Shown here: piece by piece, positions 1-64,000 of the stretch
Position numbering within the stretch: the first letter of the stretch is position 1
Layout: each line of letters starts with the position of its first letter
From: Octopus sinensis
Taxonomy: Eukaryota
Direction: 5' to 3'
Assembly: GCF_006345805.1 (NCBI RefSeq)
Contig: NC_043003.1
Coordinates: 111,600,001 to 111,664,000 of the forward strand
Length of the DNA stretch: 64,000 bases
Notes under the pieces: model-generated
Told to the model about the DNA's origin: nothing
Database searches by the model: none
The model's input: only the letters and a program-made list of their open reading frames with translations
Translations under genes and position numbers: made by a program

Positions 1-311
1 ATTTATTGATTATATTACTGATAGAGAATGATAATTAGTTACGTTGTTTACAATCCGTTTCATAACGTTTTTGATAATGACTACCATGCAATGCTTCATG
101 GTATTTTTCATGGTGTTAAATTGTATGAAAAATTGCTTCTTGCGTGTGTCTATGCCTGTGTGTGGGCTGCTGTGTAGCATGATAGTTTGAATAAGTTCAT
201 TATATCTCTAACAAAACATAATTTTATCTCAGATAGTTAAAATATATACATACATATCATGTATAGAGATATGTATAAATATATATTATGTAAGTATGTA
301 TGTACGTTTGT

Positions 312-368
<57 letters not shown>

Positions 369-404
369 AGTGAATTTTAAAATGCACAGGTCTTTTATAG
401 ATGT

Positions 405-449
405 TTACTGACTTAACCGGTTTCATTTCAAAAAGATTTTCAATAGTAA
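405..449 (-). ncRNA. Degenerate hammerhead-like motif at a PLE-type terminus
   Basis: Minus strand reads ttact-a-TTGAAAA...GAAAC-cggttaa-GTC-agtaa. Stem I is ttact/agtaa, the CUGANGA core is mutated, and it lies ~40 bp from (TA)n. Confidence 0.35.
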
Positions 450-1429
450 AATGTAAGGATTTGAATAGCCTTTGTGGTGTTGAAAAATGGTAAACTTTAG
501 ATGTATTAAAATAGCGATAGGGTCTCTGACATTGATGAGAAAATGTTAAGAAATAGAATCTCTGACAAAAAAAGAAAGTGTTAATAGGGGCCCTATGTTT
601 AAACAGTTAACATAAAAATGTTCAAAATAGGTAGTGAAATAAATTCATTATTATTTATAAGTTCACCAAAAATCATTATTGTATATAAGTATATAAATAT
701 ATACACACACAGAAAAAATTTGGAGATTGTATTTGACAGAAGCAAGCATGTATTCCTTAGTCAAAACTTTATCAGAGATATTTAAGTATTTGTACAGAAT
801 TTTAGGGGAATGGTTAACGTTTTCCTTCATCTTCAGTCTTGTATGTGTGTTTGGCAACGATGGTTGCTATTTTTAGAAGTAGTGTTGAAGGCTTGTTGGT
901 GCGGCAAAGAAGTCAGATGACCTGACTTCGAATATTTTTTGTGGAATCAAAATGATATTTTGTTTCTGGGTTAGTCTGTCATGGTTCAGCGGTTTTTGGA
1001 CTGGTCTTAGTGTTCAGGATGCTGTTAGTGTGTGTGTGTGTTTTGTGTGTGTGTGTGCTTGTCAGTGTGTGTGCGGTTCTATTTGTGACTGGTCTTAGTG
1101 TCCACTGTGTTGTGTGCGTATGGGTCTCTCTATGTATGTGTTTTATATTTAGCAGGTTATGTGTGTATATGTGTGCACGTTTGTGTGTGCGTGTGTATGT
1201 ATGTGATCTGTATTTGTCAGGGTGCTGTGTGTGTGTGTGTATGTGTATGTGTTTGCGTGTATCTGTTTGTTCGTGTGTTTGTAAGTCTGTATGTGCATGA
1301 GCATGTTTGTGTGTGTTATGTTGGTCAGTGTGGTGTGTACGAACACAAACCCCGTCTGCGCCTTCATGAATATACGCATATCTTAGCTGTTTAATTTGTA
1401 TTTGAGCGCAATATTTTAGCATCCTGAAG

Positions 1430-1560
1430 TGGCAAGGAGGCAGGATTATTAGCGCTCCGTGGAAAATGCTTAGCGGAAATTCGTCTGTATTTACCTTCTG
1501 AGTTCCAATGCGACTGCGATCGAATTTGGCAATCATCGTTTCTGGTTCGAAATTGCATTT
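1430..1560 (+). mobile_element. Degenerate tRNA-like SINE, family B head
   Basis: ggcaggattattagcgctccgtggaaaatgcttagcgg...ttctgagttc aligns by eye to the reverse complement of 24900-25012. Confidence 0.6.
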
Positions 1561-2749
1561 CATCAATTCAGAGCCGATGAATATGTAGCAGCTGAGCACT
1601 AGAGTCCTGGAGCACTAGGATCGTTGTAATCGACGTAGCCTCATTCTTGAAATTGATGGTCTTCTGCCAAATTTGAAATAAGTATTTCAGGAGCGTATTT
1701 TAAACCTCGGAGGGGAACAACATTAGTGATAAAGCAAGTACAATCATCAGACCTCGTAATCAACTTAATTACATTTTGCTACATATGATTCGTTTAGACA
1801 ATCAACAAAGCATTTGAGGAACATTAAAAAACAAGTCTTTGTATAAAGTTTCATGTGTCTGGTTAAATACATACAACAAATATACAAGGACAGTGTCAAA
1901 CTATTATCTTCCGTTATATAGTGGTTAGTGCTTAGTTTAAAAAGTATATTGTTTAGTATGTTTAATTTCAACATGCAAAATAATCCACATTCTTCTGAAT
2001 AACACTTAAGATGAAATTTTCCAAGTATGATTTTCATAAATCAGAAAATGAACATATCAATAATGGAAACTGTGAATTCAATAAAGCAAACCGAAGTGTT
2101 AATGAAAGCATTCTAGAACAAGAAATTGAAAGATATGAACGAAAGACATGCTTTGTAAATGAAAAGAAATGGAAAGGCAATTATGGGATAGACTGGTGTT
2201 GAAATTGTCACTCGAGGAATATTATTTTGAATATTAATTTTAGGAAATTTCTGAGGTAAAGAATATAGATTCCTTTATTATATATATCTCGCAAAAGGAT
2301 GAAAATAAAAAAATCACTGACGGGTTGTATGTTTAAAGGAATATAAATCATTATATTAATATTTTTTTAAAATTTTAAGACAACAATTTGACAGTCAACT
2401 AAAATCTGCATGGAAAAAAATTACAAATATTAATAAAGAATAATGCAACAGAGAAAGGGTGAAAAGTAACAAAAACAATTTATGCTTGAGGAAATCATTC
2501 TAGTAAGTGAGTATTTCTTTACATGTCTGAAAATAGAACTTTTTTGTAGTTTATGATCATCTGCAAAATATCTATTCATATCATGCATTCTTGGAATGCA
2601 GTGTTCACGTTTTTAATAAAGGTGTTTCTACATTTGTGTTTACCTCTCCCTATCTAATTCTCTCTCTTTATCTTTCTCTCTGGCTTTCTGTCTCACTCTC
2701 CCCCTGTACACACATATGCACACACACACACACACAAACACACACACGC

Positions 2750-2803
<54 letters not shown>

Positions 2804-3058
2804 TGAGAATGAGAGGCATGCTTATATATATATCTATATATATATACATACATATACATGTATAAATGTATGTGTATTTTTCAATGTGTACAAATAACAG
2901 GGAAAAACTAAATAAGGTTATAGAGTATTCATATAAGTGGCAAGGATATTACAACCTACTTGCAAAAGTAGAAATTCCAGGGTTAAGTGAAAAGTTTTTC
3001 CATAACATAGATAAATTAGGAAAGGGAGTCAAATGTAGGTGTTATTCAAATCTTTATA

Positions 3059-3146
3059 CTTCCGACATATGTTTCGAAGAAAACATTGATATTGTTCCGG
3101 AGGGAAAAATATGATGTATGACAATGCAATCATCTCGTCAGGGAGA
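3059..3146 (-). ncRNA. Type I hammerhead ribozyme with long stem II
   Basis: Minus strand reads ctcc-CTGACGA-gatgattgcattg...caatgttttcttc-GAAAC-atat-GTC-ggaag. Stem III is the palindrome ACATATGT. Homologous to 7495-7583. Confidence 0.7.
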
Positions 3147-3333
3147 AAAAGAGAAACAAAACACATCAATAAACCACTGATGAACGCTGGCGAGTTATTT
3201 TTTAGATAACCGTTAATAGATAGAACGTCAAATGTAATTTAGTGAAAGAGAAGAGAAGAAAGAAAGAAATTAACAGAAAATTAAGAGTGGAAAAATAGGG
3301 TGATAGATGAATAGGAATAAAGCTTGAAAGCGT

Positions 3334-3367
<34 letters not shown>

Positions 3368-4286
3368 AGAGAGAGAGAGAGACATACACACGCACACATA
3401 TGTATATATATATATAGTGGAAATGAAAGACAAGAAGACAGTTAAAGGTCGATATTTAAAGATTGGTAGACATTATTTATAGCACCTAAAAGTATGTTTT
3501 GCACATGTGTAGAACGATAAACGCGCCCTTTATACATGTATACAAGAGGTTTCTCCGCGAAAAGGATGTGTAATTGTCCTTCGCTACAGATCAGGCAAAA
3601 AGAATTATCTTTATCGTATGCGAAGGATCTAGATAGAATGTTCCATACACAAACATAACACTTATAATAATTGTGATTGCAGGGTTTAGAATAACTGTCT
3701 CTTTAAGAATTCATGTAGAAGTAAATATGTAATACGCACATGTACAGTTATAACCCAAGGTAAAAATCATATTTATATAGGTTGAACAGAAAATGCAATT
3801 ACAAAATGTGTCACGACCCACTTTCAGGTATAAACAGAGATTTAATTCTACAGGATTAAGTAAATTTATCTGACAATTAAAGGATAATGATATTAATTTT
3901 GTTCTTAAATGAGATATAATTGCTTCGGTACTATCTTATAATGTCAATAATAAAAATGTCTTTATAACTAAAGTATTCTTTATTCTTTCGTCTAAAATTA
4001 CCTTACCCAATCTTAGAAATGAGAAGAGTAATACCTGTGTTCATGCGGGAAATTATGTATATTCGAAATTCAAATAATGTGTTTATCTCTCTCACACACC
4101 CCTTATCACTGCTACTATATTGCATGGTACGTTCAAGGTAATATAATTACTTATGAACACATTTTATAAAATGAATACTAAATATTTCATATTTTATATT
4201 CAGATAACAATAGTTTTATTTACACGTTTTTACAGATATAGCCAACTAATATTTTTTTTAATATTACGGTATTATACCTAAACATG

Positions 4287-4362
<76 letters not shown>

Positions 4363-4402
4363 CATATACATATATATACATACATATGTATGTATATACA
4401 TA

Positions 4403-4473
<71 letters not shown>

Positions 4474-5339
4474 ATATATATATACATGTGTCTAGATAAC
4501 ATTACCCTTCATTTGGTATAGGAATAATTTTTGATTAGTTAAGTATTACTTTATCTGTTACTATTATTTTTCATGATAATCTAAAACGTTTAGAAAAGTT
4601 ACACTTTACTTCAGTTATTCATAGCAACAATCTCCTAAATAATATTATTTTTAGAGACATAAGAGCAGAATATCGGGTTATAGAAATTTTAAAAAGAGAG
4701 AGCAAGGCACTAATATCGAACCGAGAAATTGATTGTTACATTAACTAATCAGTGTTCACATCGTTGACAGTGTGATCGGTACGGGAAAACGTCCTAATTA
4801 ATGCTGCTAATCAGTTTGTCCGATATGTTCATGATTGTGATAGACATGTTTATTATCATGTCACTGTATATCTATTACACTGTGCATTCCATTCAGCATT
4901 AAGTTCTGTTCTTAACCCTATTATGTCTTGCAATATAAGGGATGTGGCAACCTTAGTGACAATTAGTAACGGTGAAAGTTTTCCTAAACACACACACATA
5001 TACACACGTCTTGTTGTCTCTTTGATACGACACTGAGGGCGTACGTTCTTAATACTCACAGTTAAATAAGCAATAATTTATACGTTCATATTATTATTCA
5101 TCTTACATACTTTGTTATTTTCATGCAGTTGTGTTCAAAATCGTATTGATAATAACTTCTTTAAAAATAAGAGTAGTGAAGATCCATATCAGAAAATGCA
5201 TGTTGTATGAATCTAAATGACGCTCCTCAGCATTAGAAGAGGCAAGAAATATTCATTCTGCACTGGGAAATGAAGTGTTATACTATCAATGCTTTATCCT
5301 GATCCGCTTGGGAAATTTACAATTTACTTATTTCTGTGG

Positions 5340-5690
5340 CTGCTAGTTATTTGGTCTAAATATTAGTTTGGAGCTTCTGATATATTTCCACGTGCATCAA
5401 TAAAAATAGTTATTATTATTGCTTTCAGATGCCACGTTCTTTGAATTTCTATCTCCAATTTTTTATATTTGCTCTGGTTCTCAAACGCTTTCAGAAATAT
5501 ATTTTTGTCAACTGGGACAGCAACACGCATAGAATGTCGACTTCTCACATGATTTTTTATAATGTTATCTGATCGGTTAGTCTCAGATTTCCGTTCAGTC
5601 TAAGCAATGGCATCAACAAATATAGTAACTTCAGAATACTGCAGGAAAATTGGGGGTTTACGTTCCCACCAATTCTATTTGTGGTGGAAG
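5340..5690 (-). mobile_element. Decayed R4/Dong-like RLE LINE 3' fragment
   Basis: Peptide RVAVPVDKNIFLKAFENQSKYKKLEIEIQRTWHLK resembles the RLE region of ORF 15656-16636. It abuts the (ATT)n tract. Confidence 0.75.
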
Positions 5691-5691
5691 T

Positions 5692-5718
5692 TATTATTAT
5701 TGGTGCTGTTGTTATTTA

Positions 5719-5817
<99 letters not shown>

Positions 5818-5856
5818 TGTTATTATTATTATATTATTAATATTATTATTATTATA

Positions 5857-5891
<35 letters not shown>

Positions 5892-5906
5892 CATTATTAT
5901 TATTAT
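5692..5906. repeat. (ATT)n microsatellite
   Basis: Trinucleotide run seen directly. Confidence 0.95.
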
Positions 5907-6662
5907 ATCGTATTATATTGTATATATTTGTAGCTCTCAATACACTTCTGCCAACATTTCTCCTTTACCTTATTTAATATTTGGTGTCCTATTTCTTTTT
6001 TATATAGCTTTTACTCTATTGGATCTTTATATATACCTACATTATAGGTATGTATATATTATAATTATTATCTTGACTATTGCGTAATTGTAACATATTA
6101 TTATATATATATATATATATATATATGTATTAATTGTATTTATATGGATTATGAGGAATATAAGTAAAGGAGAGGAAGAATATTTACGGCTTAGGAGAGC
6201 GAAAGAAAAAACTAAGACTAGAAATCCCCCAGTGAGCGACGTTGAGAAATACGGTACTTCAACCACAAACCAATTCTGGATAATGAATATATGAAAAACA
6301 AAGCACATTTCTTATGAAATATTCCATATCGTTATCATTTATATACTGTTTTAGTATATGGTTTTTAATATGTTGTTTTTCTATAAACAAAATAAGAAGC
6401 TTTTTCGAGAACATTAGAAGCTAACTATATATTTATTTGCTGCACATTGCATGATATTCAGAAGCTTTTCATACATATGCATGTTTGTTCATAACGAATA
6501 ACGACATATTTCAGAGAAACTACCCAACAAACATTGACACAAGACTCCATTATCGTTAAGAATAAACCTTTGCATCATATCTTTTTTTTGTTTTCTATCT
6601 GCTTTATTTACTTGCATACATGTATACATGACATATATTGAACATTTTATATATACATGCAT

Positions 6663-6698
<36 letters not shown>

Positions 6699-7235
6699 GG
6701 GGGGTGTATGTATACACACTCACACAGATATATATATATGTTTGTATGTATGTATGCATGTATATATGAGATATAATGATATATTCCTAAGGAGGATGAT
6801 TTACGTATGTTTAGGTAATAATTAAGAATGTTTGCCGCATAAGGAAACAGGTTATATTTTGATATGGACATACAAACGAAGAAATGTCATATACATCTCA
6901 CTGATTCCTGCCAGAGAATTATTGCATTGTATCCGAAGGCCATTTCTGGATCGATGGAAAATGGGAACTGTTTCATTTTGCATATTCTATAACATCATCT
7001 TTTATTATATTTCTGCACTGTTTTATGACACCATTTCCCAAAATGCAGCTAATTTTTTTTATAGAGAAAATAATGGTAGGCACTGTTAAGAACGTTGCGA
7101 ATGATTTGTAATATTAGAAGTACCTTGCTACAAGTTAGCGGGCATTTCATAGTTATTCACGTTTTCTTTCATTAGAATTGAGAGCGTATTGTACAATATC
7201 CACCAATAAACAATGACAACAAATAATATCACACT

Positions 7236-7297
<62 letters not shown>

Positions 7298-7357
7298 CAT
7301 ATATATATGTATACATATGTATGTATATATATATACATATTATATATATATATATAT

Positions 7358-7388
<31 letters not shown>

Positions 7389-7494
7389 GTATGTGTGTGT
7401 GTGTGTGTATAAATATATACATATATACAAATACATGTATATTTATATACAATAAATAAATGGGATTTAACGCAAGTATAATTCAAATTCTTTT

Positions 7495-7583
7495 ACTTCC
7501 GATATATGTTTCGAAGATATCACTGATATTATTCCAAAGGAATAAAATGGTGTAAAACAATGAAATCTTCTCTTCAGGGAAGT
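7495..7583 (-). ncRNA. Type I hammerhead ribozyme with long stem II
   Basis: Minus strand reads acttcc-CTGAAGA-gaagat...atcttc-GAAAC-atat-ATC-ggaagt. Stem I and the base of stem II are perfect 6-bp helices. The cleavage triplet is AUC, versus GUC in the sister copy. Confidence 0.75.
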
Positions 7584-7926
7584 GAAGAAATGAAACTCGT
7601 CAATAAGGCATTTTAACAGAAAATGATGGATATGTATAGTGATTAACTGAACGCTATTAATATTGTTTGAAAAAACGTTATATGATATAACGTGAGATTA
7701 AACCTATAGGAGAAGGAGGGGTAAATTAAATAAAAGCTAAATAAATGAGAAGTATATGACTATATGTATATTAAATAGAACATTATATACTAGGAAAATG
7801 CATATTTTTAGTGAATGTGAAATATAGAAAGAAAATTAATGTTTAAATTATATATAATGATAGAGTTCACTAATACGTTTGAAGCGTCGTTGAAATGGAA
7901 ATACATCGATATCTTCACAATAAAAT

Positions 7927-8019
7927 GGCGGCGACCTGGCAGAAACTTTATCATGCCATGCCAAACGCGCAGCGGCATTTCGTCTGATTCTTCGTTCTGA
8001 GTTTAAATTCCGCCGAGGA
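7927..8019 (+). mobile_element. tRNA-like SINE family B, 5' fragment
   Basis: ggcggcgacctggcagaaac...cgttctgagtttaaattccgccgagg matches the reverse complement of the 24792-25012 copy. Confidence 0.7.
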
Positions 8020-9379
8020 ATTATTATAATACGTGGTATTTCCCCGTAATATAATAATTTAATTTCGCAATCTACAATAATCATATGAATTTCCTTATAG
8101 TCAATGATTAATTAATATAAAACTAGAGATTCGAACACTCATTAGATGAATTATTTTATATACATTTCATAGTTTCATGTAGTGATGATTTACACTTTTG
8201 TGACACATGTAGGCAATATCAAAATTAGGTTACTAATGTTTGAAAAACAAATCCTTTATTGCTATCGGTATACACCCTGCCTTATAGAAACCAGTGGAAA
8301 ATCAGTGAATTAGCGATAAAGTTTGCATTGGCGTATCTAGATTTGCTTAAGGGATGTAATAAAATGAGTAGAAATAAAACAACTGAAATCGCATGAGTCT
8401 AAATCACGTTTTTAACACTTTTCAATTCGGGTCATCGGCAAACACTTCCGTTCTGTTTTCGGACAGCACTTCTGTTTATATATTCTTATAGGAATAATAC
8501 CTTTGGTACATTTATCCAATTACTCTTATCACACATACTACGTGATGAGATTATAGGTGCGCTGAATTTTAATATTTAAAGGCGTAGGATTGATTATTGT
8601 TGAAATAAGAATGAATGAAGAAATTACGGTGAAAATTTGTGAGATATTTCAACAACTATAAATTTTTATAACCTTTTAAACAGATTAAGTGAATTAAGAC
8701 GGGTCAAAACAAAAGTTAAATTTAGAAATGATGCAGATATTAAATTCGTCAGTGATAATGGCAAAAATATCCCAATTACACATATAGCAACATTGAACGA
8801 AACACATTTCTCAATATTGATAAACAGTAAAATTTAGCATAAGATATCACTGTGTGCATTGACATTCCCATTACAGTGCATTGCTTTTAAAAGTAGGATC
8901 ATTTCGATTGGCAGACTGTTTGATAGTAGTAGCTTGAAGTGGATGGCTGAGATCACCTGCAGTTTTTTTTTTCCTGTTGGAATGCGTCTTATTGCAGTTA
9001 ATATTGCCCAGGAACAGGTAACTCGTTTAGGAGAATTTGAAATCTCATAGCATATATACTTCCTTCTTATACTTTCATCATAATTGGTTTTGAAATAGAG
9101 ATAGGAAATTTGTATTTAATGTCATGGAAGAAATTAAGTTTAGCAGAGCAATAATCCGCGATATTTTATTATCCATGACTAATTTCGGTCTGACCCAAAG
9201 ACATATCCACTTCACAAACTTTAAATATATCTGAACGGTGACTACACTCCTTACAAATATCTGAATGGTTACATAACTCAATTCAGGCTATCTCACCCGT
9301 TTGCGGACTGCGCTCTCGTCTCTTCGTCTACCCAAATGAAACTGGACTTTTGCAATATTATTTTATTCATTTAGTTTTA

Positions 9380-10193
9380 GATGTTTACACCTTTATCGCC
9401 TTCAACGTATTCTCCATTTGAAGTAATGCATCATTCCAGACGCTTTTTACATTGTTCAAAACAGAGCTACACCTCTTGTGAAGTGATGCCTCCGTTGTTT
9501 CTCTTCTCAAACTTTTCCACATCTGCAAATACCCTAGCACCAGCTTTCGTTACCAGTGATGACATTCGGCAAAATATTCGGATCAACTTCCAACTCTTCT
9601 TTCAGTTCACGACACGCATTCAGTCGTGACAGCTTTTGATCTTCTGTGAGCAAGCGAGGTACAAACTTTGCTGCAGCTCTTTTCATTCGCTATTCCTAGC
9701 TCAAAATTCGTTGGCAGGAGCTCCAGATCACGACTGTCATACCAACTAGCACATCAGTTAATTTGTGGCGTCCCTCCAAGAGCAGTTCCTGAATTTTCAT
9801 GATGTTTTTATTCGGTCGGGAGGTCGACAATAACCCTGAATAAGTTTGGCTTTCAAACGACAACCGATCAATCCCAAAGAGGGATAACCAATTGTAAACT
9901 TGTGTTTTGCTCGTCGCAGCGCTCTTATAAGTCGTTTGAAGCCTGACAACTGTTTCAGCCGCTGTTTCCCTCAGCAGTAAAGAGAATTTCACGGAAGCAC
10001 ACCTTTCCTTCATTTCAATCACTGCAAAAATCGACGAATAAGAAAGACTCAATGCAAAAACAAAGACACACAGCATGGCAGTACTACTTCACTTGACTGA
10101 CGCCCTAGGTTCGAATCACGAGGCTTCTAGCGGCAGAAGCTTGAACTGCAATATGTTTGTCCCATAGAGAACTTTTCCGAGTACCTCTTCGTA
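9380..10193 (-). mobile_element. Decayed mariner transposon, N-terminal transposase
   Basis: ERCASVKFSLLLRETAAETVVRLQTTY...SKTQVYNW...SGLLSTS, then AAKFVPRLLTEDQK...VITGNESW. This fits a mariner HTH region and the start of the catalytic domain, with stops and frameshifts. Confidence 0.85.
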
Positions 10194-10555
10194 TCTCCTT
10201 TCCGGAACGTCTAATAGCACTATATTTGTTCCAAGCCCTCGTGTTGTTGTGTTTTCTCTTTGTATATGTTTGGATTAACTATATATATATATATATATAT
10301 ATTTATTTGAGGGAATATTAATCCTAACTTACAGGGAAAAATTCAATTTAGAAATACTAAATAAATTTCACAAAATATAATATATGTATATGTAAAAATT
10401 AGAAAAATACCACCTTTTATCAATTCAAACTGAACAATTAATTACACTACCTAGAAAATTACATATAATAGAAATATTAAAATTTAAATAACAATAATAT
10501 ACCGATGAATAAGTAAATTGAAAAACAATGATAAAAACGTATATAATAGGTAGAA

Positions 10556-10659
10556 TAACGAGACGTGGTTCGTAGCTATATTTAAGAAATGATTATCGTA
10601 AAAAAGTTAATAGTAGTAGTAAAATCACTTCGATATAAATATAGCCTCTCATCAGGTTA
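10556..10659 (-). ncRNA. Degenerate hammerhead motif with long stem II
   Basis: Minus strand reads taac-CTGATGA-gaggctatattta...taaatatagctac-GAACC-acgt-CTC-gtta. Stems I and II pair, but GAAA and GUC are each mutated. Confidence 0.6.
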
Positions 10660-11335
10660 AAAATAAACTAGAATAATAAAATAATTAATTAATAAATATA
10701 TATTTAATATATATATATATAAGATACTAAATATACATTAAGTGAAAACTAAAAACACTACTTAAATTATTCTAAACTTTAAAATTTATTAATATACACA
10801 ATGCTAGTACAATTCATTTATATTGTAATCAAAATACGAAATGGTTCAAATATAGACAAACTCATTAAATAAGCTAACTATATAATTAATATAAATGTGT
10901 AGTATCTATAGATCTAGTATATCACTCTATAATATAGTTGACCAAATATAAATTAATATAATACATAATTATCTTAAATTTAATAATTCTTAATAAATAT
11001 ACCACCTAATAATTAAATAATAATTAAATTAAATATAATACGTTAGATCCTTTTATTAAAAAAATCTAAAAATAGAAATAAGAATAATATCTATCGTAAC
11101 TTATAACTATCAATATATATAAAAATGATATAATGGCAAGAATTATTTGCTAATGGAAAGTAAGTAACTTGTAAGCCCCATAAATTAAAGAAAGGTGCAA
11201 AACTTATTAGAACAAATGAACAATACGGTATGAAGGTTTTCAATCACAATCGCCAGTCCGCTAAATATCCAGTCAATAACAATAATAATAATAACAAATA
11301 GTAAATACCTGCTGTCTTGAAACACCCTGTATATA

Positions 11336-11384
<49 letters not shown>

Positions 11385-11464
11385 TCCCGGGTTGATTCGG
11401 GGTTAACCACAGTAAATAAGGTACTCAATACATAGCAGAGTAAAATTAATTTTTATATAGAAGG

Positions 11465-11515
11465 AGCTTCTACAGGACTAGAACTGTTTCATTCAAGAGA
11501 AATCTTCAGGAAGCT
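11465..11515 (-). ncRNA. Type I hammerhead ribozyme
   Basis: Exact reverse complement of 13045-13095. Confidence 0.85.
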
Positions 11516-12462
11516 AGTTAACAAGAATTGTTTTGGCATTTATACATTTAGGCAGGTTTAAAGGGGTGGTGGTGGGGGACTTTTTGGGGGTAGGCATAGC
11601 GCGAAAATATCATACTTGGGGGAGTGGTCAAGGAGTCAGTGGTAATTTAGATAAAATAATAAATAAAAGAATAAAAAAATATATAGAAGAATAGAGTTTT
11701 AGATAAATAAGGAGATTCTCACTTATACCTATACACATATGTATACATATATACACACACACACATATATGCATACACACATACATACACACACACACAT
11801 ATATACATACACATATATATACATACATATATCTATATAAATATATATATAAACATATATACACACACATATGCATATACATATACGCACACACATGTAT
11901 ATATACACACACGACCACACATATATATACACACAAAAAATATATACATACACACACATACGCATACACACATACACACACATATCCACATACACACATG
12001 CACACACAACACACAACACACAAGTCCCTATATACACATATATACATATACACATACATATACATATATATATACATATATATACATATATACATATGTG
12101 TACCTATACATACCTACACATACACACATATATATATACATACAAATACAAACCCATTCCCTAATTTTAATTTTTTTATCTTCATTTATTACTTTTGTTA
12201 TCTTTGACCGCTGGTCACAAGCATCTTGGCTACGACAGCAAGTCCACTTATCTTTCTACTTGAACACAAGCACTCACTCACGCACGCACACTCATTAGCA
12301 CGCACACTCACTCATTCGCACACTCATACACATACACGCACGTACGCGTTATATTCATACATACATACATCTACATACATTCACATATATACACATACGT
12401 ACGCGTACCTACAGATTCATGTCTACACGCTTAGAAGACTAGTCTATTATACACCCACATAC

Positions 12463-12512
<50 letters not shown>

Positions 12513-13044
12513 GTATATATACATACATACATACACCCATACATACATACATATATACACATACACACACCCACATGTATACATATACATACATATACAT
12601 ATATACACACACATACATACACATATACACATACACACACATACACATAAACATGCGTACCCATACACACGCACACACACGCGCATCCATATATACACAT
12701 AAGTACACACATGCGTAAAAGTATACATATATCTATACATATGCTTACACATACACACACGCGCCTCCTTATGTTCATACTTACATGCGTACTCAAAAAA
12801 TAAATAATAAAATATATAACAAAATATATATACGTGCAGTTATTCAAGAATAGAGTTATTCAACTCTATTCTTCTATATATTTTTTTATTCTTTTATTTA
12901 TTCTTTTATCTAATCTACCACTGACTCCTTGACCACTCCCCCAAGTATGATATTTTTGCGCTATGCCTACCCCCAAAAAGTCCCCCACCACCACCCCTTT
13001 AAACCTGCCTAAATGTATAAATGCCAATACAATTCTTGTTAACT

Positions 13045-13095
13045 AGCTTCCTGAAGATTTCTCTTGAATGAAACAGTTCTAGTCCTGTAGAAGCT
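13045..13095 (+). ncRNA. Type I hammerhead ribozyme
   Basis: agcttc-CTGAAGA-t-ttc(tctt)gaa-t-GAA-ACAG(ttctagtc)CTGT-A-gaagct. Stem I is 6 bp and stem III 4 bp. Cleavage is predicted after GUA at 13089. Confidence 0.85.
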
Positions 13096-13112
13096 CCTTC
13101 TATATAATAAAA

Positions 13113-13146
<34 letters not shown>

Positions 13147-14368
13147 TATATATATGTATGTATATACTCACATACGTATCTACAGTATATTCATGTATGT
13201 ATTTATTTATATCAACCCTTAGTAGCCCATATCTGCTCAGATGTATCGCATTCATAGTTTCCGTTTGTGCTGCAACCCACGAAGCTACTATTTCTATCTT
13301 ATTCAAGACATGGTGAGAGACAAATGCTTTAATATAAATTACGCCCTAAATGAAAGATAAATATGTTTGCGAATATTGTTTTGTACGAAGTCAATCCTTA
13401 TCCTCAAACATATATCGAAAACAGCAGACGTCAACATCTGATCCTCTTCTGAATGAATAAACTAGATTGCATCATTTTCTTCCATTTTAAAGAATCCATA
13501 GAAACATTTGGGGGATATTTTGAAGTTATGTGTATCTGTCCAAGGAAACGCTTAGAATATCTTTTATCGAGTTGTGCAACATAATAAGAAAACTGAAATC
13601 CATATAGAAATTTGATATAATTCTCATTGTTATTGGAATTCAGATTTCAGTTAAGATGTTTACAAATGAGACTAACCCGTGTTAGATTAACAGATTTCCA
13701 GCTGCTAGAAAAATGGAAATAAGCAATTTTCCCATAGACGATAATTTATGTGTACCATTGTATAGCATAAATGAAATCTGCGTTATTGTTAAGGATTACA
13801 GATGTCTTTGGCGGTATATTCTAAATAATTTTGTATCGTAGTGCAATTTTACTTTTATTCACATTTGTGACTAAAATTTTCTTACAGTATGCATTTTATT
13901 TTCCCCAAAAAATAATTTGATATATAAAGTTGTACAACGTAAAAAATCGTTACCATTCTAATTCTTGATTTATAATATTGAATATTTTTTGAAATAGAGC
14001 AGAATAATTTTTTTTGAAATTATTGCATATTTTTTTTCCAATTTTTTATATGAGAAGTATATACAAGTTCTATATTTAAAAGTATCCAGCTGATTTGCTT
14101 CCAGAAAATGTTGAGTGATGTCGAAATACATTGAAATACCTGCTTGACGCCAGTAAGAGTTGATAGTGCAGACGCCATCGGCATCAGTCCAGTCTTTCGT
14201 CCATCCAGATTCAACAAAATAATTGATGTGTTTATTATATTTGACACCAGTTCATCTATTTTGCTGATAACGATCTACTGGGCAACGATGAATTGGCATC
14301 ATTCACATACTGTACACACCCACAGGCACGCACGCACTCATGCACTCACAGAGACATATATCTATATC

Positions 14369-14449
<81 letters not shown>

Positions 14450-14518
14450 CATGTATGTGTATTATATATATATATATAGATCGATACATAGATAGATAAA
14501 CATATAGATAGATGGATG

Positions 14519-14561
<43 letters not shown>

Positions 14562-14562
14562 G

Positions 14563-14606
<44 letters not shown>

Positions 14607-14742
14607 CATACATAATGATAGATTGATAATGATACGAGGAGTCTAATGCCTTTTCTTGTGTAACCATGTGTATGTTAAATAAAATAAGAAGACAAAACCG
14701 TGGCTGTGTGAAATTTATAGAACATTTAGAAAATGAAAGGTA

Positions 14743-14790
14743 GACTTACAGCTGTTTCTGGGATATTGGGTTATCCCTTCATCAGAGACG
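14743..14790 (-). ncRNA. Minimal type I hammerhead ribozyme
   Basis: Minus strand reads gtct-CTGATGA-a-gggata(acccaa)tatccc-a-GAAAC-agct-GTA-agtc. Stem III is the palindrome ACAGCTGT. An upstream minus-strand peptide FIYTTRTLGMN (~15035-15070) resembles a PLE GIY-YIG C-terminus. Confidence 0.75.
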
Positions 14791-15269
14791 ATATGAGAGA
14801 AGTAAATAAAGGGAAATGATAGAGTTCAATATAAGGAACAGGATGGATATATGAAATATAATTGGAAAAAAGAGAATGAAAATAGAAGTGAAAATTTATG
14901 AAGTTCCATTATCTAAGGAAAGGACTCTGTAGAATGGGTAGAAATGCTTCTTGTCCATAGTATGTAGATCCCGATAGTAGTTTATATTTTGCTATTACAA
15001 GTTGATAACGTTGCGCCATGATTTCCTTGTGCTATTCATTCCAAGGGTTCTTGTGGTGTAGATGAAATTTTGAGAATGTACTGCCAGGGGTAAGTAGAGA
15101 GAAAAAAGAGAATAGATGTGTATTTTAGGAGGAGAATGATATTAGTCAAAAGGAATAAGGGCAGAAAGAAGAAATGAGGATAATAGCAATGAGGAACTTC
15201 TTACTGATAGACACGATCCATAAAATATCAACGGCTGTAGTAGCCAACGACCAATGATAGACATTGATG

Positions 15270-15450
15270 ACCAAAATAATGCGCACAAAATGTGGAGAAA
15301 TAGTCAAAGTACAAAGACTTCGAAATTGAAGTATTCACTAAGTGGGGAATGAAATTGGAAACAAGACTAGTAATAATTGGAGCATTGGGCAAGATAAAAA
15401 CATGAAGGATAACGAAGAAGCTAGATCTGGATTCTATACACTAGCTAAAA
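15270..15450 (+). mobile_element. RLE LINE C-terminal fragment
   Basis: Peptide SKYKDFEIEVFTKWGMKLETRLVIIGALGKIK. Confidence 0.7.
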
Positions 15451-15840
15451 ATTAGTCTTACAAAGAACATCCCACATCCTAAACATAATATTACCAATTC
15501 AATTATATAACCCCAAAAAACAATTAACAAACCAAGATGCTCTATATCGCAAATATCCAGTAAAATAAACAACCGCCAACAGGACAGTACACAGCAAATA
15601 GCAACATTTCCATTAAAGACACATCGCATAATACAAACACTAATACAACAAAAGATTGCAACGAAATTTCATTGAAATTTCATTAAAAAAAACTGACGCA
15701 TTAAAATCAGAAAGAGTTCACACGCCGACAACTCGGATGTATAGCAGGCGATGCAGTCGAAATTTGCCTGAAATTACCCGAATAGTAACAATAATAATGA
15801 TAATAAAAATAATAATGGTAATAATAATAATAATAACAAA

Positions 15841-15917
<77 letters not shown>

Positions 15918-15922
15918 TAATA

Positions 15923-16736
15923 ATAGACAAAGAAAAATCCCAGCAATGGTTGAGAAGCTCAGGACTCAAAGCAGAAACAGAGGGAGTTTTAATTGCAGCA
16001 CAAGACCAAAGCCTCCCCACCAGAAATTACCAAAAACATGTAATGAAAAGAAATATTACAAGTAACTGCAGAATATGTGGAGATGGACAAGAAACAATAA
16101 ATCATATTATCTGTAGCTGCCCAGTCTTGGCTAAGAAGGAATATATTCACAGACATGACAGAGTTGGAACCTACATACATTGGAAGCTATGCCAACATTA
16201 TGGAATAACAACAGAAAAAAGATGGTATAGGCACACACCAGAAAAGGTCACAGAAAACGAGAAAGCAACCATACTCTGGGATATGCCGATACACACAGAT
16301 AGAGAAATTAAGGCCAACAGACCAGATATAGTTGTCAGAGATCATGAAGAAAAAAAATGCTTTCTAATTGATGTATCAATACCGGCTGATGACAACGTGT
16401 CTCTAAAAGAAATGGAGAAACTCTCAAAATACAAAGACCTGGAAATAGAGGTAACTAGAATGTGGAATCTGAAAAGAGAAACAATTCCTATCATAGTAGG
16501 TGCATTAGGCATGATAAAAAAATATTCAGACAAATACATAACAACAACACCAGGACTTACAAACACATATAACATACAGAAAATTGCACTACTAGGCACT
16601 GCACACATCCTACGCAGAACACTTTCCATACAATAACCATCAGAGCATCACAACAAATCACAGCACATACCCAAGGCACACAGAGCTGTGCTCGGTAGTG
16701 AAGTGAAAGCACGCTATAAAAATAAAACTACTGAAT
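15923..16736 (+). mobile_element. 5'-truncated R4/Dong-like RLE non-LTR retrotransposon with intact C-terminal frame and ~100 bp 3'UTR
   Basis: Open frame to the stop at 16636 with AAQDQSL, the CCHC knuckle CRICGDGQETINHIICSC, RHD, RPD...IDVSIP, KLSKY and ALLGTAHILRRTL. (TAA)n on both sides. Confidence 0.93.
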
Positions 16737-16743
16737 AATAATG

Positions 16744-16798
<55 letters not shown>

Positions 16799-16871
16799 CA
16801 ACAGCAGCTGCAGTAACAACAACAACGACAACAACAACAATTATAATAATAACATTGATGATGATGATAAA

Positions 16872-17411
16872 AATGCCCTGATGCAGTACCAGACAGTGGC
16901 TCTCATGGCTTCTGATCTTAACTGATTGCAAGTGTTATCATGTACATTATTTTGTCTTGGTATAAAAGATTGACTACAGCAAATATTCTGCTCAATACCA
17001 CATATTTGCTTGTCAGTTGTTTGACCTTAACCAGTTGAGCAAGTCCTTTAGTGGCTGACGATATGTGCATCTCTGATCACGAGCAGAAGTTGTGGGGGAG
17101 CATCATAGGCATGTGATGAGAAGGAATTTTGGGGTTTGAATAATTCATCTATGGAACCAGGGGTGTTTCGTTCAACATCCTTAAACTACCGTTATTCAGG
17201 GACCTTTTGCGCGAGATGGGTTGCTCGACCTGAAGAACATTCTAATGGGGCCCGTCTCTAAGGTCATGTGCTGTTTATCTTGATATGAGATCACCATGAC
17301 ACGGACATATGGTTGTGACGCATGTGCCTAGTGCACCCTTATCAGGCGGGTAGACGCGATGGGTATACAGGGCTTCGTATATTTTACCCCAGTGTCACTG
17401 CTCTCTCACTC

Positions 17412-17412
<1 letters not shown>
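16872..17412 (+). mobile_element. ~540 bp non-coding element flanked by (TAA)n
   Basis: Second full copy inverted at 26513-27068, plus a 5' fragment at 20440-20530 and a 3' fragment at 56140-56210. Ends ctctcactc(AAT)n. Confidence 0.8.
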
Positions 17413-17482
<70 letters not shown>

Positions 17483-17491
17483 GGAGAAGAA

Positions 17492-17535
<44 letters not shown>

Positions 17536-17577
17536 AGAAGAAGAAAAGCAACAACAGTAATAATAACAAGTAGTAAT

Positions 17578-19200
17578 GGAGAAAACGAGTCACCTTAGAA
17601 GATTCCCCTTTTAATATTAACTCCAGGGAATACATCAATTGAGTGCAATTTGGTGGTCCACTCTCTCATTCTTTGCTTCAGAAAATTTGCACACATTCAG
17701 CGATCCAAGATTGAGGCATCACATCATATGCCTACTTAAAATCAATCCAACCTTTTACAATGCCTTAAAACTGGTTTTCGATGACCAAGTGATGCTTGGT
17801 ATCCTGAGAACTCTTCCTACGTTCTTTTGGTTGCTTTTGTAGTATTTCTTCCTGCGCCGAGAAAGTGTTTGTCTTTGCCGCACATATTCCAGTGAGTATC
17901 TTCCAGATTATGTTTAGGCATTCTATAGGACTGTAGTTTCAAACAATATTGCCCTGTCTTCTATCTTCCATTATAAACGTTGTCCTCCCAGTTACCATCC
18001 ATACGGCGACACTGTCCTCGTTGAATTGAGCTGCTGGTCTTTCATGCACTGTCTGGCATATCTTCAGCCAAAATCCATGAATCCCATCTGGTCCGGGAGC
18101 TTTCCAGTACTTTACCCACTTCTTCTTTCACGTCACCCCTACTCATGACGTTATTCCTTTGTTTCTTTCTTCATTATATTTCTGTCTGGATAGTTGCTAT
18201 CCACATTGCATCCCTTTCATGCACGACATTGTTTCCCCATAATCCACTCCAGAACTCCAATTTAACGTCCGGGAGAATTGCTTCGGGTAATTTTTTAATA
18301 ATCTGTTCTCCTCGAACTGCTTATTTCTTTTCACATATCTTCTGATCTGCTGGCTTTTTGCTATGATCCTCTATTTCAACAGCTCTATTACTGCATCAAA
18401 CCCGTTCTTCCGTATTTTATATTTCTTCCCTAATTTTTCTTGATCGTTATTTTTCTCATTTTTCCAGTTTCCTCTTAACCATTGTTCAATTTTTCCTATA
18501 TCTTGCCTTGCCCGCATTATATCGCTTTCAATGTGTTATTTCCACCATGGTACATTTGCTCCAGCATTTTTTGATTTCTTAAGTTTTAATTTCTCCTCAG
18601 CAGGCAGTGCAATAGGCCAGTGAAGATTCCTTGTTTGTGTTATATCCTCCGCCTGGATATATGGTATGACAGTATTTATCTTTTGTGTTACTTTATTTAT
18701 CATACTCCTATCTACCCTTTTCATTCATGGAGATTTTTTTCTTCTGAAGCATTCATCAAGTCAGTGAGTCATCTTTGAATTTCAAGCAATTCATTATCTT
18801 GTTGGTTCATTTCCCCCGCATTTCCACCCACCACAGCATCAGGGTTGACTGTATAACATTCCTGTTCCTCATCCTTAACAGCCCCATCACCATTCCGTTG
18901 TTCCTCCTGTCTACACCTCTCTCTGCTTTCAGCTCCTACCTCTCTGTTCACAACTCCAAATATCCTTTGTAGGCCGTCCGCAGGGTCTCCCAGACTCTAA
19001 GTAATCCGAGATATTTCTACTACACTTAAGTAACCCTTCCTTCTAAACACTCTCACTTATTTAATTAGTTTATTTTCTGACATTGGGCATATGTCTTCTA
19101 CATCCAAAATTCCATGGTACGTCGGCCTACTCCGCGACATTTTTCCAGGTTTGCTCGTTCATGATATTTCAATAAGTGTATCGTACTCTTCATTCATCCA
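17578..19200 (-). mobile_element. Decayed R4/Dong-like LINE, N-terminal region through RT motif 4
   Basis: Minus-strand peptides WKAPGPDGIHGFWLK, WIDFKxAYDVMPQSWI and VNIKRGIFxGDSFSP. Confidence 0.85.
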
Positions 19201-19880
19201 CTTATGTCTGTCTATAAAATTTCTGACACCCAGAAAGAGAGTGGAAAATGTGAACCACTTGGTTAGTGGATGTGAGAGCATTGCACAAAAAGAATACAAG
19301 CGCCGCCACGATAAAATGTGTTTGTAACTTCTTTGGCTCTTATGCTGTAAATACCAACATGATGTAACAGAAAACTGTACGAGCATGTACAAAGTAAAGT
19401 TATGCAGGAGGATGGAAAAGTAACGATACTCTGGAACTATCATTTTCAGTCGGATCGTGTAATCGAACACCGTCGGCCGAATATTGTCATATTGAATAAG
19501 AGAGAGAAATACTGTCAGATCATTAATGTTTCCATAACAAATGATATGAATGTTGTGATTGAAGACGTTGAAAAAGTCAACAAGTACTCAGGATTGAAAC
19601 TGGAAATAGTAAGACCGTATGGAATGCAAGAGGGTAATGTAAAATTGATACCATTGGTAATCGGAGCGTTGAGCTCAATCCCATTGAAACTTCAAGACTT
19701 CTTAAGGCAACTGGAAATTCCATGCAAGATTGATGTCTTGCAAAAAGCAACATTACTGGGCCCAGTACACATCTTAATAAAAGTATTATCTGTCAGAGGT
19801 CCTTGTTGTGACTTGACAGATGACTAAAAACTCCGGTACATTTTTACCTGCGCTGTCTTACGAAGGAATGAATAATTATA
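19200..19880 (+). mobile_element. R4/Dong-like LINE C-terminus (knuckle plus RLE)
   Basis: ENVNHLVSGCESIAQKEYKRRHD, ILWNYHFQSDRVIEHRRPNIV and LQKATLLGPVHILIKVL. Confidence 0.88.
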
Positions 19881-19884
19881 ATAA

Positions 19885-20326
19885 AGATATGACAACGTGT
19901 CAAGTATTTATCATTTGGAGCTCTGTGAAGAACAAACACGTGGTATGAGAAAACCCTACAAGGAATCACTGAGGTTGAAGATTGCAACTTTCCGTGGGGT
20001 GCAATGATTCAGCCCGATCAACCAGGCAGAAATCAGAAATCAGACATTTTTGTGGTCAATAAAGAAGAAAGAACATAGCAAGTTCGGTGACAACAGAATC
20101 AAAGAGAAAGAAGAAAAACTGAACAACTTCGACGATATTTTAAGTGAGAAATACGATGTTTGTGGTCAATTAGGAGAGTAGAACTACAAAAATCAGCATT
20201 GCTTGGAACTGCAAGAATTCTTCGCAGGGTTCATGAACCATGGCGAATAAAAAAGTGTCAATTTTGGCAGCTAGATCTGGACATCTAACATTTTACCCAT
20301 CAAAATAAACTAAAAAATTTTCCTCC

Positions 20327-20413
<87 letters not shown>
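19885..20413 (+). mobile_element. Internally deleted RLE LINE 3' end with (TAA)n tail
   Basis: PDIFVVNKEE and LQKSALLGTARILRRV, followed by (TAA)n at ~20326-20413. Confidence 0.75.
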
Positions 20414-20415
<2 letters not shown>

Positions 20416-20645
20416 CAACAACAGCAAGATTAATTAACATGATGCACTACCAGGCAGTGGCTCTCATGATTTCTGATCTTAACTGATTGGAAATGAAATC
20501 ATGTACACTGCTTTTCTTGATATAAAAGATGCGATATATGTGTGTATGAATTTTTATATACATTTACATATATATATATATATATACATATAAATATATG
20601 TATATACATATATATATACACACACACGCACACAGACACACACAC

Positions 20646-20724
<79 letters not shown>

Positions 20725-20751
20725 TAGATAGACAGCTAGATATAGATAGTT

Positions 20752-21040
20752 AGTTGTTTATAAGCCATTAAAGAACAAAAAAAAACAGATTCACTTCAAC
20801 ATTTAAATCTAGTTTGTGTCAAAATATCTTCGTCGCTTTGAAACTGCGAATGGTTAACCGACAAGACTTCAGGCTGCTGTTGAGAAAGTAACCGTTGCTA
20901 TTTCAGATGCAGCATGATGTTTTCTCAGTGAACAAGTTGCAGTTTCAAAGTGACGCAAATATTTTGACGCAAACTAAATTTAAAATGTTGAACTGAATCT
21001 AACGGTTTATTGTGTGTTCTTGAATGTCATATAAACAACT
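20752..21040. mobile_element. Palindromic MITE-like element
   Basis: Termini agttgtttata / tataaacaact. Imperfect inverted arms of ~120 bp, e.g. gtcaaaatatcttcgtcgctttgaaactgc versus gcagtttcaaagtgacgcaaatattttgac. Confidence 0.8.
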
Positions 21041-21114
21041 TGCACACTGACACTTTTTATTATATATATTATATATCGATATGTATTATATATATATATA
21101 TATCTATATATATA

Positions 21115-21165
<51 letters not shown>

Positions 21166-21206
21166 CATATATGTATATATATAATATATATATATCTATA
21201 TGTATG

Positions 21207-21258
<52 letters not shown>

Positions 21259-21531
21259 TACATTAGAGATAAAACCACTTTTAGGCAAATCAAACAGTGA
21301 AAAACATAAACCAAAACATAGAAATAAAATTAATCAATATAACATACATAATATATAAAAAATATAATTCAAAATTTAAAATATTTAAATTTAAAGTTAA
21401 AAATTTAAAATTATTAATTTATATTTAGAAATTCATATATATATATGTATATAGATTTATTTATTTTTTTTATTAAATATATATAACTATCAAAAAGTAT
21501 AAAAAGTTTAATATAAGATAAAAAAGTAAAG

Positions 21532-21629
21532 CCACTACGATCGTTTCCTGCCCAATAACCTAATTCGAATGACAATAATTTTAATTCATTTAATAATTCG
21601 AATTATGGTTATAGTCAATCTTCAGGTTA
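21532..21629 (-). ncRNA. Type I hammerhead ribozyme with long stem II
   Basis: Minus strand reads aac-CTGAAGA-ttgactataacc-a-taattcgaat...attcgaatta-ggttattgggcag-GAAAC-gatc-GTA-gtgg. Stem III is the palindrome ACGATCGT. Stem I is eroded. Confidence 0.7.
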
Positions 21630-22124
21630 ATGATAATAGTTAAATAAATAATCAAATATATTTAAACACTAATTTTTAAGAAATAAATAATATAATAATT
21701 TTTCTTATAAAAAACTCTATTATCAAACTAGAAACTTTAACGATTATGATTATGTCATACAATAGTTTATAATGTTAAATATTAATTTTTAAGGTAAGAA
21801 TAGATGTATTTATCTATTCAGAAATAATAAGACTTTTAAAAAGACATAATAAACCCACAAATAATCTAATCACAGTTACAGTCAATATCTAATTTACCTC
21901 TAATATTAAAAAAAAAGGTAATCACTATTCATATTATTAAATTTAATTTCAAATCAAATAATTATATAATATTTGAATAAGAACTAAATTATCACTGAAT
22001 ATATATAAAAAATGTATATAAATATAAGAATTAAGATCTAAAATTATCTCTATAAAAAATATATATATATATAAGGACTTATAATAAAAACTTAAAAACT
22101 AATTGTTCATTATTAAACACCTTG

Positions 22125-23280
22125 CAAAATTTTTAGTCGAATGAATCGACCCCAGTACATGTTTTTAAAACTGGTACATATTTAATCAATAACTAGTGGC
22201 GAGCCGCTGCATTATGAGGGCTGAAACACGCTAAGCCCAGTTGTCAGGCCATAGTAACACAGACATGCTCACACACACACATATACAGACAGACAGACAT
22301 CCACACACCCATGCATTTGATATTTTTAATTTCGCGTGTGCGCTTTGTTTTTGATATTGTCTACACAGTATTGTAGAGTCAGTTGGGCACCGTCTGTGAT
22401 AAAAACAGCACTACGACGCAATTCATTCCGCCAGAAATTTGGATACGACATGCTGTCCGGCTCAGCATTCGCTACGGAAACACCAATAGGAACATTTCAG
22501 TGTTTGGTGTTAATCTGAGGACAGTGAAATCATAGGACATGTACCGAACGTGATAAATATCAAACATCCACCCAATATCATGGAATTTGGTGTGATCACT
22601 AGTGATCCCCCCATCCATCTCCTCACACGGCGTCAAACTCAACACGGAGGCCTACATCATATGTATGGATGTAGTACTGCTTCCCTGGATCAAGTGGGTG
22701 ACTGTTGGAAGGACCTGTCTGAAAAGGGAAATTTGTGCCATGCTACAAATGTAAAAGCCAGTCATGGCTGTCAGACATTTCCGCGACCATATCACTCCTA
22801 ACACCTGGCCATCTAACTTCACAGAATGCAACCCCTGGATTATGTGTGGGGTGCAGTTGACCAAGAAATCTCCTTGTTACACAGAATATGAACTGATGGC
22901 ACGGATTATGGCAGCATTCAACAACGTAAACACAGTGACCACCCAGAAGAGATGCAAGAGATTCAGAGGTCGTCTAGAGGACATGGTTGAAGCCAATGGC
23001 GATTTTATTGAATACATTTACTCTCTAGCATTTCAAGATATTTTTACGTAATTTTGATAAATATATGGGATGTCAATGTTATTTTCATTTTTGCGTAATT
23101 TAGATGACAGTTTATTCACCACACCCTGTATAAACATGGCGCATTTCTTTCAGTTTCTGTCAATCAAATCCACTCTCAAGGCTTTGATGGGCCAGAGTGT
23201 TTATTAGATGACCCTTCCCAAGGCGCCACACAATAGAGCTGAACACAGATCCACTCTGCAATGGTTGCATTATGAAAGTT
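22125..23280 (-). mobile_element. Degenerate SINE family A split by a mariner insertion
   Basis: 22125-22310 matches the SINE 3' half (ttagtcga...tcgacccc). 23140-23280 matches the 5' half (ctttcagtttc...aaatccactc). Confidence 0.65.
22440..23131 (+). mobile_element. 5'-truncated Tc1/mariner (maT/DD37D-like) remnant
   Basis: IKHPPNIMEFGVITSD and DHITPNTWPSNFTECNP (compare WPPSSPDLNP). The right end is cacaccctg followed by TA. Confidence 0.8.
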
Positions 23281-23443
23281 ACCTCAAATTATTTTATATT
23301 TGGTTAATTAATTATAATTTTTTGTGTAAAATACACTTATTTTGTAGATATAGCTTGGATGTATTTTGCAATTTTTTATTAAACGTACAAGTAGGTGAAA
23401 CTTCAGTCTACTGAATAAAAAAATCAAATGCATTTAGAAACTC

Positions 23444-23489
<46 letters not shown>

Positions 23490-23536
23490 ATATTATATAT
23501 ATACGTATGTATGAATGTATGTATATATATATATAT

Positions 23537-23699
23537 AAGAAATAATACTCATTTGTAATTTTTTTTATTTCACTGAAGATATTGAAAATTTAGAATATAT
23601 TGAGACGGGAAAAACCCACAATTTCTATACACGCATATACATACATACATATATGCATACATATACAACCACATACAGACACACACAGAAGTACACACT

Positions 23700-23749
<50 letters not shown>

Positions 23750-23846
23750 TATATAATATATATATATATATACACATATATATTCAATATTCTAAATCTT
23801 CAACATCTTCAGTGACATAAAAAATTATAAATGAGTATTATTTCTT
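23537..23846. repeat. ~65 bp inverted repeat around a CA/TA microsatellite spacer
   Basis: aagaaataatactcatttgtaatttt...cactgaagatattgaaaatttagaatat versus atattctaaatcttcaacatcttcagtg...ttataaatgagtattatttctt. Confidence 0.8.
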
Positions 23847-24791
23847 TTCTTATTTCAAAGTCAGAGCATTTATTATTTCATATTTTAGGATACACATAAA
23901 ACAATATAAATTCAACTTTACTTCTATTGTTAACCTGACAAAGTATTTGAATACGTCTTAATTCCATAGAACCATTAAAACATTGTATACAGCTACGATG
24001 GTAAACATGAAAAGAAATTTGAGGAAGCAGACTTGTATCTATAGCATTAAATAAATCTTTAAAATCTCTATACCTTATATTAAATTATAATCCGTAAAAT
24101 TAAAAGGAAGTAAACTGGCAATTATATATCAGACTATTTCTTATGTTTAAAACAGAAAATAGTATATGTCACTAACTCACTGCACAGTCTCTGTTTGAGA
24201 TGAAGAATGTTTATTCATATTTCTATAGATTATCAAATATGAAGGATTTTCCAGTTTATATAATAAAATCAATATCTGATTTCTTGGATGTTTCAGATCA
24301 TGTATGTATCATAAATGATACCCAACAGCATTTCAGATCTGCTTCTAGCATTGATAATCAAAGTGAAAACACGTGGTGCATATTAACTCTACGGCGCTTA
24401 GTTTGCTGAGCACTAAGGGCTAAGCCTTCAAATATAAATATTTGATAATCTTAATGGAATTAAATTGTAATTTTACAACAATGGAAAGGATAAAAAATAT
24501 CTTAGTAATCCTTGTCTAAATCAAATGTTTACATAGTGGTCTAAAATGAGGGTGAATGTAAGTGTTAACGCAAATAAGACTTCAATTGAGAATAATTCAG
24601 TATGTTCACGAAAAAATAACCCGATAGCATTCAATGCAGATTATCACTAATATGTGGTTGATGTTACAATACCGATTTTGTAAAATTGTAATAAAAAGGC
24701 TGCACTTCAAACACCTGATGAGAAGACGACAGAATATACAAAACACATATCGGGAAGATACATAGAGATAATCATCGCTAGAGATACTTAC

Positions 24792-25012
24792 TTCTTTACT
24801 ACCCACAAGGGGCCAAACACAGAGGACAAACAAGGACAAACAAACGAATTAAGTCGATTACATCGACCCCAGTGCGCAACTGGTACATATTTAATCGACC
24901 CCGAAAGTATGAAAGGCAAAGTCGACCTCGGCGGAATTTGAACTTAGAACGTAGCGACAGACGAAATAACGCTAAGCATTTCGCCTGGCGCGCTAATGTT
25001 TCTGCCAGCTCG
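24792..25012 (-). mobile_element. Near full-length tRNA-like SINE family B with probable TSD
   Basis: Head has tggcagaaacattagc and a B-box-like agttcaaattcc. Flanks ctagagatact (24778-24788) and ctagagttact (25013-25023) look like a target site duplication. Confidence 0.85.
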
Positions 25013-25862
25013 CTAGAGTTACTGCCGTACAAACCGTGGGCGAAAGAATAATTTTATTAAAGAAATTATCACTGACGCGGTTAGTAGGGCGTTAACGATT
25101 TTGCTAGATTATTTCGCAGTAAACAGTTCTCGTTTTGATATTCTTTTATTTTTAAATAATTGGTGCAAGGAAAACACGGAAAATGCTAACAGTGAAGAAA
25201 ATGTACCACCCAAACGCAAATATTGAGAAAGTGTATTTTACATGGAGATATAATGGCGGAGAATTTCTCCAGTGAGAATTAACACACAAAATCACCATCA
25301 TAGGGCTCGGCCCATAACTCAAGGGGATAGAAGACCTTCTAGAAATTGGCTATTATCTTGATGGACGAGAAAAAAGGCCAAAATGTACGCAGATTAATTG
25401 GAAACTCCAGAATTACCATCTGCTCAAATTTAAGCAATCACCAGTATACCCAAAATGTAAAAAAGACTAAAAAATCAAAACGAAAAATAGTAAAATCAAG
25501 AGGAAGTACAAAATAGGATAAAATGCTTTGCCTGGAAAATATGCAAAATTAATAAAGAACGCCAAAGTACGATATCCCAATACATAGAAATGGTTGAACA
25601 ACTGACTCTAAATGAAAATATGCATTCAAACATGTCTTACAAAGATAGAAGAATAAAAAATTGAGCCCCCACCCACCTTCCAATGCAGAATATGTATCAA
25701 GTTCGAAGATACAATTGTTTGGGTGATAATCTGAGGACAGTGAAATCTTAGGACAATTATTTTGCCAGTCCAAATGTGATGGGTTTGTAGGCGATTTCAG
25801 ATTGGAACAAACATCTCCTCCTTGAGCTGTAGGTAGGTAAAGTTCATCTGCGTCTGCCTTCT

Positions 25863-25901
25863 GGTATTATTATTATTACTGTTATTATTATTATTATTGT
25901 T

Positions 25902-25937
<36 letters not shown>

Positions 25938-25941
25938 CTTG

Positions 25942-25974
<33 letters not shown>

Positions 25975-26397
25975 ACATCGTCATCGTCATCATCGCCATC
26001 GTCATCGTCATCGTCGTAATCGTCGACGTCGTCATCGTCGTCGTCGTCATAGTCATCGTCGTCATCGTCGTTGTCGTCATCATCGTCATCGCCGTCATCC
26101 TCCTCCTCCTCCTCCTCATCATCATCATCGCCATCGTCATCGTCATCATCGTCATCGTCATCGTCATCATCGCCATCGTCGTCGTCGTCGTCATCGTCCT
26201 CGTCGTCATCGTCGTCGTCGTCATCGTCGTTGTCGTCGTCATCATCGTCGTCGTCGACATCGTCATCGTTGTCATCACCATCATCATCATCATCATCATC
26301 ATCATAATCATCATCATCATCATTATTATTATCATCATCATCATCGTCATCGTCATCGTCATCGTCGTCGTCGTCGTCGTCTTCTTCAGCGTCATCG

Positions 26398-26429
<32 letters not shown>

Positions 26430-26459
26430 GTTGTTCTTGTTATATTATTATTATTATTA

Positions 26460-26490
<31 letters not shown>

Positions 26491-26512
26491 GTTCCTATTA
26501 TTATTGTTATTA
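25863..26512. repeat. Compound trinucleotide tract (ATT)/(GTT)/(CAT)/(CGT)
   Basis: Seen directly. It produces the poly-M/T and poly-S pseudo-ORFs in the track. Confidence 0.95.
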
Positions 26513-27068
26513 TTGAGTGAAAGAACAGTGCATACCATGAAACTGACACTGGTGTAAAATATACGAAGCCCAGTATACCCATCATGACTACCCGCCTGGT
26601 AAGGTTACACCAGACACATGCATCTCAACCATGTGTTCGTGATATGATGATGTCATACCAAGATATCAAGTGCATGATCTTGCAGGTGGAGCCCTGTTAG
26701 AATTTTCGTCAGCTCGAGTAGCCCATCCCACTCAAAAGGTCTCTGAATAAGTGCTGTTCAAGGATGGTGAACAAAACAACCATGTTTGAAAAAGCTGAAT
26801 TATCCAAACCTAAAATGTTCCTTTCAACACATGGCTATGATGCTCCCCCACTACTTCCGCTCGTGATCAGAGATGCACATATTGTCAGCCACCAAGAGGC
26901 ATGTGCAACTGGCTATGGTCAAACAACTGACAAGCAAATCTGTGGTATTGAGCAGAATATTTGCTGTAGCCCATCTTTTATACCAAGATAAAACAATGTA
27001 CATGATAACACTTCCAATCATTTAAGATCAGAAGCCATGAGAGCTACTGCCTTGTACTTCATCAAGGC
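26513..27068 (-). mobile_element. Second copy of the ~540 bp (TAA)n-associated non-coding element
   Basis: Reverse complement of 16872-17412 along its whole length. The 3' end runs into (TAA)n on the minus strand. Confidence 0.85.
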
Positions 27069-27109
27069 AAAGTAATGTTCAGAAGCCATGAGAGCCGCGT
27101 CTGCATGGG

Positions 27110-27990
27110 TTAACTTAAAGAAATTTTGACATGATTCCAAATTCGTCGGTAATGAAATGTTTGGGAATTTTTGGAATAAAATATTGTGTTACTAAACTAA
27201 TAGTATCTAGCATTCCTTTGTAGAAGACAAACCTGTATGCAGGGAAGAAACCCTTAGGTGTGGTCAATATAAAAAGAGGGATATTCCAAGGAGAATCATT
27301 CTTACTATTGCGCATTATTATAGCTACAGTCCTATCAACAATGGATTTGCGGGAGATAGATATTGCCTCACCGATTGAAAGCAGAAGTTGCAAGATAAAT
27401 AATATGCTTACTATGCATGACATGGAGCTCTTTGACAAGAATGAATTACAGGTTTATTTACTGGCCAGAGCTGTTCACTGGTGCTGTAAAAATATTAGTA
27501 TTGCAAAGTGTGCCACCGGGATTTTCAAGAAATGTAGGCGTATATACTGTACTGTATATACAGTAATTACTTCACGGAGAGGCAATTGGTGACCCCGAGA
27601 ATAGCAGTTCTTAAATGAGATGATTACAAGAAATGTGAAGGATGTCTATCTAAAAAAGCGAAATCTCCAACAGGAAATAAAATCGAAAGTGAAGGACTTG
27701 ATAGCCGCTATCAAAGTGTGGATTGTACCGGTTATTATGCATAGTTCATGCATTTTGAATTGAACCAAGGAAGACAACAACAAGTTGAAGAGAATAACGG
27801 GGAAGAAAATGATTGAGAGTTGCGTAATGCACTCAATGGTGAAGATCATAAGGTTATATGCACCGCGAAACGTAGGTGGGCGAGACATATAAGTGTGAAA
27901 GGCTGCAAGGCTAGTGGATACAGGTCGAAAGATTTCTATTTGGCCAGTTGTTGAGAACAACATTTAAAGTATGTAGTGGAAAGCAGAGGA
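27110..27990 (+). mobile_element. Decayed R4/Dong-like RT fragment
   Basis: DMIPNS, VNIKRGIFQGES and INNMLTMHDMELF (a decayed YMDD motif). Confidence 0.8.
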
Positions 27991-29141
27991 TTATCCATAC
28001 ACACTCGCCGGCATTTTCACACACACACACACCACATTCACACACACACATATATACATACGCTTAAAATACCGGAATGGATTAACTATTGATAAATTTA
28101 AATATATTCCTTCTCCGACACTGATATATCTGCAAATACAGACACATATTCATACGCACGTACTTGTGTGTGTGTGTGTGTTTGTGTGTGTGTGTAGATG
28201 CAACATACAACTACGCATAAAATTGAAAATACATATCAAAGTCATATTATCATTCTTTATTTGTTTCAACCGCTCATGCATATATTACGCAATTATTAGA
28301 AAACCGCTCGAAGAGTAACGATTCTCATAATAATAATGACAACAGCAACAACAGCAGCAGCAACAATAGTGATGATGACAATAACGATGGTAACGACGTT
28401 GATCATCATCATGGTCATGACACCCATAATGCTGGAGATCAGGATCATAATCGTGATGCTAATGATGATGCGTTTATATATATCAATGTTATTTGTTATC
28501 AATAATTAGGGAATTACTTGGTTAGAAGTTATTAAAATCAATTATCTAATTAAACGTATACATGAAGTGCATTTTAAAGTATTTTGTTTCAACTTCTAAA
28601 GTATTTGAAACAATGATATAGAATTGTTTACCGCATTTATGGAACAATTCGTTTGAGAAATTAGGATCACTTTTCTCTCGGATATGTATTATGAGACTCC
28701 AAAGAAAGGAATGTTGTTTTAAATATAAACATGAGCAACTCATTAGTCTGTTTCACACACATCCACACACTAACACACAGAAACATACACACACACACAC
28801 ACACGCACACACATATATATTATATATATCGTTAAGTATATTTACCACATAAGGTTTGAAATGGAAATGATAATTTTCCTTCTCCAATCCTAATCGGACA
28901 CAGACGATGTGTCGTTAGCCAACTGGAGGAGATATCTTCCAGGTGCTATAAACAACACTGGCGCATCGTTACCTAGGGGTCCGCACATTTAGGTGGGAAA
29001 TATACTTCACGATTCTGTGCTGCTACAGTTTACCTCTCATTCACAAATTTCTTAATGCTACATAGAGATGGATCGATAGATAGATAGATGCACATATACT
29101 TATGATATAGTATACATACATGTATATATATATATATATAT

Positions 29142-29226
<85 letters not shown>

Positions 29227-29489
29227 CATGCATATATGTGTATGCTTAATACATATATATATATGTATATATATAAAAACGAAAACTACTCTCTTTATCA
29301 ATAAAATAATCGGGTATGAGATGCCGAATAATCTATGAATTATAAGATTTCAGGATTATTATCTTTTTGATGAAACAAATGCTTTTTGTTATATTTAAAA
29401 GTACTACCTGAATGGAATAAAATTTTTATAGTAATATATATTCACACAAATATTCGTATACATATACATATAATACACCCCCATCATAG

Positions 29490-29684
29490 ATACAGACACA
29501 CATACAGACAGTCACGCACACGCATACAGATACAACCGGCTTCTTTACACCAAATCCACTCACAATGCATTGGTCGAATCCATGGTATAGTAGAATCACT
29601 TCCGAAGGTGCCATTACTTTGGGACTGAAACCAGCGGCACGTGGTTGGAAATAAACTTCATACCACATAGCCACGCCTGCGCCT
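29490..29684 (-). mobile_element. SINE family A 5' half
   Basis: ccaaatccactcacaatgcattggtcg...accacatagccacgcctgcgcct matches 37140-37278. Confidence 0.8.
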
Positions 29685-29815
29685 ATGTAATGTAAACACA
29701 TGCACACGTTTGTATGCGTGTGTGTGTGTGTGTGTAAACACATGCGTACGTATACTCATATATATATCTATATATATACACGCATATATATATATATATA
29801 TATATACATGCATAT

Positions 29816-29860
<45 letters not shown>

Positions 29861-30230
29861 TATATATATATATATATAGGTATGTATAGTATATTGTATA
29901 ACCCAGCGGCAATAAAAGAAATGCAGAAAATTTTGAACACTGTTTCAATTATATTATCTATCCATCAGCAAATTTGTTCTAGACTAGATTAAACTCGCAA
30001 TATAACGATAAGAGGAATTCTATGTAAACCTGCGTGGAATGAGATCGGAGAGAAATGCCAAGAGCAAAATTCGAGTCTCGTATCCTGTTTGTGCGTGTCT
30101 GGGTGTGTGTGTGTGTGTGTGTGTGTGTATCTGTGACTTTGGAAGTAATGTCAGGAAATATAGCATGCATAATATCATTATAATTTCAACGATATTTTGT
30201 ATATGTGAATGTGTGTTCAGATGTATGTAG

Positions 30231-30425
30231 GCATCTGGCTTAAAATACGAGCTCATGTGGTCGATACTTAGACATGCGGGTCCCTACAGCACTTTATCCC
30301 GCAAATGCCAGCTATGTTCTGAAGAGTCAATCTCAATAATATTTACAAAGGATTGCGTTATGAATAAATTTGCAGAAAAACTACCCAGGTGACTACACGC
30401 AGCTAAACACACATTCACATATTAA
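30231..30425 (+). pseudogene. Penelope-like GIY-YIG endonuclease C-terminal remnant
   Basis: LMWSILRHAGPYSTLSRKCQLCSEESISIIFTKDCVMNKFAEKLPR*LH fits the PLE C-terminal pattern WxIL..A.PY...SKRCxLC..E...I....LNK..E...CRH. Confidence 0.75.
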
Positions 30426-30956
30426 AATCCTGACCATACGTAATTAATTTAACACCCACAACTCTGGTTAATCCACCTGAACTTAATGGACTGTATTGGA
30501 ATAACACTTATTAAGACATCCAATTTTACAAACTATATATATATATATATATATTCATTCCTATATGTCAGTGTATTTCACAAGTGCGAGTGTATATGGT
30601 TTTGTACGCACATGCGTATCTCGGTCTACGTAAGAATGTATGCACATATGTACCTACATATATGAGCTTATGTATATGTAGACATATATATTGTACGTAT
30701 CCGTGTGTATTTAGATGTAGCTATATGTATATATATATATATATATATATAGATGTGTATGTATGCATGTATGTATCTATATATATATATATATATATCC
30801 TTATAAAATAGTGTACAATTAAACACAAGAGAAAAGTACTCTTTAACAGGTATTTTTTACAGGATAGAAGAATCAAACAAAGCTGCCAAAACGACAATTT
30901 AATAGCAACTTTCGAAGGAAATGAAAGATAAAAACCTCTTATCTTGTTATTTTTTG

Positions 30957-31026
30957 CGTTTATACCTAGATTTCAAATTTCTTTAGCAAATAAGAATATC
31001 TGCTGGGCGAAATCTCATCAGTAACC
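30957..31026 (-). ncRNA. Hammerhead motif, slightly degenerate copy of 32090-32159
   Basis: Minus strand reads cggtta-CTGATGA...GAAAT-ctag-GTA-taaacg. It lies in a direct repeat, 30803-31031 versus 31954-32163. Confidence 0.7.
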
Positions 31027-31133
31027 GGCTTCAAGAACTAACGCATAAATCAGAGACATATATTCAGTAGATAATTCGGCGGTAAGTAGATAATGGCAAG
31101 CTGATTCTTCGAGAATGCTAAGATTATATCATA

Positions 31134-31196
<63 letters not shown>

Positions 31197-31224
31197 AATT
31201 AAAACAGATTAGGAGATCGAAAAT

Positions 31225-31267
31225 CCACCTGACGAATGTCATTGAAGACATGAAACGATTGTAGTGG
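31225..31267 (+). ncRNA. Minimal type I hammerhead ribozyme
   Basis: ccac-CTGACGA-atgtc(attgaa)gacat-GAAAC-gatt-GTA-gtgg. All three stems pair and the core is canonical. Confidence 0.88.
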
Positions 31268-31358
31268 CGGTTTATTTCTTTATATTAAAAATGTTTATGT
31301 ATTGATTAAGTCTTTCCTTGTTTGTTTTGCAAAATAGTGGTTTTGTCTCGAATTAATG

Positions 31359-31412
<54 letters not shown>

Positions 31413-31663
31413 TATATATAATATATATATTTATTCATAATTAATCAATATAGGGTGGCAAAAAATTTGTAGAATTTTTTTGCCACCAGCGGCCTAGTGG
31501 GAAAAATTAAATAGTCATAGACCATTTATAAGTTCAACATCACAATCAAGGAACGGCCATAATAGGCCATTCACCCACTAGAAATAGCAGCCAAAGCTTC
31601 AACCGCAAAATAACATTAATTCCGCAAACCAGGAGAAAATTAAAAAAACATTTACCCTGTAGT

Positions 31664-31766
31664 TTCTTATACGATGCACCGTTTCATCTATTGTTTAATG
31701 GTAAATTAACCTGATTAAATTAAATCAAGCCAATCTTCCATAGGCCGATAGATTCGTCAGTAAGAA
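31664..31766 (-). ncRNA. Type I hammerhead ribozyme with very long stem II
   Basis: Minus strand reads ttctta-CTGACGA-atctat...atgg-aagattggcttgatt(taattt)aatcaggttaattt-a-ccat...atagat-GAAAC-ggtgcatc-GTA-taagaa. Confidence 0.88.
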
Positions 31767-31840
31767 GCAGCCAGATCGGAACAGATATTATCACGAGGCA
31801 CTTCCATCCCTGCCTCGGCAATATCTGACCTGATATATAT

Positions 31841-31874
<34 letters not shown>

Positions 31875-32089
31875 GGGTAGCGAATATTCGTTAGAAATAT
31901 CACCAACAATGGCCTAGCATGTATAAATAGTCAATAGACAACATATTTTTAGTATAAAATAGTGTACATTTAAACACAAGAGAAAGTTACACTTTGCTAG
32001 AAAAAGCAGCCAAAACGGCCAAAACCACAATTTAATAGCAATTTTCGAAGGAAATGAAAAATAAAAAACTTTTACCTTGTTATGTTTGG

Positions 32090-32159
32090 CGGTTATACCT
32101 AGGTTTCAAATTTGTTAGCAAATAAGAATATCTGCTAGGCGAATTCTCATCAGTAACCG
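32090..32159 (-). ncRNA. Type I hammerhead ribozyme
   Basis: Minus strand reads cggtta-CTGATGA-gaattcgcc-tagca...tgcta-acaaattt-GAAAC-ctag-GTA-taaccg. Stem III is the palindrome ACCTAGGT. Confidence 0.85.
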
Positions 32160-32244
32160 GCTTGCTCGCTGAATTTTGAAACATTATAACATCATTATTG
32201 GTCAGGTGTTATTTGTCTCTGATTTATAAGTTAGTATTTGAGGC

Positions 32245-32315
32245 CGGTTACTGATGAGAATTCGCCTAGCAGATATTCTTATTTGCTAAAGAAATTTGAA
32301 GCTTTGGTATAACCG
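32245..32315 (+). ncRNA. Inverted hammerhead copy with a mutated core
   Basis: cggtta-CTGATGA...GAAGC-tttg-GTA-taaccg. GAAA has become GAAG. Confidence 0.7.
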
Positions 32316-32705
32316 CAGAAAGTAACAAGGTAAGAGGTTTTTATTTTTCGTTTCCTGGTCAAAATATTTCTTTTATATATTTACTTTTATAATTGGAAGA
32401 TGCCAATTAAAATTTTAGATTCTTGGCAGATAGTCACTAGTTTTACAAACCAGTAGAGTTGAAAATGTGAGAACTTAATTGTTTTCAGAATACTAACACA
32501 ACGTGTGTTAAATTTTTGGTTAGACTTATTATTTGGTGCAGATGGGATCATAAACACTGTTACGAAGCAGCAATTAACTCGAATTAACTCGAAAATGCAC
32601 AGCAAGGCGCAAAAATTGCAGTGTACAAGAAATTGAAGCAGAATCATATGACGGTCCATAAATAGAAATACGTGATTATACATATATATATATGAATATA
32701 TATGA

Positions 32706-32778
<73 letters not shown>

Positions 32779-33699
32779 TATATATATATTATATATATAT
32801 ATATATTACAGTCCTATATTTAAGAGATGAGGGATTATTTGCATAATTACATTTGACGTATGTTGTCGTAATTTTTGTTTGTTGTTAACACAACGTTTCC
32901 GCTTATATATGTGTGTGTTTCTTCGCATGCCTGTTTATCACAGCGAATTGCACGAACATATTGGCATGAAAATATTGTAATCTGAGTACCTTTATACAAA
33001 CTGCTATGCTTTTCACATATACGTCGTCCGGGCGACAGTCTCGTGGCTACTCTAGTGAGGCTCATTGCATTCTAGCGCTTCATTCTATAATCGATTTTGT
33101 GTGTACTTTTTAACTTTATATGAACACATCAGTGCATCGCAGAATCGTGAACCTTATCCGGTGTTGTAAATACACTGCTGGTTGCCTTGTCCATTTAATA
33201 CTTTCTTGAGTCGCCTTTTCCCGATCTCTGAGATAGCACTCGGAAACCACGCGTTCCCAAATGTTGTGCATGAACCTGGCAACATATTTGGCTCAGCGGA
33301 AATTGTGTGTTCGGTATTCTGCAATCACATCGTCTACACAGATCCGTTCTTGAGTTATATCATTTCGGATATCTCTTGCAATCTTTCCCTAGTGGGGAAC
33401 TTTCCATGGCTCCATACGTCTTAGCCAAACAATATGAACATATAACGATAAAAAGTGAAGAAGAACAATAAGATTAAAATGAAAACAATAAGTAAATGAG
33501 ACAGAGAGAGATGCATCGGGATATATTATTCTAATAGGTATCTTAAAACAGTGATGAATTCAAATATTAATGTAAATATTTCCATTATACCAGGTTGACG
33601 CAAACGTTTCTTCTCATATTTCAAGATCTAATTAATAATTAAGTTGTGTATGACAAGGATCTATTTATGAAAATATATCCCAATCTGTTCTATTGCCTG

Positions 33700-34600
33700 T
33701 TGCTATTTTTGTGCCAGAAAATCGATTCCACGCTGATATCATATGGCTGCTTTATTAGCAAAAACCCCTGCACCCGTTTCCAAACTAATCCACATTGTTG
33801 AACCTCCGTCCGACATATACATGATCCGTCGTTTGGAAAGCGTGTTAATCTTATGGTACAATATAGGGACCGTAGGTAAGATGAGGCAGCTCTTCAAACG
33901 ACTAAAGTTCCTCAAGATTGCATTGGAAGTCTGTGCTGGGGTTTTCATCATGCTGTAAGAGTGCGCGTCTTCAATGTCGGGTAGTGGACTTTCAGCGCAC
34001 CATATATTTGCTGCAGCTGTTGCCTATATAGATTAACGTTCACAGTGTGATGATCTGGGACAAGGTGTAAGTGTAACACCCAAACAAAATTCCATGAAAC
34101 ACCCAACATGTCCTTCTGTTCAAACCACCCTAATTGACAGCAGATTCTTAACTCTGACCAGAAAGAAGCGACCTAGGTTTTAAATTTTAATTATGATTAC
34201 GAAAAGAGATCGATGTTTCAGTATCAGTTACAATTCGACGCCGAAAAACATCTCGAAGAATCGCCAGCGCTTGTTTGTATACGTACTCGTATATTGTTGA
34301 CAGAGCCTAGTGTTTGCTAGGAGTTCAACCATTTTAAGCAATACTTCATCTTCCAGCAATGAAGATCTGCCTGACCTTGGTCTAGTGTCACTTTCATTGA
34401 ACCATCTGAATCAGATTTGTGTCACACAACCGCTTGCAGGCTTTCTGCATTCTACATCAATAATTTCTTTCATCGCTGCCCTTTCGCCCAATATTTTTTC
34501 CACATGTAGTGTAAAATGGTTCTAATTGCAGTTTGTTCACCACCATTATCAAAGCTCTAAAAAAATGAAAAAAAAAATGTTTCAACAAAGATAGAGGACT
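33700..34600 (-). mobile_element. Decayed mariner transposon
   Basis: Minus-strand peptides EQTAIRTILHYMW, FRWFNESDTRPRSGRSSLLEDEVLLKMVE and HLTYGPYIVP (compare HPPYSPDLAP). Confidence 0.8.
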
Positions 34601-35145
34601 CATATCGAATTTATAGTCTAGCATTGAGATACAAAAACATTGAGTTGCCCTAAACTATCGTATTTATCCAAATTCTTCATTTCTTCTTTAGTATAGCTCT
34701 GAAGCAGTAATGTCTTACTGCTTGTGTCTACACATTTTTAATTCATTTATAATTTTTAAGTTATGTTTTATAAAAATCAATATATATTGCTTTCTTCTAT
34801 AATAACCTAGCCAAAACATTTTGAACACCAAAACAAAACGCATGAAAAAAAAACCAAACAACACACCAGCCTTCCCTTTCCATTATGATAAAATATTCAA
34901 GCAGAATTTTATGAACCGTGTGCGCGTGTGTGATTGCATATTTACACGTGCATAAACACATACGTAGATCGATGGTGATACTGTGATATTTCGTATTCAT
35001 TTATTCTTTTTTGTGTTTTTTTTTCATTAATTATACTTACTTTCGTTATAATGGAGCATCTGCTTCAATAATTTATATACAGTTTTACGGCCCCCTTAAC
35101 TTATTCTATCACTGTCCTCTGTTTGTTGAATTATAGGGTTTAGGA

Positions 35146-35177
<32 letters not shown>

Positions 35178-36050
35178 TATACACATATATACATACATAC
35201 ATACATTCATACATACATACATACATACATATATGCATATATATAAATATATATATATATTCTTTTATTCTTCGATATATTTAATGAGGCAGGCTTGAAT
35301 ACTAATGAATCGTATGAGCATACATTTTCTTCAAATCATTATCAGTTCATTTCACGTATTTGATTTGATTTCCATTTAACCGTAATAATATAAACGCGTT
35401 TGAAAATACACTTACATAGACATGCACATACATATATGTCCTATATCTTCATGTGTGACGAGCTAAGTTCTGGTTGCCACTAGTAAGCTGTTGAACTGAA
35501 AATAAAGTGAAATCAACTGAGATTATAGCCATCTTGAGATTGAATGAGAGAATTTCGTTTTATACGAAGTTTAATGGTGATATTTTAGACTTTGGCAACT
35601 ATGTTGAAACGCCGGACATTTTTCAAGTGAAGTGTACTCCATTCACAGCAGTGATAACTTCCTTCCAATGATAATGAGTGTAAATGTCGGTGTGAAACTA
35701 TCCCACTGATTAGTTTAAGTAGAAATAAATACATTTGAGAATGATCCAAGTGAGTCTGCTACGCAAAGAACATACAGCAATATGCAGGCAACCATACATA
35801 ATGTAATGAACCTAAAATAAGCCCAATCAATTGAAATTACACGAGTAATGACACGGAAAGTAATTAGGATTAATGAAAATTCCTGTTTAATGGGGCAACC
35901 GGGAAAACAGTCGGAGAGAGCGAATGAATCTGATCTTTCTTAGCTATGTTCATGCAGGGATTCCTTTTACATTATTGCGTGATCGTGCCGGCGAAACAGA
36001 TTCTAATATAACCTATAAGTTTTCTTTTACAGAGAATGTATACATGTATA

Positions 36051-36457
36051 GGCGCGGGTGTGGCTGTGTGGTAAGTAGCTTGTTTACCAACCACATGGTT
36101 CCGGGTTCAGTCCCACTGCGTGGCACCTTGGGCAATTGTCTTCTACTATATCCTCGGGCCGACCAATGTCTTGTGAGTGGATTTGGTAGACGGAAACTGA
36201 AAGAAACCCGTCGTATATATGTATATATATGTATGCGTGTCTATGTTTGTGTGTCTGTGTATGCCCCCCTAGTATTGCTTGACAGCCGATGCTGGTGTGT
36301 TTATGTCCCTGTTACTTAGCGGTTCGGCAAAAGAGACCGATAGAATAAGTACTGGGCTTACAAAAGAATAAGTCCCGGGGTCGAGTTGCTCGATTAAAGG
36401 TGGTGCTCCTGCATGGCCGCAGTGAAAAGACTGAAACAAGTAAAAGAGTAAAAGAGT
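36051..36457 (+). mobile_element. Full-length tRNA-derived SINE family A
   Basis: A box tggctgtgtgg, B box gggttcagtccc, an internal TA/TG tract and a (gtaaaaga)n tail. Several copies in the window. Confidence 0.92.
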
Positions 36458-36868
36458 ATGTGTCCGTGTGTTGTACGCGTGAACATGTGTGTTGTGTACA
36501 TGTGTTAATTAAAGATTCATTAATATTTTGATAAACGCAGTAGTGCTTATTTAAATATATGTATGCATGTAAATGTGTATGTGTGTGTAACGGTTTTGAA
36601 ACGAATATTTTTATTTTCAGCTATTTTCTTAGCCGCGTCTAAGGAAGTTCAGATGCAAAATATCCTGGGCGATGTAGTGTGCGTCTGAGGAGAATAACAT
36701 TTCCCTTTTATGACAACAGTGTTCAACACACTCGTCTCATTGGCTCACAATATTCTGGAACACCAACGTTTCAATATGGTGCGTCTCGTCAGACTGAAGT
36801 TGGAACTTTGAGACCAGCCGAAGAGACGGTGTGCATAGCGTGTGTTTTATATATATATATATATATAT

Positions 36869-37278
36869 CTTTTTTACTATTTTTTTCTACTTGTCTCAGT
36901 CATTTGACTGCGACCATGCTGGAGCACCGACTTTAGTCGAGCAAATCGACCCCGGGACTTATTCTTTGTAAGCCCGGTACTTATTCTATCGGTCTCTTTT
37001 GCCGAAACGGTAAGTGACGGGGACGTAAACACACCAGCATCGGTTGTCAAGCAATGCTAGGGGGACAAACACAGACACACAAACACACACACATACATAT
37101 ATATATACATATATACGACAGGTTTTTTTCAGTTTCCGTCTACCAAATCCACTCACAAGGCATTGGTCGGCCCGAGGCTATAGCAGAAGACACTTGCGCA
37201 AGGTTCCACGCAGTGGGACTGAACCCGAAACCATGTGGTTCGTTAGCAAGCTACTTACCACACAGCCACTCCTGCGCC
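36869..37278 (-). mobile_element. Full-length SINE family A, inverted relative to 36051-36457
   Basis: Reverse-complement match along its length. Confidence 0.92.
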
Positions 37279-37834
37279 TATTTATATTTTGATTTTGTAG
37301 TACATTCATAGTGCTTTAAAGTAATGCACAAACATTAAACTACTGCTAGATTCTGCGTTATCGGATAATCTCATTAAGATAAATCTAAAAGATTTTAGCC
37401 TCCCTACAAATGCTTACATATATTTTCAAAAGCACTTTTCGTTCTCAGTTTAACTTAAATTCCCTCAGCCTTTGCAGATGATTATATAAAGTTTCCCTCC
37501 ACTCAAATGTTCCCTAAATTTGAAAGGAGTGTCATTATAGCAATATTTTATTAGTATTGTCCAAAATAATTCTATCGTGCTACTTTGTACCATAAAGCAA
37601 TATACTTCATTATTTTCATTGACATGCTCCTTTCTTTATCTTGTGGATTCTAATTTATCAAAACTTTGTTCCTAATTAATGTCTGTGTCCTCTGCTGCAT
37701 GACAACGAGAGATTTTTTAACCTATTTTCCAGGCAAAATTGTTAATTAAATCATGCCACCAGTAAAAATCTCTATCAATTTTAGTTAATATTTGTGCCAG
37801 TTTCCTCTATTCTCTTTTGTTTTATATTATTCTC

Positions 37835-37846
37835 CTTCTTCTTCTT

Positions 37847-37877
<31 letters not shown>

Positions 37878-37910
37878 CCATCATCATCATTATCATCATC
37901 ATCATCATCA

Positions 37911-37945
<35 letters not shown>

Positions 37946-37992
37946 TTTCTTCTTCTTCTTCTTCTTCTTCTTCTTCTTCTTCTTCTTCTTCG
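37835..37992. repeat. Compound (CAT)/(TAT)/(TCT) microsatellite
   Basis: Seen directly. Confidence 0.95.
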
Positions 37993-38140
37993 TCCATTCA
38001 TATACACTGTGAATTTCCCACCTCTTTTATACCCTTTTATCTCCCCTTTTCATTTCCCCTTTTCTTCCTATTCACTAATAATCTGCCTCCTGATTAAATT
38101 ATTTTGCTAAATTGAGAAAGGCGCAGTGAGTGAGTCAGTA

Positions 38141-38173
<33 letters not shown>

Positions 38174-38340
38174 GAGAAAATGAGAAAGGAGAAGGAGAGG
38201 GTAAGGAGACACACAGAGAAAGGTGGGGATTATGATACTGGAAAAGCTAATTGCCCAGATACGCAATCACAAACACACACACATACATAATAAAAATGCA
38301 AACACAACGCACGTCATCTTAATCTATTTCGCACCACACG

Positions 38341-38405
38341 ATGGAAGCCAATACTAAATATGAGAGAACAAAAGCTCCTCTGTCGAAGTCAAGAGATTTC
38401 TTCGA
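38341..38405 (+). CDS. Candidate first coding exon (MEANTKYERTKAPLSKSRDFF)
   Basis: cacacgATGG start context, an open frame and donor GA|GTAAGC, in non-repetitive sequence. No homology recognised. Confidence 0.28.
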
Positions 38406-39011
38406 GTAAGCGGTGGCGGTAACTGTTGTATCAGTATATGCAGATGTATTTGCAATTATGTAATGCGTACCTAACACCTTATTACGCATCTGTGTGTGAA
38501 GATTATGTATGTATTCGTTTCTGTGCATCTATTCCGTACATTCACAGATTGTGTGTAAGTCTTCAGTTCAGGGACCCCAAAAGACGAAAACCTCTAATGT
38601 TTGGCATATTTTAATTGGACTACTAATCAATTTTATTTTTGGAGTAGGGTTCAAAGGGGATATATTTTGCTCAGAGTCAGCTAGCATTTCCAGACCTTTA
38701 GTCAAATTTGATGTCACCTTTATAATAGGTAAACATGCAAATCTACAAATACGGTATAACATTTTTTAATGAAATTTTCCACAGCTGCTATTTACTCTTT
38801 AACGTGCGGATATATTCTAAATTTATAGTGATCTTGTAGAGGCAAGAGGACTTATTTCAACAATTGCTGATGAGGAGTTTGACATCCACACTGATGATAA
38901 ATGTGATACTCACACTGATGATCAGCACACTAATTAATATTGTACATTACAATCTTTATATCATTTATTAAGTAAATATTTCCCGCTCTCAGAGAGTAAG
39001 GGCGAAATACC

Positions 39012-39300
39012 TCCGGCCTAGTAGTTAGGACGAGGCACTGGCGATCGCTAGATCGTGATTTTCACTCCTCAACAGGGAAGTGCGTTGTGTTCTTGAGCAA
39101 AAGAGTTCATCTCACGTTGTTCTGCCATCACTTAGACACCTGATGGGTGATAGGCACCTATTCAGACAACGTCGATTTGATGAAGTGAGTGAGGTAATGT
39201 GCGGCACGAACATTTGATCATTATAATCAAATCACTTGTGCAGCTCTTTCGGCTAAAGCTGAATGCTCATATATCGTCTTCAACGGGTGAGCACAACATT
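39012..39300 (+). mobile_element. Degenerate tRNA-like SINE (family C-related)
   Basis: Head ggcctagtagttagg...gatcgtgattttcactcc. It shares catttgatcat...aatcactt.tgcag with 58135-58260. Confidence 0.55.
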
Positions 39301-40058
39301 CCATTTGAGATAGAACCTGTCATTGATACTAATTCACATGTAGTTGTTGGTACCTTTCTAAACCTGATATCCAGACTACCGAATTCTTGAAATGTCCAAT
39401 TTATCAACCTAAAATTTTGGTAGTAAAACTAGGACTGCAGAAAATATTGAGGCGTAGAGCTTTAATGTATTGTGACAATTCTAGCTTCTATTTCTTCTGA
39501 AGTATGCTGAGATATTCGTTTGTCATTCTAATCTTATTCGGAGTACCAATATACGCGATAATGTTAATGATACCGAGGTATTAGAAACATTCGTCCTTCG
39601 AGATGGGTAAGATATTTAGGCCATTGGTATGTGCGCTCTTTGTCTCTGTGTAAGTCTAGCGAAGTCCATTACGAAATAAGAATACTTAAGCCGACGAAAC
39701 ACTCTTCCTATATCGTGCAAGAAATTTTGTCTGGAATCTGTTTTCTTGTGTCTTGGATATAACTTGAGACAAGGAACTATATTTGATTGATATTAATTTT
39801 CCACTCTTCTTCATTTCCTATAGAGTAATATGCATTTCCTTAACAGCAATGACAGGGGTTTTCTGCGAGGAAATTACTGGCAAAATTTCTCCCTGAAATA
39901 TTCACTTCGATAGAGTAATGATTGCTGTAAGGAACACTAATAGTAGCATTTGTTCTTGTCAAAGGCGGTGTAGGCTATGTTGTTTTACGTTTCTAAATGA
40001 CCTTGACTATCGCAGTTGGAGATCTGTGGAGGTGCAGTGACTCTAGTATCGATGAGTG

Positions 40059-40385
40059 AACTTTGCGCTAATTAGTTGTTCAAATTTTCAAAGAATCTAA
40101 TACGTTTTTCCCCAAGAAAAAAAAAATTATAATTCTGAATTTTAAATAACATAATAAAGCAACAGTTACTTTCTTTTAAATTGTTTATCACCAAATTTAG
40201 GTGCAATTTTGAAATAACTTTTATTTAGTCAAAAATAAATGACAGAAACATTTTAAAATTTGCACTAAATAATTTGTAAAATATCTAAGTTCGTGTTAAT
40301 AAATTGGAACATTCTGCTAAGTCGAAAATTTTTTAGATGATGTAATTTGCATAATTAAGGGAAACCTTTTATTTTATCAAGGTGA
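40059..40385. repeat. ~325 bp direct repeat, copy 1
   Basis: Roughly 90% identical by eye to 42916-43239. Confidence 0.9.
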
Positions 40386-40867
40386 AATCAACGACATCTT
40401 ACAGTGTAGCCAAATAATTGCCACAGTTCAGAAGTGATGCTTCGTTTCTTTAAGGAGAGTGTTGTTGAGGTGAAGCTCGTGGGCACAACTCAATACTCTT
40501 TTTTTGATTCCTGGTTGCTCTTCAATCACATCGATTTGTATTTCACAGTGCCCATGTGAACATGCGTTCAAGCGACATATGTACAATATGTATATCTGTT
40601 GTTTCTATGAAATTGTGTATGCATATAGATGTAAATCCTGAGGGTTATCAATTCCAGAAAATATGGTGATGCCCCTTAGAACAAAAATACTCCGAATATT
40701 GATATTATGCGTAAACAGGTATTTGTGAGATAGAGGGCCATATCTGATTTTTGATTCGTTCAAAGTACATGTTAATGAGTGAACAAAGGCGTTAGTGGCA
40801 ATTACTTACGGTATTGATGCTGCAATGAAAATTGTGCTAGTATTGATACCAATTATAAATAATATTT

Positions 40868-41062
40868 ATTTCAAATTTTGGCACACGGCCAGCAATTTCA
40901 GATGAGGAGATAAGTCAATTACATCGACCATAGTACTCAACCCTTAGGTTTTTTAACGACCCTGAAATGTTGGAAAGGGAAGTCGAGTTCAGCGGAATTT
41001 GAACTCAGAACGTCAAAACGTACGAAATGCCGTCATGGTAACAATTCTGCCACCTCTCCCTT
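40868..41062 (-). mobile_element. SINE family B
   Basis: aagtcaattacatcgacc...gcggaatttgaactcagaacg matches 24850-24950. Confidence 0.8.
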
Positions 41063-41488
41063 ATAAATAACATTAGAAGTAATAAAATAAAACGAAAAAG
41101 TTTGTTTCATTAGTTACAAGGGTAATACTGGCGTCATATCAGTGATGATAAAAATGAAGAAAACGATGAAAGGGAATTTAACAAACGAATGCATTTACAA
41201 GTAAAAATAAAAAGAACAGATAAACAAGCAACTTTAGAAATGAATATTTAATAGATGAATTTATGTGGGCGGGGAGAAATACGATAGAAAAGGCATTGGT
41301 GGTGGTGGATGCGGTTGTGTTGGTGACGGTGGTGTTGTATTGGTTGTTCTTGTTGGTGATGGTCGTGGTAGTAATGGTGTAAATCTAGAATGAAACATAG
41401 AAGTTATCAATAATAAATCTATAAAAATAGGATGAATGTAAATATTCGAGTTTATGTTCGAATTCATGGATGTATAAATATGTACGTA

Positions 41489-42520
41489 CAGGGTGTCAAA
41501 AAAGAGGTATACACACTTTATAATCAAAAAAATTGTTTACTTTTCAATTAGTTTTTTAAAAAATTAAATCAATTAGAAATAGTGGATGGAGTCAGATTAA
41601 GATTTGGACAAAGGTAATTTATCTTCAAAATGCTACAGGAAGCTCGAAAATGCAGTCAACGTGCAAAGAATGTTTAGTTAAAAGTTTGAAACAAATCCAC
41701 TATAAATAGAATTAAAGCTAAGTTATAAGCAGATGGAAATGTCCAAACTGTTGACATGGAACCTTCTAGACGAGTCGCACAAAGCAAAAAAGGGAACTAG
41801 AAATTTAAACCCAGAATTCAAAAAATCTGTGCAAGCAAATTATGAGTTAGGAATTTCCAAATCAAGCGTGCATCCTGCTTTGATGCACTCTAATTGAGAA
41901 AATTACATGCCAAGAATAATTAATACTTAAAATGAAGATGATACAGTCCGAGCAGCGGAGTTTTTAGAGCGGTACTTGATAACGTGTGTAGAAGAGACAC
42001 ACTGGCCAAAAATAGCTGTTTAGAGTAATGAGGCACCATAAAAGTCAAGGTTTAATTAATCGCCACTATTGCACTTACTTAGGACACGGGAACCCGAATA
42101 TTTCGGAGGAACATCATTTTAATTCACCGGGAATTACCGTGTGATGTGACTTTTCAAAAGGATTAATTTAGACGACGTTTCTGTAGCAGGCTGCATCTAC
42201 TTCAAATTACTGCGACTATCTTTCCTGTCATACAATGAAGGGGATTTCTGACGTGTGTTGAGTTTTATTTCCAGCGATATGGGATAATCCTGTACTACTA
42301 TAGTAATGCAAGGACCATCTACGCTGAGAGTTTGCTATGCAGGTAGACAGGACGAAGAGATTCGACAGAATGTACACCGCGTTCACCAAACATCGCACCA
42401 CTATATTTTCCATTGCAATACTTAGAAAATAAGATTCAAAGTGCAGAACCGGTAGCAATTGAGGAAAAAACATTGAACAAGAATTTACAAAAATCTCTAA
42501 CCCTCCTTGATTTGCTCATT
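41489..42520 (+). mobile_element. Decayed Tc1/mariner transposon
   Basis: TA followed by a cagggtgtc terminus. Peptides KCYRKLENAVNVQRMF, SNEA, LINRHYCTY...NP, NSPGITVxC and FYFQRYG (compare FQQDGAPPH). Confidence 0.78.
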
Positions 42521-42915
42521 TTCAAGAAGCATATACTCGGAACGAATATATCATATAAGGCATTCAATATGTCCCTTATGCGTTCTGGTTTCAAACGCCA
42601 GCTAGATGACGTTAACAAAGTGATAAAATAGGTATTTGAACCGAAGTCGTCGAATATACTCTATAACTTTGAACTCCAGCTTTGCTGGAAAACGAATGCT
42701 ACAACTAATAAAACGCACGTGCATCAGCAATGTCTGTTTATATGCTGTCACTAAAGCAGCGGTACTCTCTTTTTTAAATTATGAAATCAATATTGAGAAA
42801 TGTTCAGCACATCTCCTTTGAGATTTGTTAACAAGTAAAATGCGTAAAATGTTATTGGATATCTGAATGAAACTCCCGAGAGAAAGTGTGAATCTCAACC
42901 TCTGATGCAGTTCAC

Positions 42916-43239
42916 AACTTTGCGCTAATTACTTCTTCAAATTTTCAAAGAATCTAATACATTTTTCTCCAACAAAAAAATTATAATTCTGAATTTTAAA
43001 TAACATAATAAAGCAACTGTTACTTTCTTTTAAATTGTTTATCACCAAATTTAGGTGCAATTTTGAAATAACTTTTATTTAGTCAAAAATAAGTGAAAGA
43101 AATTTTTTAAAAATTGCACTAAATAATGTGTAAAATATATAAGTTCGTGTTAATAAATTGGAACATTCTGCTACATCGAACATTTTTTAGATGATGTAAT
43201 TTGCATAATTAAGGGAAACATTTTATTTTAGCAAGGTGA
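42916..43239. repeat. ~325 bp direct repeat, copy 2
   Basis: Matches 40059-40385. Confidence 0.9.
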
Positions 43240-45723
43240 CTATGTATGAACATGCATCCATTTACTATCTGCATCTTATTTATTTATTTTTTCTTTTGCA
43301 TTTCTCTCACAAATCATTCGTTTTCTCAAGCTCCTAATGTCAAATTCGTTTATTTTCTCACAGTATGCTCTACTTTTCATTTTCTTTCATTATACAAAAC
43401 ACGAAACCTGATTTAACAGCTTTATTTATTACTATATTTTTTCTGCAGTTTTCGTTTAATACAAATGACGTTTCTGTCTTGTCTTTGATATTCGGAAACC
43501 ATTCTGTTGTTTCCCCACCTCTTGTATAAGTTAGTTTCTCTAATGCATTTAATTCCTATTTTTTAATCATTGTAATATATTAAGGCAGTCCTTTAGTGCT
43601 TTTCATATTCCTGTATGAGACGACGCTAATCTTTCCCTTAGATTGCATTTGGGTATTTTCTATTTTACCATTATTTGTCTGTACTGTTCGCCTTTTAAAC
43701 GAAGCCCTGCACTCACTCTGATTAGAGTTTATATATGCTATCTTTATCAGCTTTAGGTTGGTTCCAAGTAAGTTTGTAGAAGAACTCTCATTCACTACCT
43801 TCCAATTTCTTAGACTGAAACTGTAGTTTACAACTATGGTAGCTAGTGATTTTATACTCATATGTTTTATTACATATGCTTAAATGCGTTATTCAAAATA
43901 TAGAAATATTAATTTTTTATTTCCAACACAGAAGATCAAAGTATTTGTTTCTTTGAAAAATTGAAATAATCACCTCAGAGTTGTGAACTATATGGAATGT
44001 TAAGCTCCATAATTCCTCACATGAGTTTCATTCCTGCATTTCATGATGGTTTATATTTTTTTTGTTTTTTTTAATGAATCTTAACAGAAAATATCCAAAT
44101 ATTTTACAATTGATTACGTAATTTGAAAAAGAAATTCCACTGGTTTACTCACATCTTATAAACTAGCATTAAAATTACTTGTTCCTCATGTAATCTGTTA
44201 TTCTTTTACGGTTTCAGTATTTGGTTTTGTGGTCATGCAAGAGTTCTTACATTATAACATATAATGTTCAATGCTTAATGTCAGCTTGACTTCCTTTCTG
44301 ATTCTTCTCTTTCCTTTCACTACGTTGCAGTGGATGATTCTACTTTATTATTCTCTGCTTTCAACGTGTGACTCTATTTTCCATTATCAGGCTTAATCAA
44401 TTTCCTTTTCATACTAATTTTAAGAAATTGTTTACTCCTATACACATTTTATTTCCCAGGTGAGTTTATGAAAACTTTTCCATGCTGATTATGAAATGTG
44501 ATAAATAGTTTTAATTCAACCTTATTAAAGAGATATATTACCATCTATTTTTAACATGTGGCTGCTTCCGTTCAAGAGGTGTGTTAGTGACGGATAAGTG
44601 AGAAAATAGTAGAAAGGATACGTTTTCGCTCGGAGCGATTACTGATATTAGTTTAAATAATTTTCTTTTGCTTTCTTTTTGTGGGCATTTTCCATATTAG
44701 AAATATATGCTTGGTGTCTAGTGTTAGCAATGTGCTAATTATTTTTATCGAATGTTTAAAATTTCTAAGAGCATCGGGTCATATTATTTTGTTTTTCGTT
44801 CATTAACACCTAAACTAGCTTTCATTTACCCTTGTTTATTCTAATTGTGTTAGCTAGCAGATATTCTTCACTGTCATGAAACCATTTTTAGTACACTTTC
44901 GGCTCCTCTGTTAAACAGTTATTGTGGTTCCAAGTGAGCTGAAAGTGTATTGGAGAATATCGACGTAAGGGATTTGTAGATTTTGGGGAACAATTCTATA
45001 GACTTGTAATATGGATACTCTACTGTGTTTTGCTTTTAAGAATTTAGGATTATCAGAGCCATTACGTTGCCATTTGTGATTTTTACAATCATAAATCCTC
45101 AAAACCCCATAGCTTCTTCATCCATTAATCTAAGCAAACATATATTTCCCAAGCTCACGAACGATCAGATTTATCACTGCGGGCGTATTTGAAAATAATT
45201 CAGATCATATATTATTGTTTCCTGGAAGAAGTAGATTTTATAATCTAATATACATGACGGGTTCGATTCTTAATTTATCTATCCTATATTTTAACTCGTG
45301 TTATTTTTTTGTTTATTCTATGCTGGCAACTTTTCTATTGAGTAATGCTATTTGCTTTACTAAATCACAAACCGTTTTGTTGTGAATATGCATACGTTTG
45401 GAAAACTGCTTAACAGGGTAATAGAAGTCAAAAAGCGTAAATCTGTGCATTGTTCTCTCCTTTGCATATACAACTGGTAATCCATATTGGCCTTTAAGAG
45501 GACAACTCTTTAATATACATCTACAAATCATGTATTATTTCAGTGCCTTTGAAGCATTTTAACGAGTTGTGATAGATGGCTTCTAGGTTTCACGTTGTCA
45601 GCTGTTTTAAATATTGCATAACGCCAAGAGGAAAAGCGATCGGATTTACCGGCAACCACGAAACGGTGTTACTTGTATTATTGACATGGAAAGTGCTATG
45701 CGCGTATACAGAATGAATACTGA

Positions 45724-45932
45724 TTTCAAATTTTGGCACAGGACCAACAGTTTCATATGAGGGAACAAGTCGCTTACATCGACCCCAGTGCTCAACTATC
45801 ACCTATGTTATCAACCTTGAAATGATGAAAGAGTTGATAACATATGTACAAACTGAACTAAGAGCGTAAAGACACAAAATGCCGTTACGCATTTCGTCCG
45901 ATGTGCTAACGATTCTGTCAGCTCGCTGCCTT
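45724..45932 (-). mobile_element. SINE family B
   Basis: atttcaaattttggcaca...tacatcgaccccagtgc...gctaacgattctgtcagctcgc. Confidence 0.8.
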
Positions 45933-46580
45933 ATATGAGTAAAGAGTAAAGAACCCCTTTGCTGATGAATGACCATGGGATTACACCTAGAAAGTCGCTC
46001 TCCGAGGCATAAGTCCGGGTGAGGTTCTTTATGGAAGACCAGCAATATCCCATGCATACGAGCCACCACCTATGTTATCCAGGGGAAAGGGAAAGGCCGA
46101 TACAGCTTAGCACCAGTGACATAGCAGCTCATTTCTACAGCTGAGGGTGCAGAGTAGAAGATACAAGCCCTTGTAGCGCCAAGAACCACCTGAAGACTTG
46201 CTACAGTGGTATATTAGAATCAGACAAAACATATCATTAACACAGACAGGATCCGAAGTCATTCATTTTAGTACAACTCTAGTCTAAACTTTAAAATCCT
46301 TCAAATACCCGAATTGCCTTTACTCCCTGGCCCGATCCTTTGATGATAGAAGAAAAAACAATGAAGAATAGTCCACAGCCGGAGGAAACCACATTAGCAA
46401 GTAGTAGGATAAATATGTCAAAATATGACAAGGAAGAAAAAAGTTTCTAAATTGTTATGGAGAGCACAAATGGGCATAAAAGGAGTATTTGATAAAATAA
46501 ACAGTGAACCACAAAAAGCTATGTTGCATTACAAAAATAGTGATTATAAAGATTAGGATGATGATATACATCCTCATTAA

Positions 46581-46795
46581 TGCGGTGATTTGGCAGAATT
46601 GTTATAAAGCCTGGTAAATGGTTCAGCGGCATTTCGTTTGCCTTTAACTTCTAAGTCCACATTCCACCGAGGTCGACTTTAGCTTTCATGCTTTCATGAT
46701 CGATAAAATAAGTACCTGTTCAACACTGGGGTCGATGTAATCGATTTATACCTTCCCCAAAATTGCAGGCGTTGTGTTAAAATTTGAGTCCAATA
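46581..46795 (+). mobile_element. SINE family B
   Basis: tggcagaattgtta...ccgaggtcgactt...ctggggtcgatgtaatcgat. Inverted relative to 45724-45932. Confidence 0.8.
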
Positions 46796-48409
46796 TTCAT
46801 TGTCCTTTTAAAAGTAAGTCGTAATTTGATACAATTGAATCAACCAGAGTTTGATTCAGGGGGTTGTGTATTTGTGATAAGGAAAGCGACTGGGGTCGAA
46901 ATATAGGAGAGAGACAGGATGTTGATGAATAGAAATAATTCAAGAATATCATAATAAACAAAAATAGTGATATCCTCTGACTAATTACAACTTGGAATGA
47001 GTTAAAATGCACTAGCGGCACATTTGTTTCCAGGACAATGCTGTAGGTGTAAAGGCACACAAATAGAGATGACAAGTGTTCGAACTCATTTCTACTAGAG
47101 ATTTTCAAGTTTTATTTTCTGCTTAAATAAATATCTTACTTTAATAAATGTGTTGCGTTATAATTATTTTTAAATTTATTATGTGTGATTACTTGTAATT
47201 TCATTAACTTGGCCCTGCTTTAAATGCACAGCATCTCTTAAACTTCTCTTCGTTTTTATGTAACTTGTTTTCCACACTCTAGACATATTTTATATCTCCT
47301 GTTCATCACGCAGTGTACTTTGGACAGCTTTGACTGGTTATGTACAATACAGATAAAACAATCACTATCATCATCATCATTATTATCATAATTCATCATT
47401 ATCACCATTACCATAAAAACCATTATCATTATCAGCTTACTGTACTTTCTGCCACTTTTTTTTTCACTGTAATTCACACCAGGTAATGAATCATCTTATA
47501 TCTCCTTTAAGTCTTCCATTAACTAGTAGAACAATTTGAGATGTAATATTTGTTTTTAGATTTTTTCTTTTGTTCTCTGTGTGAATATGAAGACACTGTG
47601 ACTGTGAGGCGTTGCAAATCTCAAGCAATTAATCTATATAAAGACTACAATAAACAAACTGAAAAATAAATAGAGCTTTATAAATTAACGTAACAAAGAA
47701 TCATGTTTCCCAGTTTGAAATAAATATGCTTCAGTTATTAAATTAGAGGTGCAAGGAAATACATTACAGTATTGGAAAGAAAGTCTGTATTGCTGTATTG
47801 AAATTCAATAGGAATTATAACGTGCAGCAAAATGCTTTCAATTAGTGCGCAAGATTATAAAACCCAATATCTGTTTTGGGATTTCTAGCAGCTCCATAAA
47901 ATAAGCAGACGCATATTAGTTAATTTGTATTTGTATGATCTAAAAACGTATGAGTATATGTGTGAGGTGTATAGGAGAAATATGAGTATGTGTATGCCTT
48001 CAGAAATAGTAAAACGTAAGAAATGAGTTAAAACTATGTGATGGAGTATGAAAGGAAACTATATATAAGTTTAGGTGAGGATAACAGTTTCGATCGAAAA
48101 GAAAGACGAAGAAATCGGCGGTGGTAACCAACAATTCCAGTGGAATAGAAGCAGAAACATGATGAAAAAGAATGAACACTGTTACAAAAAGTAACATTTG
48201 TATATATCATTTTTAATAGTGTCCCTGTGATAAGTCCACCATATGGTGTCGGAGTCAATCCTAACTCGAGCGAGTATATATATTCCACTATAGCTTCGGG
48301 TCGACTAGAGTATTGGAGACACATAATGAAAGAAGCCTGTCATATGTGTGATTATATATAGTGAGTCATCACATGGAAAATAATGTTTTTTTAATTGCAT
48401 GAACTAAAA

Positions 48410-48965
48410 TATTGGTGGGAAATAATCTACCTCCATCAATTTGCTATAAACGCATATAGTAACGTCACCGTGTCCTTATTCTTAGTACAAAGTTTGAAGA
48501 GTGCAGTTTGATTTTAACTGTTACATTTTCAATGTTATAATGGATGTGAAATAGGTGCATATTCGGCATATTTTGCTGTATGAATTCAGTAAAGGCAACA
48601 ACGCAGCAGAAAGTGCAAGGGATACCAATGCAGCATATGCAGTACAATATGCGAAAGCCAGTGTCAACAGTGGTTCCAGGAATTCCGAGCCTGAAACTAC
48701 AGCCTAGAATACGAGCTTCGTCCTGGAAGATCTGTAGAGCTTGACGAGGACGTCTTGCAAACCCCGGTGAAACACATTCTCATCGTAACTGTTGAGGAAC
48801 TAGCAGAGGAATTTGGATTTGATATTTCAACTATTCATCGACACCTGCGTGCCATCTGGAAAGTCAGCCAATTGGGGCAATGGGTCCCTCACAATCTTTC
48901 CGTGTCAACTCGCATGCAGAGAATAAATGTGTGCTGTTCTTGCTGCCACGTCTCACAAATGAATC
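48410..48965 (+). mobile_element. Mariner transposon 5' half (Hsmar1/cecropia-like)
   Basis: HIRHILLYEFSKGNNAAESAR, RPGRSVELDED and STIHRHLRAIWKVSQLGQWVPHNL (WVPHEL motif). Confidence 0.9.
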
Positions 48966-49160
48966 TGGATCATAAACAGAGAGCTGGTAACTGCATTAAT
49001 GCATTCGATACCATTTCTGAAAGGCTAAATATCGAAAATTGAAACCAATGCAAGTTGCATCGAAGGGAAAGCTCAAAACAGCAATGAGTAAATTGCGTAA
49101 TGGCAATGCATTTACAGCAATGAAACAGTTCATTTATGATAAAAGATAATCCCTTTAGAC

Positions 49161-50420
49161 CAGTGTTCCCCAGAATTTTCGCAGCAAATTGCAATATCAC
49201 ACATCTATCGGTCAAAAAATGATTCATCGCCCACTTGTGTAAAAAAAAAACCTGACACAACACCACCAACACGAAATCCCCCAGGGCCCCCTGCATCATT
49301 TGACACACACACAATATATCGTAGATTCCTTGCCCTCTTAGTGCCGTTTGGACTAAATATGCTGTTGTTTACAAATGCCTTATTGTGGGTTTAGTGTGGC
49401 CAATAGTGTGAATAAAAGTCTGATGTTAAATCTATGTTATGCAGACACGCGCTTTCTTTTACACTGATTTTCATTTTCCCCAAATTAATGATTGTATTAT
49501 AAAGGAAAATAATAAAACGTTTTTTAATGAGAACCATGTGTCTGGTGCAATCCAGCTAGTGCAGATACATTCGGCTTTAAACTTTAGCAGCAAGTTTCCT
49601 CCTTCTATCACACCCAGTCCAATTCTTTTATGGGAAAATAAATTTCCAACATGGTTAAAACAAGATTCAACAAGGAATGTGATCGGGAAGTCACGTAACA
49701 GTAATTTCAGATGTTTCCACGGATTGGGGTTGGAATTAAGTATACTCTGATGGTGCCACAAACCTTTCCTGCCATTACGGCAATATCGTACTGTGGCGTC
49801 ATTTTCATTTTGTAATTCTATCAATTCCTCCTGAACATCATCCTCGCAATGGTCTGCTTCGACCTCAAACGGATTGTTATACCAAATTGGAATATTCAGT
49901 GCAATAACATCATGAAATCGCTCCACCATGTTATCGTGCAATGATTGTAAATAGCTGCGATATGTAGTTAAATCCTCATCGATTAATTCATCTTTCAAAG
50001 AATCAAGTTGTGAAAATTGATGGAACTGACGTTCTGGAATGTTAGTCTTAAACAACACCATTTTCAAAATGAAAGTAGTGATAAATGATTTACAATCAAC
50101 AAGAATTTTTCTGTTTCTTTGCAATAACTAATTCAAATCATATAGTTTTGTGAATATATCACAAAGAAAAAGATATCACACCTTGGGGCCCTCAATGAAG
50201 CAAATAGTGGAGTGCCTTCAAAGAAAAAGATATTATATAAATGAAACATCTCAATAAAGCGTAAAACACAGCTTCCTTTTGACAGACTCTGCACTTCGGT
50301 ATGGTATAAGAGTTAAGTAGGCTCCTCATCATTTCGCAGACAGAATTGACGGACAATTCGATCAGACTGTTCACAGTCTTGATAACTAACTGTAGAACAC
50401 CATTCAAGCTACAGTTTTCC
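49161..50420 (-). mobile_element. hAT (Charlie/Buster-like) transposon 3' part
   Basis: Terminus CAGTGTTCCCCA preceded by the 8-mer ctttagac with a central TA. ORF 49471-50124 has YLQSLHDNMVERF, WYNNPF, QEELIELQND and FPITFLVESCF (hAT dimerisation region). Confidence 0.88.
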
Positions 50421-50444
50421 ATGTATATATATATAATATATATA

Positions 50445-50487
<43 letters not shown>

Positions 50488-50584
50488 GATAGAAAGAGTG
50501 AGACATAATGGGTAAACCCTAGAAATCAATATATAGAATGAATAACTTCCAATATATGGGGAGATGGATTTTTCTGATTTCTGG

Positions 50585-50653
50585 TAACATTAGAAGGTTT
50601 CGCCAAAACTACTCGATGAGTTGTTACTTACGATTGCCGTCCTACATTTGTTA
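50585..50653 (-). ncRNA. Possible highly degenerate hammerhead remnant
   Basis: Minus strand reads taaca-aa-TGTAGGA...ggc-GAAAC-cttc-TA-a-tgtta, ~100 bp from (TA)n. The core is non-canonical. Confidence 0.25.
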
Positions 50654-52552
50654 TGATATACCTCTAAGAAAAACACGATATAGGAGAAAATTAAGATTCT
50701 ACAACAAAGGCACCGATGGAATAAAGGAATGTACTAAGAACAACAATCATAGCAATAACCGCAGTATACTAGTTAACGGAAAAAGAACAAATAATAGCCA
50801 GCTTAGGTCTAGAGGAAAGATAAGGATAGGAAGTTCGAACAATTGGAAAATAACCACAGAAAACCAGCTAGTATGAGGTTAGGAGTGGTTTTAATGGGTT
50901 AGGCGCACATAAACTATTATGTAACTGTTATGACATGAGTTGCACAAGTAAGGTATAAGAATAGTATTACTCAAATATTTGGATATGGTTATCTAGAATA
51001 GCATTTCGCAGAATTAAAATTTTCCCACACAACGCACTCCTACTACTCCAAACGTAGTTACGATACTAAATGAACACATTAACCTATGCAGACGATTACC
51101 GCCGTCAACTGTGGCACTATGAACTACTCTGTCAACTACTGATAGTTCACAGTTTCTTTATTTTATTGATATGCGTTAGTTCACTTTCAGTCACTTGTGC
51201 TGGTCAAAATCCTTCCAGAACGCTAACTTAAGTAATACCCGAAACATTATTAGGCTTACTTGGATAGGGGAGGGAACCGCTATGAAAACCAGTCCACTAG
51301 AAATACACAAATAAATAAGAATTCTAATGACAAGAGAACCAAATATAAAAACCTGGGAAATAGGTTAAATACTTATACTATGTACTTAACGAAAACTGCA
51401 GACAACCATACCAGAATGTTCTAGTCAAAATATAACAAGTAATATCGAGTGGTATATAATTTCCTTTGGAAAGAAAATTCTTTCCAGCATTCTTAAATTG
51501 TTCTACTAGGCTTTGAAAAATATTTTCCAAAAAGTGGTAAATATTAGCCGGAACCTTGCGCAAATAATAGCACACAACGCGAGTAAGTAAAGATATTTGC
51601 ATGAGAATACTGCCAGTAATAACCTGAATATAAATAGTGAATTAGCAGTAAATAGTAACGATGTAAATATATTTGGGAAAAACAGAGACACGAAAAATAG
51701 CTATAAGGGAATCACTAATCAAAGGAATACAACTGTAAGTAACTCAAACGTGAGACTAAGAAGAGAAGGCAAGAATGTTAGAAAGTGCAAAACCTAGAAT
51801 GTCAACAATGAAAATATCGGAAACATCCTGGAACATAGACGAAGATAGTTAGAGATTACCAGAAATGAAAACAAAATAGAAAATAATCATAGATTTACAA
51901 GGCTAATGACTGTGATTGCGGAATGGAGAGGTAATGTCCCTTAAATTCCGAATGTAAGGTTAAAAATGTGGTTACAGCATATGAATCAAAGTAAATTAAT
52001 TTGGCCACTGAAGGATAGTAACAAAATATATTCAATTCGCTGGGGTATTGCTTAAAGCGTCTTCATGCAGGAAAATATACTTTAAAAATATTCAAATAAA
52101 CGTATTACACTTACTATAGTAAGAAACATTATTAATTATTAGAATAAAACTTTTGAAACCGAAAAGCAAATAATAAATCAAAATTAATTGAATGCCTCTA
52201 AAACTAAGAATTTTCTCCTTGAGTAGTAAAGTTCTTATAGTACTAAAGTATGAGCCGAAAATTTAATCCAGCCTTGACCTGTTTTTAGGATTATATTTCG
52301 CTTCACTTACCACACTTAATGGAAGCGAACACTACGTCGATGCCTCAACAATTATTTATAGTTACACCTATGCCAGCAAAAAAAAACATTTTATTAATTC
52401 AACATGTTAATTCTTTTATTCAACGTGCTCATACCTACAAAGACACCAAGATGAATATCTAACTGTGCAGTCGATGCAGCTGAAACGGGCGTAAGTCCAG
52501 AAAAGAATGCTGTAAATAAATGATTAATGAAATCATAAATGTGAAATGTCTT

Positions 52553-52900
52553 GCAAGAGTGGCTGCGTGGTAAGACGCTTGATTTGCAAACACATGGTTC
52601 CAGGCTCAATCCTATTGCTTGGCAACTTGTGGGTGGATTTGGTAGGGAAAACTGAAAGAAGCCCTTTCGATATATGTATAAAGAAATAGGTGTTTGTATT
52701 TGGGTGTCTATGTTTGTCCCCCTCCCACCATCGCTTGACAACCGATGTTGGTGGTTTAGGTCCCCGTAACCTAGTGGTTCGGAAAAACAAATCGCTAAAA
52801 TAAGTACTAGGTTAGCGACGAATAAGTCCCCAGGTCGATTTGTTCGACTAATGGCAGATCTCCAGCATGGCCGTAGTCAAATGACTGAAACAATTGAAAT
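52553..52900 (+). mobile_element. Older SINE family A copy
   Basis: gagtggctgcgtggtaag...gtggatttggtag...ctccagcatggccgtagtcaaatgactgaaac. Confidence 0.85.
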
Positions 52901-53827
52901 GATAAAAGAATATATGAAATATTTTATAATTATATACATGATTATAGTCAGGAGTCAGCAAAGTGCCTCGCCACATACTAAATTAGAAAGGAAGCTAATG
53001 TCTTTTCAACTACCAAAAGAATCTTCGAGACAGTAACACTCTTTTATATGTACGTAAAAAGAAAAAATTACGAATATACAACAACTTAGGTTCACCTGAT
53101 ATTATCTATCTTTTTGAACAGTAAAGTAGGACTGCAATCATGTGAGACGACTCACCGAATAGGTTTGGTGAAGCGTTCTAATGTTACCACAGATCAGAAA
53201 TATTCATCTCCCCATACAACGCTAGTTATCCATTCTATATATTAATTTCCAAAGTTTACCCCCATTTTTATTGTTATTTTCTTACGATAGAAATGATTTG
53301 AATAATTCTTGTTTGCTCTCCTTGTTCATACATATATATCCGTGTAGGAGTATATGAGTTGTGTGTGCGCATCTTGGTACGCGTGCGCATGTGTATAGCT
53401 GCTCATCGGCTTGTATATCACATCCGAATTATTTTACTTTGAATAAATTACTCATGGGTTTTCAGATATCAAGAGAAATTCGGAAAGCTGCACCATATAT
53501 GCTATAAAATCATAGCAGTATACAGCAGTGAGTATATCGTTTGATCTCCAGCCCTCATAACAAAAGAAATAGTTGTAGATATGCTAGTTTATTTCATTGT
53601 AACAATGTCCAATTTGCTTTTTCTTTGTTCGATCGTATTTAGCTAAGATCTTTTTACCCTGATTTATGTGATATTACGTTCCTTTCGTTGGCTACATTCT
53701 CGCAAAAATAAATATATCGCAGAGGTAAATTCAATCCGTTTTTATACTTTAGAAACCAATGGAAATTCCTCATGAGAATATAATAAAGAGCTAATCATAT
53801 TACAGCAAATGCATTCTGTTATTTTAG

Positions 53828-53881
53828 CAGATCAGTTTCTTATCAAAGGCAACAAAGGCAAAGAGGGAATCTGATTTTCAG
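53828..53881 (+). CDS. Candidate 54-nt internal exon
   Basis: Acceptor ttctgttattttAG (NAGNAG: tagcag) and donor CAG|GTACGT. Two of three frames are open. Confidence 0.25.
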
Positions 53882-54270
53882 GTACGTATATTTATAAGCA
53901 TTCAAGCATTAAATGTTCAATCATTCAGGACAGCAATAGAATAGTTTTCAGTTAGTGTATGAGATAAAGCTTGTCTGTGTGTGCGTTTGCATGTGCTTGT
54001 GTATCTGAGTGCCCGTGTGTATATGCGCTTGCGCGTGTGTGTGTACGGGTATGTATATGTATATATGCACATATATATATATGTGTGTGTGTGTGAATCA
54101 GCGTATGGTATGTAGCATGTATGTAAGTACGTACATGTATATGAATATATATATATATATAAACATATATACACATATATTCATATACATACATCCACTC
54201 TTACGTACATACATAAATACATACATGCATACATGCTTACATAAATACATACCTACATACCTACACCGGC

Positions 54271-54344
<74 letters not shown>

Positions 54345-55154
54345 CAGAAGATACACAGTTATATATTTCGCCTATGGCTCGTAAGATTTATATCTGAAAT
54401 CTCATAATTCTCCTACATATTCTTTGGAACGCGTATATCAAAAGAATCACCACAATATACTCGAAATAAATGAACATTCAAAGAAAGAGGAAAGTATGAT
54501 TTGAGCCAGAAAATACAATAGCATGTCTCACCGCGATAACAAATTAAATATGAAATTTACAAGCTCAACACAGATACTTCTTCTTTCGTCCATGTAATAT
54601 TCCTATGACGACAGCCAAAATTCTGACACAACATTTATTTTTTTTTTAATTTATTTTACATACTACGCCCCGTCGTGCTATATTCTGAGACCTGTATTAA
54701 TTTCCTCAGAATGTCATAGAGAACATGAGTTCCATTTATGTACTAATGAATTTTAGTCACCCGTCACGCAACACGATACCATTTGGTCTTGCTCAATTCT
54801 AATAATCGCCAACAAGTAAGTTGACAGTGATTCTAATTACATAAAAAAGAAAAACCCTATTTGCCTTATGCTTGGCTTGTATACTATCTCACACATAGCT
54901 CAGTCACTTATCCACGGTCGAATGACACATTAAACTGTATACAGTAATTAGTGGAAATATTTTTATTTCTATACATGTCTGATAAACAAGTGCCTACATG
55001 GAGCGTATTTCTGTTTGTGTGGGGTTAGTGGAACGTGGTTGTGTGTATTGTGAATGTTCTGCGCTGGTATGTTGATGCATGTTACATATAGATGCATACG
55101 TAGAAGCATGTATGCATACATACATACATACATACATACATACATACATACCTA

Positions 55155-55652
55155 CAGGAACTACGAGGGCAGCATATTAAAGAACAGCAGCTGCCCAACA
55201 TGTCGTGTTTGTAAACAACAAACTGAAACTACTGTTCATGTTGTCTCCATGTGAAGTCTAGTTGTACCTACAGAATATCTCAATCTCAACAGGCATGATA
55301 GAGCAGCACGATATATTCACTGTATAATTTGCCAAAAAAAACTGTACGTGCTCGATGATTAAAACTGGTGGGAACGTAAACCACCTCCAGTGCTCGAAAA
55401 GGATCACATCTCATTCTTCTGAAACCGGTCCATCCCCATTCACACTGACAGAAAGATAGATGCAAATAGGCCGGATTATATGGAAAGACTTCATACAAAA
55501 ACCCTGCTTCTTCATTGATATGACTGTCCCGATGGACATAAATGCATCTATAAAAAACTACCAAAAACTGAGCAAGTTTAAATATCTTGAAATAGAAGTT
55601 GGCAAAATGTGGTACTTCAAGAATGGTAGAAATACTAAGCAAAATTGTAATA

Positions 55653-55703
<51 letters not shown>

Positions 55704-56063
55704 GATAGTACTTCAAGAATGGTAGAAATGCTAAGCAAAGTCAAATATATAATAATAGTAATAATAGTAATAATAATAATAATAAAAATAATAAAAGATA
55801 GTGCTCATGGGAACTGCTCATATCCTACGCAAAATACTCTCTATGTAATCTCAATGTTTAAAACAAACATAATTTTCGGTTTAAAAAAAAAAACGAAAAA
55901 AACCCTTTTTTTTTAGACATTCATTAGTACAACATCCCCACCCCCCAAATATATGGCACACTAGGCATAACAACAACATGAAATTCCAACCCTGTTGTCT
56001 CTTGAGGTCTCTGGGTGAGACTTGGAGCCAACTTGTACAAATATAAAGCAAAAGTCAAACATA

Positions 56064-56110
<47 letters not shown>
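55155..56110 (+). mobile_element. Decayed RLE LINE 3' end with 3'UTR and (TAA)n tail
   Basis: CRVCKQQTETTVHVVS, CFFIDMTVPMD...KLSKFKYLEIEV and VLMGTAHILRKILSM*. Confidence 0.88.
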
Positions 56111-56111
<1 letters not shown>

Positions 56112-56429
56112 GTACCTATACCCTATGGCCTAATGCATAATGTGTATACTGGGCTTCGTATATTTTACCTCAGTGTCACTTCCATTGCATTCACTGCTCT
56201 CTCACTCTTTCTTTCTCTCTCTCTCAGTAATAATAACCATTATTTTTTTATCCATATGCTTGAGGCGCTCAAGATACGAAAACAAAAAAAGCATACAACC
56301 AGAGACAGTGCTCTGCCAAAAAGTTAACTCAGGACAAGAAGGCCCCTCTCCGAATGTCAATGCCCAAGCGAAAAACAAAACCAAAATAGCACGGGGAACA
56401 GATAACGACAGTAGTTTGAGCAAAGCTTG

Positions 56430-56620
56430 CATCGCATGACGGTCAGAATACCAGTGATTGTAGAGGCACCTGATATGATCAATAAAGTAACTGGAAAGTA
56501 TTTGAGAATGATCTCCTGGACTACCATCCATGTAAGTAGCGCAAATGATTGTATTAACTGGTATATCATACATATTCAGAAGAGTTTTGTCGCAGTGAAT
56601 TTTCTTTCATTTTTTTGCCT
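56430..56620 (+). mobile_element. RLE LINE C-terminal fragment
   Basis: TVRIPVIVEAPDMINKVTGKYL resembles TIPIIVGALGMIKKYSDKYI in the 15923 copy. Confidence 0.55.
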
Positions 56621-56858
56621 CTAATTTTCTTTGTTTCGTTTTATAATTTATATTTTTTTTCTTTTTGTCTGTCTTTCATCCCCTTCTTTTTGTATCCCAT
56701 GGCTTTGTAAATGGACAATCTTGTGTGACTATTTCACTGGCCTACAAATATATATACACTGCTGGTCTCTGCTCTAGGTATCAGGGAGAAACAGAATTGA
56801 AAGAAGATGATAATTAAAGTAATGATAACAACAATAACAACTACAACAACAACAATAA

Positions 56859-56889
<31 letters not shown>

Positions 56890-56944
56890 AACAACACCAC
56901 CAACAACAACAACAACAATAATAATAATAATGATAATAATTAAC

Positions 56945-57930
56945 GGAACCCATAACAAAGCCAAGCAAAAAGGGCGGACAGATAATCATAATTACTATAA
57001 AATAGTTGATTTAGGTGTTACACACACGCACACACTACAATGCAACCCCATTCCAGAATCATGCAAGAATAAATTTAACAGAAAGAAACTACAGGAAATA
57101 ACTAAGAAAGTAGATTCTGTTATCAGAAGGGTAGATAAAAAAAATTATAGAAGACACTAATTTATTAATCTATGTAGGAGGGTAGTAGTCACCGGAAGAT
57201 TAGATATTTCACAGGGTAAGATTAAAACACAGCGAATGTGGAAAAGGAGACTAGAAAATAAAGTGAAGACTTTAAGACAAGATCTGCGTAGAATAGAATC
57301 CTGACTGGAAATTGAACAACTTAGGAAACACAAGATGCAAATCTTCTCTCGAGAAAAGATATTTAGTGAAAGAGAACGGATTTACGACAGTAATAAAAGT
57401 GTTGGAACAGAGTATCATAGCTGTAGCAAGCAATCTCTCCAGATAGCAGAAAATAATAGATCAGTATCAACAGAATAGAGTATTTCAGACAGAGCAGAGG
57501 AGATTTTATAACCAAATAAATAGTGTCGAACGAAGTATTGAAGATGAAGAGGAAGCTACAATATTCTCGAGTAATATATGGGATAAAACAGTCAATCATA
57601 ATGGCGATTATTATTACAGAAAATGAGGGGAGAAGTAGTGAGTGAGAAGCAGCCGGATCTACGATTAACTACTACATTAATGAGTAAAGTCTAACGAAAA
57701 ATGCCGAATTGGAAGGGCGCAAGGCCATATTTTGTTGAAGGGTACTGGCTAAAAAAATTTAATAGTTTATATGGGAGGCTGAGAAAGCAGTTTCGGGATA
57801 GTCTTAATGGAGGAATAATACCAGATTGGATGACTAGAAGGAGGACAATACACATTATGAAGGATATGAGCAAGGGTAACGCAGCTAGCAACTATAGACG
57901 AACCACTTGCTTACCGTTGATGTCTTGCAA
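56945..57930 (+). mobile_element. Decayed R4/Dong-like LINE, N-terminal region and start of RT
   Basis: MPNWKGARPYFVEGYWLKKF...IPDWMTRRRTIHIMKD...ASNYRRTTCLP (compare NYRPITCL). Confidence 0.88.
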
Positions 57931-58084
57931 GTTAAAACCTCGGTTTCTAGTTAACCTTATCTTCTTAAAAATAATAACTACGAAAAAGCTAAAAGTCTAT
58001 TGTATACATTTTCAGTTTAAGGTTAAATTGTTCTTCTACGCAATTCACGTCCAATCGAATATAGATGCGTACGTGAGTGTGTCC

Positions 58085-58135
<51 letters not shown>

Positions 58136-58377
58136 CGCCAGAAGTAGTGATTAGAATGTTGCACACATGATCGTGAGAATGTGGTTTCGATTCTTCCAGG
58201 GAGCAGAACCATTTGATCATCAAAAGACGAATCACTTCTGCAGGCCCTTCAGCATGAAATTGTCTATGGTAAGTGAGACCAGTATAATTTTATATCAAAA
58301 ACAGTTTATGCTAATCAAGTTCATGAGATAATCTTCGATTCCTTTGTCATCTCATTTATACACAAGTCTTATATATG

Positions 58378-58695
58378 TATGTGTTGTTTTGCTGTTTGTT
58401 CCTTCTCGAGCCATGTCTGGTTCATAAGGGTCAGTTTCCCGGTTTCTTGGCGTATAGGTTCCCCACCTGGACGGGACGCCGGTCCATCGCAGGTGAGCTG
58501 CAAGATGCAGGCGGAAAGAGTGAGAGAAAGTTGGGGCGAAAGCGTCAGCAGAAGTGTCGCCATTGCCTTCTGCCGGAGCCGCGTGGAACTAAGGAGCTTC
58601 GCTCATAAATACACACATCGTCCGGTCTGAGATTCGAACCCGCGATCCCTCGACCGCAAGTCCGCTGCTCTAACCACTAGGCCATGTGCCTCCAC
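58378..58695 (-). mobile_element. tRNA-derived SINE family C
   Basis: Minus-strand head ggaggcacaTGGCCTAGTGGttagagcagcgg...cgcgGGTTCGAATCtc has clear A and B boxes, followed by a non-tRNA body and an A/C-rich tail. Confidence 0.85.
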
Positions 58696-59240
58696 ATATG
58701 TATATGTCCATATATGAGAAGCATAAATATCGAACTGAATGTCTTCGTATCGAAGCGTATTTGCATTGCAACGTTTCCTTCGGAGTTCTCCACGTTGCAT
58801 CATCCTCAAAATTCATTTGTAACCTATGGAGTGATATAATATGTGGGTGAAATTCTTACACGAAAACAACGTAGAAAGCCATCGTGTGCATATGTATTTT
58901 CCAGTAAGGGTGTGTAATTGTGTGTCTTATTGTCACCGCTAGACAAACGTTGTTGCATTACTTACATCTATTTAAGAAAATGTTTCCCAGACTACACCAT
59001 TCATGACGTTCACTAGAACAGCTGACTATGACACAATTATATATATGTATATTTTGTGAGAGTATGAGTATGTATGTGTTTAGGTGTATACATACGCGTA
59101 CGTATGTACATACATAATTCGATAGTTTGTTCCCATTTCAGTTTACATATACTAATATATATAAATGGCGGTGCCCCAGCATGGCCACAGCTCATGAGCT
59201 GAAACTGGAAAAATCAAAATCAAAATCAATCATATATATA

Positions 59241-59464
59241 TACTCTTTACTCTTTTACTCTTTTTCTTGTTTCAGTCATTTGACTATGGCCATGCTGGAG
59301 CACCGCCTTTAGTCGAACAAATTGACCCCGAGACTTATTCTTTCTAAGCCCAGTACTTATTCTATCGGTCTCTTTTGCCGAACCGCTAAGTGACGGGGAC
59401 GTAAACACACCAGCATCGGTTGTCAAGCAATGCTAGCGGGACAAACACAGACACACAAACACAC

Positions 59465-59508
<44 letters not shown>

Positions 59509-59852
59509 CATATTATAATTAAGGGCTAAAGAAGGTTATTCTATAGCCAATACCCTGATTATCCACTTATAATCCACTTGTTACGGGAAAATTGAACTGA
59601 AAGCGGGCAACTAACCTTTAGAAAATTTAAATTTCGTTATCTCTATATTGAATCAATTTCGGAATTAATCCCTATAAAGGATATATTCTTCTTCAGTAGA
59701 GCTTTCGAGGGAACATAAATAAATTACTCACATGCGGTCATGGAAAAAGCAGAAGCTAAAAACACAAATACATTTAAGTTAATATACTGCCACACTTTTT
59801 GATGGAATCCTTCCTTTTCTCTAGAGGAAGGGACTTCATCCTATATTGTTAG

Positions 59853-59916
<64 letters not shown>

Positions 59917-60077
59917 GACAGGGTTCTTTCAGTTTCCGTCTACCAAGTCCACTCACAAGGCATTGGTCGGCCCGGGGCTATAGCAGAAGACACTTGCCCA
60001 AGATACCATGTAGTGGGACTGAACCCGGAACCATGTGGTTGGTTAGCAAGCTACTTACCACACAGCCACTCCTGCGC
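59241..60077 (-). mobile_element. SINE family A interrupted by an HHR-bearing insert
   Basis: 59241-59470 and 59905-60077 are collinear with the uninterrupted 36869-37278 copy. Confidence 0.92.
59641..59701 (-). ncRNA. Type I hammerhead ribozyme
   Basis: Minus strand reads ctcta-CTGAAGA-agaat-at-atcctt(tat)agggat-ta-attcc-GAA-ATTG(att)CAAT-A-tagag. The cleavage triplet is AUA with a compensatory U-A pair in stem III. Confidence 0.85.
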
Positions 60078-60717
60078 TTATAATTCATATTTTATTATTT
60101 CCTACTGTCTGGCCACGGATCACTCATAAACATTATGTATTATTAATACCAAATGTCACACAACATAAGCTAAAGTAGTTACCGGGGCAAACACGTATCT
60201 CAGCGTAAGAAGAGGAAAGTTGTTTCAATGCTACAATAAACTTCTACGCCCTGCTTCAGCATCCATTCTTTCTTTTTCTTGCTCTGCATCGCTACGCACA
60301 TACGTATCGATGTTTATGCCATATACGTCTATATTTATGTATATGATTGCGTGTGAGCGAGTGTGTGTGCGTGTTCAAGAGTGAATATGGTAGTATTCCA
60401 TAAGTGAAGAAACTTTGGGTAACACTTTTCTTCATTTTGATAGCTAGTAACGTATTATTTTACTAACTTTGGTATAACAGTACTATCGTACGTCCACTCT
60501 ATATCGTTTTGTTTGCGCGAACCCTAACTCTCTGCAAATCTTGCTGGGTGCCACCGATATGCAAAGTTTTCAGTTTTATCATTAATCAAAAGCATGGAAC
60601 TGAGTATTAACATTTTGCTTGCTAACTGATGAAGAATTAGTGTCCAGCTGTGTCTGTCCTACAAGTACAACATTAAATATTTAATACAGTTTAATTTATT
60701 ATTATTATTATTATTAT

Positions 60718-60758
<41 letters not shown>

Positions 60759-60827
60759 TAGTAGTAGTAGTAGTATATACATACACACATATATACATAT
60801 TCCTTAATATAGATATATGAATTCAAG

Positions 60828-60858
<31 letters not shown>

Positions 60859-60920
60859 CAGTTAGAGATTAGACAACCATCGAAGGGATAATAAATGTCC
60901 AATATACTACTGGATGTATA

Positions 60921-60961
<41 letters not shown>

Positions 60962-61044
60962 TATATACAAATATTTACTATTGCAAGGCAATAGTTCAAT
61001 TGAATAATAGGTATGTGTGGAGATAAACAAAAGTTTAACCACAA

Positions 61045-61700
61045 TTTATAAAGGCAAGGAAAATAATGAAGAAGATAATTAATTCACTTACAAAGTTCAG
61101 CTAGATCCATTATTAATTAATTACAAGCATATGAATATTGACAAATGAATGAGTGAATATAACTGTATCCTTACAGCTGTTTCTACTTTAGGGGATCAAC
61201 ACACCAAAGTTAACACAGCAAATAAAGTTTATACACAGATTGTACAAAAATTGAACAAAAATTAGGAATTTGACAAAACTTGAACCTCGAAGCTTCATCA
61301 GAGAGTCCATAATAGCAAGAATTAAATAAGTAAAAAAGTAAAATAAAATAATAAAAATACAAAAGAATTTTAAAATGTAAATTCCAAGACAATATCCAGC
61401 AGCAATGAGATCGCATCTGATGAAGAAATGGGTTCAATTTTTGTTCACTTTTTTTTTTGTCCATTTTCCGTCCTACTTCTGTTCCATGTTTGTACAATAT
61501 TTTTGTATAATCTTGGTATGATGAGTCAACTTGGCGTGTTGAGCCCCCAAAGTAGAACCACCTGTAAGAGTAGAGTTATATTCACGGATTTATTCTTATT
61601 TATTTATTTATTCATATTCATATGATTGCAATTAATTAATAAATGAGTCTAGCTGATCTTTGTCAACTAGTTTTCTCCATTTTCTTCCTTGCCTTATATA
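61045..61700. mobile_element. Old foldback PLE-like element with two inverted, degenerate HHRs
   Basis: 61045-61306 and 61412-61700 are diverged reverse complements. Minus HHR 61167-61306 reads actct-CTGATGA...GAAAC-agct-GTA. Plus HHR 61412-61571 reads CTGATGA...GAACC-acct-GTA-agagt. Confidence 0.75.
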
Positions 61701-61796
61701 TAGGTATATAAATTCAAGTATATATATAATATATATAATTATATATATATTATAATGTAATTTGTATGTTGTGTGTGTGTGTGCATATAATATATA

Positions 61797-61864
<68 letters not shown>

Positions 61865-64000
61865 TAGATAGAGAGAGAGCTATCATACACACACACAACA
61901 TACAAAATACATTGCCACATATAGAGGCAAAACTGCAAACAGTTAAATGTAGAGGTCGAAAATTTAACGAACATACTTATATAAATAGTTATATTGTTCA
62001 TCGTAGATTATGCAACGTATGACTTTTATATGTAATACTAGAAATGACAAATTCGTGTGATCTACTTACTTCATAACGCAACAATGTTGTATCTGCGAGA
62101 CGGATAATATTATTTTACTAACTTTGGTATAACAGTACTATAGTGCTCACATCAATAATACGTAAGACAGATAATACGTAAGTTATACAAAACTTCTCTC
62201 TCATATATTAATGAATAATTGATTGTATATATTGTCAAAGCATAGAAAATAGAACGATAAAACAAATTTAAAACATGAAATACCAGAGGAATAATTCTTC
62301 AAAATAAAATGGGCTTTCATTAATGAATTCCGTATTGTGTTTACATTTTACGAAATATATGTCTCACATAATTTTATTGAAAATATAAATTTGCATTTCA
62401 GGAATATTAAAATGCAAATATATATGTAATATCTCGATATCAAATCATTTGTACTGTGTTATTATTTAGAAAGTTTGTAGGAGCTGATATGTGTCAAATT
62501 TTTGAAGTAGGGAAGGTGCTCGCTACACTTTCGGTTACAAATTCAATACCCTTTACTCCAGGTTCATGAGAAGTTCGAAACCTGAAAGAATTCGTGACAA
62601 CGAAATTATTATTCACATAAACTTTGGTCTTCACATCATTTATTTAGACTTCACTCGCGACGATTTTAAATTCCCAAAATCAATCGGTATTTTCTAGAAA
62701 CATTGGATAAATATATTCGATTAAACGTGTTGAGAAACTTTTATGTTGTTAGGTTTCCGCTTGGTTGCTGAAAAATGAAATATAGTTTGCTCTCATAATT
62801 TGATGAAATGTTCTATATCCTAGAACAAATTGAAGTTAAATGGGAGGATAACAAACATATTTGAAAAGAAGACTGTCTTTAATTTGGTTGGTCATGAAAC
62901 GAACGAACGAAACATAAATTCTAAATGTAATATAATGGCTATGATCAAGGTGGGAAATAACTCCGAATAAGAAGGAGTCCCACCCCCGTTGTTTTTTATT
63001 TACTTTTCCCCGCATTCGTCAACAGACGAAGTGATAACAGAACTATAAAATGAAAGCAGCTAGCTTTCCAAAACAGAGCGGAGTTGGACCATTTTATCTT
63101 CCGTTATGTTTTGGAAGACACGAACCGTAAGAGACTTGGAAAATGCTGAATATGAATGAGAGCTGTGAACGAATTTTCGCGTCATAGAACAACGTTATAA
63201 TGCACTACATGTTTCTTTTAGTTTTCTTTCTTTTTATCAGACTAACGCTTATAAACATCAAGAAAGAGTTTCTTAAATGTGTGTGTCAAACGAGCAAAAC
63301 GGAGGAAATAATCTCTTTTTCTTAAATGTTATCTTTATAATTATCTTCACTTTAAATAAGAACAAAGACTATTATAGTTGTTAATGCTTCACACATTTAT
63401 AATCTCATAATCTAAAAGCACCGTAAAATATTCACTTACTTTTGATGGATGGCCGTATCCATGTAGAAAATTTGAAACACTAGGTGATGATGTCCAGCGT
63501 TTATTCGTTAAAAATCTAAAGTGGTCAGTATAATACTACAGTAATTCTCAAGAGAATATTACACATTCTCAGTTTCGCACGAAACGCACACACACTTCCG
63601 TGTTTGTGTGTGTGTGTGTACGTGCCTCTGTGTGCGTGTGTGTGTCCGTATGTGTATGTCTGTGTGAATGCATGAGTGTTAAAACAAACACCAAACTTTC
63701 ACCAGTTTATAAACATAGCAGGAAACTAGGGAATAACGCGAGATGGGCGATGTTGCATTGATTTACAAACGCTCTCGTTATAAGAGATATAGTGAAGGTG
63801 TGAACAGCCATTTTGAAACTTGTAAACAAGGATGATATTTTTAACCCCTTGCGATATCAAATAGAATAAACATGTTGATGTTACTTGGGATGTTAGTTTT
63901 ATAAATGTATAATAATCTTGAAATAGAGATATCAGTGTATTTATAATAATAATCATTCAATGTATATCGACTGTAGAAAAGAATGTAATATTAAGATATA

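Follow-up and report, generated by a model that had tools for sequence, protein, structure and literature searches.

The window analysed here, a 64-kb stretch of DNA, contains no N, has a G+C content of ~32%, and is rich in microsatellites and repeat fragments, as in an animal genome. Within it, at 11383-13110, lies an element with two inverted arms (11450-11698 on the minus strand and 12862-13110 on the plus strand), each 249 nt long and identical to one another at 243 of 249 positions (6 mismatches, 97.6%). The inter-arm distance of 1163 nt comprises a 'spacer' of 1141 nt (11699-12839) and a junction insert of 22 nt (12840-12861). A tail of 67 nt (11383-11449, minus strand) is attached to the left arm alone and occurs only once in the window. 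Tandem TA is found on both sides of the element, at 11330-11382 (27 copies, 96% matches) and at 13101-13166, with 11330-11382 and 13111-13166 as the left and right sides of the likely target. A type I hammerhead motif of 51 nt is common to the two arms, at 13045-13095 on the plus strand and, identically, at 11515-11465 on the minus strand, the two pointing outward. A preliminary description of this DNA had reported most of this layout, i.e. inverted arms of 246 bp and ~98% identity (a length that ends just before a slip at 13108), ~1.15 kb of CA/TA-rich sequence free of ORFs between them, a ~70 bp tail on the left arm only, (TA)n at both ends, and one hammerhead per arm on opposite strands. 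These features are borne out with the lengths given above, and the young age then proposed is supported by the identity of the arms. The junction insert was absent from that description.

The long frames of the element are CA/TA tracts in translation and no credible ORF is present; an ATG-led frame running out through the tail was likewise not found. On the plus strand the spacer is composed of 476 A, 307 T, 291 C and 67 G, with one strand bias throughout. No target-site duplication is readable inside the (TA)n, and no additional copy of the arm family occurs elsewhere in the 64 kb. On the minus strand the tail ends 3 nt beyond a 4-bp stem with an A/C-rich loop (11386-11401), which resembles the A/C-rich stem-loop reported at the start of reverse transcription (RT) in the anole Poseidon (PMC11167929); its predicted fold is no better than that of shuffles (z -0.66).

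Other repeats are present in the window. A 3' fragment of a non-LTR retrotransposon ORF lies at 15644-16636 on the plus strand, adjoining a long (AAT)n tract. Pfam, applied to 10 of the window's 88 long frames, gave no domain of Penelope-like elements (PLEs) and one match, to zf-RVT at 15929-16633 (E 8.8e-06, below the curated cut-off). An inverted pair of 414 nt and 88.6% identity at 36048-36456 and 36869-37281 seems to represent a dispersed short repeat present there twice, with further copies near 23144, 29549, 52626, 59232 and 59893. A direct repeat of 327 nt (40059-40385 and 42916-43239, 93.6%, ~2.5 kb apart) overlaps a weak inverted repeat at 42736-43015 and 43877-44163, and a ~690-nt repeat on opposite strands (16874-17545 and 26382-27069, 81%) lies beside long trinucleotide tracts.

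Within the junction insert, 12846-12857 is exactly complementary, in reverse, to the start of the right arm at 12862-12873, so that the two form a hairpin of 12 bp closed by a 4-nt loop, and in the window this 12-mer is found only at 11687, at 12846 and, reversed, at 12862; its expected number near the joint by chance is ~1e-5. A 10-mer is also repeated at 12838 and 12854. Since the 12-mer matches the arm start, the insert looks to have been templated from the arm's own end. The same 12 nt (11687-11698 and 12846-12857) form the only direct repeat in the element and flank the spacer, as they would had a perfect arm-loop-arm palindrome later been split by an insertion of 1.15 kb with a 12-bp target duplication. 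Such a history is very improbable, being largely refuted by copies of the family elsewhere, in which the first letters of the spacer follow the arm and thus appear native to it; the spacer ends, moreover, carry neither poly(A) nor a terminal repeat.

Information about these other copies can be drawn from contigs of public sequencing runs. Part of the element is contained in 21 of the 24 runs listed, under four organism labels and in one marine metatranscriptome (a small share). Positions 12680-13110 (431 of 1728 nt) were aligned to contigs of four runs, X1, X2, X4 and X9, with 11713-12679 and run X20 (share 0.05) lying outside the alignment; X9 is an RNA run by guess only, and the best-matching run may be the window's own sample. 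Contigs aligned in the four runs number 13095, 2754, 1483 and 407, with a likeness of 85-100%, which points to a large and diverse arm family. The contigs are short, and none spans the element or links the two ends of the spacer.

Among the contigs listed, loose ends before 12862 are displayed by seven in X2, six in X4 and four in X9, and by none in X1. Compared by eye with the window, these loose ends match the sequence from 11699 onward on the minus strand, at 14 of the last 15 letters in X2, 8 of the last 9 in X4 and 17 of 20 in X9. Other copies of the arm therefore pass directly into the first letters of the spacer, so that the arm is no natural unit around foreign DNA. The far end of the spacer (12680-12815) is covered by diverged contigs in all four runs, among them record 17 of X4 and record 1 of X1, and the spacer island at 12746-12818 by records 9 and 10 of X2 and record 18 of X4. 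Variants at 12764 and 12776 are common to the four runs. Under Markov models trained on the window flanks, five 31-mers of 12695-12815 would match by chance 0.002-4 times per 1e9 bases; near-matches to the spacer 31-mers in the rest of the window number zero, in a window too small to serve as a control for a large genome. With the arm continuing into the spacer start, and the far spacer itself repeated, the right arm probably represents a shorter member, truncated at its 5' end, of the family to which the left copy belongs, and the spacer likely the upstream, CA/TA-rich body of the arm's own repeat family, read on the minus strand.

In X2 and X4, which bear two organism labels, the outer half of the loose-end consensus at 12862 is a different string, common to both runs and unrelated to the window's spacer, which indicates that the arm has one or more further upstream contexts; candidates are a different subfamily, an ORF-proximal end and a shared site of insertion. 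It bears on the possibility that the arms are PLE ends and the spacer partly captured host DNA or another repeat, or that two insertions lie back to back. Captured spacers and cargo flanked by pseudo-LTRs (pLTRs) are on record, e.g. in Pen1_Av, where spacers of 0.9-1.5 kb are captured host DNA (PMC3846280), and the contig evidence comes from the two ends of the spacer. The near spacer end nonetheless follows the arm in other copies in three of the four runs, a single strand bias (C 291, G 67) extends over the whole spacer, the joint seems to have had the start of the arm itself as template, and there is one tail only, so that capture or a double insertion is unlikely here.

The joints in other copies vary. 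Two X1 contigs run beyond 12839 into further CA/TA sequence that is not the window's insert. In X1 and X2, go-back joints lead from 12759/12760 to 12688/12680 and from 12843/12846 to 12777-12785, which suggest tandem subrepeats of ~60-80 nt within 12680-12846 whose number would vary among copies. Loose ends before 13045 (25 contigs in X1 and five in X4) read as an inverted start of the hammerhead, so that head-to-head joints appear to form at another breakpoint too; one X1 contig has a joint from 13106 to 13045 that may be tandem. The 13045 breakpoint is a self-complementary 4-mer that opens stem I of the hammerhead. A possible breakpoint hotspot at the start of stem I might yield very short ribozyme foldbacks or tandems. 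This variety weighs against the view that the arm-spacer-arm unit moves as a non-autonomous family of its own, with inverted ribozymes. The youth and near identity of the arms and the presence of both spacer ends in other copies are consistent with such a family, and 12846-12857 could be the remnant of a direct pLTR in an inverted-direct-body-direct layout, as described in PMC3846280. The joints of other copies differ from those in the window, however (inverted at 13045, past 12839, or going back at 12759/12760 and 12843/12846), and RNA read through the unit would fold into a long duplex and presumably serve poorly as a template; mobility of the unit as a whole is, in our estimate, quite unlikely.

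Summed contig depth over 12845-12859 is 875, 470, 0 and 0 in the four runs, contig depth being no measure of copy number and zero cover no proof of absence. For comparison, depth is 2e3-5e5 at 12785-12799 and 3e4-2e6 at 12995-13009, values that would fit a rare junction and are not evidence for one. Position 12915 carries a change private to the right arm, the left arm's letter being present in nearly all of the aligned depth. A foldback artefact of assembly or library is scarcely credible, given this private change, the 6 differences between the arms and the lack of N in the window, even if tandem and inverted PLE insertions are reported to trouble short-read assemblies (PMC8557442) and the stretch is spanned by none of the listed contigs. 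Metagenome contigs returned no match for a degenerate hammerhead pattern or for a 20-nt motif of the tail.

In a type I hammerhead, three stems surround a core of consensus CUGANGA, GAAA and NUH. When the window was scanned on both strands with a descriptor, the two arm motifs were recovered, with a stem I of 6 bp, and a weaker match with 5 bp at 59696; none of 20 dinucleotide shuffles gave a match with a stem I of at least 6 bp. In the right arm, using the numbering of PMC4209133, the core letters are complete (C3-A9 at 13051-13057, G12-A15.1 at 13070-13073, U16.1 and A17 at 13088 and 13089), with cleavage predicted after 13089, at GUA; in the long copy the predicted cut falls between 11471 and 11470. 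Stem I is 6 bp, stem II is 3 bp, and a short stem III bears a partly self-complementary loop. The closing pair of stem II (13058/13069) is U-U in both arms rather than the G10.1-C11.1 pair called highly conserved in PMC4209133. In the aligned contigs of the four runs, only one site within 13045-13095 varies at more than 5%, namely 13055, which is N7, the free core position. Because no variant above 5% is listed for the U-U pair, U-U at 10.1/11.1 appears to be the usual state of the arm's family and not decay of this copy. No published report of a measured effect of U-U at these positions was found.

Searches with RNA family models, which had been put forward in the preliminary description, did not recover the motif. 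Rfam gave no match at the gathering threshold over the whole window and no hammerhead family at E up to 10 over 11200-13300, where 100 weak matches were mostly to microRNA models on CA/TA tracts; of three weak matches in 13000-13105, none is a hammerhead. The predicted fold of the motif is no more stable than that of shuffles (z 0.17). With flanks included, the active fold is absent from the minimum-energy structure, having lost to a hairpin over the cut site, and the exact active fold accounts for 1.8% of the ensemble of the 51-nt motif (-7.3 vs -8.5 kcal/mol). Two copies of stem III and its loop, by contrast, are predicted to pair at -12.8 kcal/mol vs -1.4 for the hairpin, and co-folding of two motifs gives -27.0 vs 2 x -8.5 kcal/mol. 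In these models the motif looks like a hammerhead of the dimer- or protein-dependent type, and a free motif would probably cut only with the help of a protein or of a second copy in trans. The two motifs of the element cannot form a dimer in cis because they are on opposite strands. Dimer-dependent hammerheads of metazoan PLEs are reported to cut weakly in vitro (PMC4209133), and that of the anole Poseidon to be protein-assisted and dispensable for insertion in vitro (PMC11167929). The earlier label 'intact' thus holds for the core letters, but not for the closing pair of stem II or for the fold, which is predicted to be active in ~2% of the ensemble.

Transcription through the whole element would produce the antisense motif first and the sense motif second. 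The arm-arm duplex of such an RNA is predicted at -434 kcal/mol, and already at -345 kcal/mol once synthesis has reached 13060; the motif and its antisense alone pair at -93 kcal/mol, vs ~-8 for the ribozyme. The preliminary description had envisaged a read-through hairpin RNA that self-cleaves near its 3' end, and also a double-stranded stem competing with the hammerhead fold. Predicted energies support the competition, in which the duplex so far outweighs the ribozyme, even before the core is fully transcribed, that self-cleavage of the hairpin is predicted not to occur, and the self-cleaving hairpin was rejected. A read-through RNA is predicted to zip into a 249-bp duplex that blocks cleavage, and the motif to be free only in RNA that starts inside the element. 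If the locus is read through, the outcome could plausibly be a long duplex accessible to editing or to processing into small RNAs.

Taken together, the locus is quite probably the product of one insertion of a high-copy, Penelope-like (PLE-type) family into (TA)n, in which two 5'-truncated copies were joined head to head. The long copy is likely 11383-12839 (minus strand, 1457 nt), which is tailed and has the left arm as its 3' pLTR-like part, and the short copy likely 12862-13110 (plus strand, 249 nt), inverted and tailless. The element displays a hammerhead near the 3' end inside a terminal repeat, an inverted 5'-truncated copy at the 5' end, a tail at one end only (67 nt), a palindrome at the inverted junction (the 12-bp hairpin at 12846-12873) and an AT-rich or (TA)n target. 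Of the partial direct tandems that make up pLTRs, the element shows the 12-nt repeat alone, and the possible tandem in other copies is that of the X1 contig joined from 13106 to 13045. Judged by the five marks it is likely a PLE-type copy, assigned to no clade, as an RT/GIY-YIG ORF is not tied to the family. The absence of a telomerase-like RT or GIY-YIG ORF from this copy is as expected if it is truncated or non-autonomous.

Each of these marks has precedent. An inverted 5'-truncated copy beside the 5' end, hammerheads in pLTRs and (TA)n targets are described as typical of PLEs, with a tail of 30-40 bp that is often at one end only (PMC8557442, including Fig. 2), and inverted pLTRs and 3' extensions serve as marks by which PLEs are recognised (PMC8969392). 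The inverted pLTR has been reported to overlap the direct one by 15 bp, and the inverted junction is often palindromic, which was explained by self-priming (PMC3846280). Dual minimal hammerheads on opposite strands, ~100-700 bp apart, were reported in 2014 (PMC4209133). The Penelope-like origin proposed at the outset is accordingly well matched by the inverted pLTR, one-sided tail, junction palindrome and (TA)n target. The suggestion that inverted ribozymes mark a distinct kind of element is not supported, since their layout is drawn as typical of PLE insertions in Fig. 2 of PMC8557442 and is also described in PMC3846280 and PMC4209133; and 'non-autonomous' is true of this ORF-less copy, to which the claim is confined.

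As to mechanism, the TA tract may have been nicked by a PLE protein supplied in trans. Reverse transcription could then have begun at two nearby sites on family RNA, the tail end and a site ~67 nt inside, both products would have stopped early, and their ends may have been joined by snap-back and templated synthesis that left the 22-nt insert. The inverted ribozymes would be a by-product of the joining. In the literature such a structure has alternatively been ascribed to self-priming on an antisense template. A PLE protein is reported to cut and extend both strands, with two adjacent RT start sites bounding the tail (PMC11167929), inversion itself not being modelled in the accessible part of that work. 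The arm ends are separated by 67 nt, in keeping with the two start sites observed in vitro, which they may record, and the 22-nt templated joint would preserve the mode by which the inverted copy was attached.

The element is real and most likely ordinary in kind, illustrating cleanly a PLE insertion pattern that is already known. Taken alone the locus is of little importance, with a modest value as a record of mechanism. What novelty is left is at the level of the family, in the fixed U-U, the possible breakpoint hotspot at stem I and, possibly, an ORF-less parent. A fixed U-U together with repeated head-to-head joints at stem I would make a cheap test bed for the role of PLE hammerheads. It is a doubtful proposal that the parent is a very abundant, ORF-less PLE derivative of at least 1.5 kb, mostly CA/TA body, with a dimer-only U10.1-U11.1 hammerhead and a breakpoint hotspot at stem I that seeds foldbacks; if true, ribozyme foldbacks across the genome would be a standing source of long double-stranded RNA. 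No published description of this particular family was found, repeat databases and closed journals being beyond reach, and the family may already be named in repeat libraries (Repbase or Dfam). Short motifs of the family are absent from one supplement file each of PMC8557442 and PMC13282606.

Several known systems resemble the element in part. With the endonuclease-bearing PLEs Penelope/Poseidon, Neptune, Nematis and Hydra (PMC8557442, Figs. 1-2; PMC3846280) it shares the hammerhead near the 3' end, the one-ended tail, the inverted 5'-truncated copy, the palindromic inverted junction and the AT-rich or (TA)n target. Unlike these, this copy is ORF-less, its tail is 67 nt rather than 30-40, and a low-complexity CA/TA body lies upstream of the arm; unlike in Penelope/Poseidon elements (as far as described in PMC3846280 and PMC11167929), no ATG-led frame exits through the tail. 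The motif resembles the minimal or atypical type I hammerheads of metazoan PLEs (PMC4209133) in its full core, short stem III, partly palindromic loop, predicted dimer fold and nearby opposite-strand pairing, and differs from those described there in having U-U for G10.1-C11.1, a stem II of 3 bp vs 6-8 bp, and arms 1.5 kb apart vs 100-700 bp for the published pairs.

Animal non-LTR retrozymes (PMC7229834; bioRxiv 10.64898/2026.07.22.740005) are similarly non-coding, carry a type I hammerhead and are tied to PLE pLTRs. They are reported in the same sources to consist of direct tandem repeats of ~170-400 nt with two same-strand ribozymes, to release circular RNA and to be abundant as linear and circular monomer RNAs. 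The motifs of the element, unlike theirs, occupy opposite strands, from which no monomer can be excised, and retrozyme membership was rejected, the motifs being 1.5 kb apart on opposite strands and not in same-strand direct tandem units. Naiad PLEs share with it (TA)n targets and inverted, tailed insertions, and differ in that they are reported to lack canonical hammerheads (PMC8557442), whereas the present family retains the full core.

Follow-up and report, generated by a model that had tools for sequence, protein, structure and literature searches.

The five hammerhead ribozyme motifs clustered in the 64-kb stretch of DNA that was analysed (the window) are very probably the 3' ends of Penelope-like elements (PLEs), old and 5'-truncated, that accumulated by target-primed reverse transcription into (TA)n. 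The motifs, the clade of the adjoining endonuclease remnant, a TA bias on the 3' side and the same layout at other loci of the Hydra clade of PLEs are established. The features are listed in Table 1.

Table 1. Features of the hammerhead cluster and related features in the window
Feature	Position	Strand	Remarks
Second module B copy, decayed	21257-21630	-	same end point as B, at TA
Decayed hammerhead-like motif	29930..29974	-	A9 changed to G, helix II unfolded; weak, 12.8 bits, E 0.4
Inverted endonuclease C-terminus copy	30194..30238	-	matches 30385-30428; 37/45 identical, 0 of 300 shuffles
PLE GIY-YIG endonuclease, C-terminal 64 codons	30231..30425	+	Hydra clade; profile iE 9.9e-19
11-nt family-B match	30470..30480	+	helix I 5' strand and CUGA; equals 31222-31232
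Octopus-Naiad-like 3' terminus	30486..30526	+	by-eye likeness to PMC8557442 File S5; abuts TA
(TA)n tracts	30534..30798	.	30534-30553 and 30722-30798, decayed TA/TG between
Module A1	30802..31062	-	family A; lacks the last ~78 nt that A2 has
Hammerhead A1	30957-31027	-	family A; helix II 40 nt; predicted cut after 30963
(TA)n tract	31136..31196	.	
Module B	31197..31357	+	family B; holds hammerhead B
Hammerhead B	31225-31267	+	family B; helix II 16 nt; predicted cut after 31263
(TA)n tract	31360..31434	.	faced by 3' ends of B and C
Module C	31453..31832	-	sister family of A; 12-bp hairpin at 3' terminus (31454-31487)
Hammerhead C	31664-31766	-	family C; helix II 68 nt, long hairpin; predicted cut after 31670
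(TA)n tract	31833..31874	.	
Module A2	31875..32163	-	best-kept family A copy
Hammerhead A2	32090-32159	-	family A; helix II 39 nt; predicted cut after 32096
Module A3	32210..32358	+	inverted partner of A2; 3' end missing
Hammerhead A3	32245-32315	+	family A; GAAG core, broken palindrome
(TA)n tract	32677..32806	.	closes the cluster

Type I hammerhead motifs were found with strict and relaxed descriptors at all five coordinates given in the first-pass annotation. The strict descriptor recovered four of them (30957 was missed), compared with a mean of 0.1 matches per 64 kb in 100 shuffles. The relaxed descriptor recovered all five and three others, of which one was judged real and two (41137 and 62279) were treated as chance; shuffled sequence gave 1.15 matches (20 shuffles). 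Every cluster motif contained CUGANGA, a foldable helix II and a GUA cleavage triplet, and formed 4–5 of 5 helix I pairs, with one mismatch in A1 (30957). Four of the five had GAAA and a fully self-complementary helix III insert. A3 (32245) had GAAG and a palindrome of 4 of 6 in helix III, and is with this changed core probably inactive. The helix III inserts spanned 6–10 nt, that of C being a 10-nt palindrome. Since they are palindromic, cleavage is predicted to occur as dimers: helix III was predicted to be stable only as a dimer duplex, which is lost in A3. Constrained folds lay 2.0–3.6 kcal/mol above the minimum free energy in four motifs and 7.9 kcal/mol above it in A1.

Rfam gave no hammerhead match at the gathering threshold in the whole window, and no ribozyme among 28 weak matches in 29.9–32.8 kb. 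A hammerhead model built from 10 Hydra-locus motifs listed three of the five: B (26.6 bits, E 3.8e-5), C (17.5 bits) and, weakly, A2 (13 bits, E 0.34). A1 and A3 were unlisted at E ≤ 10, and low-scoring matches of this model were treated as chance. Helix II measured 39–71 nt in 7 of about 13 window motifs; such long inserts, missed by Rfam, are a mildly unusual feature.

The description of the region as a ribozyme hotspot was correct in that the clustering was significant (P about 0.001–0.01). Five of 13 positions fell within 1.4 kb (P = 0.0012), or four of 11 when inverted pairs were counted once (P = 0.011), both under a uniform null without TA density. However, the clustering is moderate, because at least eight further hammerhead-like motifs occur elsewhere in the window. 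The decayed motif at 29930..29974 lay just outside the cluster, with its 3' end ~35 nt from a TA tract ending at 29894.

Ten of the 13 window motifs had TA within 250 nt on the 3' side, and four had it on the 5' side (background 17%). Five of seven homology-defined ends lay within 7 nt of TA, against a background of 2% within 25 nt. The distance from the 3' end to TA was 5 nt for A1, 3 nt for B, 2 nt for A2, 2 nt for the second B copy and 19–34 nt for C; the 3' end of A3 did not abut TA, lying 322 nt away. The proposal of repeated insertion of PLE termini into TA repeats fits the endonuclease clade, the 3'-side TA bias and a comparable stack at another locus (L004, below). Insertion into one single TA tract cannot be shown, because no target duplication was visible in the TA around the modules.

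The window contained three copies of module A, two of B and one of C. No cluster hammerhead module was continuous with an ORF at this locus. Modules C (31452) and A2 (31875) had been noted as sharing a terminus yet carrying different hammerheads. The common terminus was confirmed (50/78 identical, 0 of 300 shuffles). The two modules are diverged relatives, on sequence colinear sister families, because their alignment runs without a break from the terminus into the ribozyme (160/266 columns). This continuous similarity rules out a ribozyme swap between them. Module C had a z of −3.86 and its terminal hairpin a z of −2.87. A Helitron reading of the hairpin was dropped, as it has no CTRR end and abuts TA; the resemblance of the terminal hexamer of C and A2 to a telomere repeat was discounted, with only 4 bases that are not TA. 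Judging by helix II, which is longer in A and C (39–68 nt) than in known Hydra motifs (11–31 nt in the reference-locus Hydra ends), these two families may come from another TA-targeting PLE clade. Modules A and C had no DNA similarity to 11 Hydra loci beyond TA-rich stretches, and a family-A stretch had no exact match in GTDB.

The three family A copies lie within 1.5 kb, their pairwise identities are alike (105/116, 103/118 and 103/116), and an A/C profile scan found no further copy of either family in the window. These observations would suit a cluster that grew largely by local duplication and inversion from one or two insertions, with TA slippage assisting. Yet the copies differ in both 5' and 3' breakpoints and have no common flanking DNA beyond the element, and the family A copies form a star-like tree with 6, 6 and 10 private differences. 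Local duplication cannot explain module B, module C, the endonuclease or the Naiad-like end, which are too divergent for that. It would account for the A copies at most, and we consider it very improbable. Within the preferred reading of separate PLE insertions, A2 and A3 (32090/32245) are probably one insertion with its inverted 5'-truncated copy.

The PLE endonuclease C-terminus that had been recognized upstream of the modules was upheld and could be assigned to the Hydra clade. It corresponds to positions 641–703 of a 707-position full-length profile and matched P0031 (E 5e-11), which by eye is nearly the same as Hydra-2_Amil. W, CxxC, E, N, E and H are retained, an in-frame stop replaces the Cys of CxH, and the remnant does not include the GIY-YIG motif itself. 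In a phmmer search, 24 of 26 matches were to this C-terminal domain, the other two being unrelated bacterial repeat proteins. Among the 120 full-length relatives listed, YRDD was present in all 120, DK[TS] in 117, the linker CxC..C in 118, the terminal N..E..CxH in 119 and RWK in 81. These motifs are the hallmarks of the Hydra clade (PMC8557442 section 11). The more N-terminal part of such a protein, comprising a reverse transcriptase with RWK and DKT, a CxCX5C linker and a GIY-YIG core without CCHH, is present in the relatives and absent from this locus. Pfam held no family for the remnant and gave none above cut-off for eight relatives; a word-index protein search with the remnant returned nothing, whereas an exhaustive search did find relatives.

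Three more Hydra endonuclease remnants were found in the window, two of them head-to-head between TA tracts. A linker-bearing remnant lay at 3648–4074. DNA similarity was not significant among the three endonuclease regions, nor between the 3' regions of the remnants and the modules. The inverted copy at 30194–30238, partly CA-rich and of low complexity, is likely an inverted 5'-truncated PLE copy; a leftward extension of the inversion was not significant (143 of 300).

Downstream of the endonuclease, the first-pass annotation had recognized tccacctga as the start of the hammerhead at 31225 as well. The match is real and extends to 11 nt, a length reached by 2 of 5000 shuffles and 1 of 1118 genomic control windows, but only the first four core bases are kept. 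The family-B ribozyme beyond CUGA is missing. The stop is 51 nt away from this CUGA, a shorter distance than the 83–210 nt of the 13 reference ends. The bases that follow fit a Naiad-like end better than module B, and an internally deleted family-B copy was unsupported outside the 11-mer (79 of 300 shuffles). The Naiad-like pattern, drawn after both sequences were compared, was matched in 0 of 100 shuffles; a 10-mer common to 30486–30526 and Naiad ends occurs once in the 584 kb supplement of PMC8557442. As the best local link between hammerheads and PLEs, the flank thus provides a helix I/CUGA match, but with the ribozyme's first bases only and then a Naiad-like terminus. A complete sense-strand hammerhead is absent between the endonuclease stop and the 3' end at this locus, which we interpret as later breakage.

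Hydra-clade PLEs target (TA)n and carry canonical hammerheads (PMC8557442 section 11). In a reference set of 11 Hydra loci with 14 ORF ends, a CUGANGA core lay 83–210 nt downstream of 13 ends, the 14th having only 116 nt of sequence, and (TA)4+ lay within 420 nt of 7 of the 14. At the unrelated Hydra locus L004, the ORF is followed by five hammerheads of three families within 1.1 kb, between TA tracts and including two inverted pairs. One module of this stack (3513–3706) matches the 3' end of the L008 Hydra element at 97% identity, and the Hydra element in L006 has a family-B helix I 96 nt after its ORF. Inverted ORF pairs occurred in 3 of 11 loci. Truncation at the 5' end with an inverted partner, seen in A2/A3 and at 30194–30238, was found likewise at L001, L004, L006 and L007.

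We infer the following steps for the stacking in TA. The GIY-YIG endonuclease of the PLE would nick a TA tract, and the reverse transcriptase would copy the PLE RNA from its 3' end, with the hammerhead 90–215 nt upstream, and stop early. The split tract would leave TA on both sides as a fresh target. Since the reverse complement of (TA)n is again (TA)n, later copies could land there in either orientation. Inverted copies with a truncated 5' end are typical of PLE insertions, and both A2/A3 and the 45-nt inversion beside the endonuclease would be of this kind. The ribozymes would be passengers from the parent RNA, and the copies have since decayed by about 5–8%.

The modules could instead be monomers of PLE-derived, non-autonomous retrozyme-like elements, mobilized in trans as small self-cleaved RNAs. 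Their sizes (160–380 nt) are within the retrozyme range (monomers of about 300 bp in the accessible part of PMC7229834), A, B and C have no attached ORF, and the accessible part of bioRxiv 10.64898/2026.07.22.740005 contends that PLE ends gave rise to retrozymes, which are found dispersed as monomers. Against this, no head-to-tail hammerhead array of a single unit was found in the window, and no module boundary coincides with a cleavage site. The 5' ends of A1 and A2 differ (31062 and 32163) while their 3' ends abut TA, a signature of 5' truncation, and the module common to L004 and L008 is demonstrably the end of a full element. We regard the retrozyme-like origin as improbable.

We give almost no credence to a retained functional ribozyme array, such as one that makes a regulatory RNA for the host or supplies circular RNA. 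It is true that A2, C and A1 stand in series on the minus strand, that four of five cores are intact, and that the helix III inserts of A1 and A2 are cross-compatible (duplex −8.8 kcal/mol) and would release a 1133-nt fragment. However, the motifs show ordinary decay, including the A3 core change and the A1 helix I mismatch, orientations are mixed, and at L004 plain transposon ends show the same layout.

Under the preferred reading of stacked PLE ends, TA-repeat insertion by ribozyme-bearing PLEs is likely a known pattern, seen here in new families. The cluster is of modest importance: it supplies hammerhead families not described before for a PLE clade that has been little sampled. Together with L004, it shows that mixed groups of ribozymes form where PLEs with a TA target pile up their 3' ends. 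Because Rfam and short-helix descriptors miss long-helix-II motifs, the ribozymes of such genomes have probably been undercounted. Cleavage by the PLE hammerhead is dispensable for insertion in vitro and is protein-assisted (PMC11167929). Natural long-helix-II variants are new test material on the role of this ribozyme, which the decayed cluster does not settle.

A more far-reaching interpretation seems unlikely to us: a genome in which PLE hammerheads with a long, structured helix II are very numerous yet unrecognized, together with compatible ribozymes in TA stacks, retrozyme birth and Hydra/Naiad template switching. If it were true, about one motif per 5 kb would mean a count rivalling or exceeding the 126,000 given for axolotl in the accessible part of PMC7229834. 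Read-through RNA cut by an A2/A1 heterodimer would yield a 1133-nt chimeric retrozyme-like circle, retrozyme birth caught underway, and a switch of template from one PLE clade to another would be recorded in the Hydra/Naiad-like junction.

Non-LTR retrozymes, as presented in the accessible parts of PMC7229834 and bioRxiv 10.64898/2026.07.22.740005, also have type I hammerheads in short non-coding units and a proposed PLE origin. They are head-to-tail repeats of one unit, whereas here the units differ, the strands are mixed and TA lies between. Metazoan PLE hammerheads (Cervera and De la Pena 2014, PMC4209133) are likewise of type I, with palindromic helix III positions and predicted dimer action. 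They are mostly single motifs from truncated PLEs, and opposite-strand pairs 100–700 bp apart have already been reported (PMC4209133). The present cluster differs in having several families stacked in one TA-rich spot, helix III inserts of 6–10 nt and long helix II inserts; the spike moss PLE-X1 is also listed with long inserts.

Published consensus sequences were compared with the window by eye, without alignment statistics. The last ~45 nt of the octopus Naiad PLEs (Naiad_Ovul and Naiad_Obim; PMC8557442), whose stated target is (TA)n, resemble 30486–30526. This by-eye likeness covers ~40 nt only and is joined directly to a Hydra-type piece, with no Naiad ORF, which would carry an N-terminal endonuclease, at the locus; Naiads are described as lacking canonical hammerheads (PMC8557442). 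In the supplement of that paper, where FASTA line breaks could hide a match, none of four window hammerhead motifs was found and four tail motifs gave no telling match; A–C were accordingly rejected as a published octopus Hydra or Naiad consensus.

The closest resemblance is to the C-terminal EN+ PLEs of the Hydra clade (Craig et al. 2021, PMC8557442), such as Hydra-1_Obim of Octopus bimaculoides and Penelope-13_HM. They have the same CxxC..E..N..E..CxH endonuclease end, a sense-strand type I hammerhead close to the 3' end and a (TA)n target, and an inverted 5'-truncated copy, as in this cluster, is listed for Penelope-13_HM. By eye, the helix II stem of Hydra-1_Obim resembles that of family B, and helix II measures about 12–26 nt in the published Hydra rows (n = 26), compared with 39–68 nt in A and C. 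The cluster differs from these elements in its families and in consisting of truncated ends only.

The first-pass annotation had called five hammerheads in the cluster, and all were recovered at their positions. A strict type I descriptor matched four of them, 31225(+), 31664(-), 32090(-) and 32245(+), with no other match in the 64 kb (null: 0.1 matches per shuffled window, 100 shuffles). A relaxed descriptor (null 1.15) additionally matched 30957(-) and three others, of which we judged 59641(-) real and two due to chance. The GUA triplet was present in all five cluster motifs, and helix I formed 4-5 of its 5 pairs. The helix III insert was fully self-complementary in four of the five (computed dimer duplexes −5.8 to −17.5 kcal/mol); in 32245(+), module A3, this self-complementarity was broken and the core contained GAAG. 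An Rfam search matched none of the five.

Modules A1, A2 and A3 formed a single family with 87-91% identity; over 120 columns, the copies had 6, 6 and 10 differences private to one of them. As a rough inference for an octopus host, a family A decay of 5-8% would correspond to roughly 14-23 My on the scale quoted in the consulted part of PMC13282606. The modules starting at 31452 and 31875 (C and A2) had been described as sharing a related terminus while carrying different ribozymes. The related terminus was confirmed, but the similarity ran on into the ribozyme: 160/266 aligned columns were identical from the ribozyme 3' half to the terminus (0/300 shuffles), so the pattern reflects divergence of sister families. 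Module B was unrelated to A and C. The second B copy had a perfect helix III palindrome and a helix II of 71 nt, and its tail carried about 160-190 nt of inserted AT-rich sequence. Within this copy, 21328-21341 has an exact 14-nt match of low complexity in 31434-31452, the 19 AT-rich nucleotides that separate TA from the C terminus. Stretches of the cluster assigned to no module were 31063-31135, 32164-32209 and 32360-32676, the last located where the A3 3' end is expected.

The endonuclease remnant was assigned to the Hydra clade of Penelope-like elements (PLEs). An exhaustive protein search with 30231-30422 (one stop read as X) returned 26 proteins, 24 of which had W, CxLC, E, N, E and mostly CxH; the other two were unrelated bacterial repeat proteins. 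A profile built without the remnant scored it at iE 9.9e-19 and retrieved 350 long proteins. Among the best 120 of these, the YRDD reverse transcriptase motif occurred in 120, DK[TS] in 117, the linker cysteines in 118, the terminal CxH in 119 and RWK in 81, all Hydra-clade hallmarks according to the sections consulted of Craig et al. 2021 (PMC8557442). The same sections describe canonical hammerheads in the clade and (TA)n as the insertion site of almost all families, and the supplement includes Hydra-1_Obim from Octopus bimaculoides. The remnant matched the last 55 residues of a full-length relative, P0031 (E 5e-11), which by eye reads nearly the same as Hydra-2_Amil. The earlier "GIY-YIG remnant" is the endonuclease C-terminus; the GIY-YIG motif itself is absent from 30231-30425. 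At 30194-30238, 45 nt of the endonuclease end recur in inverted orientation (37/45 identical, 0/300 shuffles). Elsewhere, the remnants 3469-3657(-) and 3648-4080(+) were arranged head-to-head, flanked by the TA tracts 3336-3416 and 4287-4484.

The endonuclease had also been reported to be followed by the start of hammerhead B. This stood as an 11-mer (30470-30480), reached at a ribozyme junction in 2/5000 shuffles and 1/1118 genomic windows (277/5000 shuffles for an 11-nt match anywhere in the modules), but not beyond it: the ribozyme breaks off directly after CUGA, and the flanks did not align with B. In one GTDB-derived Hydra element (L006), the same helix I sequence occurred 96 nt past the ORF. 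The stop-to-motif distance of 51 nt was shorter than in reference ends, and by eye 30486-30526 resembled the terminal bases of two Naiad elements, Naiad_Ovul and Naiad_Obim. A post hoc Naiad-terminus pattern matched once in the window (0/100 shuffles), and the 10-mer common to 30486-30526 and the Naiad end occurred once in the 584 kb supplement. The piece thus probably joins two PLE clades, and may have arisen by deletion or template switch.

Modules, hammerheads, endonuclease remnants and repeats in the window
Feature	Position	Strand	Basis	Remark
Module A1	30802-31062	-		hammerhead 30957, helix II 40 nt
Module B	31197-31357	+		hammerhead 31225, helix II 16 nt
Module C	31453-31832	-		hammerhead 31664, helix II 68 nt
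Module A2	31875-32163	-		hammerhead 32090, helix II 39 nt
Module A3	32210-32358	+		hammerhead 32245, helix II 40 nt
Second B copy, decayed	21257-21630	-		ends at TA, same point as B
Hammerheads, full core, helix I 4-5/5	3058-3147, 7495-7583	-	model + scans	further family, helix II 58-59 nt
Hammerhead, full core, helix I 4-5/5	11465-11515	-	model + scans	38.4 bits
Hammerhead, full core, helix I 4-5/5	13045-13095	+	model + scans	38.4 bits
Hammerhead, full core, helix I 4-5/5	59641-59701	-	model + scans	intact-looking, different family, helix II 29 nt
Hammerhead-like, helix I 3/5	14741-14791	-	model + scans	decayed
Hammerhead-like, helix I 3/5	21530	-	model + scans	
Hammerhead-like, core change	29930	-	model + scans	
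Half-core motif	46184-46211	+		B-like helix I, middle missing
Half-core motifs	60620-60642, 61411-61433	+		
Hydra-type endonuclease remnant	3648-4074 (also given to 4080)	+	profile	includes cysteine linker
Hydra-type endonuclease remnant, weak	3469-3657	-	profile	
Hydra-type linker/endonuclease remnant, weak	51833-52067	+	8-14 bits	
Dispersed repeat, abundant, ~250-400 nt	36048-36456, 36869-37281, 52626-52936, 59232-59491, 59893-60093			often adjoins TA

The proposed ribozyme hotspot was borne out in part. Five hammerheads within 1.4 kb gave P=0.0012 under a uniform null that ignores TA density (13 positions; 46184 counted, 29930 excluded), but further motifs occurred elsewhere in the window, and P was 0.011 once inverted pairs were merged. 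On the 3' side, 10/13 motifs had TA no farther than 250 nt away; on the 5' side, 4/13 did (background 17%). The inverted pair 11450-11698/12862-13110, 97.6% identical, carries one intact-looking hammerhead in each copy, its 3' side facing a TA tract; these two are the window's youngest ribozymes and those most likely to be active. The 3058 hammerhead lies ~320 nt downstream of the remnant 3469-3657(-) on the same strand, separated from it by a microsatellite; it could be that remnant's own ribozyme. The 59641 hammerhead belongs to a 330-nt module flanked by TA tracts.

The window is animal intergenic DNA: AT-rich (25-43% GC in most 1-kb blocks), dense in microsatellites (108 tandem-repeat rows) and containing broken LINE-like and mariner-like pieces. 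Broken C-terminal pieces of non-LTR retrotransposons (15644-16636(+), 19034-19827(+); zf-RVT below cut-off) are interrupted or adjoined by AAT repeats, and an inverted pair of ~690 nt (16874-17545/26382-27069) is 81% identical. The dispersed repeat is presumably SINE-like. Together with the match to a published terminus of an octopus element, this composition suggests an octopus-like host.

A scan of GTDB that used full-length Hydra proteins as queries yielded eleven loci. Since these bacterial MAG contigs hold Hydra-clade PLEs with TA tracts, they suggest animal DNA binned into bacterial assemblies. A hammerhead core lay 83-210 nt downstream of the ORF in 13/14 ORF ends, one of the 14 being a weak match that may belong to a different PLE clade; TA lay within 420 nt of the ORF end in 7/14, and 3/11 loci had head-to-head inverted ORF copies. 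Locus L004 nearly exactly repeats the cluster layout, with five hammerheads in 1.1 kb (within 3356-4646), in the order Hydra ORF end, hammerhead, TA, inverted pair (family 2), TA, inverted pair (family 3), TA. Its second-family module and the 3' end of the L008 Hydra element shared 97% identity along 199 nt. Ten motifs from these loci, with alignment and structure set by the analyst, showed strong covariation, with 94% of cells paired and double changes in 8/12 pairs (0/500 shuffles). A model from these motifs listed three of the cluster motifs, B at 26.6 bits, C at 17.5 and A2 at 13; A1 and A3 were not listed.

Motifs, endonuclease clade, TA polarity and analogous loci agree with the original proposal of repeated insertion of PLE termini into TA. 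The cluster modules are very probably PLE 3' ends, those of A and C from Hydra or another TA-targeting clade. The endonuclease would nick (TA)n, and reverse transcription would start at the RNA 3' end and terminate early. Since (TA)n is self-complementary, insertion could occur in either orientation, and the split TA tract could be targeted again.

The open-access literature, mostly scanned at listing level, yielded no families A-C, mixed-family stack description or cephalopod hammerhead census, while the ingredients of the cluster are all published. In the parts of each source consulted, the lizard Poseidon element undergoes target-primed insertion at AT-rich DNA, and its hammerhead needs protein for cleavage and proved dispensable in vitro (PMC11167929); PLE hammerheads have a palindromic helix III and are active as dimers, truncated PLEs leave single motifs, and pairs on opposite strands are separated by 100-700 bp (PMC4209133); and inverted truncated PLE copies are described (PMC8557442, PMC8969392). 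Retrozymes require tandem units (PMC7229834; bioRxiv 10.64898/2026.07.22.740005, same limitation), which the cluster lacks. Of about 13 window motifs, 7 have a helix II of 39-71 nt, longer than the about 12-26 nt of the 26 published Hydra rows, which stem from a descriptor search; long helix II inserts are listed for the spike-moss PLE-X1.
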